64,000 nucleotides of DNA from Octopus sinensis (lineage: Eukaryota): the NCBI RefSeq assembly GCF_006345805.1, contig NC_043026.1:558001-622000 (forward strand). Direction: 5' to 3'. The notes beneath the pieces were generated by a model that was given only the letters and a program-made list of their open reading frames with translations, searched no databases and was not told the origin of the DNA. The position numbers and the translations under genes are program-made. This document shows, in pieces, positions 1 through 64,000 of this stretch (its first letter is position 1; each line of letters opens with the position of its first letter).

Positions 1-1302
1 GTATGTATTTATATTAAAGATATATATATATATATATATATATGTAATGTACATACATACATATGTTTTGCATAAAAGAATGATTTTTGTCTCAATTAAA
101 AAAAAAGAAAACAAATAAATTTGTTCTGCTTCATTTTTTAGACATTATCTTTTGCGAACCAACTGAAAAGAGAAATTGTTTCTCTACAATTTTAAAAATC
201 AAATACAAAGTCGCACTTTAAGAATCAAATTTATTATTAACTTACACATGTCCCACCTGCACATAATACTCACATATACATGCACACACACACACAATTG
301 CGGGTACAGTCTGATGAACATTAGATATACATATATATATATGTGTACAGGTGCGTGTCTATGTGTGTGTGCAAGCATATATACACATACACACATACAC
401 ACACACACATATATACATACATATACATACACATATATACATAACATATATATATACATACATACATGCACATACACACAGACACAGATCACAGACACAC
501 TCACATATGCACACGCGCGCGCACACACACGCACACACACACAAACAAAAGTACATACATATTTTGTTAAAAGTAATTTTTTTTTCATCTTAATGAAAAA
601 AGGAAAAGAAAGAAATTTGTTCTGCTTCTATTTTTTCAGATATTATCTTTTGTGAACCAACTAAAAAGCTGATTTTCTACAATTCTAGAAGTCAAATATA
701 GAAAGTCAGATTTTAAGAATCAAATTTATTAGTTACCTGCTATTTCTCACTTGCAAACAAATGCATCTGCATGCATACACACACATGTGCATACATATAC
801 ACAAGTGCACACATGCACGCACGCACACACACACATCTCATCCATCTGTATTTCTGGAATTGTTTGTACAATCTCATAGGTGAAGCCCCAGCCAACTTGA
901 ACATTACATATACATAAATATGTGTGTGTGTGTTTATAATTATATATTGTTTTCATTCTAACTGAATATAAAATCATACCCACACATATGCTTATTTTTG
1001 AGTGTGTACAATATACATACATATTCATGCATACACAGACAGATTGACAGACAGACTGAGAAATAGATAAACTGATTGATAAAAATAGTTAAACATACTT
1101 GTGTGTGACTGTATGCAAAACTATATACACCTGTATGACTGTTTGCATGTGTATATGGGTGTGTGCAAGTGTGTGTGTGTGGGGTGTATACAGATGGATA
1201 TACTGATAAATGTTTGTAAGTAAGCAGGTATGCATGTATGTTTGTATGTATATATGCATGTATGCATATATATAAATTTATGTACACATGTGTATGCATG
1301 CG

Positions 1303-1349
<47 letters not shown>

Positions 1350-1389
1350 GTATATATATGTATATATATATATATGTATGTATATATGC

Positions 1390-1422
<33 letters not shown>

Positions 1423-1844
1423 TATGCATACATACATATATATACATATATATACATACATACACACGCACACATATATATGTATGTATTACATATGTAG
1501 GCATATATACATGTATACAAGTATGTATATATATATATGCATATATACATTGCGTCCGTAGATAACTTAAAATTGTATGATGGATTGCCGTCAATTCATT
1601 CTCTCTTACCTGTTGTGTCTGCCTTCCAATTGCTGTTTTACTGAGATCTCCCTTTTTAGTAGAAGAAATAGCTATAACTCTTTGACTGCTATTCTAAATT
1701 CGGTATGTGGTAAGGCAATTCGTTGCTAAACCCTTTATGCTTAGTATTACTTAAATTTTCCTCGAATGAGGCTTTTACATGCCGAAGACTACTTGGTGTA
1801 ATTGATAATTATTCCAAATTAATAATTTCACCCTCATTATTATG

Positions 1845-1886
<42 letters not shown>

Positions 1887-2206
1887 ATATATACATACAT
1901 ATAGATATATACTATACATGCATACATACATATATGTATATTATTCTCAAACACTCAATACTATTGATAGTGACTTTGAAGTTTTGGCCAGCTAAGCCAT
2001 CATCGGACTGGGCAGTTCAACACTAGCTAATTGAAACTTGAAGTCACTTTGTAAAGACTTTAGTAAAATTCTTTAAGAATGATAAATTTGTACTCTAGAA
2101 AAGTATAGAGTAATCCTTCATTATAACTGAACATAAAAACAAACATTAATAGAGATAATTATATATATGAATGTACATATATACATGTATATATATATAT
2201 GTATAT

Positions 2207-2258
<52 letters not shown>

Positions 2259-2327
2259 ATATATATATATTATATATATATATTATATTATATATATATG
2301 TATGTATATAGTATGTATATATGTATG

Positions 2328-2359
<32 letters not shown>

Positions 2360-2447
2360 AATATATATGTGTGTATTTATATATGTATATGTACATACAT
2401 ACACACATACATACACACACACATACATACATACATACATACATACA

Positions 2448-2481
<34 letters not shown>

Positions 2482-3560
2482 CATACATACATAGTTTCTC
2501 TTACATTTGCTTGATATTCCCGAATTTTTGTGGAAACAGTAGAGGAAACAATAAAATGACTTTATAAATATAGTTATAAATGCATGAATGGAACCTTCAA
2601 AGTGGAAAAATTTTGTTCCTTAATATATCAACATAGAAATGAAAATTTTCAACATTTTACTAATGGTAGTTTAATAACGATTTTATTACGTTAACACACA
2701 TGAATAAAAAAAAGCACGCTGACATATGCCCACACACAACAAATAGCAAATCCACATGTACAGATTCAGTACACACACACACACAAATCTGTATATACCT
2801 ACATACATGTTTTTTGCATAAAAAAGGAATGATCTTTTTTTTCAGTTCAATTAAGAAAAGAAAAGAAATATATTTGTTCTACTTTCTTGTTTTTTAGATA
2901 TCATCTTTTGTGAACCAACTGAAATGAAAAGTTGTTTTTCTATAATGCGTATGTGTATGCATTTGTACAAGTAAGAAAGTATAAGTTAAATTTGATTTTT
3001 AAAGTGTGACTTTAAAAAATCAAATTTAACTTATACTTTCTTACCTGTACAAATGCATACACATACACATTCATGCTTGTGTATTATATATATATAATAT
3101 ATATATATATATCTTATGCATGTGTGAGCGTACACACATGCACACACACATGTATCTTTGGTATGTATGTATCTTTTATCTTTTACTTGTTTCAGTCAAT
3201 AGGTTGTGACCATGGTGGAGCACTGCCTTGAAGAATTTGTTTCAGTTGAATGAATCAACCCCAGAACTTATTTTTTTGTTAAGCCTGTTACTTATTTTAT
3301 CACCCTCTTTCACTGAAATGCTAAGTTACTGCACCACCCTTTATGTATGTATGTACGTAATAAAACTTACTTGGAGAAGAAGAAAAAGAAAATGAAAACG
3401 AAAAAGAAAATGTATGTATGTATGTAATAAAACTTACTTGGAGAAGAAGAAAAAGAAAACGAAAACAAAAAAGAAAATGTATGTATGTATTATATATATA
3501 TATATGCGCATATACATGCACATATATGTATGTGTGTATGTGTCTTTGTAATATATATAT

Positions 3561-3606
<46 letters not shown>

Positions 3607-4620
3607 ATATATTGAACATGTTAGGCTTCTTTCAGTTTCCATCTACCAAATCCACATACAATGCTTTGATTGGCTTGAGGCTATTGTAGAAGACAGTTGC
3701 CCAAGTGAATGGGACTGTTTGTGTAGTTTACTTGATATCTAATTGTGGTGAAAGAGTATATATACCACATCAGTAATATGTTTTCTATAAACATAACATG
3801 CGAATCAAGACCGCGATATATCGAAGTCGATGCCTTAGGCCATTCATATTTACAGTTCTTCATCCATCTACCAAATCCACTTACAATGCTTGATTGACTT
3901 GAGGCTATTGTAGAAGACAGTTGCCCCGTGAATGGGACTGAACTCAGAACCATGTGTTTGGGAAACAATCTTCTTACTGCACTGCCACGATATATAGTTG
4001 AAAAGAAGTTAATATATGATTAGGACTTCAAGTCTCATCTATCTGCATTTTTGGAATGAGTTGCTTGTTACAGTCTGATGGGTGAGGTCCCAACCAATTT
4101 GAACATTATATATACATGTGCATGTGTGTGTGTTTATAATCATATAGAGCCACCCACATACAGCATAAGTTAGTGAGTGTGTACAATATATATACACATT
4201 GATACATAGACAGACAAATAGACAAGACATATATGTAGATAGATAGATGGATAGAGAGATAGATAGTTTCATATATACATAGATACATAAATATATACAT
4301 ACACACATGCATACATAAATAAATACATACATGCATATGTACAAATATAAATAAATACATACAAACATACATAAATGCATGCAGCATACATACATACATA
4401 CAAAAATGCATACATACACACACACACACAAGAAATACAGTTACACATTTTTGTGCATGTATGCAAAAATATGTCTGTTTACATATGTGTGTGTATATTT
4501 ATAAATGTACACACACGCACATATATATACACAGGCATACATACATACATAGATACACACACACACATGTTTTTTAAGAAAAACAAAATCCTTACCTTTT
4601 ATCCAATTTGAAATATATAT
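1..4620. repeat. Microsatellite-rich region, (AT)n/(AC)n/(ATAC)n, with diverged local duplications
   Basis: Runs of TA, CA and TACA; all ORFs here translate to YI/HT/VC low complexity. Confidence 0.9.
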
Positions 4621-5039
4621 ACATGAAATCTAAATATATTTCATTTTCTTCAATTAATTAACTAATTAACAAATTAATTAATTAGTCAGCAGTAATTATG
4701 ATGTTTAATAATTGTTAATCCATTGAATGCATGAAAAGCGAAAACAAAACCAAAAGGCAAAATATAAAGTGAAAGAGAAATTATAAAAAGAAAGAGAGGA
4801 TATTTTCCAATGTTAGATTAACAAAAACAAGCTGAGAACGTTGTCCATCGTCTGTTTTTTAACAAATCAGAGAACATCCAACGCAGGTTGAAAATATCTC
4901 CAAACAGAAAGAATAATCTCTCTACTGTTTGGCTCTTTCTTTTACTCTCTTTCTCTCTTTCTCTCTCTCTCTCTCTTTCTCTAACTCTGTTGTACTGTCT
5001 TTCTTTCTCTGTCTTTCTCTCTTTGTGTAACAATTGATC

Positions 5040-6610
5040 GAAGTAAAAAAAAGTCTAAGTTAGACAGAGAGAAAACAGTGAGGCAGGCAGGCAGGTGGGG
5101 AAAGCGGTGGAGGTGGGGAGGCAAGAAGGAGGGGAAGGAGGGAAGACTGGTGGGTTGGTGGGAATGGGGTGAGGAAGATAGACAGGCAGACAGCCAAGCA
5201 GCCAGGTAAGCAAATAAACAGACAGACATCCAGACAAACAAGCACTCAGGCAGTCAAGTAGCCTGGCAGCCAGGCTGTTAGGCAACCAGGCTGCCAGGCA
5301 GCTAAGAAGACAGGCAGTTGGGCAGTTGGGCAGCCAGGCAGCTAAGAAGACAGGCAGTAGGGCAGTTGGGCAGCCTGGTAGCCAGGTAGACAGGCAACCA
5401 GACACTCAGGCAGTCGAGCAGCCAGACAGCCAAATAGACAGGCAGCTGATCAGAAGGACAGACATCTGGACAGCTTAGCACACAGACAGTCAGTTGGCCA
5501 GGCAGTCAGGAAGCCAGGTAACATGAAAGAAGGGCAGCCAGGCAACTTGGGTGCCTGACAGACAGACAGTTTAAGTAGTCAGACAGGCAGATGGATAGTG
5601 AGATAGGTAACCAGGCAGCAAAATAAACCAGTAGACCAGCAACCAGTCAGCCAAGCACTCAGGTAGGCAGACAAAAAAATGAACCAGGCAACCAGCTAGC
5701 TTTGCAGTCAGTCAGTCAGTCAATCAGACTGCTAGGTAGACAGACAACCAAGCAATCAGGCTGGCATGAAGGTTGATGGCTTTGTAGCTAAACAAAAAAT
5801 AGCCAGGCAACCATGCAACTAGGGAATGAAGCAACCAACCTGATGGACAGTCAAACGGTCTGACAGCTAAGCACTTAAGCAGCTAGGCAGCAAAATAAAC
5901 AGGCATCTGGACAGTCATGCACTCAGGCAGTCAAGCAGCCAAGGAGACAGGCAAACAACCAGGAAGCCAAGTAGACAGGCAACCAGGCAGCCAAAGAATG
6001 AGAGGGACAGCTAGGGAATCATGCAGGCAGATAAACAGCCAGACAGACCATCAAGCAGACTGGCAGCTTGGCAGTGAGCAACCAGGTAACCTGCAACCAG
6101 GCGGTGGAGAGCTCGGCCGTCAAGCAAGCAGGCAACCAAACCAAGCAGTGAGGCAACAAGACAGATAGAGAGAAAGTAAGACAGTCAGACTGCAATGCAG
6201 CCAAGCAACCAGGCAATCAAGAGGGGACACAACAAGGCATTCAACCAACCAGATAGCCATGCAGATGGTCGGCAAGCTGTCAAGTAAACAGGAAGCTAGA
6301 CAGCTAGGTAGCTAAGCAACCGGGCAGTCAGGCAGGCTCTCAAGCAAGCAGGCAACAAGAGAGACAACCAGGCAACCAAACAGACAACTAGGCAACTAAA
6401 CAGGATCGAAACAATTAGACAGACAAACAGAGAGCAAGACAATCAGACAACCAGGTAACCAAGAAGAGACACAACCAGGTATTCAAGCAACCAGACAGCC
6501 AGGCAGTTAGACAGCTATGTGGTTATGCAGACAGGCAGTCAAGCAAGCAAGCAACCAAGAAGAGACACAACCAAGCATTCAAGCAACCAGACAGATGGAC
6601 GGATAGGCAG
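5040..6610. repeat. Degenerate purine-rich tetranucleotide satellite (CAGG/CAGC/CAGA/CAAG)
   Basis: About 1.55 kb built almost entirely of cagg, cagc, caga and caac words, with internal repeats such as aagaagagacacaacca. Confidence 0.8.
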
Positions 6611-7029
6611 CCTTATTTTTGTTTAGTTTTTTCATTGACTTCCTTGATGCTTTACATCAGGCATTTTTCCCCTGTTTTTATTCACTATTGTTCAATATTG
6701 TTAAACAATGGTGAACAACATTGAACATTGTTAGATGTTGTTTACCTATAATTGATATTTGGGGGCAATGGGGAGGAGAAGAGTGGGGTGGTGGTGGTGA
6801 TGGATAAGTGGGTTTGTATGGATAGATGGAAATGTGCATGCATGTACAAATATATGAATGTACGTGTGAGTATGCATATATATACACACACACATACACG
6901 CACACACACAGATACATACATACATACATATGTATATATGTGTGTGATTACATAGGCATGCACACACACAGACACAGAGATATATATGTATGCATATATA
7001 TGGTGTGTGTGTGTGTATATAATATATAT

Positions 7030-7397
7030 TTATTCTTTTAGTTGTTTCAGTTATTTGAGTGTGGCCATGCTGGAGCACCACCTTTTAGTCAAACAAATCG
7101 ACTTCAGGTCTTATTCTTTGTAAGCCAATTACTTATTCTATCAGTCTCTTTTGCTGAACTGCTAAGTTATAGGAACATAAACACACCAGCATTGTCAAGT
7201 GATATATATATATATATATGTTTGCATGTCTGTGTTTATTCCCCTGCTATTGCTTGACAATTGATGCTGGTGTGTTTATGTAACTGTAACTTAGCAGTTA
7301 TGACAGGCTTCTTTCAGTTTCCATCTACCAAACCCACTCACAAGGTTTACCAACCATGTGGTTGGTAAGCTAATTACCACACAGCCATTCCTGCGCT
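7030..7397 (-). mobile_element. tRNA-derived SINE family A (octopus OR/CORE-like), internally deleted
   Basis: Reverse complement of the head gcgcaggaatggctgtgtggtaa and the tail gactgaaacaa; matches the full copies at 42964 and 48477. Confidence 0.85.
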
Positions 7398-7857
7398 TAT
7401 ATATATACATATATATGTATGACATATGTATATCTATCTATCGATATATATTTGTATATGTATATATATGTATGTGTGTGTGTGTATAGATATCAAGTTA
7501 GTGGGGTTTAATACCTCTAAGGGATAATTAAATCCAGAGTTGCTCCTGGCTATTAGCTGGGTAGGTAAGTCTTTTGTAAGGTTGTACGGTAGCCAGTGGT
7601 TCGGTTGGTAAACTGGAATTTAGGTCATATAGAAGAAAATATTGTTATTTTATTCATTTGTTATTGTTACTTTATCCATTTCTTCTCCTATATATATACA
7701 TATACACATATATATATATGTATATATATGTATATATGTATATGTATATATATTTATATATATATCGTTTGCAGAACTCATAAATCTGGAAAGAAGCACA
7801 CTCTAAGATGTAGAGCAGTATATATTAAAAATGGGGAAGGCTGGTTTATGACACTAC

Positions 7858-9030
7858 CTTATGTTTCCTGTCCATAAAGAGTTTAGCTTTATGGTGTATT
7901 GTCTGACCCCAAAACCTGTTGACCTGCGAACTCTTCAAAATATGGAGGGTGAAAAGCCTTGCTACTCAAAGGTAAATAATTGGGAATTATCTCCGTTTGC
8001 TATTAGCTACTGACTTCTGGCTGAACCACCATCTTGTGGGCTCCAAAATGTTAGCAGGAACCTCCTAAAATGTAAACATGGCCTGAAGATCTGCATTCTG
8101 GAGTTGAGGATGTTCCCTGGTTTGAGTGAGTCCTTTAGGATTCTCATGCATTCAGCTATGCATAACTAGTAACGTTTCGTCCCGTTGATGTAGAGGCCTG
8201 AGGTCTCAAGGATTTTCCATGAGATTGCGTATGGTATCCCATTGTCTCCTAGTTGCCAGACATGGCTGGCCAGTGATGTTACGTCTCTCCTTTCAAGAAC
8301 TTTGGAAGAAGACATGATTGGAAATACACTGCTTGAAAGATTTCCCAGAACATCTGATGTTTCTATGTGGGCGTGTGTTGTTGGTGCTGTACCTATTGGT
8401 GTTGTTGCTGTTGCTGTTGTTGTTGCTGCTGCTGTCACCGACATAGTTGTTGGAGCTGTGACTGCTGGTATTGGCATTACTTGAAGTGGTGACATCAGTA
8501 ATGTTATCACCACTGCTGGTTATAGTTAAGGCACCATTGTTATTGTTGCAGTCCTTGCCAACAGTAGGGGAGTTGCCATTGCTGCCAGAGGTGTCATTAG
8601 CTGAGGTTCTGCTGGTGTTTCTGCCAGGGTCACTGTTGCTGCTGTTATAGCTGGTGATGGCACTGGACCTGTTGTTGTTGCACCTATAGGGGTTGTCCGG
8701 TCTACTACTGTAGATGTTAGGGAAGCTATTGGTAAGTCTGGTGTTGATAGTGATGCTGCTGTTGTTATTGTTAGTGTTGCTGCCATTGTGGGAACTGCAA
8801 ATGTTGTCACTGATGCTGTTATTGCTATTGTTGCTAATGCTGTCAGCTGTGGCAATGGTAGTGGTGTTGCTGGCTCTGTTCTTGTGCCTATGGCTGATAC
8901 TTCTTTATCTTTGAGTTGCAAGGCTTTTCCCCACTCCATATTTTGAAGAGGTCATAGGCCAACAGGTTTTGGGGTCTGATGATATGCCATAAAGCTTAAC
9001 TCTTTATGGACGGAAAACCTGAGGCAATCC
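7858..9030 (-). mobile_element. Penelope-like element remnant: GIY-YIG C-terminal half bounded by ~115-bp inverted repeats
   Basis: Minus strand 8400-8000 reads GKSFKQCISNH / TSLASHVWQLGDNGIPYAISWKILE..TKRY*LCIAECMRI..NILNSRMQIFRPCLHFRRFLL, the PLE endonuclease tail (ST.LS.HIW.LK...W.I...C.LC..E...LN.R.E....C.H..KFLL). Segments 7862-7975 and 8905-9022 are inverted copies. Confidence 0.8.
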
Positions 9031-9034
9031 AGAA

Positions 9035-9290
9035 ACGATGCAAGTAACCAACTGTGGAGACCCTTGTTGTGGGACATGCAAATTAATTGAGTGAGGGACA
9101 ACCAAAAGATGCAAGAATAGGAAGGAATTAAAAGTGAATGCAAACATGAATTGCAAACAAAAACCCTCATCTACTGCATCACATGCTCACAATTCAATGA
9201 AGACTACATTGAAGAGACAGGTAAGAAACTGACCAGCTGTGTAAATGTGCATAAACAACAAATTAAGGCATTCAGATACTACTGAGCAAC
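9035..9290 (+). mobile_element. Penelope-like GIY-YIG endonuclease fragment (second family)
   Basis: NCGDPCCGTCKLIE*...VNANMNCK / KNLIYCITCSQFNEDYIEETGKKLTSCVNVHKQQIK, with one stop and one frameshift. Confidence 0.85.
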
Positions 9291-9624
9291 TCCAAAAATA
9301 TACACGGATTGTAGGCAAGCAACTGAAAAAACATTAAAAAGACTTCACATTAATTGTGAATTGGGTCCAATCTCTAGATTAAAGCCATAAAAACAGGCTT
9401 TTTTTTCTTCGTCAACATAATACACGAAAAATATAAATACAAATAATTATACATACTTGTATAAAACAAATTCACACGTCCACATACAAATATTTGCACA
9501 TATAGATCAAAGATAAGCAACAGAGAGTGACAGAATAGTACACCCATAAGACATGTTATCTATGGATAAACACCTCAGCTACTTTAGCTTTCTATGACGT
9601 ATCTGGATTTGGTATGATACACAG

Positions 9625-9770
9625 GTTTATATCATCATCATCATCATATAACATTTGTTGTCCATGCTGGCATGGGTTGGATGGATTGACCAAAACAGGT
9701 AAGTTGAGGAGTTGCACCAGACTCCAATTGCCTGTTTTGACATGGCTTGTATCATTGGATGCTCCTCCTA
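9625..9770 (-). mobile_element. RTE LINE 3' tail fragment
   Basis: (CAT)n followed by tccatgctggcatgggttgga...ggatgc.c..cctaa, the reverse complement of the 3' end of the RTE at 12000-12160. Confidence 0.75.
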
Positions 9771-9852
9771 ATATATATATATATATATCTACACACACAC
9801 ACACACAAACATATATATGTATGTATTTGTGTGTATATGTATATATATATAT

Positions 9853-9883
<31 letters not shown>

Positions 9884-12160
9884 TGCCATTATGAAAGGTT
9901 GCTGAATAAAGAAAATGAATGGGATAAAGAGAGTCTGCCGAATGTCGACCCAACAAAGGGACCAGCTATCCGAGTTGACAGTTCTTTGGTAGTTAAGGCA
10001 ATTAGAAGTATGAAGACAGGGAAAGCCCCTGGCCCATCAGGAATTACTGCAGAGATGCTCAAAATATCTGGCAGTGTTGGCTATAGCCTAGTCACCTGTA
10101 TAGTTAACCAGGTGTTACACGAAGGAGTCATACCCAATGACTGGTGTAGCAGCATAATAGTCAACTGCTACAAAGGTAAAGGTGATGCTTTAGATACAAA
10201 TAATGACAGAGGTATTAAGCTGCTGGATCAGGTAATGAAGGTCACAGAGGGTCATAGCCCAACTAAATAGGGAGAGAGTCAGTTTGGATGAGAAGTAGTT
10301 TGGTTTCGTGCCAGGGAAAAGCACCACTGATGCTATATTTCTGGTAAGACAGCTGCAGGAGAAATACCTAACCAAAGATAAGCCCCTGTACATCGCTTTC
10401 ATTGACATGGAGAAAACCTTTGACAGGGTCCCCCGATCACTTATCTGGTGGTCAGTGAGGAAACTAGGGATAGATGAATGGTTAGTGAGAGCTGTGCAAG
10501 TCATGTACAGGGACGCTGTAAGTAAGGTTAGGGTTGGCAACGAGTACCATGAAGAATTCCGGGTAGAGGTAGGGGTCCACCAAGCTTCAGTCCTCAGCCC
10601 CCTCCTATTTATCATAGTCCTCCAGGCAATAACGGAGGAATTCAAGACAGGATGCCCCTGGTAGCTCCTCTATGCTGATGACCTTGCTCTAATTGCTGAG
10701 TCACTATCAGAACTAGAGGAGAAGTTTCAAGTGTGGAAACAAGGATTAGAATCAAAGGGCCTTAGAGCAACGTAGCTAAAACCAAAGTCCTAATAAGCAG
10801 GAAGGCAGGCAAACCACAAATCCCTTCTGGTAGATGGCCCTGCTCGATCTGTAGTAGAGGTGTAGGTAGAAACTCTATAAGATGTACCCAGTGTAAGCTA
10901 TGGACACATAAGAGGTGCAGCAATATGAAAGGAAGGCTAACTGGGAAGATAGCTTTTGTATGTGGCAGATGCTCGGGTGCAATAAACACTGACAACGTGC
11001 AGAGAACAACTTCTGCCACATTCCAGGGAGAAAAACTAGAAGTAGTTGATAGCTTCCATTACCTAGGTGACCAAGTCAGTAGTGGGGGAGGGTGCGCTGA
11101 AAGTGTAGCTGCTAGAATAAGAATAGCTTGGGCAAAGTTCAGAGAGCTCTTACCCCTGCTGGTGATAAAGGGCCTCTTGCTCAGAGTAAAAGGTAGACTG
11201 CATGACGCATGTGTATGAACAGCCATGCTACATGGCAGTGAAACATGGGCTGTGACTGCTGAGGACATGTGTAAGCTCACAAGGAATGAAGCCAATATGA
11301 TCCGATGGATGTGTGATGTCAGTGTGCATACTCGACAGTGTAAGTACCTTGAGAGAAAAGTTGGACATCAGATGTGGTGTGCAAGAGAGACAACTGCACT
11401 GATATGGTCATGTAGCGAGAATGGATGAGGATAGCTGTGTGAAAAAGTTCCACACCCTAGCAGTTGAGGGAACCTGTGGAAGAGGTAGACCTGGGATGAA
11501 GTAGTGAAGCATGACCTTCGAACTTTAGGCCTCACCAAGGAAATCACTATTGACCGAGACCTTTGGAAAGCCAAATGAGACCATAACCTCGTTTGTCTGT
11601 ACCAGGGGTGTAACCAGCCGACTTGTGCGTACCTTTTCCTTCTCTGAACACTAATCTCTGCTTGCGAAAACCTGTTGAGGCAAGTGAAATCGAAACTGAA
11701 ATCAAAATCAAAGTGAAATTCGATGACGTGCACGAGCGTGATCGTTGCCAGCCTTGCTTTACTGGCACTTGTGCCCCGTGCTAGTAGGGTGCTAAGAGCA
11801 CCATCTGAGCATGATCGTTGCCAGAGTGGCTAACTGGCTTCCGTGCCAGTGGCATGTAGGAGGCACCATTCGAGCAGGATCGTTACCAGCATTGCCTTAC
11901 TGGCACCTGTGCCATTGGCATGTGTAAAGAATTCGAGCGAGGTCGTTGCCAGTACCGCCTGACTGGCCCCTGTACCGGTGGTATGTAAAAGCACCCATTA
12001 CACTCTTGGAGTGGTTGGCGTTAGGAAGGGCATCCAGCTGCAGAAACTCTGCCAGATCAAGACTGGAGCTTGGTGCAGCCATCTGGTTCGCCAGCCCACA
12101 GTCAAAATCATCCAACCCCTGCTAGCATGGAAAGCAGGCATTAAATGACAACGATGATAA
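9884..12160 (+). mobile_element. 5'-truncated RTE-clade LINE with disrupted reverse transcriptase
   Basis: MKTGKAPGPSG, GFVPGKSTTDAI, FIDMEKTFDRVP, GVHQASVLSPLLF, LLYADDL, F.YLGD and RWMC motifs across several frameshifted ORFs; tandem-repeat 3'UTR and (GAT)n tail. Confidence 0.95.
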
Positions 12161-12684
12161 TATATATATATATATATATATGTATGTATACATGATGAGC
12201 TTCTTTCAGTTTCCATCTACCAAAATCCACTCACAGGGCTTTGGTTGGTCCAGATAGTAGAAGATATTTGCCCAAGGGCCCACATAGTGGGACTGAACCC
12301 AGGACCTTATGGCTGGAAATCAAAACTTCTTACAACACAGTCATGTGTGTATGTGACTGAATTTATGAACATATATATGTAAGTGTAAGTATGTGTGCAT
12401 GCATGTACATATCTGTGAGTTTATGTACATGCGTGTGTGAGTGCATTTTGTATTTATCATTGGCCACTTGTCAACTGGTGTTGGTTTGTTTGCATTCCCA
12501 TAACTTAGCAGCTTGCCAAAGTTACACTCATAGAATAAAATGTATCAGATTCAAAATAAATATTAGGATTGATTTCATTGACTAAATGCTTCACAATACT
12601 GCTCCAGTCTGACCACCACTGTCCAATGACAGAAGCCATGCAGAAGATCACACACATGCACATATTTATACATGTGTGTGTGTG

Positions 12685-12726
<42 letters not shown>

Positions 12727-13425
12727 AGATATGTATGTGTTTGTGTATGGCCCCAAAGTACAAAAGAAAACAAAGACAAGGTGAAACAACTACAAACAGG
12801 GCACGCACACACACACATATATGCATATATATGTATATATCTATATTCATGTCTGTATATATACATATATATGTGTATGCATATACATATTAACATACTC
12901 ATACATACACACACACATACATACATACACACACATATATATATGTGTGTGTGTATGTATGTATATGTCTGTTTTGGACTGAATATATAATTCAACAGCT
13001 GTTTAATTTCAAGAGGTATGTATTTCAAAATAGACATCTTTATTCATAAATACATGTGTGTATATATATGTGTGTGTGTGTGTGTTTACATAAATCCAAA
13101 AGTATGTGAAAGGCTGGGAGTAAGTGGGTGTGGGCGTGAATAATGACACAGCAGATGTTTTAAAGCATACAAATTTATTTATTGATCAAATGGTGTGTAT
13201 TTGTGTGTGTGTCTGTGTGAGAGAGAGAGGGAGAGGCTATATGGGTACATGCAGGCATGCATACATGTGTACCCACTCACATGCATGTATGCACACACGA
13301 ACACACAGATACACATACATAGATATAGGCATAGATACACACGCACACACACACATACACATCAAAACAGGAAAATGGAGAAATTTTTAGTATTATTTAT
13401 TCACCATTGCATGCGTTTCATTTGC

Positions 13426-13566
13426 TAATAGGAGTTAAAAAATTGTACATGGAGTAGAAAACATGTAAGATATCCCCAATTAAAAATTCTTCTCCACCTG
13501 AAAAATTTCTAATAGGAGATATCTTACATCTTTTCTACTATCTCTACAATTTTGTAATTCCTATTA
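13426..13566. mobile_element. Palindromic MITE-like element with ~50-bp imperfect inverted arms
   Basis: taataggagttaaaaaattgta...gtagaaaacatgtaagatatc pairs with gatatcttacatcttttctact...tacaattttgtaattcctatta. Confidence 0.6.
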
Positions 13567-14090
13567 TTAAATGAAACATGTGTAATGCTGAGGAAATAAT
13601 ACAAATAAATTTTGCCAATCTCCTGTTTTGATATCATTGCTCTACAGAAAATATTTTCCAGTATTTTCAACTGTTATGCAAATCTCACACAAATATAGCA
13701 TCTATATACAAGGCTTTGGTTGGTCTGAACCTGGAACCATGTGGTTGGGAAGCAAGCTTCTTACTATGCATACAAATGTATACACACACGTGTGTGTGTG
13801 TGTATGTTATGATTTTGATAGAATAGAAAATTGGAATGTTTTCAATGCTGCCCTCAACTTTTCACATAGAATTTTCACATGCAAGAGCATTAAAACAGAG
13901 AACAGAGTAGTATCAAAACAATTGCTACTGGTAATTAAAGATGGGCTAATTGCTTTCTTTGTCTTCTAGCTTCAATTATGTATATAATCCATATGCACAT
14001 GTATATATATATATATATGTTTATATATATATATATGTATAAATGTGTGTGTGTGTATACTATATATACAAGTATATATATATACACAGA

Positions 14091-14658
14091 CAAGAGGTGT
14101 TCATTAAAGATTTCCTCTGACCTACTTCCCAAGGACTGGGATGCACAAAACTTGACATAATCATTAGTCCTTCCCTACATAACCACCACTAATGGTGACA
14201 CATTTCTCCCATTGCTTTATGCAGCTGTGAAAACCTAGTTAGTGAATAGTTATACGGTGATCCTCCGCTTTATGGATGGAGTCATCATCAATGGAGGAAT
14301 GTGGTTGTCCAGGAATAGGATCGGTTTCTACCTGTCTGACTACATTCGAACTGGCGATGCCATTGCTTGACCACGTTGTATGATGGTGCATCATCACCAT
14401 AAACTTCTTTCATCTCATTAAAAGTCTCTTTTGGTGTACAACCATTCAAGCATAAGAACCTGATCAGTGATCTGCATTCAACTGCCTCCATTATAACACC
14501 TTAATCCACGTCAGCAGCCGTAAAAGACAAATGAATACTAGTGGAAAGCTGCAATTTACAATGTAACATAGAAACATGTATGAATATACCTGTACAAGTT
14601 CTGTTTCCTGCAATAACCAGAAGGTGGACAGAGGAAATCTTTAATGAACACACCTCAT
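14091..14658 (-). mobile_element. Internally deleted mariner transposon
   Basis: ~35-bp TIRs (gaggtgt(gt)tcattaaagatttcctctg). Encodes the transposase N-terminus MEAVECRSLIRFLCLNGCTPKETFNEMKEVYGDDAPSY and the C-terminus KQWEKCVTISGGYVGKD*; the catalytic core is missing. Confidence 0.9.
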
Positions 14659-14675
14659 GTGTGTGTGTGTATATA

Positions 14676-14717
<42 letters not shown>

Positions 14718-15129
14718 GAAATATTTGTCTCTTTTTATAGAAGCAAAAGGGTTCATAGGACTGCAAAAGTGCTCAAGAGTAAATGAGACAAAGATAAAGA
14801 AACATTAGTTATAGAACAAACATTAAATTTGAGTCAACGACTTTATATATAACACCATACCTCAAACATTTAATCACATATAAATATCACCATGGTTCTT
14901 AAACTCATAAAAAAATTAAAAAATACATATACATAAAAACACAGAAGATAAAAATATATATTCAAATAAAATACAAATAGAACGGCCTATCAAAAAGGTA
15001 AATATAAACGACTAAAAATTCATAAACTAGCAAAACTAATAGACAAAGATAAAGTAAATGTCCAATGACTAAAAAAGTTTATCTTACGATTAAAAATATT
15101 TGAAAAAAGTCTTTTTACTTCCCTCACAC

Positions 15130-16350
15130 AAGTATTTCCAAAAGTTCATGAATAAACAGATTTTCACAGGTCAAATTCACACACATCAATGGCCATTTCG
15201 GGAGCTCACTATCACAGTTCAATTACACTAAAGTGCATCACGGCAATGACTCCTTCATCAGGAAACATGCACAGAGCAAAATTTTCCATTATGGTGAATT
15301 TCTTCTAGAAATCTCCAGTAGTAGGTTTGTCCTTCCTGTCAATTGCTTTAATAAGTTTGAAAGTTCTTCCCATATAATATGACTGAAGTTAGCTGTCACC
15401 CTGTCATCCATCAACAGGAGCAAAGAAGCTATTATCAGAAAGGTCATCTAAGTTCATTAGATTGGCTCTGTGTATTGTCTTAAAAGAAGCAATGCTTTGT
15501 TGGAAATATGTCTGACACTGTACGCTTCTATGTAACCCATTCTTGGAAAAGGCTCTGAGTCATCTATGCTTTCTTATTTGAATATCAAATGAGAGGTAAA
15601 TTAAACTTTGTGTGATCCTTGAAATCCCTCAAATTTGGAGTGATACACCAATAGAGGCTTTCCTCTTACATCACTAGTGGCATTTCCTCCCAAAAGAAGT
15701 TTCAGATAATTTTTAGAAGCTTTAAATCCTGGTGTTGATTTTCATTTTCAAAAAATAAAAGTTATAGCAGGCTTGCACTTCTAAAAAATTGCAGTTTCAA
15801 CATTGTATAATTGCACTGGTGCGTAACTCCCTTCAACAATCATTTTCTTTAACTGCTCAGGATAATTAGTAGCAGCTGCTGTATCAACGCTCGCAGTTTC
15901 AACAGTCATTTTTATGTTGTGCAAATTCATGTGCTTCTTAAAACTTTCAAACCAGGCTTTAAAAGAAGTTTCACCTTCCTTTTCTGCAAATCATCGTATG
16001 AACTTTTGGCTCCTTTTTGATTTACCATCATGTTTATCGGCTCATTTCACTGATTCTGAACCTGGATCAATACACTCAGGAGTTACTCCATTTTAAGCAT
16101 TACATTAAATGTATGGAAAAATAAGATCCAGGCAGTTAACAGACTGGTTTCTGAAGCACTTGACATAATTTTCTCTCTGTTGTCCCACAGTAGACATTAT
16201 AAGATTTAATGTTTCGACAATATAACTGAGTTTTACTTCTGCTTCAAATCTTTTTGCGACATCAAGTTTAATATCTTGTGCAATCCTTTGCGGTTCCATT
16301 TTGCACAACCGCCTTCAGTTCCCACTCGACAGCTTCTTTCCAGACATCTT
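15130..16350 (-). mobile_element. Degenerate pogo/Tigger-like transposase
   Basis: MSGKKLSSG, DIKLDVAKRFEAEVKLS, WFESFKKHMNLHNIKMT.E.AS.D and LLLGGNATSD..KPLLVYHS fragments with stops and frameshifts. Confidence 0.85.
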
Positions 16351-17334
16351 AGATTGAAGGCAAATCCAACAGCAGCAGCAATTAATTATCCACAACAAAT
16401 ATATAGTAAAACAATTGGTCCAGGAATTATCTGTTTTGTGAGAGTGGAAAATTGTTTTCTTATAGATGTAACAATGAAAATGAGATGAAAAGGTGAAGGA
16501 CTGAGAAAGAGAAAGTACTATACAACAACAGTTAGGCGAAAGATCACAAAGTTTTATAGGCAATTTGTCCATCCTGACTTTAAACATAACACACACACAC
16601 ACACACATACTCAAATACTCATACACATACAGACACTCATACACAAACACACACATTCATACACACATACTCAAGCACACATAGACACATACGCTCATGC
16701 ACCAAATGGATTCAAAAGTTGGCGGATTGATAATGATGATGATGTGGGTTGCACTGTCTTAGATGTTAGCGATGGTGGTCTGGTATTGTTGATGGTGTAG
16801 TAGTCATATTGTTCTTGCTAATTGTATTGTTGTGGCTGTTTAGTCTCAAGGCAATCCTCATAGACCTAAAATCAAAAACATTTTATTGATCTTTTAAAAT
16901 ATACTAGGATATCACATTATATGTATTTAATTGAAATAGATTCGCTTATCTTCCTCTTACTACATATACATTACTGTTGCTGTAGGTGGCTGTGTTTGCG
17001 TTGATGATAGAAGCACACATACATATATAAACATTCATGTGTGTGTATGTATGTATATGTGTATATACACACACACAGACACACATGCACATACACTCTC
17101 TCTCACATACATCCAATGAATACATACATGCATACTTATTCATTTTGAAGGATGTTTCTATCTTACATGTTTATATATATGTGTGTATATATATATATAA
17201 ATATATATTTATGTATATGTATATATATATATTTAAATATAAATTATTTATATACGTGTGTGTGTATATACTTGTATGTGTATGTATGAGTGTGTATATA
17301 TGTACACAGGTTGTCTGTATGTACTTATGTGTGT

Positions 17335-18400
17335 CATCATCATCATCATCATCATTTCATCATCATCATCACCATTTAACATCTGTTGTCCATGCTGGCA
17401 TGGATTGGATGGATATACATATATCATTATCATCATCATCATTATCATTATCATCATCATTTAACGTCCATACTGGCATGGGTTGGACAGTTTGACCTGA
17501 GCTGGGAAGCTGGGGGTGGGAGGAGGCCGCACCAGACTCTGGTCTGTTTTGGTGATGTTTCTACAGCTGGATGCCTTTCCTATTGCTAACCACTCTGCAT
17601 AATAGTTGTAAATGAGTTTCACTGTCACACAAGTGCTGTTCTTCATTTTGAATATTCCATGAAAACATGTCCAGGCAATGGAGAAATATTAAATCACTTG
17701 GAAACAGGTGAGGGCTGGTTTAGGTTGGTGACAATAGGGGCATCCAGCCATAGAAAATCTGCCTCAGTGAATTCTTTTCCTTTTATGCTAACATGGCAAA
17801 GTGGATGTGAAAACAATGACAGCAAGAACGATAATGATAAAAGGTCAAATTATTACCATGGGTTCTATTGATATAGAATCAGTTAGAACAGGGGACAGGT
17901 TACTTTATCACAGGATGGCAGTGTAAACAAAATGAATGCAAAACTTCCACTTTATTAAATACATCATCAATCGTTATCATCATTTAAATCTGTTTTCCAT
18001 ACTGGCATGGCTTGACAGGAACTGGCAAGGCCAGGGGCCACACCAGTTCCCTTAGTCTGTTTTGGCTTGGTTTCTACAGCTGGATACCTTTCCAAATGCC
18101 AACCACTCCACAGAGTGTACTGGGTGCTTTTTATGTAGCACCATCATCAGTGCTTTTTATGTGACACCAGCACCCACACTAATGCTCTTCATGCAGCACC
18201 TTGGTTTTAGGATTTTAATACTGTTGTGCTTGGTGGGTCTTCTCAAGTACAGCAATGTGCCACGTATCTCAGTCCTCTGTTACCTCCTTAATCTTCAGCA
18301 TTTTGAGATTAGCTTTCAGGTTCAGGGTTTTCAGACTGGTCTTCGTTTTGAGATATGTTTATCATGTTTACCACAACTGTGGGTTCATGTATCATTGACA
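17335..18400. mobile_element. Cluster of RTE 3'-tail fragments
   Basis: Repeated (CAT)n-tccatgctggcatgg...ctacagctggatgcc motifs at 17335, 17430 and 17980 (-), and at 17710 (+). Confidence 0.7.
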
Positions 18401-18487
18401 ACCTTTCACTTTTTCCACCCAAGGGGCTTTTTACCCCCAATATTTACGTGTGATTTCAGGTAGTTTCACCTATTTTGAGTTCCATCA

Positions 18488-20090
18488 TCTATACATATAA
18501 AATTCTTTGTCTCTTTGCCTGTCTGTTACCTATGCATTCTCAAACAGCTCAACCAAATCAATTCAAATTTTACAAGGTAATAGTATCAGACCCCATGCAT
18601 GTCAACATATAATTTTTTTTCATTTGGATTAAAACAATATAATATTGGTACTGGTTCGATATTACATGTCAAAAGTGAAAGAATAAGATCTATATTGTAA
18701 TGTGATATAATATTGTTTCACTTTTAATTCTTATGTGATAACACTAAGATCATCTTATTTCTATTATATTTGAAATAAAGGAATAATTTATATCCTAATG
18801 TGAACAACATTATACATCAGCAACTTTCCATCTTCACAGCCTCAACAGCAGAATGGTGTGTCAGTGTATCTGACAAAGGTGAAACTCTTGACAAAAAACA
18901 ATGGGGTGTCAGGACCAGGGTATATAATGATACACATTTACCACTGAATTACCAGTTAATGATTATCGAAGCAGTTGCAAAGTTGCAGGGTATTTACAAT
19001 TACATATTTACCCTTAAATTAACATTTAATACATGTGCTTAATATATATATATTAAGAAATTTATTTATAATCATTATTGTGACATTTACTGTAAAATTA
19101 GCAGTTCATACATGTACTTCTATTTGGTTAATTTACTTAGATTTGGTTAATTTACACTGCATACAAAATATAGATATACTACATACATAAAATTGCTTAA
19201 AAAATAGCAATTAATATATAATTTTCTCTATGTTATTAATTTTTTGTTGACAATATTGAAAAAAATATGCCACCAAAGAAAAGACGTAATCTCGCCAGAA
19301 ACAACTATAAAGCAAGGAGGATTGTAGAAAACCAAAAGCAAGAGTCTTAAGAGAGAAGGGAGATGAGACTTTCTCAATATCATAAAAAGTATGTCGTAGA
19401 ATGTGAAATGGAGTCTCTAGACAGAAGCAAGATGAGACTTTCTCAAGATCAGCAAAGGGATGCTGCAACACATCAAATGGAGTCTCCAGAGAGAAGGGAG
19501 ATGAGACTTTCCCAAGATTAGCCAAGGCATGTTACAGCACTTAATGCTGGATCATTAAAACAATGTTTTAATGATTAGACAGAGGTCCAATAGAATAGCT
19601 CTCAGAAACAGAACACATACAAATTTGTTCTTCACAGCTCTTGTAGCTGCTTTCAGATATGATCCATCCTATTCTTATAAAAACGATAATTCCATCCAAA
19701 TTGGTGTGCTAAACTCAAATTGTCATTTCAGCATAGTTTTAAAATTTCCAAATGACACTAATGGTATGTGCTGCTCAAGTGTTAAGGTAAGATTGCCAGT
19801 ACTACCAGCTCCTCCTTAACCTCTCATGGAACTTCTGGATGGCTCTACCATCCAGTCAAAGAATTTTCTGAACAATATCAGACAATATAACCCTGCATTT
19901 CAGATGACATTATTTGGTGCATCTAAGGATATAGTTGAACATGGGTTTATGCTGACAAAGTTCAAGGACAAGTCTATCACCTCATTGGTTCCCTGTTACC
20001 CACAAATGAACAACCAAAGTTCCTCCAAATTTACTTTATGAGTGATGTAGGACAACAAACCCGAAGGTGTCAAAACTTCAGGTGATGGGT
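18488..20090 (+). mobile_element. Helitron 5' portion (RepHel N-terminus), degenerate
   Basis: A|TCTATACATATAAAA 5' end at 18488. MPPKKRRNLARNNYKARRIVENQKQES start at ~19268, 21-aa repeats MES.ERREMRLSQDQQR.AA, then AAFRYDPS...C...LKFPNDTNGMCCSS.KVRLP.L..PP and SKNFLNNIRQYN.AFQMT.FGA...FKVQGQVYH.IGSLLP. Confidence 0.9.
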
Positions 20091-20388
20091 TGTGTTAGAT
20101 GCAGTATTGACCTCTGCAAGGGAGAGTATATCCACTGACAGCTTTTTGTGTATTCACCCACCACATACCCCCACCCCCAATTTTCCATGACAGTTTTGGG
20201 CCTGGAATCTTCCAAAGAGACTCATGACATGTCACTTAGTTGAATTAGCAAACCATTTACTCCACAAATGATTTGTCATCAATGCTGCACTTTTCTGTAT
20301 CACTGTATGTTTCAGCATAACAGTAGTATATATATATATATATATAAACTATGCCATTTTAATAGTGAGTAATCCTGAGTATCCTAGG

Positions 20389-21850
20389 GTGATATAATAT
20401 TGTTTCGCTTTTAATTCTTATGTGATAACACTAAGATCATCTTATTTCTATTATATTTGAAATAAAGGAATAATTTATATCCTAATGTGAACAACATTAT
20501 ACATCAGCAACTTTCCATCTTTACAGCCTCGACAGCAGAATGGTGTGTCAGTGTATGTGTGTTGACTGACATAACAAACAGCTGGAGGTGAAACTCTTGA
20601 CAAAAAACAATGGGGTGTCAGGACCAGGGTATATAAAAATACACATTTACTATTTAATTACCAGTTAATAATTATCGCAGCAGTTACAAAGTTGCACGGT
20701 ACTTACAATTACATATTTACCCTTAAATTAACATTTAATACATGTGCTTAATATATATATATTAAGAAATTTATCTACAATAATTATTGTGGCATTTACT
20801 GTTAAATTAGCAGTTCATACATGTGCTTCTATTTGGTTCATTTATACTGTATACAAATATAAAGACATACTGCATACAACTGCTTACAAAAATAGAGATT
20901 ACTGTATAATTTCTTCTATGTTCATAACTTTTTGTTGACAATATTGAAAAAAAAATATGCCACCAAAGACACAAATATAAAGCAAAGAGGATTGTAGAAA
21001 ACCAAAGGTGAAAATCTCAGGAGAGAAGAGAGATGAGACTTTCCACAGATCAGTAAATGCATGATGCAGCATGTCAAATGGAGTCTCAAAACAGAAGCAA
21101 GATGAGTGTTTCCATAGATCAACAAATGCATGCCGCAGAATGTCAAATGGAGTCTCGAGAGGAAAGTGAGATGAGATTTTCCCAAGATTAGCAAATGCAT
21201 GCTGCAGTATGTCAAATGGAGTCTCAATACAGAACGGAGATGAGACTTTCTCAAGATCAGCAAAGGGATGCTGCAACACATCAAATGGAGTCTGTAGAGA
21301 AAAGGGAGATGAGACTTTCCCAAGATTAGCCAAGGCATGTTACAGCACTTAATGCTGGATCATTAAAACAATGTTTTAATGATTACTCTTTACTCTTTTA
21401 CTTGTTTCAGTCATTTTGACTGCAGCCATGCTGGAGCACCGCCTTTAGTCGATCAAATCGACCCCGGACTTATTCTTTGTAAGCCCAGTGCTTATTCTAT
21501 CGGTCTCTTTTGCCGAACCGCTAAGTGACGGGGACGTGAACACACCAGCATCGGTTGTCAAGCAATGCTAGGGGGACAAACACAGACAAACAAACACACA
21601 CACACACACATATATATATATACATATATACGACAGGCTTCTTTCAGTTTCCGTCTACCAAATCCACTCACAAGGCATTGGTCGGCCCGGGGCTATAGCA
21701 GAAGACACTTGCCCAAGATGCCACGCAGTGGGACTGAACCCAGAACCATGTGGTTGGTTAGCAAGCTACTTACCACACAGCCACTCCTGCGCCTATAGAT
21801 TAGACAGAGGTCCAATAGGATAACTCTCAGAAACAGAACGTGTACAAGTT
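20389..21850 (+). mobile_element. Second, tandemly duplicated Helitron 5' segment interrupted by a SINE
   Basis: From gtgatataatattg onward it is near-identical to 18703-19600. It has more 63-bp repeat units and resumes after the SINE with gattagacagaggtccaatag. Confidence 0.9.
21386..21793 (-). mobile_element. Full-length tRNA-SINE family A with gatta target-site duplication
   Basis: Head ggcgcaggagtggctgtgtggtaag, CORE-like ttgggcaagtgtctt, tail (gtaaaaga)n; gatta at 21381 and 21798. Confidence 0.92.
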
Positions 21851-22099
21851 CCCCTCATAATTGTCTTACAATGCGGATTTCAAATTTGGCCAGCAATTTT
21901 GGGGAGGAGTAAGTAGATTACATCAACCCCAGTACTCAACTAGTACTTATTTTATTGACTCCAAAAAGATGAAAAGTTAGGTCAACTTTGGTGGAATTTG
22001 AACTCAGACTGTAAGGACGAACAAAATGCCACTAAGCATTTTGCCTGGTGTGATAACGGTTCTGCCATCTCACAGTCTTAATTATTATAATGATGAACT

Positions 22100-22565
22100 C
22101 TCCCAATCAATATAAATGTATATGTCACGACCTACCAAAAACTGAGCAAGTATAATGATCTTGAAATAGAAATCAGCAAAATGTAGAACTTGAAGACTAA
22201 AACAATACCTGTTGTCATAGGTGCCCTGGGAATGATAGCAAAAGGGGCTGATTGCTACCTAACTCAGATATCAAGAAACCCCAAAATGGCAGAAATTCAA
22301 AAGATAGTGCTCATGGGAACTGCTCATATCCTACGCAAAATACTTTCTATGTAATCTCAAGTTTTAAAACAAACATAATTTTCTTATGGTTTCTTAAACA
22401 TTCTCTAGTACAACACTATGTACAAAACCAAAAATAATGGCACCCTAGGCATAACACCAACATGAACTCCCAACTTGTTGTCTCTTGAGGTCTCTGAGTG
22501 AGACTTGGATCCAACTTGTGCAAATGTAAAGCAAAAGTCAAGCATAAAATAATAATAATAATAAT
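22100..22565 (+). mobile_element. R4/Dong-like non-LTR retrotransposon 3' end
   Basis: TYQKLSKYNDLEIEISKM*.LKTKTIPVVIGALG...LMGTAHILRKILSM*; ends in (TAA)n; close copy at 52660-53500. Confidence 0.85.
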
Positions 22566-22932
22566 CCTTTCTACTATAGATACAAAGCCTGAAATTTGGG
22601 GGAGGTGAATAGTTGGTTATATCAATGCCAGTGCTCAACTGGTACTTAATTTATTGACCACGAAAGGATGGAAGGCAAAGTCAAACTCAGTGGGATTTGA
22701 ACACAGAACATGAAGACGGACAAAATGCCACTAAACCTAAATTCATAATAATAACAGTAATAACAATAATATTAATAATAACAACAGCAATAATAAAAAG
22801 AATTGAAATAATGATTATGCAGCAGACAGGGGAAGAAAGAGGGGTATATACATACATTCATACATACATACATACATACATCATATATATATATGTATAT
22901 ATATATGCACACAAATGTGTGCCAAGTTTTTA

Positions 22933-22967
<35 letters not shown>

Positions 22968-23223
22968 AATATATATAATATTAAATACTAAAATATACTT
23001 TACACCACATACACATTCACACAACACACAAAGCATGTTTATATATCTAGCATATGTAATTCTATAGCTTTATTTTGAAAATCATTTACAATATTTTGTT
23101 TTTTTGGTGTTCCTGCTCGCATTCTCCCATCCTCCCTCTCTACATCACTTTCCTCTTTCTACCCTTTATTTCTATTTATATACATATGTATTTCTCTCCT
23201 CTCACACTGTAATTTACTACACA

Positions 23224-23258
<35 letters not shown>

Positions 23259-23360
23259 TATATATAATATACATATATATATATGTATGTATACATGTAT
23301 TGGTATGTATGTATACATATCTACATACAGGTATTATTTATATATAATATATATATATAG

Positions 23361-23394
<34 letters not shown>

Positions 23395-23834
23395 ATATAC
23401 ATACATACATATACATACATACATACATACATACATACATACATGCATGCACACACAAACACCACACATACATACCTATATGCTATATGTAGACAGAGGA
23501 ATGTCATTCACTGAAGCATGCAGAGTACATTATTGTTTGGAATTTATTCAAGACAGACTGACCTGACTCAATATTGCTGTCTGGATACTGCCAGAACTAG
23601 ACTAACAATACACATATACATACATACATACATACATACATACATACATACATACACATACCTACATACGTACATACATACGTACGTACATACATACATA
23701 CATACATACATACATACATACATACATACATACATACATACATACATACCTACATACGTACATACATACGTACGTACATACATACATACATACATACATA
23801 CATACGTACATACATACATACGTACATACATACA

Positions 23835-23870
<36 letters not shown>

Positions 23871-24069
23871 TATATATACATACATACTATATGTATGTAT
23901 ACTATATATATATATATATATACACAGATATATATATATATACATATAAATGTGTGTGTGTATATATACTCACACATACAGATGCATACATACAAATGCG
24001 CATGTGCATAACATCATATATATATATATATGTATATATGTATATTTACTATGTATGTATGCAAGTATG

Positions 24070-24100
<31 letters not shown>

Positions 24101-24277
24101 CTATATATATATTGTATGTATGTATATATACATATTTTTCTATGAATGAATATTAGCTCTTATTCTACATATGTGTAGGTGTGTGTATATAAATATATAT
24201 ATATATATATGTGTGTATATATATATATATGTGTATATATATATATATAATATATATATATATGCATATATATTATA

Positions 24278-24316
<39 letters not shown>

Positions 24317-24992
24317 CAACATATATATTTATAAATATGCATATATATGCCTATGTTTTATATACACAAACGCACGCATACACACACATGCATATGTACG
24401 TATGTATGTATGTACACGTGCATGTATGTATGTATCTATATATATATATTTATAGCAAACCATTCATTCAGAGAAAAATCGAAACAACTTGAACATACAT
24501 ACACTCTCACATATGTATGTACTCATGTATGTATATATGTATGTATGTATGTAAGTATGTATGTATGTACGTGTGTGTGTGTGTATGTATGTATGTATAT
24601 GTACATATTTATGTACATACATATTTTTGTGTGTATACATATATGTGAGGTAACAATTACATATATAGTAAGTAGCTTTCAAAATGCTGTATATACCAAT
24701 TATGTATACATATATACATGTATGTATACATACACACACACGCGCGCACACACACGCACACACACACATACACACACACACACACACATATATAGGCATA
24801 GCTATGTGGTAAGTAGCTTGTTTACCAACCACATGGTTCCAGGCTCAGTCCCACTGCTTGGTGCTTTGAGCAAGTGTCTTCTATGCTAGCATCGGGCTGA
24901 CCAAAAGTTTGCGAGAATATTTGGTACCTGGAAACTGAGAGAAGCCTATCGTATACTTACATACATAGATATATATATGCATATTTATATAT

Positions 24993-25487
24993 ACTCTTTT
25001 ACTCTTTTACTTGTTTCAGTCATTTACTGCGGCCATGCTGGAGCACCGTCTTTAATCGAGCAACTCGATCCCGGGACTTATTCTTTTTGTAAGCCCAGTA
25101 CTTATTTTATCGGTCTCCTTTTGCCGAACTGCTAAGTAACGGGGACATAAACACACCAGCATCGGTTGTCAAGCAATGCTAGGGGGACAAACACAGACAC
25201 ACAAACACACACACGCATATATATATATGCTTACAGATTTTGTTGAATTTTCTGCTGCCTTAAATTTTCTGCTGCTTTGTATAAATAAGTATAATAATAC
25301 ATATATATATACATATATACATATATACGACGGGCTTCTTTCAGTTTCCGTCAACCAAATCCACTCACAAGGCTTTGGTCGGCCGAGGCTATAGTAGAAG
25401 ACACTTGCCCAGTGCCCACGCAGTGAGACTGAACCCGGACCATGTGGCTGGTAAACAATATACTTACCCACAGCCACTACCTGCGCC
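24993..25487 (-). mobile_element. Full-length tRNA-SINE family A with an internal AT-rich insertion
   Basis: Same head, body and tail as 21386-21793. Confidence 0.88.
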
Positions 25488-25810
25488 TATATATATTATA
25501 TGTGTGTGTGTGTGTGTGTATGTATATTTATGTGATAATCACTTTGTGCCTATGTTTGTTCCTCCACCATCACCTGACAACTAGTGTTGGTGTGTTTATG
25601 TTGCCAGAACTTAGCGGTTTGGCAAAAGAGACCAATAGGATAGGTACTAGGTTTTGAATAAGGAATAAATCCTGCGGTTGATTTCTTTGACTAAAAAATC
25701 CCTTTAAGGTGGTTCTGAAGCATGGCCACAATCAAATAATTGAAACAAATAAAAGAATAATTCCACACACACACATAACTGTTTGTAGGTACAATGTATA
25801 TATATATATG

Positions 25811-25854
<44 letters not shown>

Positions 25855-25874
25855 ATATAGTATATATATATATC

Positions 25875-25927
<53 letters not shown>

Positions 25928-26207
25928 ATATATATATATATATATTATATATATACCATATATATATATACATTGTACCTACAACAGTTATGTGACACAT
26001 TATATATATATATATATATAATATATATATTATAATATATATATATATATTTATATATAATATATATACATATATATATATATAATATATATATATATAT
26101 TTATGTATTTATTATATGTATGTATGTATTATATGTATAATATGCATGCATGTATATAGGCAATGTATGTATGTATGTATATGTATGTATGTATATAGAT
26201 TATATAT

Positions 26208-26252
<45 letters not shown>

Positions 26253-26255
26253 ATA

Positions 26256-26530
26256 GGGCAATGGCCCAGTGGTTAGGGCAGCGGACTCGCGGTCGTAGGA
26301 TTGCGGTTTCGATTCCCAGACCGGGCGTTGTGATGTTTTATTGAGCGAAAACACCTAAAAGCTCCACGAGCTCCAGCAGGGGGTGTGATCCCTGCTGTAC
26401 TCTTTCACCACAACTTCTCTCACTCTTTCTTCTGTTGGCCTTATAACGGGGTGGCGTTATTCGAATGCTAAAATAATGCGAACACATTGTGTAACTACAT
26501 CTGATGGACTGGTCGGTCACGTGATCACGT
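26256..26530 (+). mobile_element. tRNA-derived SINE family C
   Basis: Head gggcaatggcccagtggttagggcagcggactcgcggtcgtaggattgcggtttcgattcc with A-box- and B-box-like motifs, followed by a non-tRNA body. Confidence 0.75.
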
Positions 26531-26741
26531 GATATATATATATATATTATATATATATATATATGTACAAACAGTTGGTGCTTTCGTGGCTATGTGGTTG
26601 AAAAGTTTGCTTCAGTGTCCTGTGCTTTCAGGTTCAATCCCATTATCATGCTCCTTAGGGAAATATCTTTTTCTACGGCTTCAGTTCCACAAAATATTGT
26701 TGCATGGATTTGATAGAATGGAAACTAAAAGATAACTATCA

Positions 26742-27745
26742 TCATCATCATCATCATCACCATCGTTTAACGTCTGTTTCCCATGTTAGCATGGGTTAGA
26801 CGGTTTGACCGGGGATCTGGGAAGCTAGGAGGCTACACCAAGCTCCGGTCTGATCTGGCAGTGTTTCTACTGCTGGATGCCCTTCCTAATGCCGACCACT
26901 CCGTGAGTGTAGTGGGTGCTTTTTATATGCCACCGGCACAGGGGCCATGATCGGCCACAATCGATTGGTGCTTTTATGTGTCACTGACACGGATGCCAAT
27001 CAGGCGGCGCTGGCATCTGGTACGTTCGGGTGGTGCTGTTTACGTGTCACTGGCATGGGTATCTTAACTACAATTTCTATTTGATTTTTATTTTGATGTT
27101 GGTGTTGACGTACTTGACTCAATAGGTCTCCTCAAGAATAGCAGGTCACTCTACGGTCCAAGGTTACCACAGCAGGCCGTCCTGCGAGCCATGAACTCAC
27201 TTCATTTGTTGGGTCTTCACAGACACAGCATATCTCAGAGGTCTCGGTCTTCGTCATTTCCTCTGTGAGGCCCTACATGCCACCGGCACAGGTATCACAA
27301 CTACAATATCCATTCAATTTCTATTTTGATGTACTTGACACAATAGGTCTCCTCAAGCACAGCAGGCCATCCTGCAAGCCATGAACTCACTTCATTTGTC
27401 AGGTCTTCACAGTCACAGCATATCTCCAGAGGTCTCAGTCTTTCGTCATAGCCTCTGTGAGGCTCAACGTATGAAGGTCATGCTTGACCACCTTGTCCTA
27501 TGTCCTCCTGGGTCTACCTCTACCCCGGATTCCTTCAACAGTTTGGGAGTGGCACTTCTTCACACATCTCTCCTCATCCATCCATAGTACATGACCATAC
27601 CAACGGATCATCTCTCCTGCATGCTGCATCCGATGCTTCTTATGTCCAACATTTGTCTCAGGGTGCTTACACTCTGTCGGGCATGGACACTGACGTTACA
27701 CATCCAGCGGATCATGCTAGTTTCAAATATATATTCCACTTCTTT
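26742..27745 (-). mobile_element. RTE LINE 3' fragment
   Basis: (CAT)n tail, shared 3'UTR, and the RT C-terminus SMIRWMCNVSVH.RQSV..LR..LDIRSI.C..QER. Confidence 0.88.
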
Positions 27746-28136
27746 GGTTTTGCTCCTTTTTGTGGATTTCCATGACTTTCTGTCATCATCCAATTCCTTT
27801 ATAATGAATTTGAACTGGAAGCTTGAGTCACAACGAATCTTCCATTAGCACATTACACAATCATGGATGCCACACCTATGGATGCGTTGCAGTTAATCTC
27901 TTGACTATGATTGGTGATCTTAACTGTTGGTCTTCTAGGATTCCTCCACTCAACATCAATGTATGAAGTATATATATACATGATTGTGGGGAAAGAAGCT
28001 TGCTTCCCAACCACATGGTTCCAGGTTCAGTGTCACTGCCATGATACCTTGGGTAAGTGTCTTCTACAATTGCCTTGGGTTGACCAAAGCCTTGTGAATG
28101 GATATGGTGGACAGAAACTAAAAGAAGCCTATATAT

Positions 28137-30880
28137 ATATCATCATCATCATTTAGCGTCCGTTCTCATGCTAGCATGGGTGGACGGTTCAACTGGGTCT
28201 TGTGAAGCGGAAGGCTTCATCAGGCCCAATCAGATCTGGCATTGTTTTCTACGGCTGGATTCCCTTCCTAACGCCACCCACTCCGTGAGTGTAGTGGGTA
28301 ACTTTTTACGTGCCCCCTGCACAGGTGCCAGACAGAGCTGGCAAACGGACACGAACGGATGTGCTTTACGTGCCACCACACGGCCAGCCAGCTGGCAAAC
28401 TGCCACGAAACAGATGCGTTTTTTACGTGTCACGGCACGGGGCCAGGCGAGGCTGGCAGGACACGAACGGATGGTGCTTTTACGTGCCACCAACACGGGG
28501 CCAGACAGAGCTGGCAAACGGCCACAAAACGGATGGTGTCTTTTACATGTCACCGGCACGGGGGCCAGGCGAGGCTGGCAAACGGACACGAACGATGGTG
28601 CTTTTTACGTGCCACCACACGGGGGCCAGACAGAGCTGGCAACGGCCACGAAACGGGATGGTGGCGTTTACCGTGTCCCGGCACGGGGGCCAGGCGAGGC
28701 TGGCAAACGGACACGAACGGATGGTGCTTTTAACGTGTCACTGGCACTGGTGCCAGGCCAGAGCTGCAACGACCGACAGATGGTGGCTTTTACGTGCCAC
28801 CAACACGGGGGCCAACACTGGCAACGACCCACGAACGGATGTGCTTTTACGTGTCACCATCACGGGGGCCCTGATGTTTGATCGACCTCAATTGGTTTGA
28901 TTTTGATTTGACTATTCTCACTGGTCTTGCCGGTTTTTCCTCACGCACAGCATACTTCCAAAGTCTCGGTCAACTGGTCATTTCCTTGTGAGACCTAAAG
29001 TTCGAAGGTCGTGCTTCACCCCCCTCGACCCAGGTTTTTCCTGGGTCTACCTCTTCCACAGGTCCCCTCAATGCCAGGGTGTGGCACTTTCGCACACAAC
29101 TATCTTCAGCCATTCTCATCACGTGACCATACCAGCACAAACGTCTCTCTTGCACACAACAACTGATGCTTCTTAGGTTCAACTTTTCTCTCAAGGTACT
29201 TACACTCTGTCAATTATGAACACTGACATTACACATCCATCGGAGCATACTAGCTTCATTTCTTGTGAGCTTACGCAAATCCTCAGCAGTCACAGCCCAT
29301 GTTTCACTACCATGTAGCATGGCTGTACGTACACATGCATCATACAGTCTGCCTTTTACTTTGAGCGAGAGGCCTTTTGTCACCAGCAGAGGTAAGAGCT
29401 CTCTAAACTTTGCCCAGGCTATTCTTACTCTAGCAGTTATACTTTCAGCACACCTGCCCCCGCTACTGACTTGGTCACCTAGGTAATGGAAACTATCAAC
29501 TGCTTCTAGTTTTTCTCCCTGGAAAGTGACAGAAGTTGGTCTCAGAGCATTTTCAGTGTTTATTGTTCCTGAGCATCTGCCACATACAAAAACCATCTTC
29601 CTAGTTAGCCTTCCTTTGACATTGCTGCACCTCTTATGTGTCCATAGCTTACACTTGGTGCATCTTATAGAGTTTCTACCTACACCTTTTCTACAGATCG
29701 AGCAGGGCCATCTACCTGAAGGCGTTTGTGATTGGTCTACCTTCCTACTTATTAGGAGTTTGGTTTTGGTTAGGTTGATTCTAAGGCCCTTCGATTCTAA
29801 ACCTTGCTTCCATACCTGAAACTTCTCCTCTAGTTCTGATAGAGATTCAGCAATTAGAGCAAGGTCATCGGCATAGAGGAGCTACCAGGGGCATCCTGTC
29901 TTGAATTCCTCCGTTATTGCCTGGAGGACTATGATAAATAGGAGGGGACTGAGGACTGAAACTTGGTGGACCCCAACCTCTACCCTGAATTCTTCACTGT
30001 ATTCGATGCCAACCCTCACCTTACTAGCAGCGTCTCTGTACATGGCTTGTACAGCTTTCACTAACCATTCATCTATCCCTAGTTTCCTCATTGACCATCA
30101 GATGAGGGATTGGGGGACCCTGTTGAAGGATTTCTCCATATCAACAAAAGCCAGGTATAGGGGCTTGTCTTTGGCTAGGTATTTCTCCTGCAGCTGTCTT
30201 ACTATGAAAATAGCATCAGTAGTACTTTTCCCTGGCACGAACCCAAACTGCATCTGATCTAGGCTAACTCTCTCTCTAATTAGTTCGGCTATGACCCTCT
30301 CCGTAACCTTCATTACCTGATCCAGCAGCTTGATACCCCTGTAGTTATTTGTATCTAGGGCGTCACCTTTACCTTTGTAGCAGCTGACTATTATGCTGCT
30401 ACACCAGTCATTGGGAATGACTCCTTCGTGTATCACCTGGTTAACTATACAGGTGACTAGGCTATAGCCGACACTACCGGATATTTTGAGCATCTCTGCA
30501 GTAATACCTGATGGGCCTGGGGCTTTCCCTGTTTTCATGCTTTTAATTGCCTTAACTACTAAGGAACTGTCAACTCAGATTGCTGGTCCCTCTGTTGGGT
30601 CAACATTCGGCAGACTCTCTTTATCCCATTCATTTTCCTCATTCAGCAACCTTTCATAGTGGCTTCTCCAAACCTCTCTCTTTGCATCCGTGCGAACACA
30701 TTTTTCTCGTCATCCGTGCGAACACATTTTTCTCCTACCACGTCACGATTCTCTCTTACACACTGTCTTGCTATACGAAATACCTCAAGTCTTTCATCCT
30801 CACGGCGCAGGACATTGGCAAATTTTTTCCTATCTGCTTCCCCTCTGGCTAAATAAACCTGCCTCCTAGCTTCCCTTCTT
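28137..30880 (-). mobile_element. 5'-truncated RTE LINE, same family as 9884-12160, opposite orientation
   Basis: MKTGKAPGPSG..., GVHQVSVLSPLLF, LYADDL and HGSETW motifs; (GAT)n tail; minisatellite in the 3'UTR. Confidence 0.95.
28300..28875. repeat. ~60-bp GC-rich minisatellite (about 10 units) inside the RTE 3'UTR
   Basis: Unit ctttttacgtgccaccggcacgggggccag(acagagc/gcgaggc)tggcaaacggacacgaacggatggtg. Confidence 0.85.
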
Positions 30881-31194
30881 GCAGTATATATATATATATA
30901 TACACACACACATACATACATACATATATATGTGTGTTTGTGTGTATATCTATATATATATATGTACATATCAATGTGTGTTTGTCTTTGTGCTGTATCT
31001 GTCCTCCTCCCACTGCTTGACAACTGGTGTTGGTGTGGTTATGACCCTGTAACTTAGCAGTTTGGCAAAAGAGACTGATAGAATAAGTACTAGGCTTAAA
31101 AAAAATACTAAGCCTGGGGTAGATTTGTTCGACTAAAACTCTTCAAGGTAATGCCCTCACATGGCTGCAATCAAATTACTGAAACAAGTAAAAG

Positions 31195-31254
<60 letters not shown>

Positions 31255-31285
31255 TATATACAGATTAATATATTTATATAAATCC

Positions 31286-32118
31286 TCATCATCGTCATTA
31301 TCACCATTTAGCATCCATTCTCCATGCTGGCATAGGTTGAACAGTTTGACTCGGGCTGAGGGGCTGAACCAGATTCCAATCTGATTTGGCATGATTTCTA
31401 TGGCTGGATGTCCTTCCTAATGCCAACCACTCCGAGAATAATGGGTGTTTTTACGTGCACTGGTACAGGTGTCAGTTGCATGACACCAGTATCTGCCATG
31501 ACTACAATTCACTTGGCTTGATGGGTCTTGTCAAGCATTGCATATTGCCAAAGATCTCAGTCATTGTCTCCATGGGGCCCAGCACTCAAAAGGCGCTTTT
31601 TATATGCCACCAGCATGGGTGCCAGTTACATGACACTGACAATAGCCACAACTATAATTTCACTTAGCTTGACGGGTCTTCTGAAGCACGACATATTGTC
31701 AAATATCTTGGTCACTAGTCATGGCCTCTGTGAGGCCCAACATTCAAAGATCATGCTTCACCACCTTGTCTCATGTCTTCTTGGGTCTCCCTCTTCCACA
31801 GCGTCTTTCCACTAGTAAAGATCAGCACTTTTTCACACAGCTGTCTACATCCATACATATCACATGTCCATACCAATGCAGTCGTCGCTCTTGCACACCA
31901 CATCTGATGCCTCTAATGCCCAATTTTTTTCTCAAGACGTTTCCACTCTGTTGTACATGCACAGTGACACAGCACATCCAATGAAGCATACTAACTTTAT
32001 TTCTTTCAAGCCTATGCATGTCTTCAGCAACCACAGCCCATGTTTCATTGCCATAGAGCATAGCTGTTCACACACAAGCATCATACAATCTGCCTTTCAC
32101 TCTGAGGGAGAAGCCCTT
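31286..32118 (-). mobile_element. RTE LINE 3' fragment (diverged)
   Basis: MLYGNETWAVVAEDMHRLERN..SMLHWMCCV...RLHWYGHV; shared tail. Confidence 0.88.
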
Positions 32119-32377
32119 AGTTACCAACAAATATATATATATATATAGGGAGAGTTTATGAAAATATATATATATAGTTTACAAAAAAAAAAAATATATA
32201 TATATATGGATTTACCAATGTGAAAATCTGCTGTGAATAGCAAAATAAATTAACTGGAGTTCTTCTACACTCACGGAGGTTAGCCAGCATTATTAACCTG
32301 TAAAAGCTAATATGGTACCTGCTAGGATTCTATATCCATACCAACTATATATATACACACACACACACACACAAAAA

Positions 32378-32765
32378 CATGGAAAGGGAAGCAACAAAGA
32401 CTGGGTTGAGAATCAGCGGTCAAAAGACGAAGGTAATGCAAGTTGGGAAACAAGTAGAGAGTGTCCCAGTGAAAGTTGGACAAGAACCAGTTGAAGAAGT
32501 TAAAAGCTTCACATATTTTGGAAGCAGAGTGACAAGCAATGGTAATGCAGACACGGATTTAAGCTGCAAAATTGGCAAGCCTGTGGCAGTACTTAGAAAA
32601 CTGACAACACTTTGGTGTAGCAATAACTTAAGTATGGAACTGAAGATTTGCCTGTACAAAACAGCAATACTGCTAATAGCAACTGATGCAGCAGAGGCTT
32701 GGAAGATGACAGCAAAAATCGCCCACCAACTCAACATATTTAATCAGAAAGATCCTAAGAATCTA
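32378..32765 (+). mobile_element. RTE/BovB-type RT C-terminal fragment
   Basis: GLRISGQKTKVM...EEVKSFTYFGSRVT.NG....LSCKIGK...LYKTAIL.IA..AAEAW. Confidence 0.8.
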
Positions 32766-33599
32766 GTCTGCAGATGCCTGACCAGCAAGGGGAAGCTGCT
32801 GACCTCCCCTGTTCGAAGGTTATAATGGATACAGGTTTGTGTGGCACATAGCTAGCTAGAGGTGATGGCCTCTTGGAGCTAATAAACCGCAGTATTCGTC
32901 CCATATTTATGGACTGCCATATTAGCTTGGTGATAACAAAGAATATTTTAATATTTCTATTTTTGAAAACCAGTGGATGTATTCCACTGAATTTAGGTAA
33001 ATAAACCTTCGAACAGGCAGTCAGTAGCGATGCCTGCTGGGTCTGGCTACTCCACATTGATAAAGGACAACTAACCTGAAACTAGTCTGTTAATGTCAAA
33101 CCAGCAAGGGGAAGCTGCTGACCTCCCCCATTCGAAGGTTATAATGGACACAGGTTTGTGTGTCACATAGCTAGCTAGAGGCGATGGCCTCTTGGAGCTA
33201 ATCAACAGCAGCATTCGTCCTGTTTCTCTGGACTACCATGTTAGCTTGGCGATAACTATTAATATCCAGTACTGCTGCCATAGTCTCCTTTAGAGAGGTT
33301 TAGAAATATTAATATATATATATATATATATATTCAATATATATATTCAATATATATTCATATGTATATTCATACACACATACACACACACGCAGACATA
33401 TACCACACACGTATTTATCTATTTGAATGCACTAGTTTGTAAAACAAGTCCTATATTTAGGTATTTTATGACAATGATGACTGCTAAGAGACTTTTCTGG
33501 AGTAAAGCATTTTGCTCAGAATAAATTATAGTGTCATTAAAAAAAAGCAAAAACAAAACACCAAATACAAACACCCCAAAGAAGCTCCACAGGTGGCAA

Positions 33600-33790
33600 C
33601 AGCTTGAGTTCTTCCATTTAAAAAATGCAATTAAGCCACACTCCAAGTTGCTCCACAATGACGAGATTATGTTGTTTGTGACATATCGTTCTGCAATCAA
33701 GTTTGTTGATGGCTTTCGTGAATTCCTGATATAACACATCCACATTTTAATGGTCAGTCGAGCAAGCTGTTTCAGTGAGTTACCATAAGT
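33600..33790 (-). mobile_element. CR1/L2/Jockey-like RT fragment
   Basis: The frame NVDVLYQEFTKAINKLDCRTICHKQHNLVIVEQLGVWLNCIF matches VDVIYLDF.KAFDKVDH..L.HKL..LGI.G.L..W...F. Confidence 0.65.
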
Positions 33791-34067
33791 CTGTAAAAGG
33801 TGGATGTTTGTGCATGCGCGCGTGCGTGTGAGATGGCTTCTGCATAGGATGTTGGTGGTGGTGGGATCACGCTGGCTGGGTTGTGAGCCAATTGTTAGCA
33901 TGTTTGCTTCCTGGCCACATGGTTTTCTGTTCAGTCCCGAATGTCTGGTAACATCTTGGGTACATGTCTTCTACTACTCTATAGCCCAGGCCGATTAAAA
34001 TTTTGTGCACAGATTTGGTAGGTAGAAACAGGGAAACTGTATATACATGTATATACATATCTATAAG

Positions 34068-34210
<143 letters not shown>

Positions 34211-34382
34211 TTTAAACACCGTTGGATCTTACTCATAAGATATATGTATATATATATACAATTCGTTTGCCCTTATTTATGAATTGTTTATAAATTTAAC
34301 CTTTAAAGGTATTTTTTAATATGCTGGCCATTGATAAAATTTTTTCGAAAAAATTTTATCCTACATTAGATATATATATATA

Positions 34383-34770
34383 CTAGCAGTATTGCCCGGC
34401 GTTGCTTGGTTTTGTAAGGGAAATAACTATATAAGCATTTTTAGAGAGTTATAGCCAAAAAATAGCAAAAAAATGCATTAAAAATGGAAAAAAAATTATG
34501 GTAAATTTTTTTAAAAATCGTTGACTCATCGTAGACATTTTTAGAGAGTTACTTCCCTTATATAATAGCGAAAAAATGTATTAAAAACGGGAAAAAATGA
34601 TGGTAAATTTTTTTTTAAATCGTAGACTCATTGTAGACGCACGCTAATACCCAGAAGGGCTCGATATGAATCACGACTATAAGATACCCGCTTTTGGTTA
34701 AACTGCACCGCAAAATGTGGGAGTAGTTAGGAATCTAAATCGTAGGAGACAGACACTCACACAACTTCAC
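34383..34770 (-). mobile_element. Non-autonomous Helitron (extreme 5' end lost at an RTE tail insertion)
   Basis: 3' CTAG|T with a subterminal caacgccggg hairpin, inserted in (TA)n; internal ~100-bp tandem repeat. Confidence 0.8.
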
Positions 34771-34910
34771 TCTCAGAGTGGTTGGCGTTAGGAAGGGCAT
34801 CCAGCTGTAGAAACACTGCCAGATCTGACTGGCCCGGTGCAGCCTTCGGTTGAACCGTCCAACCCATGCTAGCATGGAAAGCGGACGTTGAACGATGATG
34901 ATGATGATGA

Positions 34911-34915
<5 letters not shown>
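34770..34915 (+). mobile_element. RTE 3' tail
   Basis: gagtggttggcgttaggaagggcatccagctg...gaacgatgatgatgat. Confidence 0.85.
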
Positions 34916-34982
<67 letters not shown>

Positions 34983-34989
34983 GTATATA

Positions 34990-35046
<57 letters not shown>

Positions 35047-35056
35047 GTATATATAT

Positions 35057-35277
35057 CCAGCATGAAGAACTTAAGCGAGCTGCGCGAAAGCGCACGGCTC
35101 GTATAGTGAATGGGGAAAGCTTGGTCTGCAATGTTTGCAGTCGTGTATGCTTGTCAAGAGCAGGGCTCATTAGCCACCAAAGGAGCCGCAAATGCAAAAC
35201 ATAAGTTAGTCCTAGAGCGCACAATGTTCCTGAAGGTCGGCAATGGTCTTCCTCGGTCACGAGTGGACAGCCATCAT
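35057..35277 (+). mobile_element. 3' end of an RTE-clade LINE with a C-terminal CCHH-type knuckle
   Basis: [27 protein letters not shown], then a short UTR and a cat tail. Confidence 0.65.
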
Positions 35278-35364
35278 ATATATGTATATATATACATGTG
35301 TATATGTATATATATATATGTATATATATGTGTGTGTGTGTATATGTATATATATATGTGTGTG

Positions 35365-35404
<40 letters not shown>

Positions 35405-35405
<1 letters not shown>

Positions 35406-35794
35406 TAGCAGTATCGCCCGGCATTGCTCGGGTTTGTTTCGACCCGCTGGAATTGGAATTTTTGAAAAGTAAAATTTTGCATTATGTAGCTTGTTATTCT
35501 CTTCAAGTGAACATTTATCTGGTTGAAATACACCGAAAAGTGGCGACACAGCAGTGAAAAAATCGTAAAAAATAGGGATTTTTATAGAAAAAGCACCTTT
35601 TTGATGTAAATAATTTTTGGTGTTAACATGGTCCGATTTGATTTTTATCTTCTAACAGAAGGAAGAGCAAGCCTTCTTCTATCATACTCTCAATTTTGGT
35701 CAACTTGCTCCACAGGGTCTCGGAGGAGATAGTGTTAGTTGAAGGTTACCAAACCTGGCGCACACAGACGACTTCAGCTTTATATAGAGAGAGA
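35405..35794 (-). mobile_element. Complete non-autonomous Helitron (~390 bp)
   Basis: 5' A|TC..TATATAAAGCTGAAG; 3' hairpin cccgagcaatgccggg then CTAG|T. Confidence 0.85.
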
Positions 35795-36085
35795 TAACAC
35801 ACACGCATTAATACACATACACACACACACACATGTATGTATGTATGGATGTATGTATGTATATATGTACATCTGTCCACTTCTTGCAATATTTTTATCC
35901 TTTAAAATATAGAATGGAATGTACTTCGAAAAATCATAGGTAAATTCCAATTGAAGAAATTCTATATTGTACAATTGTATTAAAAACAAACTATGTCAGA
36001 GGCAGAGAAAATCTGCCTTTTATCATAAGAGATATATATATACATATATATATATGTGTGTGTGTGTGTGTGTATATATTTATTA

Positions 36086-36139
<54 letters not shown>

Positions 36140-36155
36140 TATCCTACTTTATTTC

Positions 36156-36250
36156 TAACCCGATGAGTGGCTATATTGATATCGAAGTGATTTTACTACT
36201 ACTATTAATTTTTTTACTACAATCATTTCTTAAATATAGCCATGAAACAC
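36156..36250 (+). ncRNA. Type I hammerhead-like motif, 5' part (C-C-G-A-T-G-A core, 11-bp stem II, GAAAC)
   Basis: TAAC CCGATGA GTGGCTATATT...AATATAGCCAT GAAAC; the sister copy at 40230-40325 supplies the 3' part. Confidence 0.55.
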
Positions 36251-36297
<47 letters not shown>

Positions 36298-36484
36298 TGT
36301 GTGTATGTGTGTGTGTGTGTGTGTGTGTTTGAATTTCATATTTGCAATCTAAAATTGCCAGAGAGCCAAGTAAAGAGGGAAACACCAGCTGACAGCGAAT
36401 TAACACCTTGGATTGCTACAGAATGACCGCGTAAACAGAGGTAAATAAGCGTTAGGCGCCAAATAAAAAAAAGACATCAAAATA

Positions 36485-36900
36485 TCTATTTCTTTACTAC
36501 CCACAAGGGGCTAAACACAGAGGGGACAAACAAGGACAGACATAGGTATTAAGTCGATTACATCGACCGCAGTGCGTAACTGGTACTTAATTTATCGACC
36601 CCGAAAGGATGAAAGGCAAATTCGACCTCGGCGGAATTTGAACTCACAACGTAACACAGACGAAATACCTATTTCTTTATTACCCACAAGGGGCTAAACA
36701 CAGATGGGACAAACAAGGACAGACATAGGTATTAAGTCGATTACATCGACCCCAGTGCGCAACTGGTACTTAATTTATCGACCCCCGAAAGGATGAACGG
36801 CAAATTCGACCTCGGCGGAATTTGAACTCACAACGTAACGCAGACGAAATACCGCTAAGCATTTCGCCCGGCGCGCTAACGTTTCTGCCAGCTCGCCGCC
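36485..36900 (-). mobile_element. tRNA-SINE family B, head plus tandemly repeated body, with TSD
   Basis: Head ggcggcgagctggcagaaacgttagc; body repeated twice; aagacatcaa at 36471 and 36903. Confidence 0.9.
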
Positions 36901-36914
36901 TTAAGACATCAAGA

Positions 36915-36945
36915 TATCGCATGCGCACTACGCTTACTTCCGTTT
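36915..36945 (+). promoter_or_regulatory. Candidate core promoter of the zinc-finger gene (NRF1-like and ETS-like motifs)
   Basis: GCATGCGCA at 36919-36927 and ACTTCCG at 36936-36942 in a locally CpG-rich patch; GTAAGT donor at 37073. Confidence 0.5.
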
Positions 36946-37072
36946 GTCTTTTGACACCAGATTAAAAATGTCTGTTGCTTGAAATTATTTTCAACTTTTA
37001 ATGCATTTCTGACATGCGACAGACACACTTTATAACGTGTCCTTTATAATGTTTCCTTTATGAAACATTTCC
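36930..37072 (+). other. Putative non-coding exon 1 of the zinc-finger gene
   Basis: Lies between the promoter motifs and a consensus donor CC|GTAAGT; pairs with the pyrimidine-rich acceptor ttcag at 40851-40855. TSS position is a guess. Confidence 0.4.
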
Positions 37073-37261
37073 GTAAGTATTAAACAATGAAAATATTGGT
37101 CAACCGTATTATTTAATTTTGTAGACTTTCGGTTTTTGACTTCTCGATTCTTTGTGTCTTTTCTATCTTTTATGAATTAGAGATGTTTAGGATTGGTGTG
37201 GGATTTGGCTGCTATTTCTAACTGTGAAAGAGTGTTGTCTATGATTGGTGCGAGATTTGGC

Positions 37262-37594
37262 GGTGCTACTTAAGAAGAGTGGACCCGATGCGCACCCTGC
37301 GCGCTAGTCCGTAGACGGATGCACGCACAAGTCAGAGGCACCCGCGATACAAAAAACCCTGGCGATCCTTCGGTATAAGTACCGGAAGTGGCTTTGTTTA
37401 CATTTCTGAAGATAACAGAAACCCTTTTCTCCCACCCCTAGCACAAACCCTAACCCCCGATATAATATAAAAAAAAAACAACACTTTCTTGAAATGTATC
37501 AGGTACTTATACCGAAGTTACGCCAAAACCATCTATATGTATAAATATGGGTAAACTGTAAATCGGGTGGGGGTGTCCACTCTTATGTAGTACC
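37262..37594. mobile_element. MITE with GGT.CTAC terminal inverted repeats and an 8-bp TSD
   Basis: TIRs GGTGCTACTTAAGAAGAGTGGAC / GGTACTACATAAGAGTGGAC; TSD gatttggc/gatttggt; internal perfect 16-bp IR cttcggtataagtacc / ggtacttataccgaag. Confidence 0.8.
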
Positions 37595-37944
37595 GATTTG
37601 GTTGCTATTTCTAGCTGTGCAAAAGTAATGTCTATGATTTGTGCGGGATTTGGCTACTATTTCTAGCTATGGAAGCTACCTTCTACACTCCATCGTTGCA
37701 CGGTTAGCTTGTTGTCTGTTTAAGTTTGAGAAATACTCTCAAATGCACTCCAATCACTGAAATGTCCATAAACCAATACTTTATCATAATTTATCGAATG
37801 CTCAGTTCTTGCACTGAAAATCGGTGGGGCAGAATGAGTAACTTCTTATTTCTCGTTATTTTCTCTCTACCCTGTTTGAAAAATTATTACATTGCAGATA
37901 TTGTATCATTTTCTATTGCTTTTTTGGTGAAGGCAAAGAAGATG

Positions 37945-38115
37945 CACACCCGGTGTTTAGGGTTTAAGGGTGGAGATAAAGAATACGTACCCACCCGTTT
38001 TCGGCGTAACAAAAACCCTAACACTAACCCTAATCTTAACCCTAAACACTGGGTGTACGTATTCCTTATTTTCTCCTGGTTAGGGTTTAGAGTTAGGGTT
38101 ACCCCGAAAACGAGT
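37945..38115. repeat. Nested inverted repeats with degenerate TTAGGG/CCCTAA units
   Basis: Three interleaved IR pairs (cacccggtgtttagggtt; ggagataaagaatacgtacc; cgttttcggcgtaac) with telomere-like hexamers on both strands. Confidence 0.7.
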
Positions 38116-38825
38116 GACCAATTCCACCGCCATACGTTTGTAGCATTAATCACAAGAATGTATGGTAGAGGTCCCTACGTCATGGAAGAGAGAAAAGTAC
38201 CTGGACATGGGGAGGGGAGTAAAGAGAAAGAAGCACAAAAGGGCAGAATCCTGCTTTACGCATCCCATATAACCTCTCATGGGCAATTTTTGGAAAACTT
38301 TTGCGAATTTGTGTTCCACACAGGGGAGATCATACGACTATGCAGAAACAAAAAGTTTTCTTGTATGATTTAAGGGATATTTAGCTGTTATTTTTAGCAT
38401 AGCTTACGACCACCTCGTACTGTTCTCTTTCTTTAGTCTGACGTATTGATGTTTTTAAATATATTTTCCCCCATAAACACATTTAATGGTCTTTTGCTGG
38501 GATATAATACAAAAAAAATTTCGACTGTCCGTATCTTAAATTGTGATTTGGAAAAAGAGGCTGATAGAATAAGTACTAGGCTTACAAAGAATAAGTTCTG
38601 GGGTAAATTTGTTCGACTAAAAGTGGTGCTCCAGCATGGCTCCAGTCAGATGACTGAAACAAATGAAATAATATATATAGATAAGTTTTATCGTTTTAAT
38701 TCATCTTTTATTTGCCTCTCAAACTCATGGTCTTGGGTTGTTCAGTCCCACTGTATGGTAACTTGGGCAAATGTCTTTATTTCTGACTGAAATCTTGTGA
38801 GTGAATTTAGTAAATGGAAACTTAA

Positions 38826-39047
38826 CCCTTTAGTGTTCAGATTACTCTGTTAAATGTAATATTTTTTTTACTCAAATTGTTTTGAATTAATCATGCATTA
38901 TCTTATAGCTTTGAGGTTTCAATGACATGATTGTTTAGTTTTAGAATGTCAATGTAGGTTAGGTGTGAGAAGCTAGATATGGCCAGTTTGAATATAAAAC
39001 ATGTAGAATATATTGGGCCAGATATGGCCGGTTTAAACACTAAAGGG
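38826..39047 (+). mobile_element. piggyBac-type MITE
   Basis: TTAA|CCCTTTAGTGTT ... AACACTAAAGGG|TTAA. Confidence 0.9.
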
Positions 39048-39062
39048 TTAAAGAATCTCATC

Positions 39063-39094
<32 letters not shown>

Positions 39095-39928
39095 CACTTT
39101 GTGTGTCTTTGCATTCACATAATGTTATAGTTGTAAATGAGTGTCACTTATATGGACAGTGTCATTCTCTTCCAATCTTGTGTAAACATGTCCAGGAAAA
39201 CAGTGATGATGATGACAATGACGACATTCTGCAAAAGAAGTCCATGCTGGGAGAAACCCCTCCATAAATGAAATATAATTAAGTCATCTCTATTATGATT
39301 TGAAAAGCCACTTTTCCATGCTTTCGTGGGTCAGACAGAATTCATAGAAGCAGAAGTTAGAGCTAGGTGTCCTTACTGTCACCAACCCTTGCTAGCTCCC
39401 AAGCAAGCTAGTATGTTCCCATGTCCAGACATTCTTCCATGGGAAATGGGAATCAATTGACATTTTGATGCTTGTTTACATCTATCATTAGAATGTCAGA
39501 ACAAGAATACATTCACAGACACCTATGACAGTCTTCTCTCAGTTTTCATCTACCAAATCCACTCAGATGGCTTTGGTTTCACTGATGCTATAGTAGAAGA
39601 CACTTGCTGACAGTGTTGCAGTGTGGGACTGAACCCCAAATCACACGGCTGGGAGTCAAATGTCTTGACCACTGCTTGGCAGGCCAGTTATATTTTTCAT
39701 CAATTTTTCTTTTTGTTCTGTCATAAAAATTATAGGTCCTTTGAAAACAACTTGGTTTTTGATCATAGCTCTCTATGTGGTCACACAATCTATTAGAAAT
39801 AACAGCACCTCTCCCTTGAATATCACCTTTCAGTCAAAAACATTGAAGACTGTATTGTTTGATGTAGTCCTTGATATACCATGCTAGAGTGAAAGAGAGG
39901 AAGATATTCACGGATGGAATATATTCAA

Positions 39929-40525
39929 CCCTTTAGCATTTAAACTGGCCAGAGGCCATCCAGCTGTAAAAACCATGCCAAAATTGACCTCATCTGTGTT
40001 TGTGCCGTGTAAAAAGCACTCCGTCCACTCTTAGGAAACTGTGTCAAAACAGACACAGACACTTCTGCTTGGCCAGCTCCTGTCAAACCATCCAACCCAT
40101 GCCAGTATGAAAGGTGGATGCTAAATGATGATGCTGATGTCTAGTCCAAATGTTTTACTTGTTTTATGTTCAAACCAGCCAGATTCAGGCTCTCACACCT
40201 TCCCTGAGCTGTTATTCTAAAAATAAACAGTTGCTATATTTATATCGAAGTGATTTTACTACTACTATTAATTTTTTTACTACAATCATTTCTTAAATAT
40301 AGCCACGAAACATGTGTCGTTATTCTACCAATTATATGCTTTTTTTTTTGCAATTTACTTAATCATCGGTATATTATTGTTATTTTGATTTTAATACTTC
40401 TATTATATGTAATTTTCTAGATGGTGTAATTTGAAATATTGAAGCTACGAGATAGTGTGTGATTAATTCAAGACAATGTGAATAAAGAAAGCATCAAATT
40501 TGACGATTAATCTAAATACTCAGGG
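39929..40525 (-). mobile_element. Second copy of the piggyBac MITE, inverted, with nested RTE-tail and hammerhead-bearing insertions
   Basis: Ends ccctttagcatttaaactggcc and cagggtttaa; RTE tail at 39955-40138; HHR fragment at 40230-40325. Confidence 0.7.
40230..40325 (+). ncRNA. Type I hammerhead-like motif, 3' part
   Basis: GCTATATTT...AAATATAGCCAC GAAAC ATGT GTC GTTA; about 80 bp near-identical to 36170-36248. Confidence 0.55.
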
Positions 40526-41209
40526 TTTAATCAAATTTTTGCTCAACTAGAGCTGTCTCAGGGCTAAACAGTGTCAAATTATATTTCAGTTGAGAAAATA
40601 TTGTCATTGTCCATTATTCTGTTGTTTAATCTAAATATTGTTACACAATGTGAAGGTTTAGTTGTTGTTTGCAAATATGTAAGTTTCACACAAGATTCTG
40701 TGATGTAAATTATAATAAATTAAAAAGTTCAGTTGTTCAGGTAAATGTATATTTCTAAAGTTTATATCTATAGAAAATTTATAAATTTTCCACTGTTGAA
40801 TCTCTTCTTTTATGTAGCATCTTTATCTTCCACTGATATTTCTTTGTTATTTCAGAATATGGAATGACATTGGCATAACTGAAGATCCATTCACAATATT
40901 TATCATCTTTTAAAGACTAAAGGAAAATGTTATACAGAGGAAATATATAAGACTCTCTCTAAATCTATGGTAAAATTCCTATAAAATATTTGCTCTGACC
41001 TGAGATTATTAGCAATATTTCTGAACATCTCTTACTGGAGTTTTTGAAGATGAGTTTGTAGGCAAATTAATCTTCAAAAAGCCTTAACAAAAAAGAGTTC
41101 TGAGAGAAAGGTAACAGTGGACAGAAATACAGCAGTGGAAGTATTTGTAAGAGTAAACTATAAGAACAAAAGCAGGAAAAATATATATGGTGGTTTGAGA
41201 AGGGAAATA

Positions 41210-42199
41210 ATGGAAAAGAATGAGAAACTTGAGGAATTTATTTTACCAGAGAACATGATTAAAAAGAGAAAAAAATTATATGACTGTGACGTCTGTAATA
41301 AGACCTTCTCTCAGAAAAGAAATCTTACTATGCACAAATATATTCATACAGGAGAGAAGCCATATCACTGTGATATCTGTGGTATATCTTTTACTTCCAG
41401 TGGTAACCTAACTAGACACAAACGTACTCATACAGGAGAGATGCCGTATTGCTGTAATATCTGTGGTAAATCCTTTTCTCAAAACAGTAATCTATATGCT
41501 CACAAACGTATTCATACAGGAGAGATGCCCTACCATTGTGACATCTGTAATAAGTCCTTTTGTCAAAAAAGTAATCTATATACTCACAAACGTACTCATA
41601 CAGGGGAGAAGCCATATTACTGTGATATCTGTGGTAAATCATTCTCTCAAAGTTGTAAAATAACTCCACACAAACGAATTCATACAGGAGAGAAACCATA
41701 TCGTGTTCAAACCAAAGAGAAGCCCTATCATGTTCATACCAAAGAAAAGCCCTATCATTGTGATGTCTGTGGTAAATCATTTTCTCAGAGTAGTCAGTTA
41801 ACAATACATATACGTATCCATACAGGAGAGAAGCCATATCAGTGTGATATCTGTGGTAAATCATTCTCGCAAAATAGTACCTTAATTTCACACAGATGTA
41901 TTCATACAAAGGAGACGCCATATCACTGCGATATCTGTGGTAAATCATTCACTAAACGTAGTGCTTTAACTCCACACAAACGTATTCATACAGGAGAGAA
42001 ACCATATAACTGTGATATCTGTGGCAAATCATTCTCTCAGAATGGAAACTTAGCTCAACACAAACTTTTTCATACAGGAGAAAAACCCTTTCACTGTGGC
42101 ATTTGTGGTAAATCATTCTCTCAAAATAGCAGCTTAACGAAACACAAACGTATTCATACAGGGGAGGAACCACATTTCTATGATATGTTAACCTCTTAA
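41210..42199 (+). CDS. C2H2 zinc-finger protein, 10 tandem fingers, 329 aa from the first in-frame ATG (frame open from 41054)
   Basis: Ten CxxCx12HxxxH units with TGEKPY-type linkers and no internal stop; acceptor at 40855 upstream; no KRAB or SCAN domain recognisable. Confidence 0.93.
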
Positions 42200-42963
42200 C
42201 ATACACATTTAAAAAAAAATTCCATGTAAAAAATATATATTTTTTATTATTTATTTTGAATCTGTGTATAATGAAGAATAAGTACACAAATTATTTTGGG
42301 TCAATTATGATTTATTATGAAGTTAATGATAGTAAATGGGAATAACATCACAAACGAATTATTTCAGGTTAGAAATAAGTGGCATATACCTCAGAGTACA
42401 GTGAATGTATATTTTTGTTCAAATATATATTTACCAGACATCTCTGGATGAAAATATATGGGTCAGTATGTTAAGGGGTTAAATCATTCATTGAAAGGAG
42501 TAAATTATCTGCACACAAATCTGTTCATACAGAAACAAAAGAAAAAAAAGAAAAGTAGTTTGTGTTTTCTGTTTTTTAACTTCTTTTTCCTTTTGGATAT
42601 TCCTGTGTTTTATGTAATGGAGATTCTGTCAATGAAAATAATGTATTTCCAAAAATTCCCTTTTTTTCTTTTTTATTTTGTCTTTTATCTCCTTTCAGCC
42701 AGTCCCCTCACTTCCATATCCTTTTCCTTTCTCATGGTGTAGCGACTGAAACTCCTTTTGCAGGAAAGCCTACACACGATTCTTTGTTGAATATCATTTC
42801 CCCAATTTACTGTATATTTATTCTTTATCAACTTTTAAATGCTTCAAACATTAAAAATATGTTAACAAGGCAGCAAGCTGGCAGAATCATTAGCACGCCG
42901 GGCAAAATGCTTAGTGGTATTTCGTCTGTCTTTAAGTTTGAGTTCAAATTGTTGAGTTTGAAC

Positions 42964-43119
42964 GAGATGGCTGTGTGGTAAGTAGCTTGTTTACCAACCA
43001 CATGGTTCCGGGTTCAGTCCCACTGCGTGGCACCTTGGGCAAGTGTCCTTTACTATGGCCTCTGGCTGACCAAAGCCTTGTGAGTGGATTCGGTAGACGG
43101 AAACTGAAAGAAGCCTGTC

Positions 43120-43155
<36 letters not shown>

Positions 43156-43359
43156 CTGTGTTTGTCCCCCTAGCACTGCTTGACAACCGATGTTGGTGTG
43201 TTTACGTCCCCGTCACTTAGCGGTTCGGCAAAAGAGACCGATAGAATAAGTACTGGGCTTACAAAGAATAAGTCCTGGGGTCGATTTGCTCGACTAAAGG
43301 CGGTGCTCCATCATGGCCGCAGTCAAATGACTGAAACAAGTAAAAGAGAGTAAAAGAGT
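42964..43359 (+). mobile_element. Full-length tRNA-SINE family A
   Basis: Head tggctgtgtggtaagtagc through tail gtaaaagagagtaaaagagta. Confidence 0.92.
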
Positions 43360-45024
43360 ATGTGACTGCTATATCCAACATTGTGTCTACATGCAAACCA
43401 TCTCATGCAGTTCTTCATAATTTTATTTATTCAGGGGAGAACACTCTTTGTGTCCTCGTTTCATTCACCTCCCTTTATAAGTGTAACCTGGGCGAATTTT
43501 GCTAGTTTTGTCTCTTCAAACGTTATCCATTTATGTTTTGCCAAGCTGCACCACCACCACCACCACCGTCGACGTCGTCAGTGTTTTCCTCATCATCTGT
43601 TGGTTACAGTTCGAACTTGCGTTGGGTACACTGACCGATGTACCAAATATCCTGTTCAGTCATGGGAAACAACTTCAGGCACGGAGAAAACAGTTATGAA
43701 AGTCCCACTTCTTCTGTTCATGTTATTGTAATTAATTGTAAAGATTAAGAGTGGTTGGCGTTAGGAAGGGAATCCAGCCGTAGAAACATTGCCAGATCAG
43801 ACTGGGCCTGGTGCAGCCTTCTGGCTTCCCAGACCCAGACCCAGTTGAACCATCCAACCCATGCCAGCATGGAAAGCGGGCATTAAACGATGATGATGAT
43901 GGCAAGATAGCAGAATCATTAGCGTGTCGAACAAACTGCTAATAATCTTTTGGCTCTTACCGAGTTCAAATTCCGCTGAGAAGAACTTTGCTTTTTACTG
44001 GGCCAATATAATCAACTCGCCCCTCCCTTCAAAATCAATGGCTTTGGGCCAAAATTGAAAGTATCATTGCAATTAACTGTACTTTCGGTATCGAGTACGT
44101 ATTCCCTATTGCTTGTATAAACAGGGCTATCATCATCATCATCGTTTAGCGTCCGCTTTCCATGCTAGCACGGGTTGGACGGTTCGACCAGGGATCTGGG
44201 AAGCCAGAAGGCTGCACCAGGCTCCAGTCTGATCTGGCAGTGTTTCTACAGCAGGATGCCCTTCCTAACGCCAACCACTCCGTGAGTGTAGTGGGTGCTT
44301 TTTACGTGCCACCTGCACAGGTGCCAGACGGGGCTGGCAACAGCCGCGTATGTGCATAAATGTATTTACGTACGGATGACAAGGGAGTTTTTGTTATCTT
44401 TGATCTCGTCCCAGCGTATTATTTGTAGATGATACTCAGGAAGGTGCCTGGTGGTTGTTACAGGACCACTTGCTAACAATCGTGTTTTAGCTTTCCTCAA
44501 AAATATGTAAAGGGTAACATCACTGACCTTTAGTGTTGTACATAATAGAGAGACGATGTGTGTGCCTTTCACATCTTTGTATACTTATCTCCTGCATTCT
44601 TATGATCTTTGACAGCTTTCATCTTCTCATCATTTATCTTTTATTTGTTTTAGTCATTGGACTGTGGCCATGCTGGAGCACCAGCTTGGAAACATGGTAC
44701 ATCGGCTTGTTTGTTTACTATATTTAAAATTTTTTGCTTTCTGGAACTTTTTCCTTTATAATAAAGAAAGTAATGAATACATATTAAAACGTAGAGTTTG
44801 GCTGTGTGGTAAGTAGCTCACGTACGAACCACATGGTTCAGGGTTCAGTCCCACTGCGTGGCAACTATGGCAAGTGTCTTCTACTATAACCTCAGGCCGA
44901 CCAAAGCCTTGTGAGTGGATTTGGTAGATGGAAACTGAAAGAAGCCTGTCGTATGTATGTATATAACAACGAAATAGAACTAAAAACAAGTGTGTATATA
45001 AATATTTTTTATTTAATAGCCAGA

Positions 45025-45075
45025 AGTTACAATGTGACTCAGTGTTTCGTGCATTGACACTTATCAAACTTACCA
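45025..45075 (-). ncRNA. Hammerhead-like motif with a U3-A8 core variant
   Basis: GGTAAGT TTGATAA GTGT-CAAT-GCAC GAAAC ACTGA GTC ACATTGT; same motif at about 60360-60408. Confidence 0.5.
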
Positions 45076-45343
45076 AACGGGTTTCAAATTGTGTGAGTGG
45101 ATGAGGTGTTTACATTTACAGGGAGACCAACTAAAATGATGAATTTCATCATCACCGGGTTGTTCTAGAAGTAATTAGAAACAAAAACCTTAATAGTCAC
45201 GTGTATCATATTGTTTTCAAATGTGTTTGCCTGTTGAGCAGATCAATAAATGAATAAATAAATAAAGTAAAATCAATTATGCAAAGAGAAAGTTAAGGCG
45301 TATATGAATATATAGACACATACATAAGCAGGATTATCATATT

Positions 45344-46437
45344 GAAGGTGTCCCAGGATCGAGCAAATTGATTTTAAAAATCACAAAAATTCATGTTTCT
45401 TACTTAATAATGGTGTTAAAACATGTAGATTTATATATCTTATGGCAAATATCAAATATCTCCTGCAATGCTCTCTGAATGTATCCTTTAAATTCAGCCA
45501 AACTACTGCTCCATCCAGAAGGTGGAGGTTGAGAGAGTGAGTGAGCAAAATTGGGGAGAAAAACTTGTGGACAGATAAGCAAGAGCCAATAGGAATGAAA
45601 ATAAATTATTAAGAAGTAAAAAAAAAATAGGCGTCGGAGGGGCGATGCATATCCTGCGCCCAGATAATTTTTTTCGCAAATTATATTGTGGATTACAATG
45701 CGTTGATTACCCATGCTTTTTAATTAAACTCAACATTTTTTTCCTAGTATCTCAATCATAGGTATTTATTCTCAGGTGTAATTAAGAAATCAACTCGTAA
45801 ATAAATGAAATCTTTGAATCCATCACTGTACACGTACATACATACCCGCACACCCACATGTATGTATTTATGTATGTATGTACACACACGTGTCTCGCGC
45901 ATAGGTACTCCGTGTAGTCGAGGGTCGATTCATATGTAAAAGAAAGTGAACAAAATGAAATACTTAAAGAAAATATTGCATAGAATTTGAGAGTTTTTTT
46001 CACCATTATAGGTATTTATACTCCAGTGAAATTAAGAAATCAACTCTAAATAAACGAATCCCTCGAATCCATAACTGTACACACACACACAGTAGCATAT
46101 CTATGTATGTATTTATGTATATTTTGAAGATAATGAATCCAAATTTTCATCATTTCGAGCCACTCATCCAATGAGTATTTCTGCCACATTTGGCGAAAGT
46201 CCGTTCAGTCGTTTTCCAGTTATTTTGCTAACACACAGACGAACAGACCAGTGATTACAATACCATGCTTTCACTTGCGCACGCAGGGTAACAATTATAA
46301 AGATTATAAAATTATAGGCAAAATTAAAAATTTATATATTTTAACAGGTATTAAAATGTTTTGTTTATCAACATAAATAAAAATGAGTTTCTAAAAAGAT
46401 GTCCGATTTCACCGAAATAGATAATTCTGGGACACTG
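45344..46437 (-). mobile_element. Tc1/mariner deletion derivative with a nested insertion
   Basis: TIR remnants gaaggtgtcccag / ctgggacactg|ta; transposase-tail-like PPPSGWSSSLAEFKGYIQRALQEI; paralogous to 60679-61203. Confidence 0.65.
45690..46295 (-). mobile_element. Helentron/DINE-1-like non-autonomous element (tentative)
   Basis: 5' ttaccctgc..gcatggta hairpin followed by tctgttcgtctgtgtgttagc; subterminal repeat gcatgggtaa; internal tandem duplication; absent from the paralogous block. Confidence 0.45.
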
Positions 46438-46704
46438 TACGTGCGCGTGCACTCACACACAATATGCATACATACAGATGCACATATACATACGCAAACA
46501 CAATGATGCAGACGTAGTTGTGTGGTTAAGAAGCTTGCTTTGCAACCATGTGCTTTCGGGTTCAATCCTACTGTGCAGCACCCTGGACAAGAGTTTTCTA
46601 CTTATAGTCCCGGGTTTTATCATAAAAGTAATTATTTGCGAGTGAATTTGGTTGACAGAAGCCGTGTGGTCACGTCGTCTAAAACAGATCTTTTGATTGG
46701 TTAG

Positions 46705-46754
46705 TTAAGGTTTTAGGCGGATGAAGATGGCCATGGAATCAGCTGTTTCAAAAC
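46705..46754 (-). CDS. Secreted PAN-domain protein, coding exon 5 (last): GFETADSMAIFIRLKP*
   Basis: Acceptor ttattttgcAG, phase 1 matching exon 4, in-frame TAA. Confidence 0.9.
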
Positions 46755-46872
46755 CTGCAAAATAATAAAAGTAACGACAATAACAACAGCAACAACACTA
46801 ACAACAGCAACAACACTAACAGCAAGATTAACAAGACGAATATCAGTAATAGCAAATGCAACTTTGGGAATT

Positions 46873-47010
46873 TCTCCCAGAACTACGTTAACAGTACACG
46901 TATCTGTGGAGTACTCAGCCACTTGCATGTTAATTTCACGAGCAGACTGTTCCATTGTTCGGATCAACTGGAACGCTCCTCGTCGTGACCGACGGAGTAT
47001 CATCAGACAG
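46873..47010 (-). mobile_element. LINE 3'-end fragment (separate family) at the duplication breakpoint
   Basis: ccgtcggtcacgacgaggagcgttccagttgatccg...gagtactccacagatacgtgtactgttaacgtagttctggg; recognised from memory as a common octopus repeat. Confidence 0.5.
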
Positions 47011-47319
47011 GATTACAACCACCTAGTTCCGGGTTATACACACACATATACAGATAGATAGATGTATATATCTATGTGCGTATGTCTTAGTTTTTTTCCC
47101 ACCCCCACCGCTTTATAACCGGTGCTTGTGTGTTTACGTCACAATAAATTAACATTTCGGCAAAAGTGAGCGATAGCATAAGTACAAGCCTTTGAGAAAC
47201 CCGTCGATTTGTCCCCTTAAAACACATCATGGTGGTGCCCCTGCATAGCCGCGGCCAAATAACTGAAACAAGTAAAAGATAAAAGATATTTACACTGCAC
47301 TTCGATTAGTTAAGACCTA

Positions 47320-47760
47320 TGTTCATCATATTATGTGGAGAAAATCCCTAGAGAAGGACATCATGCTCGGAATGGTCAGTGGCAAGAGAGGAAGAGGCCG
47401 ACCAAGAACCCGCTGGCTTGACACCATCAAGAGTGATACCGGAATGGTCATAGCCAATCTGAAAGAAGCGGCCCAGGATAGAACTGACTGGAGGACACTG
47501 ATCCATTGAGTAACCGAGAATCGACTTCGACTGAGCGGATAGATAGATACATATATATATATGTGCTCGGAATGGTCAGTGGCAAGAGAGGAAGAGGCCG
47601 ACCAAGAACCCGCTGGCTTGACACCATCAAGAGTGATACTGGAATGGACATAGCCAATCTGAAAGAAGTGGCCCAGGATAGAACTGACTGGAGGACACTG
47701 ATCCAACGAGTGACCGGGAGTCGACTTCGACTGAGTGGATAGATAGATAGCTAGATAGAT
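47320..47760 (+). mobile_element. BovB-like RTE 3' end, tandemly duplicated, (GATA)n tails
   Basis: LEKDIMLGMVSGKRGRGRPRTRWLDTIKSD...DRTDWRTLI.RV...RLRLSG* occurs twice. Confidence 0.88.
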
Positions 47761-48225
47761 AGATGTTCATCAGTTGTCTTATTCTTACTTGTGTTAGTTT
47801 TTGTCGCTTCTCATATACGAAGAAGAAAATCTAGGAGGATCAGTCAATTATGATTTTATTCAACACATCCCTCTCTCAGACTCACGAACCAATGGCAGCA
47901 GTCCTTCACTTCTTCTAAGCCCTGTAAAAGAACTCGGAAGCTTTGATCTCTAGCCAGGTTTTTTGCGATGCCTTTACAGCTTGAAACATTTCAGCACCAC
48001 CCCGGCTCGTACGAAATTTTCCATACCTACTCATGTTTAATATTGTACCACATGAGTATTTTTTTGTGAAGTACTGTGAGACATAGGCTTTACTGTGAAG
48101 GTATCATAACAACGAAACATGTCTTGAGTTGCTTCCCATGTTTGCCATGCCATTATATTTGGACTTTTAGTACTTACTGCATTAACGGGGGGGGGGGGAG
48201 TTAAAACTGATGGTGAAATACTTAC

Positions 48226-48386
48226 CGTCATACCATGTGACTTTCGTACTTCTATTTGAGTAAATTAATAAAGGATAATGTGGAAATATTTCCCATGTGC
48301 AATAATACTTTTGAAGAACAGCCAACCAGCCGGTGTCTCCCTCACAACCTCCATGGTAAGCTGATATATAGAAATTACGTCTGTTA
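48226..48386 (-). CDS. Secreted PAN-domain protein, coding exon 4: NRRNFYISAYHGGCEGDTGWLAVLQKYYCTWEIFPHYPLLIYSNRSTKVTWYD
   Basis: ttcctttacAG acceptor, G|GTAAGT donor, 161 nt, phase 2 to 1, open frame. Confidence 0.92.
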
Positions 48387-48476
48387 CTGTAAAGGAAGAA
48401 AACAAAAGAAGTTGTTGTGGTTTTGGTTTTGCTGTTGTTGTCGTTGTCAGATCTTGTAATTTAAAAGTTTGTCTGT

Positions 48477-48648
48477 GGCGCAGGAGTGGCTGTGTGGTAA
48501 GTAGCTTGTTTACCAACCACATAGTTCCGGGTTCAGTCCCACTGCGTGGCACCTTGGGCAAGTGTCTTCTGCTATCGCCTCGGGCTGACCAAAGCCTTGT
48601 GAGTGGATTTGGTAGACGGAAACTGAAAAGAAACCCGTTGTATATATG

Positions 48649-48692
<44 letters not shown>

Positions 48693-48897
48693 TCTGTGTT
48701 TGATCCCCTAGCATTGCTTGACAACCGATGCTGGTGTGTTTATGTCCCCGTTACTTAGCGGTTCGGCAAAAGAGACCGATAGAATAAGTACTGGGCTTAC
48801 AAAAAGAATAAGTCCCGGGGTCGAGTTGCTCGATTAAAGGCGTTGCTCCAGCATGGCTGCAGTCAAATGACTGAAACAAGTAAAAGAGTAAAGAGTA
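48477..48897 (+). mobile_element. Full-length tRNA-SINE family A
   Basis: ggcgcaggagtggctgtgtgg ... gtaaaagagtaaagagta. Confidence 0.92.
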
Positions 48898-49518
48898 ACT
48901 ACGTAATTGTGAAGTTTCCAAGTTCGAACCGACACTGCTCGCTGATACATTAGACAGATAGGCAGATAAACACTGTACAGATAAGAAGAAGCAGAAGAGG
49001 AAAGAGAATCATACAAATGTTGTCAGACATGTTCATAAGTAAATGGATCTCGGTCTGTTTCGAAGATGACTGAGTATTCACTTGCTTGATTCCTGTGAAA
49101 TTACTGCCCAACGAATTAGTAGCATGCAATTGAAACCACAAATTTATAATCACCAGCTGGACATCCTGACCACTAGAACTAGCGATTTCATTGCTGGACA
49201 CATTTGTGTATGTATGTATATGAATACGTATGTGTGTGTGCTTGTGTGCGCTTAGTTGTTGGTAGTTTATTCGCGAACGAAATTCGATGAATTCGTTGAC
49301 ATACTATAATATAATACAAGGAAGTTAAACCTCAGACTTTGCAGGTAGACATTAATTAATAAAATTAATTCCGCCATTAAACTGGTAATATTTATTGCAA
49401 CGATAGAAATATAGGCGAAGTGTATGTAGTTGATTATATAGACACTGTACTTCACGGGTACTTTATTTATAGACCCCAGCAGGATAACAAAAAATAAACA
49501 GTGATAAAAATTACTTAC

Positions 49519-49682
49519 AACGCTCCTCTAATTGAGAAGTAATTGTGAGAGTGGTCAAATAGATCGGACCAAGGAGAACTTATCAACTTTTCAGGAGAGA
49601 ACCAGCTTTCAAGGGTTGTATTTCGTCCATCAAACACCATATCAACTACAGCTGTTTGGTTTTTATAAATCACTAGTTTCAC
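49519..49682 (-). CDS. Secreted PAN-domain protein, coding exon 3: VKLVIYKNQTAVVDMVFDGRNTTLESWFSPEKLISSPWSDLFDHSHNYFSIRGA
   Basis: ttttctttAG acceptor, GTAAGT donor, 164 nt, phase 0 to 2. Confidence 0.92.
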
Positions 49683-49699
49683 CTAAAGAAAAGCTTGAA

Positions 49700-50285
49700 T
49701 TATTATTATTATTATTATTGAGTGAGAGAGTAGTGCATGCCATCAAAGTGACACTGGAGTAAAATATACAAAGCCCAGTATACCCATCATGACTACCCGT
49801 CTGATAAGGGTACACCAGGCACATGCATCACAACCATGTGTGTGCAACATGGTGATCTCATATCAAAACAAACAGCACATGACCTTGCAGGTGGGGCCCA
49901 GTTAGAATTTTCTTCAGGTCGAGTAGCCCATCCCACTCAAAAGGTCCCTGAATAAGGGTTGTTTAAGGATGTTGAACAAAACACCCATGTTTCCAAAGGT
50001 GAATTATTCAAGCCCCAAAGAATCCCTCTCAACACATGGCTATGATGCTCCCCCACTACTTCTGCTCGTGATCAGAGATGCACATATCATCAGCCACCAA
50101 GGGACATGCTCAACTGGTTAAGGTCAAACAACTGACAAGCATATCTGTGGTATTGAGCAGAATATTTACTGTAGCCCATCTTTTATACCAAGACAAAACA
50201 ATGTACATGATAACACTTCCAATCAGTTAAGATGAGAAGCCATGAGAGCCACTGCCTTGTACTGCATCAGGGCATTTATTATTAT
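49700..50285 (-). mobile_element. ~550-bp non-coding retroelement inserted in (TAA)n
   Basis: Flanked by (TTA)n on both sides; inverted, roughly 90% identical copy at 52168-52650. Confidence 0.8.
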
Positions 50286-50339
50286 TATTATTATTATTAT
50301 TATGGATGCCTTCGAAAAGCAGTCAAACAAAAGTATTCA

Positions 50340-51240
50340 ATCAAATTTTCTCTGTAGATTATTGAGGTTTCTGTTACAAAGTAACACACTGAAGTTTAAA
50401 CAAAAGATTTTACCACCAGACAAAGGGTTGCGCCCTGGGTACCCCCATGGTAGCTAATTTCGCTAACATCTTCATGACGAAATTCGCAACGCGGTTACTG
50501 ATGACATTCAAATCTCTTCATGGTCATGAACCAATACTCTGGTTACGGTTCATTGTTGACATGTTTTTTTGTCTGGGAAGGATCACAGGATAGCTTAATG
50601 GACTTCTTGAATCTCTGTGACTGTTATGCTAAAAACTATGGCTTTCAACCCAACATAAAATTTACGTCTAGTTTTCCAAAAACTAGCATTGAATCTTTGG
50701 ACACAAATGTGAAGTTTTCTGGAGGCAGAATTGTGAGTTATTTTGCAAACTCATGTCGTCCCACATTTATTTCCACTGCCGCCCCAATCTTCCACATCAT
50801 ATTATTCAGTCAAATCCAAAATCCCAACTTTCGAGGATAAAACAGATTTGTACTGACATAGGGGATTACTGGAAATATGCAAATGCTTTTGTACATCATT
50901 ATTTTAGACGTGGTTACAGTGAATCACGATTGAAGGAAATAGCAAATGAAATAGCTAAGATTAGCAAACATAGTCAAACCTTCACGCATAAGTTTAGCAA
51001 ACACAATATAATAGATAACAGAATTCTTTTAGTGATTATCTGGCGCCAAAATTTCGCTGGCATTTCAAAAGTGTTGCATAAAAGTTACCAGCATGTGGCG
51101 ATAAAATATCCTCGTTTCAAACAGATATTTCCGCAGCCTCCTATTGTAGCCTTTGGACGGAATAAGAATATAAGAGAAATATTGACCTCTATTTTTGACT
51201 CCAAGATAGTGAACATTGGAGTATCTGCACGCTGAACATT
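50340..51240 (+). mobile_element. Penelope-like reverse transcriptase fragment
   Basis: FYHQTKGCALGTPMVANFANIFM, LWLRFIVDMFFVW, IKFT..F.K..IESLD, YFRRGY and PPIVAFGRNKNIREIL. Confidence 0.88.
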
Positions 51241-51614
51241 GAAAAACTGCTGCAAGAGAGGTACTTACATTGAAATATTTTAGGTATTTTTCCTAATTTC
51301 TATATCCTTGCCCTTCCGTGTTCTTCTTTGGCAATGGAATATTAAAAATAACATTATGCTATAGGCGTAAAACAAAGATGTACTAAGGATGATCTAGCAG
51401 TGCTTTGGACTCTACTCACCTGAAGACGTGCATAAATTCAGCTATTTTTTAATCATATTTATGCAATAGTGTGTACAATGTATGCATTCAGCAATTACGT
51501 GCTGAAAATGATGAGCAGAAACAATTGTAGTGATTAGTGATTAGTAATAAAAGCTGTTCATTCCATCTTTATATGTATTAACGTTTATTGAAACCACACA
51601 TATATATCATTATG

Positions 51615-51657
<43 letters not shown>

Positions 51658-51946
51658 ATGTATGTATGTATGTATGTGTGTGTGCAAGATAGCGCAAATA
51701 TATTATGAACGTTTTTAGATCGCGGTGCCAATAAACTTGTGAACATAATAGTTTATAGCAATCAGTACTTCTTAATGTGCCCTGACGTTCTGAGTTTTAA
51801 TACAGTCAAGGTATACTTTGTCTTTTAAAAATCAATAAAATAAGTAATCTAATAGATTCTCACCTCTCATAAAATGGATGACATTATGCCAACTTAATTC
51901 TATGTTTGTGTAAATGAATGTGCATAAAAATCGTTCCTGCACGTAC

Positions 51947-52125
51947 CTCCTCGATGGAAAGATCGCTCCAGAAGTCGAGAATAGGATTTCGGAAGAAGTT
52001 AGGACAAAAGTTATCGATGCATTTCTCTACTTTCCAGGTTGAAGGATTTCCTATATTCATAAATGAATTATAGACTAATGAACCAGCTCCCATTGATAGG
52101 AAATATGCTTTGACCCATTTTCTTT
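51947..52125 (-). CDS. Secreted PAN-domain protein, coding exon 2: RKWVKAYFLSMGAGSLVYNSFMNIGNPSTWKVEKCIDNFCPNFFRNPILDFWSDLSIEE
   Basis: ttatttcAG acceptor, GAG|GTACGT donor, 179 nt, phase 1 to 0. Confidence 0.92.
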
Positions 52126-52134
52126 CTGAAATAA

Positions 52135-52165
<31 letters not shown>

Positions 52166-52167
52166 TA

Positions 52168-52650
52168 TAATACTTGGTATAAAAGATGGGCTACAGCAAA
52201 TATTCTGCTCAATACCACAGATTTGCTTGTCAGTTGTTTGACCTTAACCAGTTGAGCATGTCCCTTAGTGGCTGACGATATGTGCATCTCTGATCATGAG
52301 CAGAAGTAGTGGGGGAGCATCATAGCCATGTGTTGAGAGGGATTCTTTGGGGTTTGAATAATTCACCTCTGGAAACATGGGTGGTTCTTTCAACATCCTT
52401 AAACAACCCTTATTCAGGGACCTTTTGAGCGGGATGGGCTACTCAATCTGAAGAAAATTCTAACTGGGCCCCACCTGCAAGGTCATGTGCTGTTTATCTT
52501 GATATGAGATCACCATGTCGCGCACATATGGTTGTGATGCATGTGCCTGGTGTACCTTTATCAGACGGGTAGTCATGATGGGTATATTGGGCTTCATATA
52601 TTTTACCCCAGTGTCACTTTGATGGCATACACTGCTCTCTCACTCAATAA
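52168..52650 (+). mobile_element. Second copy of the (TAA)n-inserted non-coding retroelement
   Basis: Ends ctctctcactc(aat)n; reverse complement of 49715-50195. Confidence 0.8.
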
Positions 52651-52659
52651 TAATAATAA

Positions 52660-53500
52660 TTACTCAAGATCAATGCCTACCTACAAGGAACTACCAGGCC
52701 AACATATTAAAGAACGGCAGTAGCCGAACATGTCGTGTATGTCAACAATAAAATGAAACCATTGATCGTGTTGTCTCCAAGTGCAGTCTTCTTGCGCCTA
52801 CAAAGTTTCTCAACAGACATGATAGAGCTACACAATATATTCACTGGGTAATTTGCAAAAACCTGGACTTGCCCCATGATAAAAAGTGATGGGAACACAA
52901 ACCACCTCCAGAAATGACAAGATCTCACTCCTCTAGAACTTCACCATTCAAACTGACAGAAAGATAGATGTAATTAGGCCAGACATCATATTGAAAGACT
53001 TCAGACAAAGAACATGCCTTCTCATTGATATGACTGTCCCAATCGATATAAACGTATCTGTCAAGACCTACCAAAAACTGAGCAAATATAAAGATCTTGA
53101 AATAGAAATCAGCAAAATGTGGAAGCTGAAGACTAAAACAATACCTGTTGTCATAGGTGCCCTGGGAATGATAGCGAAAGGGACTGATTGCTACCTAACT
53201 CAGATACCAGGAAACCCCAAAATGGCAGAAATTCAAAAGATAGTGCTCATGGGAACTGCTCATATCCTACGCAAAATACTTTCTATGTAATCTCAAATTT
53301 TAAAACAAACATAATTTTCGTATGGTTTTTTAGACATTCACTAAGTACAACACTATGTACAAAACCAAAACTATGGCACCCTAGGCATAACACCAACATG
53401 AACTCCCAACTTGTTGTCTCTTGAGGTCTCTGGGTGAGTCTTGGAGCCAATTTGTACAAATGTAAAGCAAAAGTCAAACATATAATAATAATAATAATAA
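52660..53500 (+). mobile_element. R4/Dong-like LINE 3' fragment (CCHC knuckle and restriction-like endonuclease)
   Basis: CRVCQQ*NETIDRVVSKC, RHD, RPDI, LIDMTVP, QKLSKY and PVVIGALG; (TAA)n at both ends. Confidence 0.9.
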
Positions 53501-53502
53501 TA

Positions 53503-53549
<47 letters not shown>

Positions 53550-53898
53550 GGTGATGATGATGATGATTTCATTTATATGCCTCAAGGGCAAAGGATCACT
53601 TCTGAGTATGATTTTAAAATGCACCCGGTTGTGAAGTTAAGACAAGTAGATGTCAGAGACATTGAAAGCAAAGGCAAAGAGGTGCAACAGCAACAACAAC
53701 AACAGCAACAAAAACAAGATCAACAGCAGCACAAACAATAATATTGATTTTACATTTTGGCACAAGGCCAGCAATTCCGACGGTAGAGGTGTAAGTAGAT
53801 TACATTGGCCTCAGTCTTCACTTGGTACATTTATCCAACTGCAGAAACTAAAAAAAAAAAAGCAATACCAACAGTAATAATTGAAAAGATTCACTTAC

Positions 53899-54229
53899 TT
53901 CTATAGAAGGAAGACTCGTTGGTGTCATTCGTGCTGACGACTGTCATTATATTTTTCGGTGAGTAATTCTTACAAACATGGCTGACTTCGTTGTAAGTAA
54001 AGAATTCCGATTGGCTCTGTAGAGCATAGAAGGCACATTCCAGTAGACTTTGTCTATAATAGAATCGTTGCACTGTATTTGTCTGAAGGTAACCAAAAGA
54101 ATAGCCAGGAGGCAAAGGTTTGTAGTAAGCTTCATCAAATTCTTGATCCTGGGTAACAGTCAGAATTGTTGTAAGGGTTAACAGCAGCACTGTTGTCACA
54201 ACCGGACGGGTGAAAGGAAACAGGGACAT
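53899..54229 (-). CDS. Secreted PAN-domain protein, coding exon 1: signal peptide plus PAN/apple-like module
   Basis: ATG 54229, MSLFPFTRPVVTTVLLLTLTTILTVTQ (hydrophobic leader), SLLECAFYALQSQSEFFTYNEVSHVCKNY; donor AGA A|GTAAGT; acceptor 8 nt before the ATG after a long pyrimidine tract. Confidence 0.9.
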
Positions 54230-55764
54230 TCTTGGCTCTAAGATTACGAGAGGGAGACAGAGGGTGGAAAGGAATGGCCTGAAAGAGAGAAAGAAAGTGG
54301 ATGGGAGAGATTGGAAGAGATTCGGCAAAAAAGACAAAGTGAAATTTATTATATAGGGAGAGAACGGGGAACAGAAAGACAGAGAGAGAGAGAGAGAGAG
54401 AAGAAAAGAGTTAGAGAATAACAGAGAGATATCCTGAAAAAGAAGAGAGAGAGAGATGAAATGAGAAGATGGAAAATGTTTGCGAGAGGAAGGATATTTG
54501 GAAAAGAAAATGAAACATGAATAAATTACAGTTTAGAAGAGAACATCTTAATTAAATTATAGTGATTGGTTAAGACACAGGTCTTAGATATGAGTTTTAA
54601 ACTGTTTCCAATAGTGGGCCGTGGTTGGAGATAGCGTGGGATTTGATGAGTTTGGAATCACTGGTTAGCTAGCGTTGTTCCAAGGTCTACTGTGACCCGG
54701 AGTTGACTTATTTGTCAAGGACCTAATTAAGAGTCAGTTTGTAATTCGATTGATGTGTTGGCGATTATTAGCCTTGTGGTGGTGTTGGCGGGGCAACTCA
54801 TCGAAGTGAAGGAAAAGCCTGATTCCAAACTTCCGCTAACTTGCCAAAATACCCAACCATGGGTAAGTGTTCAGGTGCAAATACTGAGGAAAAATCGGGA
54901 ATCAGAGACGCTGAGGCAGTTTCACACTGTCTACAACCTGAAAAACCTCGCAAATCCTGCGACGACGCTGATAATAAATTGTAGGGTTCCGTTCTATTTC
55001 TGTGGGTCAATTAGTGGCATTGAAATAAGGGACACACTATATGGGCAGCCACCTGTCCTCCTTACCAAACGGCCCTGGCTTGGGACATATCGAACACTCT
55101 GCACTAGAAAGATAGAACCGGACAACACACCGGAGAGTAAGAACATAACAATACAAACAACATAGAGACAGCCTACAAATGCAGCTTACGTGGCAGAGAC
55201 TGCCATTTGCGCAGAGGATTGTTCAGACGCAGGCGACCCGATAGGGCGGGAAGTTACGGCCTTCATCCATGGTCATTAATGAGGGACTGAGGTGCAGGCT
55301 CAGCTGTTGGGTTAAGAGGCTTGCGGTGCAACCATGTAGTTTCGGGTTCAGTCTTCTTACTATTGTAGCAAGCCTTTAAATACTTCGTCAGTGAATTCAG
55401 TAGACGGAGATTGTGTGGAAGCCCGTTGTATCCTTGTATGCGGTGTATGTGGTTGTAACTTTGTCTTCTCGTTGGAACAATAGCAAGGCTTATGAATGCA
55501 GCTCTATAGTTTCTCACACTCAGCCAACTGTAATTCAAATAATCGATTATGAGATGTTAACATCTTTTAGTTGTCTTTTTTTAAAATTTAAAGTGGAAGG
55601 GTTGCTGAGTAAAGCCAAGCACATCGAGGTAAGGGGCGATCTATTGGTAATTAGAACAGCCAATCAGTTGATTTAAACGTAAGGAGCCATCACGATAATG
55701 CCTTGAAGATAGTTGTTCTCCGCCCGAAGTAAGGAAAGCCGCTACCCCGATATCTTCAAGGAAA

Positions 55765-55771
55765 CCAAGCA

Positions 55772-55853
<82 letters not shown>

Positions 55854-55882
55854 GTCTGTCTGTCTGTCTGTCTCCCTGTCTG

Positions 55883-55913
<31 letters not shown>

Positions 55914-55938
55914 GTCTGTCTGTCTGTCTCCCTGTCTG

Positions 55939-55993
<55 letters not shown>

Positions 55994-56018
55994 GTCTGTC
56001 TGTCTGTCTCCCTGTCTG

Positions 56019-56105
<87 letters not shown>

Positions 56106-56114
56106 GTTTGTCTG

Positions 56115-56169
<55 letters not shown>

Positions 56170-56182
56170 GTTTGTCTGTCTG

Positions 56183-56233
<51 letters not shown>

Positions 56234-56245
56234 GTCTGTCTGTCT
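55765..56245. repeat. Compound (TATC)n/(TGTC)n microsatellite with higher-order blocks
   Basis: The block (tatc)n(tgtc)4tccc(tgtc)2 recurs three times. Confidence 0.95.
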
Positions 56246-58240
56246 GTTTCTCTCTCTCTCCCTTCCCCCTCTCTCCCCCCTCTCTCTCTATATATATGCA
56301 TATATAAAATCACACACACACACATTTATGCTTATATATGTATCTATGTGAGTATGTGTGTGTGTGCGTGTGGGATGGGTGTTTGTGTGTGTTTGTGTGT
56401 AAAGACAGGTTAGTCGCAGCTGGAATATTCGGCCATAAGTTTCCTCGATTAGTTATGACCAATTACTAAACAACTGTAACAGAAAAAAAAAAGGTTGATG
56501 TAGCCACAAATACATTGTCTTAATGTGAGATGGCCACATTTGGATTACTTTAAGTCATAGCTCTATTGGGTAAGAGTTGATCTGGTGTTTGAAGATCACC
56601 ACAAACTCTTGGTCACTTCACAACGCACACACACAAACTAGAACATCTTAATTCCTACAGCCCCTAATCATAATATATAGTCACACAGACAAAACGGAAT
56701 GCGATAGAAAAAAATTAAACACTTACTTTCACTGAGGTTGAGGGCCGCCCCTACACTCTTTGGGTGGTTATGTGAGGAGCTGATGACAGGATTGTTCACT
56801 AATGCCACAACTTGACTTTGCTGTTCCTCCTGTCTTCCACTGTCAATATTTTCCTCTATTAACCACAGCAGAGTCTACATATGTTAGGACACTTTATAAG
56901 CACCTGTACTGTCCACGGCTCTCGGTCCTGTGTTCCTTTATCAGTATTACTTACAGACTCATGTGTATTCACCAATGACCAAAGCCCATTGACTGCCCAC
57001 TGCTTTCTGTAGCATCCCATCAGATAAAGCTTGTTTACTTGTATGTCAGTATTTCTCCACTGAAGTGAAAACACAAAAGCTTTTCAAAACGCCTCGTTTG
57101 CTCGTTATGTTGGAGAAAGTCCTTGAATTAAGAGAGACATGCGCTTCACAAAAGATATAGAAAATACAGCTGAGTAGATACTGAAGGAGTTCTGATGTTA
57201 GTAACGTCGTTGCTGCGCTTTTTGTGATGCTGGCTTTATAGTATTAATGCCAGGTGACTGGATCTTTTGATGCTGGTGTGTCTGTAGGCGGAGATGTAAA
57301 AAAGCTGGACGTTTCGTGTCGCGACACACCCAAGCCATCCATTATAGATTTTCATTTAAATCAATCAATAAAGATGATGCAACGAGAACATAAATCCGAA
57401 CCAATACAAAATCAATTTTAACAATTAATTTTTGACATGTTTAAATATTTTTTTCCCAGCATTTTATGAAAAACTAGCAGAAATACCTGGCCAATGCTCG
57501 GGATTCAGATACGACAATGTTTTTGATACTTAGTAAATTTTCTATGTTAGAAATAGTGTTAACACCAAATCGTAACAAAACTGGTCACTTATTGTAACAA
57601 AATTATAACAATAACAAAAAAATATTGTCGCAAATTGTAACAAAATTTATCGCCGGTAAGTGCTGAAGACCAAGGAGTAACGGTTTGAGACGAAGTCCAG
57701 AGAAGGGTTTTAATGCGTTTTTAGATGGTGTAACTATCATGGGTGAATAGCCCCGAAAAGGGCTTCTTGTGGTTCCCACAGCGGTAACAATTTGATATGA
57801 AACCCTTAAAAGGGTTGTAATGCATTTCAATACTTATTCTTTGATTGCTATGAAGGAAAGAAGTCCTTCAGTAGAGTTATGCGCTTCAATAAACACACAG
57901 AACATAGGGCTGAGCAGTGATTGGATCGTTCCGATGTCGATTAATGTCGTTGCTGTGGTGTTTTGTGATGGTGACATTTTAGTATTATTACCTGTCGATG
58001 GAGTGGATGTGTTTGTGTAAGTGGTGGAGATATAAAAGCTGAACAGGTAATGTGGCTATACCCTAGATTTCCAATGTAGAAAGGCCTTGAAACCCGGCAA
58101 CGTAGATGAGGCAACGGCGACACGTCCATACTTCTGCACCGAACACAATCAATTTTTATCATTGTTGGTTGGCTTTGAAAGATAACTTTATTCATTTCAT
58201 GTGAAATAAACATGCAAACCTTTTAAGGGAACGCTTGCAG

Positions 58241-58322
<82 letters not shown>

Positions 58323-58680
58323 GCACACACACATACACACACAAGTATAAATAGGTGTCGTGATGCAAACAGGAAAAATAGTACACAAAATATTGAATAT
58401 TTGTATTTGTTTATCAATACTTATCAGAAGCAAAACAGTTGCTGAATGGCTGAGAGTTTCGTGAGTTGGCACTTATCAAACTAGATACAGGTCGAAGAGC
58501 TGTGGCTTTATTCAGCAGGTGAAAATTCTATTTCCCTCTCAATTATTCTAGATCGAATTTTAAAACCATAATGTCGAGGAATTGATTCATATTTTTCAAA
58601 CAATTTTCCCGTACAATTTGGCAATATACATAAGTAAATAAATGTATAAACAAATAAGAAAGAAAGAAAGAAAGAAACCT

Positions 58681-58719
<39 letters not shown>

Positions 58720-58998
58720 ATACTAAAATATGTATGCGTGCGCGTCCGTGTGTGTATGTATGTGCGTGTATATGCATGTACACCTATATGCTTATATTTC
58801 TAATTTACATATACTATCTCATATATGTGTGTGTGAATTTTTGTGGTTCTGCGTGTGCGTGTGAGAAGGTTTCCCTCTTCCTTTATATCTTTATATATTT
58901 TCTTACTGAATTCCGATCTATATATATGTGTGACCTCGTGTGTACCGTTGGCGATTTTTTTCCCCTCTGTCTTCCCTTCTCTGGATTTTTCCTTCTAT

Positions 58999-59033
58999 GT
59001 TTCCGACGAAGAGCTCCGCTTGAAACGTTAAAC
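58999..59033 (+). ncRNA. Minimal hammerhead-like motif (Penelope pLTR type), C for U4
   Basis: GTTT CCGACGA A GAGC-TCC-GCTT GAAACGTT AAAC. Confidence 0.55.
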
Positions 59034-59127
59034 CCTCCTTCTTCCCTTCTTTCCTGAGCGTCCAATAATACTATATTTGTTCCACGTCCTCGCGTTGCTG
59101 TGTTTTTTTGTGTTTTCTTGTTTGGAT

Positions 59128-59190
<63 letters not shown>

Positions 59191-59279
59191 GTGTGTGGGT
59201 GTGTGTATATATATATATATATGTGTATATATATATATATATGTATGTATATATATATATATATATGACTCTATCGACC

Positions 59280-59925
59280 AGATTATTAGATGTTGTTATA
59301 CATCACTGGTCACAATGTACTTCCATGTTTTTATGGCACCATTCTTGTCCATCTTGGCCATCATCCCATCTCTTAAGCATCACTCAAAATCTTCAGGGCT
59401 CCACCCTTCCTCTGCTGTAACCCTTGAATCACGTAAAGCCCAACGGAAATTTTGCTTCCGGTATTCTACAATCACGTCATTCACACCACTCTGTTCTGGA
59501 ATTTTCTCATTTCTCATATATTCTCTTAGATATAATCCTAGCGTGGACTTTCCCCTGTGCCTTTGCGTCGTAATCAATCGATGTTGTTCCCTCTTCGTGG
59601 TAGCCCTTGCCTCACGTGCATATAGGTGCACAGATAGGAGAATGCTATTGAAGTGTCTGGCACGGAGGGTTTTGTACAGCTTTGTTTTCAACATCCATTT
59701 TTAAGGTAACTCTGGTCTGTTCTATTCTTATTCTCTTCGGGATTTTAGCATCCATGTCTCCACGCATATTCACTATGTCCCATAAGGGAAGCTGTTACTT
59801 TATTTCCTCAATTTCCTCTCTCCACATAACTTTTACGGCTTTGTCGACCCGCATCTATTTTGTTTTCATGCAATTCATTGTAAGGCCTGCTTGTTTGAAG
59901 TCCTTTCCAGTTGGTAATCTTTATG
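59280..59925 (-). mobile_element. RTE/BovB-type LINE 3' fragment
   Basis: LKTKLYK...LYAREA.ATT..EQ.RL.TTQR..G...LG..LRE.MRNE.I..QSGV.D......NFRWA. Confidence 0.75.
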
Positions 59926-59944
59926 ATGGCCACAGTAGTGTTGT

Positions 59945-60250
59945 ATCACAGAGAGGACAAACAAGGACAGATAAACAGATGAAGTCAATTATATCGACCC
60001 CAGTGCGTAACTGGTACTTATTTAATCGACCCCGAAAGGATGAAAGGCAAAGTCATCCTCGGCGGAATTTGAGCTCAGAACGTAACGGCAGACGAAATAC
60101 CTATTTCTTTACTACCCACAAAGGGCTAAACACAGAGAGGATAAACAAGGACAGACAAACGGATGAAGTCGATTATATCGACACCAGTGCGTAACTGGTA
60201 CTTATATAATCGACCCCGAAAGGATGAAATGCAAAGTCGTCCTCAGCGGA
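59945..60250 (-). mobile_element. Tandem headless bodies of SINE family B
   Basis: Two units joined at gacgaaatac|ctatttc (about 60100). Confidence 0.88.
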
Positions 60251-60678
60251 ATTTTGTCCTCCCCGGTCACTCATCTTTCCTCCACACATGAACAAGAAAA
60301 TTGAACTGAAAACAAGTGTGTATATAAATACATTTTTTTTTTTTATTTAATCGCCAAAAGTTACAACGTGACTCAGTGTTTCGTGCATTGACACTTATCA
60401 AACTTACCAAATGGGTTCCAAATTGTGTGGGTGGGTGAGGTGTTTACATTTATATACAGACCGACTGAAATGATGAATTTCATTATCAACGGATTGTTCT
60501 AGAAGAAATTAGAAAAAAACTTACATAGTTACGTGGATTATGAATATTGTTTTCAAATGTCTTTGCCTGTTGAGCAGTTCAATAAATAATTGATTAATAA
60601 AGTAAAATAAATTGTGTAAAGAGAGAGTTAAAGAATATATGAATATATAGACACACACATAAGCAGGAGTATCATAAA

Positions 60679-61203
60679 CAGGGTGTCCCAGAATTAACTT
60701 TCTATTTTTTATGGAAAACGCGCAAATGTAAAACGAAAAACTGACAAAATTTTACGTTCATTAATTAATTAGGATACCCAAATAAATCAATTTATAAATC
60801 TTACATCAAAATTTTATTGAAAATTTTCGACATTTGCTTCGTCTGTATCCCTGCAAATTTCAAATATATCCTCGGCATTACGAATCACATTTGGAAGCAT
60901 TGTAAGAATTATGCCCTGCAATGCTAACTGAATGCATTCTTTAAATTCAGCCAAACTATTGTTCCATTCTCCGGGTGGAGGAAGAGAAAATGATTTCAGC
61001 GAAAGTAAAAGTAGTGACCAAACAATCGGAATCCAACAGAAATGAAAATAAAATTATAAAAAACACAATTATAAAATTATAGACAAAATAAAATACTTAT
61101 AAATTTTTAACGGATATTAAACAAGCCAAACATAAATAAATGCGAGTTTCTGATGAAACTGTCCGATTTCACTGAAATAGATAATTAATACTGGGACACG
61201 CTG
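60679..61203 (-). mobile_element. Tc1/mariner deletion derivative
   Basis: CAGGGTGTCCCAG / CTGGGACACGCTG|TA TIRs. Confidence 0.75.
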
Positions 61204-61469
61204 TATGTACTCACGCACACACATACACATGCACACATACACATGCACATACATACACGCACACTCACAGATGCAGACGTGGTTGTGTGGTTAAGAAGCT
61301 TGCTTTGCAACCATGTGCTTTCGAGTTCAATCCTACTGTGCAGCACCCTGGACAAGAGTTTTCTACTTATAGTCCCGGGTTTTATCATAAAAGTAATTAT
61401 TTGTGAGTGGATTTGGTTGACAGAAGCCGTGTGGTCACGTCGTATAAAACAGATATTTCGGTTGCTTAG

Positions 61470-61519
61470 TTACGATTTCAAGCGGATGAAGATGGCCATG
61501 GAATCAGCTGTTTCAAAAC
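61470..61519 (-). CDS. Last coding exon of a tandem paralog: GFETADSMAIFIRLKS*
   Basis: Same acceptor and length as 46705-46754, with the first 38 nt identical; upstream exons not found within the window. Confidence 0.85.
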
Positions 61520-61649
61520 CTGCAAAATAAGAAAAGTAACAACGACAATAACAACAATAACAACACTAACAGCAAGATTAACAAGACGAATATCAGTAAT
61601 AGCAAATGCAACTTTGGGAATTTGATTTCCATATTTAATCAAAGTAATA

Positions 61650-62046
61650 TTTCCCTTCATTAAAATGGCGCTATTGTCCAGTGGCCGGAGATATCTGAAA
61701 TGTGGGTTTATGCTGAACACCTGTTGTCCGGCGAAGGAAGAGTCGACTGGGTTAGTTATAAAAACTGACACACCAGAATTTTTAACAAATGAAGGTAAGA
61801 ATTGTTTTCTCACTGTTGCTGCAATAGTGAAAGAGGCAGTATGGAAGACTAGGATAAAAAGTATTAAGTCGGGTAACTTTATCTCCGGCCACGAGTTAAG
61901 ATCATTCTTCACTTTCCACTTGAAAAGGAAGGTGTGGCTGGAGAAGAGATGCCTGTCTGAGAGTGTGTTCAACAAAAGATGGAAGCATGTTGCACGAGTG
62001 CTGTGCGTGCACGGAACCATGTGAATAAGACGAAAAAAAAAAAAAG
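61650..62046 (+). mobile_element. L1/Tx1-like LINE 3' end with poly(A)
   Basis: FLTVAAIVKEAVWKTR...FFTFHLKRKV..EK..LS...F.KRW..VAR*, then A-run. Confidence 0.65.
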
Positions 62047-62056
62047 AACAAAATAG

Positions 62057-62288
62057 GTACCTATTTCTTTATTACCCACAAGGGGCTAAACACAGAAGGG
62101 ACAAACAAGGACAGACATAGGTATTAAGTCGATTACATCGACCCCTGTGAGTAACTACTGGTACTTAATTTATCGACCCCGAAAGGATGAAAGGCAAAGT
62201 CGACCTCGGCGGAATTTGAACTCAGAACGTAACGGCAGACAAAATACCGCTAAGCATTTCGCCCGACGTGCTAACGCTTCTGCCAGCT
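62057..62288 (-). mobile_element. tRNA-SINE family B, single unit
   Basis: Head gagctggcagaagcgttagcacgtcgggcg; tail aaagaaataggta. Confidence 0.9.
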
Positions 62289-63469
62289 CACACCAGCGAT
62301 AGATCTGGGCTTGTGGGGTCGGAGGGTGGCCAGACGATCGCTTCATTTGTATTGTCTTTGTGTTGTAAGTTTCATTCGATTTTTTTTTTATATTGTATTT
62401 AAATTTTTAAAGTCACATTATATGTAAAATCATATCGCTTTACTGATCCCATCAATTGTTCTGTCCATTTCTATGTTAGGCCCCCGGTGGGCAATAAAGA
62501 AATTGGTATTTCGTCTGTCTTTATGTTCTGAGTTCAAATACCACCGAAGTCAACTTTGTCTTCCTCCGAAATTACTTCTCCCGAAATTACTGGATTTCTG
62601 ACAAAATTTTCCTTAGGGACTTGAGCAATATACGCCTTTTCCCAGTGTATTTAGCTGTAGAAATGAGTTGCGACGTCATTGGTGCCAAGCTGTATCGGCC
62701 CCTTTGCCTTTAAATAACATCGGTGGCCTGAAAAGGAGAGGCTAGAAAGGACGACCGCTGGTTTTCCATAAACACGTCCGGACCTGCGCCTCGAAGGGGA
62801 ACTTTCTAGGGACAACCCTAATGCCATTCCTGACGGAATGGGGTCTTTTACACTACTGCGGGTTCCAATTTCCTATTTTGAATAGGTGGACCTATCCAAA
62901 ACAATTCATACTTCTAGTCTCTATGTATACACCAAGTGACTTTTGCATGCGAGCAAGATTGCGTACATATGTATACATATGTATATGTGTATTTGTGTGT
63001 ATATTTACGTCTTACATGTATATGTCTGCATATGTATATGGTCTGTGTATTTTGATGTATATATGTATATTGATGGTTTAGTATGCGTATATAGTGTTGT
63101 AAAATATTAAAATTTTTAATGTATTTCATTGTATTAAGCGAATTATATTTCATATATAATTAATGATAATATGTATTTTGAATCAGCTCTTCGATTTAAG
63201 GTTTTTCCTTGATTTTTTATAATAGGATGAATTTATATTAAATTAACTTATTTTGTTTATCTTCTTTATCGCATGCTTAAGACCGTTATTTGAAAGGACC
63301 AATGAAACAAATCCATTTTTAAAGGTGTATCCTTTAACTAGTTTTGATCATATCCTTATTTCTGTTCTATTTTAACAAAACTATCCGATGAACGGGAACG
63401 TAAAACTCTGAGTAACAGCTTTTGTTATATTTCTACTGCTTTTAAATAAAGTATATATATATATATATG

Positions 63470-63635
63470 GTTAATTGCCATGATAAATCGTTAGCCACTA
63501 CACACATTTTTTTCTCTCCTTGTTTTTTCTGTGTCCCTTACTGTAGAAGAGCGTAGGCTCGAAACGTAAAAGACTTTTTCTATTCATGAGCGTTTCTTTT
63601 GTACACCACCTGTCTTAGGCTTTTGTTTGTTTCGT

Positions 63636-63640
<5 letters not shown>
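63470..63640 (+). mobile_element. Penelope-type pLTR fragment with a hammerhead-like fold (CTGTAGA core)
   Basis: CTGTAGA A GAGC-GTAG-GCTC GAAACGT A AAAGAC at 63541-63574. Confidence 0.5.
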
Positions 63641-63693
<53 letters not shown>

Positions 63694-63726
63694 GATAGAT
63701 AGATACACAGACAGACAGGTAGATAC

Positions 63727-63781
<55 letters not shown>

Positions 63782-63819
63782 AATAGATAGATAGATAGAT
63801 AGATAGATAGATGATAGGG

Positions 63820-63869
<50 letters not shown>

Positions 63870-64000
63870 GTTTCTTTATTGGCCACACAGGGCTGCACAC
63901 AGATGGGACAAGTTACAAGGTAGAGCTTTTCTTTTGGGGGATGAAGAGAACAAAAAACAAAAGAAAAAAAAGGGGTGGCGTGGGTTTTCGATCAAGAGGG

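What the first reader, a model, noticed from the sequence alone, without database searches (positions are those of the whole stretch)
46705..54237. Complete hidden five-exon gene for a secreted PAN + Trp/Cys-rich domain protein
Exons 54229-53899, 52125-51947, 49682-49519, 48386-48226 and 46754-46705 have GT-AG ends and compatible phases (1,0,2,1), and sum to 885 nt (294 aa plus stop) with no internal stop. The product has a signal peptide, a two-Cys PAN/apple-like module, five N-glycosylation sequons, and a ~185-aa domain (W....F / C....C / FRNPILD.W / V.L.IYK / VF.G / WFS...L.SS.W.DL / N.FSI.G / RR.F.I / GGC..D.GWL / C.WE / YS / AD.MAIFI). From memory, that domain is widespread in lophotrochozoans, mostly uncharacterised, and sometimes labelled beta-1,3-glucan-binding-protein-like (unverified). 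A carbohydrate-recognition or immune role is a hypothesis.
Basis: partly seen in the sequence, partly recalled or inferred. Interest (0 to 1): 0.75.

Follow-up and report, generated by a model that had tools for sequence, protein, structure and literature searches.

The report
Mis-annotated octopus secreted lectin-like gene
The five-exon gene is real: it is one copy of a tandemly multiplied octopus family of secreted proteins whose large C-terminal domain has no name in Pfam, occurs across marine invertebrates and some bacteria, and looks like a stripped-down, very divergent relative of the fibrinogen-type sugar-binding domain, while the public annotation of this locus joins the wrong 3' end.

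Summary
Observation confirmed. The five minus-strand exons (331/179/164/161/50 nt) have GT-AG borders, phases 1,0,2,1 and give an uninterrupted 294-aa product. The neighbouring paralog has the same exon lengths (328/179/164/161/50) and phases.

The window is Octopus sinensis CM016888.1. The gene is only half hidden. RefSeq models the locus as a 428-aa protein that shares residues 1-211, then jumps about 40 kb to an Asn/Ser-rich low-complexity tail and skips conserved exons 4-5.

The protein has a signal-like N-terminus, a degenerate two-Cys PAN/apple-like module (weak support) and a ~185-aa domain with no Pfam or PDB sequence match. That domain has 1125 cluster representatives (E<=1e-3) in molluscs, a flatworm, a coral, echinoderms, hemichordates, amphioxus and Myxococcota. 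Its commonest partner is PAN (18 of 52), alongside lectin-type modules.

In the bacterial proteins the domain follows a fibrinogen A-subdomain ('YCDxxxxGGGW'). Two AlphaFold models find only fibrinogen-related domains as top PDB fold matches, but weakly (TM 0.3-0.4). I read it as a probable, unproven, divergent fibrinogen-related domain, much as intelectins are.

The 'beta-1,3-glucan-binding' label was not found. A glycan-recognition role is inference only. Transcript support for the corrected model is missing.

The parts
53899..54229 (-). Exon 1 (331 nt; aa 1-110 plus 1 nt): start codon, signal-like hydrophobic segment (aa 9-25), degenerate two-Cys PAN/apple-like module (Cys65, Cys86)
   Evidence: The public model P0001 uses the same start. 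The PAN-like assignment is weak.
51947..52125 (-). Exon 2 (179 nt; aa 111-170): start of the C-terminal domain ('W-V-K-A-Y' strand, Cys146/Cys151, FFRNPILDFW)
   Evidence: Same length as exon 2 of paralog P0002.
49519..49682 (-). Exon 3 (164 nt; aa 171-224). The public model leaves this exon after aa 211 (about 49560), where no GT donor is present
   Evidence: dS versus P0002 is only 0.058 here.
48226..48386 (-). Exon 4 (161 nt; aa 225-278): most variable part of the family, holds the Cys239-Cys254 loop with D-x-G-W-L. Skipped by the public model
   Evidence: All family-invariant residues are retained.
46705..46754 (-). Exon 5 (50 nt; aa 279-294 plus TAA): terminal strand ADSMAIFIRLKP. Skipped by the public model
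   Evidence: dN/dS is 0.08. The exon plus about 430 nt of 3' flank is 86% identical to the upstream paralog's terminal exon region.
61470..61519 (-). Terminal exon of the upstream tandem paralog (P0002, LOC118768485). The rest of that gene lies beyond the window end
   Evidence: L002 42100-42149 mapped to the window.
8296..9321 (-). The two distal exons that the public 428-aa model attaches to exons 1-3 (about 9208-9321 and 8296-8847). They encode an Asn/Ser-rich low-complexity tail. In my reading they are not part of this gene
   Evidence: The bridging residues PQSY cannot be placed at a canonical junction.

Best explanation
Window 46705-54229 (minus strand) holds an intact five-exon gene of Octopus sinensis. 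It is one member of a tandemly duplicated, octopod-expanded family of about 290-aa proteins. The product has three parts: (i) a cleavable-looking signal peptide; (ii) a degenerate PAN/apple-like module that keeps only one Cys pair; (iii) a compact beta-rich domain of about 185 aa with two further conserved Cys pairs.

Shown: the gene structure, the family membership, the wide distribution of domain (iii) and its habitual pairing with PAN and lectin-type modules.

Inferred, about 55-60%: domain (iii) is a very divergent offshoot of the fibrinogen-related domain (FReD) that has lost the N-terminal A subdomain. In bacterial homologs the same domain is still preceded by the A subdomain, and FReDs are the only fold family that AlphaFold models of it retrieve.

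Inferred, about 40%: like ficolins, tachylectin-5, mollusc FREPs and intelectins, it works as a secreted recognition module for glycans or acetylated ligands. Paralogs would differ in specificity because variation is concentrated in residues 212-278, around and after the Cys239-Cys254 loop, and the PAN-like module would add a second contact or mediate oligomerisation.

The public RefSeq model of the locus (428 aa) is most likely a mis-join that replaces the variable, probably ligand-facing, half of the domain by a low-complexity tail.
For: Gene model: GT-AG at all junctions and an open 885-nt frame. Exon lengths and phases are the same as in paralog P0002. O. bimaculoides P0005 breaks into five exons at the same protein positions. 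The query keeps 37 of 38 family-invariant residues, including all 9 in exons 4-5. dN/dS is 0.63 overall and 0.59 for exons 4+5.

Family: 51 octopod hits, 14 of them on the same 15.1-Mb scaffold. An upstream tandem paralog ends at 61470.

Domain spread: 1125 representatives at E<=1e-3 and 665 at <=1e-10. Taxa are listed. Partners: PAN_1 in 18 of 52, PAN_4 in 8 of 52, plus F5/8C, C-type lectin, SUEL, WSC, EGF and Sushi.

FReD link: the eukaryotic domain profile aligns collinearly with the bacterial units from 'GGGW' to the end (hhalign probability 100%, E 5.5e-46, 184 columns). The bacterial units match genuine FReDs in the PDB (FIBCD1 E 2e-9, tachylectin-5A, tenascin, fibrinogen beta/gamma, intelectin). 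They also match a FReD family profile (probability 96.5%, E 8.7e-10), Pfam Fibrinogen_C positions 2-56 and NCBIfam NF040941 'fibrinogen-like YCDxxxxGGGW'. Two AlphaFold models (pLDDT 80-94 over the domain; domain-only pLDDT 85.7, pTM 0.83) give only FReDs as the top 18 and top 30 PDB matches.

Variability: 1.80 bits in aa 212-278 against 0.88 bits in aa 112-211.

Precedents: PAN/apple plus canonical FBG in molluscs (PMC7588048), and intelectin as a highly decorated fibrinogen-like fold (PMC9434060).
Against: No transcript evidence was available. No protein identical to the 294-aa product, or to its exon 4-5 part, is present in the 5.8-billion-cluster collection. NCBI chose another 3' end.

The FReD relationship is not significant by any direct test on the eukaryotic domain. 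There is no Pfam Fibrinogen_C hit in 52 members. hhalign of the eukaryotic profile against fibrinogen gamma or a FReD family profile is null. Foldseek E-values are 0.013-1 and TM-scores 0.31-0.42, below the usual 0.5. The confident FReD-to-bacterial-unit alignment covers only about 57 columns, of which about 22 overlap the octopus-type domain.

The models are of paralogs (P0002, P0029), not of the window's own product. The PAN-like module is poorly modelled (pLDDT below 50) and lacks the inner PAN disulfide. No ligand-binding residues could be mapped. Function is pure inference. dN/dS of exon 4 alone (0.75, 54 codons) cannot exclude neutrality.
Confidence: 0.6

Rival explanations
1. The canonical five-exon mRNA is not made. 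Either the public 428-aa isoform (exons 1-3 joined to a distant Asn/Ser-rich tail) is the real product, or this copy is a recently silenced member of the tandem array whose reading frame has simply not yet decayed.
For: The RefSeq model P0001 has that structure. No protein identical to the 294-aa product is in the large collection. dN/dS is fairly high (0.63 overall, 0.75 in exon 4). No poly(A) signal lies within 900 nt of the stop.
Against: The P0001 divergence point has no GT donor, and four bridging residues cannot be placed in the DNA. Its tail is an alternative frame of a low-complexity repeat, and the model spans an unrelated ZNF gene. Exons 4-5 have perfect splice sites, keep all 9 invariant residues despite 41% divergence (roughly 1% by chance) and match the paralog's exon lengths exactly.
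Confidence: 0.15
2. The C-terminal domain is an independent, so far unclassified beta-rich fold with no common ancestry with fibrinogen-related domains. The bacterial proteins are fusions of a short fibrinogen-like N-terminal piece to this domain, and the Foldseek matches are noise among beta-rich globular domains.
For: The eukaryotic profile gives no match to FReD profiles and no Pfam Fibrinogen_C hit. TM-scores are 0.31-0.42 with rmsd 8-10 A. The confident FReD alignment of the bacterial units stops about 22 residues into the shared domain.
Against: Out of 350,542 chains, the top 18 and top 30 hits of two separate models all belong to one superfamily. The bacterial unit (about 225 aa) has the length of a FReD. 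The FReD-matching stretch runs through the 'GGGWT...W' strands that are part of the shared domain rather than stopping at its border. A global alignment puts the C..D.GW..C loop and the last strand opposite their FReD counterparts, though at low probability. Intelectins show the same pattern of retained N-terminal signature and divergent remainder (PMC9434060).
Confidence: 0.3
3. The protein is extracellular but is not an immune or glycan receptor. It could be a matrix, egg-coat, mucus or adhesion component, or a secreted binding protein used in octopod-specific tissues such as suckers or skin.
For: Distant homologs combine the domain with ZP, TSP1, Sushi, EGF, fn3 and an adhesion-GPCR-like context, which are typical of matrix and adhesion proteins. 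FReDs themselves include non-lectin members such as tenascins, angiopoietins and fibrinogen.
Against: Lectin-type partners are also frequent (F5/8C, C-type lectin, SUEL, WSC). Tandem expansion with a hypervariable block is more typical of recognition families than of structural proteins.
Confidence: 0.3

Closest known systems
Octopod 'uncharacterized protein LOC...' PAN-plus-domain paralogs (e.g. O. sinensis LOC118768485 = P0002; O. bimaculoides LOC106872447 = P0005, UniRef 'Apple domain-containing protein')
   Same: Same length, same five-exon structure and phases, 56-67% identity end to end, same six Cys, same scaffold cluster.
   Different: This copy is modelled differently in RefSeq (428 aa, chimeric tail). 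It has V115 where all the others have Ile.
Fibrinogen-related domain proteins (Pfam PF00147: ficolins, FIBCD1, tachylectin-5A, mollusc FREPs/FReDs, some with PAN/apple: PMC7588048)
   Same: Secreted and of comparable size. FReDs are the only fold family retrieved. Bacterial homologs carry the FReD A subdomain in front of the same domain. PAN plus FBG is a known mollusc architecture. There is a C-terminal Cys...GW...Cys loop and a hydrophobic last strand.
   Different: There is no A subdomain and no Pfam hit. There is no detectable profile-profile similarity beyond the first strands. TM-scores are below 0.5. The Ca2+ site and acetyl-binding pocket were not identifiable.
Intelectins / X-type lectins (hIntL-1, XEEL)
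   Same: They set the precedent for a lectin whose only sequence link to FReDs is the short N-terminal signature, while the rest is a heavily modified fibrinogen-like fold (PMC9434060).
   Different: Intelectins keep the A-subdomain signature and the octopus protein does not. Intelectins were not among the top 50 fold matches. No homology beyond the shared FReD piece was shown.
Bacterial 'fibrinogen-like YCDxxxxGGGW domain' proteins (NCBIfam NF040941)
   Same: The ~180 residues after the 46-aa NF040941 signature are clearly homologous to the octopus domain (E 5.5e-46, 184 columns).
   Different: These are giant multi-repeat bacterial surface-type proteins (TIG, FG-GAP and choice-of-anchor repeats). 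The NCBIfam model covers only the A-subdomain piece that the octopus protein lacks.

Membership tests
Octopod PAN-like + C-terminal-domain paralog family | End-to-end alignment with family members | tested here: met
   E 1e-128 to 1e-101, 56-67% identity, 91-100% coverage to 13 full-length members.
Octopod PAN-like + C-terminal-domain paralog family | Five coding exons with phases 1,0,2,1 | tested here: met
   331/179/164/161/50 nt against 328/179/164/161/50 nt in P0002. P0005 breaks at the same residues.
Octopod PAN-like + C-terminal-domain paralog family | Family-invariant residues, including six Cys | tested here: met
   37 of 38 invariant columns are kept, and the exception is Ile to Val.
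PAN/apple domain (PF00024, PF14295, PF08277) | Match to a Pfam PAN model at or above its gathering score | tested here: not met
   The query gives no hit at E<=10. Paralogs give PAN_3 in 3 of 17 (best E 0.005) and PAN_1 in 1 of 17 (E 0.17), all sub-threshold. Distant family members do have significant PAN_1 (18 of 52, best E 6e-8).
PAN/apple domain (PF00024, PF14295, PF08277) | Core of two nested disulfides (four or more Cys) | tested here: not met
   Only Cys65 and Cys86 are present. hhalign places them opposite the outer Cys pair of the N-terminal modules of distant members, in which PAN is the commonest partner (E 2.7e-4, probability 41%).
PAN/apple domain (PF00024, PF14295, PF08277) | PAN fold (beta-sheet packed on a helix) | tested here: inconclusive
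   AlphaFold pLDDT is below 50 for residues 1-107 of the paralog.
Fibrinogen-related domain (PF00147) | Match to the Pfam or a FReD family profile | tested here: not met
   No Fibrinogen_C hit in the query, 17 paralogs or 52 diverse members. hhalign of the eukaryotic profile against FReD profiles is null.
Fibrinogen-related domain (PF00147) | N-terminal A subdomain with its disulfide and the 'YCDM..GGGWT' motif | tested here: not met
   It is absent from the octopus protein, whose domain starts at the 'W-x-x-x-Y/F' strand. It is present in the bacterial homologs.
Fibrinogen-related domain (PF00147) | FReD fold of the B and P subdomains | tested here: inconclusive
   The top 18 and top 30 Foldseek PDB hits are all FReDs, but with E 0.013-1, TM 0.31-0.42 and rmsd 8-10 A.
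Fibrinogen-related domain (PF00147) | Ca2+ site and ligand pocket of the P subdomain | not testable with these tools
   No such Pfam hit. None of the source names shown in the two octopod hit tables, nor any name among the 30 clusters looked up, carries such a label.

The most novel reading that the evidence does not exclude
The ~185-aa domain defines a large, so far unnamed family: at least 1100 clusters at 50% identity, found from Myxococcota to amphioxus and absent from Pfam. It would be a third branch of the fibrinogen-related superfamily beside canonical FReDs and intelectins. In animals this branch has shed the A subdomain and is typically teamed with PAN. In octopods it has expanded in tandem with a hypervariable ligand-facing block, giving a new class of invertebrate pattern-recognition lectins.
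Probability: 0.3. Interest if true: 0.65.

Novelty: new variant of a known kind. Interest (0 to 1): 0.5.

Why it matters
Three things follow.

(1) Annotation. The RefSeq model of this locus, and probably of other copies in the array (several 'hypothetical' O. vulgaris models are obvious fusions of two copies), is wrong in the very part of the protein that varies between paralogs. Family-wide analyses that rely on public models would miss that part.

(2) Domain discovery. A compact, confidently foldable domain with over a thousand sequence clusters across invertebrate phyla and bacteria has no Pfam model and no characterised member. Defining it and linking it to the fibrinogen-related superfamily would give names to hundreds of 'uncharacterized' proteins that sit beside PAN, C-type lectin, SUEL, F5/8C and WSC modules.

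(3) Biology. Cephalopods have no adaptive immunity. A tandemly expanded secreted family with a hypervariable block is a reasonable candidate for a recognition repertoire, comparable to snail FREPs. That can be tested directly with recombinant protein.

Tried and rejected
I did not work around this and modelled the paralogs P0002 and P0029 instead.
- Pfam on the query found nothing at E<=10. PDB sequence searches with the query and with the family profile gave only noise (Rab-31, ToxS).
- A second large search with a diverse domain alignment returned only octopod proteins again, with no new names.
- I tried to locate the four residues 'PQSY' that bridge exon 3 and the distal exons in the public model.
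- hhalign of the eukaryotic domain profile against fibrinogen gamma and against a 106-sequence FReD profile was null. Merging the bacterial and eukaryotic sequences did not extend the FReD alignment beyond about 60 columns.
- A literature search for six family locus names gave no paper.
- An exact solution of P0005's exon junctions failed in my script. Only the tblastn breakpoints are used for that gene.
- The poly(A) signal search downstream of the stop was uninformative, with the nearest signal at +935.

Full report
**1. The observation**

The five proposed exons are on the minus strand at exactly the stated coordinates: 54229-53899, 52125-51947, 49682-49519, 48386-48226 and 46754-46705. They sum to 885 nt and translate without a stop into 294 aa followed by TAA. 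Every intron starts with GT (gtaagt or gtacgt) and ends with a pyrimidine-rich tract plus AG. The phases are 1,0,2,1.

The window has 37% G+C and eukaryotic architecture. It is base-for-base identical to Octopus sinensis assembly GCA_006345805.1, scaffold CM016888.1, about 558001-622000 (0 mismatches in 64,000 bases).

**2. Is the gene model right, and is it 'hidden'?**

The product aligns end to end with annotated octopod proteins. The best full-length hit is P0002 (LOC118768485; E 1e-128, 67% identity, 100% coverage). A further 50 hits are all from O. sinensis, O. bimaculoides, O. vulgaris and Argonauta hians, plus one metagenomic entry.

I solved the exon structure of the P0002 gene exactly. 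O. bimaculoides P0005 breaks at the same protein positions. The query keeps 37 of the 38 columns that are invariant in 17 full-length paralogs, and the single change is Ile to Val.

The locus is not unannotated. RefSeq carries a 428-aa model, P0001, named 'putative uncharacterized protein DDB_G0291812'. It then continues with sequence encoded at 9321-9208 and 8847-8296, about 40 kb downstream, so the model spans 45.9 kb.

Several features make P0001 look like a mis-join:
- The point of divergence ('...tccgatct|atttgac...') has no GT donor.
- Four bridging residues (PQSY) cannot be placed anywhere at a canonical junction.
- The tail is Asn/Ser-rich low complexity that reads as poly-Gln or poly-Thr/Ala in the other frames.
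- The supposed 40-kb intron contains an unrelated nine-finger C2H2 zinc-finger gene on the other strand.

By contrast, exons 4 and 5 have perfect splice sites. They keep all nine family-invariant residues although exon 4 is only 59% identical to P0002, which is roughly a 1% chance under free drift. Their dN/dS against P0002 is 0.59, and 0.08 for exon 5 alone.

The caveat is that I had no transcript data. No protein identical to the 294-aa product, or to its C-terminal part, exists in the 5.8-billion-cluster collection. I therefore rate the five-exon model as very probably the functional gene structure (about 0.85), but its expression is unproven.

**3. Anatomy of the protein**

- Residues 9-25 form the only strongly hydrophobic stretch. 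It is preceded by Arg8 and followed by T-V-T|Q-D-Q, consistent with a cleaved signal peptide. No signal-peptide predictor was available.
- There are six Cys: 65 and 86; 146 and 151; 239 and 254. There are six N-x-S/T sequons, not five.
- The N-terminal module (about residues 36-96) is PAN/apple-like only in a weak sense. The query has no Pfam hit. Three of 17 paralogs touch PAN_3 (best E 0.005) and one touches PAN_1 (E 0.17). UniRef labels two paralogs 'Apple domain-containing'.
- hhalign of the octopod N-termini against the N-termini of distant family members that have a single module upstream of the domain gives E 2.7e-4 at 41% probability over 46 columns. The two octopod Cys sit opposite the outer Cys pair, and the inner pair is replaced.
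- AlphaFold does not model this module (pLDDT below 50).
- The context argument is stronger. Among 52 diverse proteins that carry the C-terminal domain, 18 have a significant PAN_1 (best E 6e-8) and 8 have a PAN_4 upstream of it.

**4. The C-terminal domain**

It has no Pfam-A model and no sequence match in the PDB. It is nevertheless a large family. A profile of 17 octopod paralogs, scored against 1.84 billion cluster representatives, finds 1125 proteins at E<=1e-3, 665 at <=1e-10 and 68 at <=1e-30. Many are long proteins with two to four copies.

The clusters I looked up come from:
- Molluscs: Octopus, Argonauta, Pomacea, Aplysia, Mercenaria, Saccostrea, Solemya.
- A flatworm: Macrostomum.
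- A coral: Oculina.
- Echinoderms: Acanthaster, Anneissia, Antedon.
- Hemichordates: Saccoglossus, Ptychodera.
- Amphioxus.
- A Myxococcota bacterium, plus unnamed metagenomic contigs.

None of the looked-up clusters carries a glucan-binding name. The names are 'uncharacterized', or are borrowed from partner domains ('neurocan core protein-like', 'SVEP1-like', 'vWD and EGF domain-containing').

Partner domains are all extracellular: PAN, EGF, F5/8 type C, C-type lectin, SUEL lectin, WSC, ShK, Sushi, TSP1, fn3 and ZP.

**5. What is the domain related to?**

Two AlphaFold models were made on paralogs, because the spliced product itself was not accepted by the tool.
- In the P0002 model the domain has pLDDT 80-94.
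- The domain-only model of P0029 has pLDDT 85.7 and pTM 0.83.

The scores are weak. The best E is 0.013, TM is 0.31-0.42 and rmsd is 8-10 A.

A sequence bridge exists. Four representatives carry eight units in which a textbook FReD start ('C..I...G...G.Y.IDP......V.CDMT.DGGGWT') is followed directly by the octopus-type domain. These are P0087 from Myxococcota, and P0089, P0095 and P0108 from metagenomes.

These units match genuine FReDs in several tests:
- PDB: FIBCD1 at E 2e-9, plus tachylectin-5A, tenascins, fibrinogen beta/gamma, angiopoietins and also intelectins.
- Pfam Fibrinogen_C, positions 2-56.
- NCBIfam NF040941, 'fibrinogen-like YCDxxxxGGGW domain'.
- Fibrinogen gamma C, whose sequence I validated against 3fib_A: 91% probability, E 1e-6.
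- A 106-sequence FReD profile: probability 96.5%, E 8.7e-10.

The eukaryotic domain profile aligns with the bacterial units collinearly from the 'GGGW' strand to the last residue (probability 100%, E 5.5e-46, 184 columns). The animal domain therefore equals the bacterial unit minus the A subdomain.

The limits of the FReD link are as follows:
- The confident FReD alignment covers only about 57 columns, of which about 22 lie inside the shared domain. The longer 91-column alignment has a low-confidence tail.
- The eukaryotic profile alone finds nothing in FReDs.
- A global alignment that places the 'C..D.GW...C' loop and the final strand opposite their FReD counterparts has only 10% probability.

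I conclude that FReD ancestry is the best available explanation, at about 55-60%, but it is not demonstrated. Intelectins are the documented precedent for a lectin that keeps only the N-terminal fibrinogen signature on a heavily remodelled fold (PMC9434060). PAN/apple joined to canonical FBG domains is already known in Biomphalaria, Lottia and Crassostrea (PMC7588048).

**6. Family dynamics**

Fourteen gene models of the family lie on this 15.1-Mb scaffold. The next copy upstream, P0002, ends inside the window at 61470-61519.

Variation among paralogs is concentrated in residues 212-278, with mean column entropy 1.80 bits against 0.88 bits for residues 112-211. This is the part that the public model deletes.

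Exon 3 and the first 540 nt of intron 3 are much more similar to P0002 (dS 0.058; intron 84% identical) than the other exons are (dS about 0.4). This suggests a gene-conversion tract.

**7. Mechanism proposed**

Shown: an intact gene for a secretion-type, probably N-glycosylated two-module protein of a tandem family.

Inferred: the C-terminal domain is the business end and acts as a binding module, most likely for glycans or acetylated ligands by analogy with FReD lectins. Its specificity would be set by the variable block around the Cys239-Cys254 loop. The PAN-like module would provide a second interaction or mediate oligomerisation.

Nothing here tests binding. Matrix or adhesion roles are a serious alternative, because distant homologs pair the domain with ZP, TSP1 and Sushi.

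**8. Verdict**

The novelty is modest for the gene itself, since the locus is known and the family is annotated as 'uncharacterized'. It is greater for the domain, which is a large unnamed family whose probable link to the fibrinogen-related superfamily I could not find described. A search of about 8.3 million papers for six family locus names found nothing. That search does not cover most subscription journals, and I could not consult InterPro or CDD.

Noticed in passing
window 41117-42199 (+): Intronless ORF of 360 aa made of 84-bp tandem repeats, encoding nine C2H2 zinc fingers (Pfam zf-H2C2_2, E 1e-82). The public annotation calls a 329-aa gene here. It lies inside the 40-kb 'intron' of the public model P0001.
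   Followed up: partly
window 8296-9321 (-): The two distal exons of the public 428-aa model encode an Asn/Ser-rich tail that reads as poly-Gln or Thr/Ala-rich in the other frames. The four residues (PQSY) joining them to exon 3 cannot be found in the DNA at a canonical junction. How the model was built is unexplained.
   Followed up: partly
window 48387-49682 (-) versus L002 30964-32398: Exon 3 has dS 0.058 against paralog P0002, while the other exons have dS about 0.4. The first 540 nt of intron 3 are 84% identical. This looks like a gene-conversion tract between neighbouring copies.
   Followed up: partly
L002 7468-15518 (minus strand of that locus; outside the window, in intron 1 of the P0002 gene): A further, inverted copy of the family (all five exon-like blocks; exon 2-3 equivalents 97-98% identical to P0002) sits inside the 17.9-kb first intron of P0002. 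It is not in the list of called genes.
   Followed up: no
window 47364-47749 (+), inside intron 4: A 200-bp unit, duplicated at 95% identity, encodes '...GKRGRGRPRTRWLDTIKSDTGM.IANLKEAAQDRTDWRTLI*'. From memory this resembles the C-terminal tail of a non-LTR retrotransposon ORF. Not verified.
   Followed up: no
window 45705-46780 (-) versus 60470-61550 (-): Exon 5 together with about 430 nt of 3' flank is 86% identical between this gene and the upstream paralog, so the duplication unit includes the 3' UTR region. The nearest AATAAA/ATTAAA is 935 nt past the stop.
   Followed up: partly
window 28304-28870: A G+C-rich (about 50%) tandem array with periods of 57 and 125 bp, in an otherwise 37% G+C window. 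An ORF over it has no Pfam match.
   Followed up: no
proteins P0015, P0019, P0040 (O. vulgaris models; not in the window): Several 'hypothetical predicted protein' models of O. vulgaris are fusions of two or more family copies, or of copies with unrelated sequence. UniRef names such as 'C-type lectin domain-containing' or 'ADP-ribosyl cyclase' for family members probably stem from such fusions.
   Followed up: no
proteins P0087, P0089, P0095, P0108 (bacterial or metagenomic): Giant bacterial proteins (887-2257 aa) with TIG, FG-GAP or choice-of-anchor-Z repeats end in two or three tandem units of FReD A subdomain plus the octopus-type domain. The direction of any transfer between animals and Myxococcota was not examined.
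   Followed up: partly
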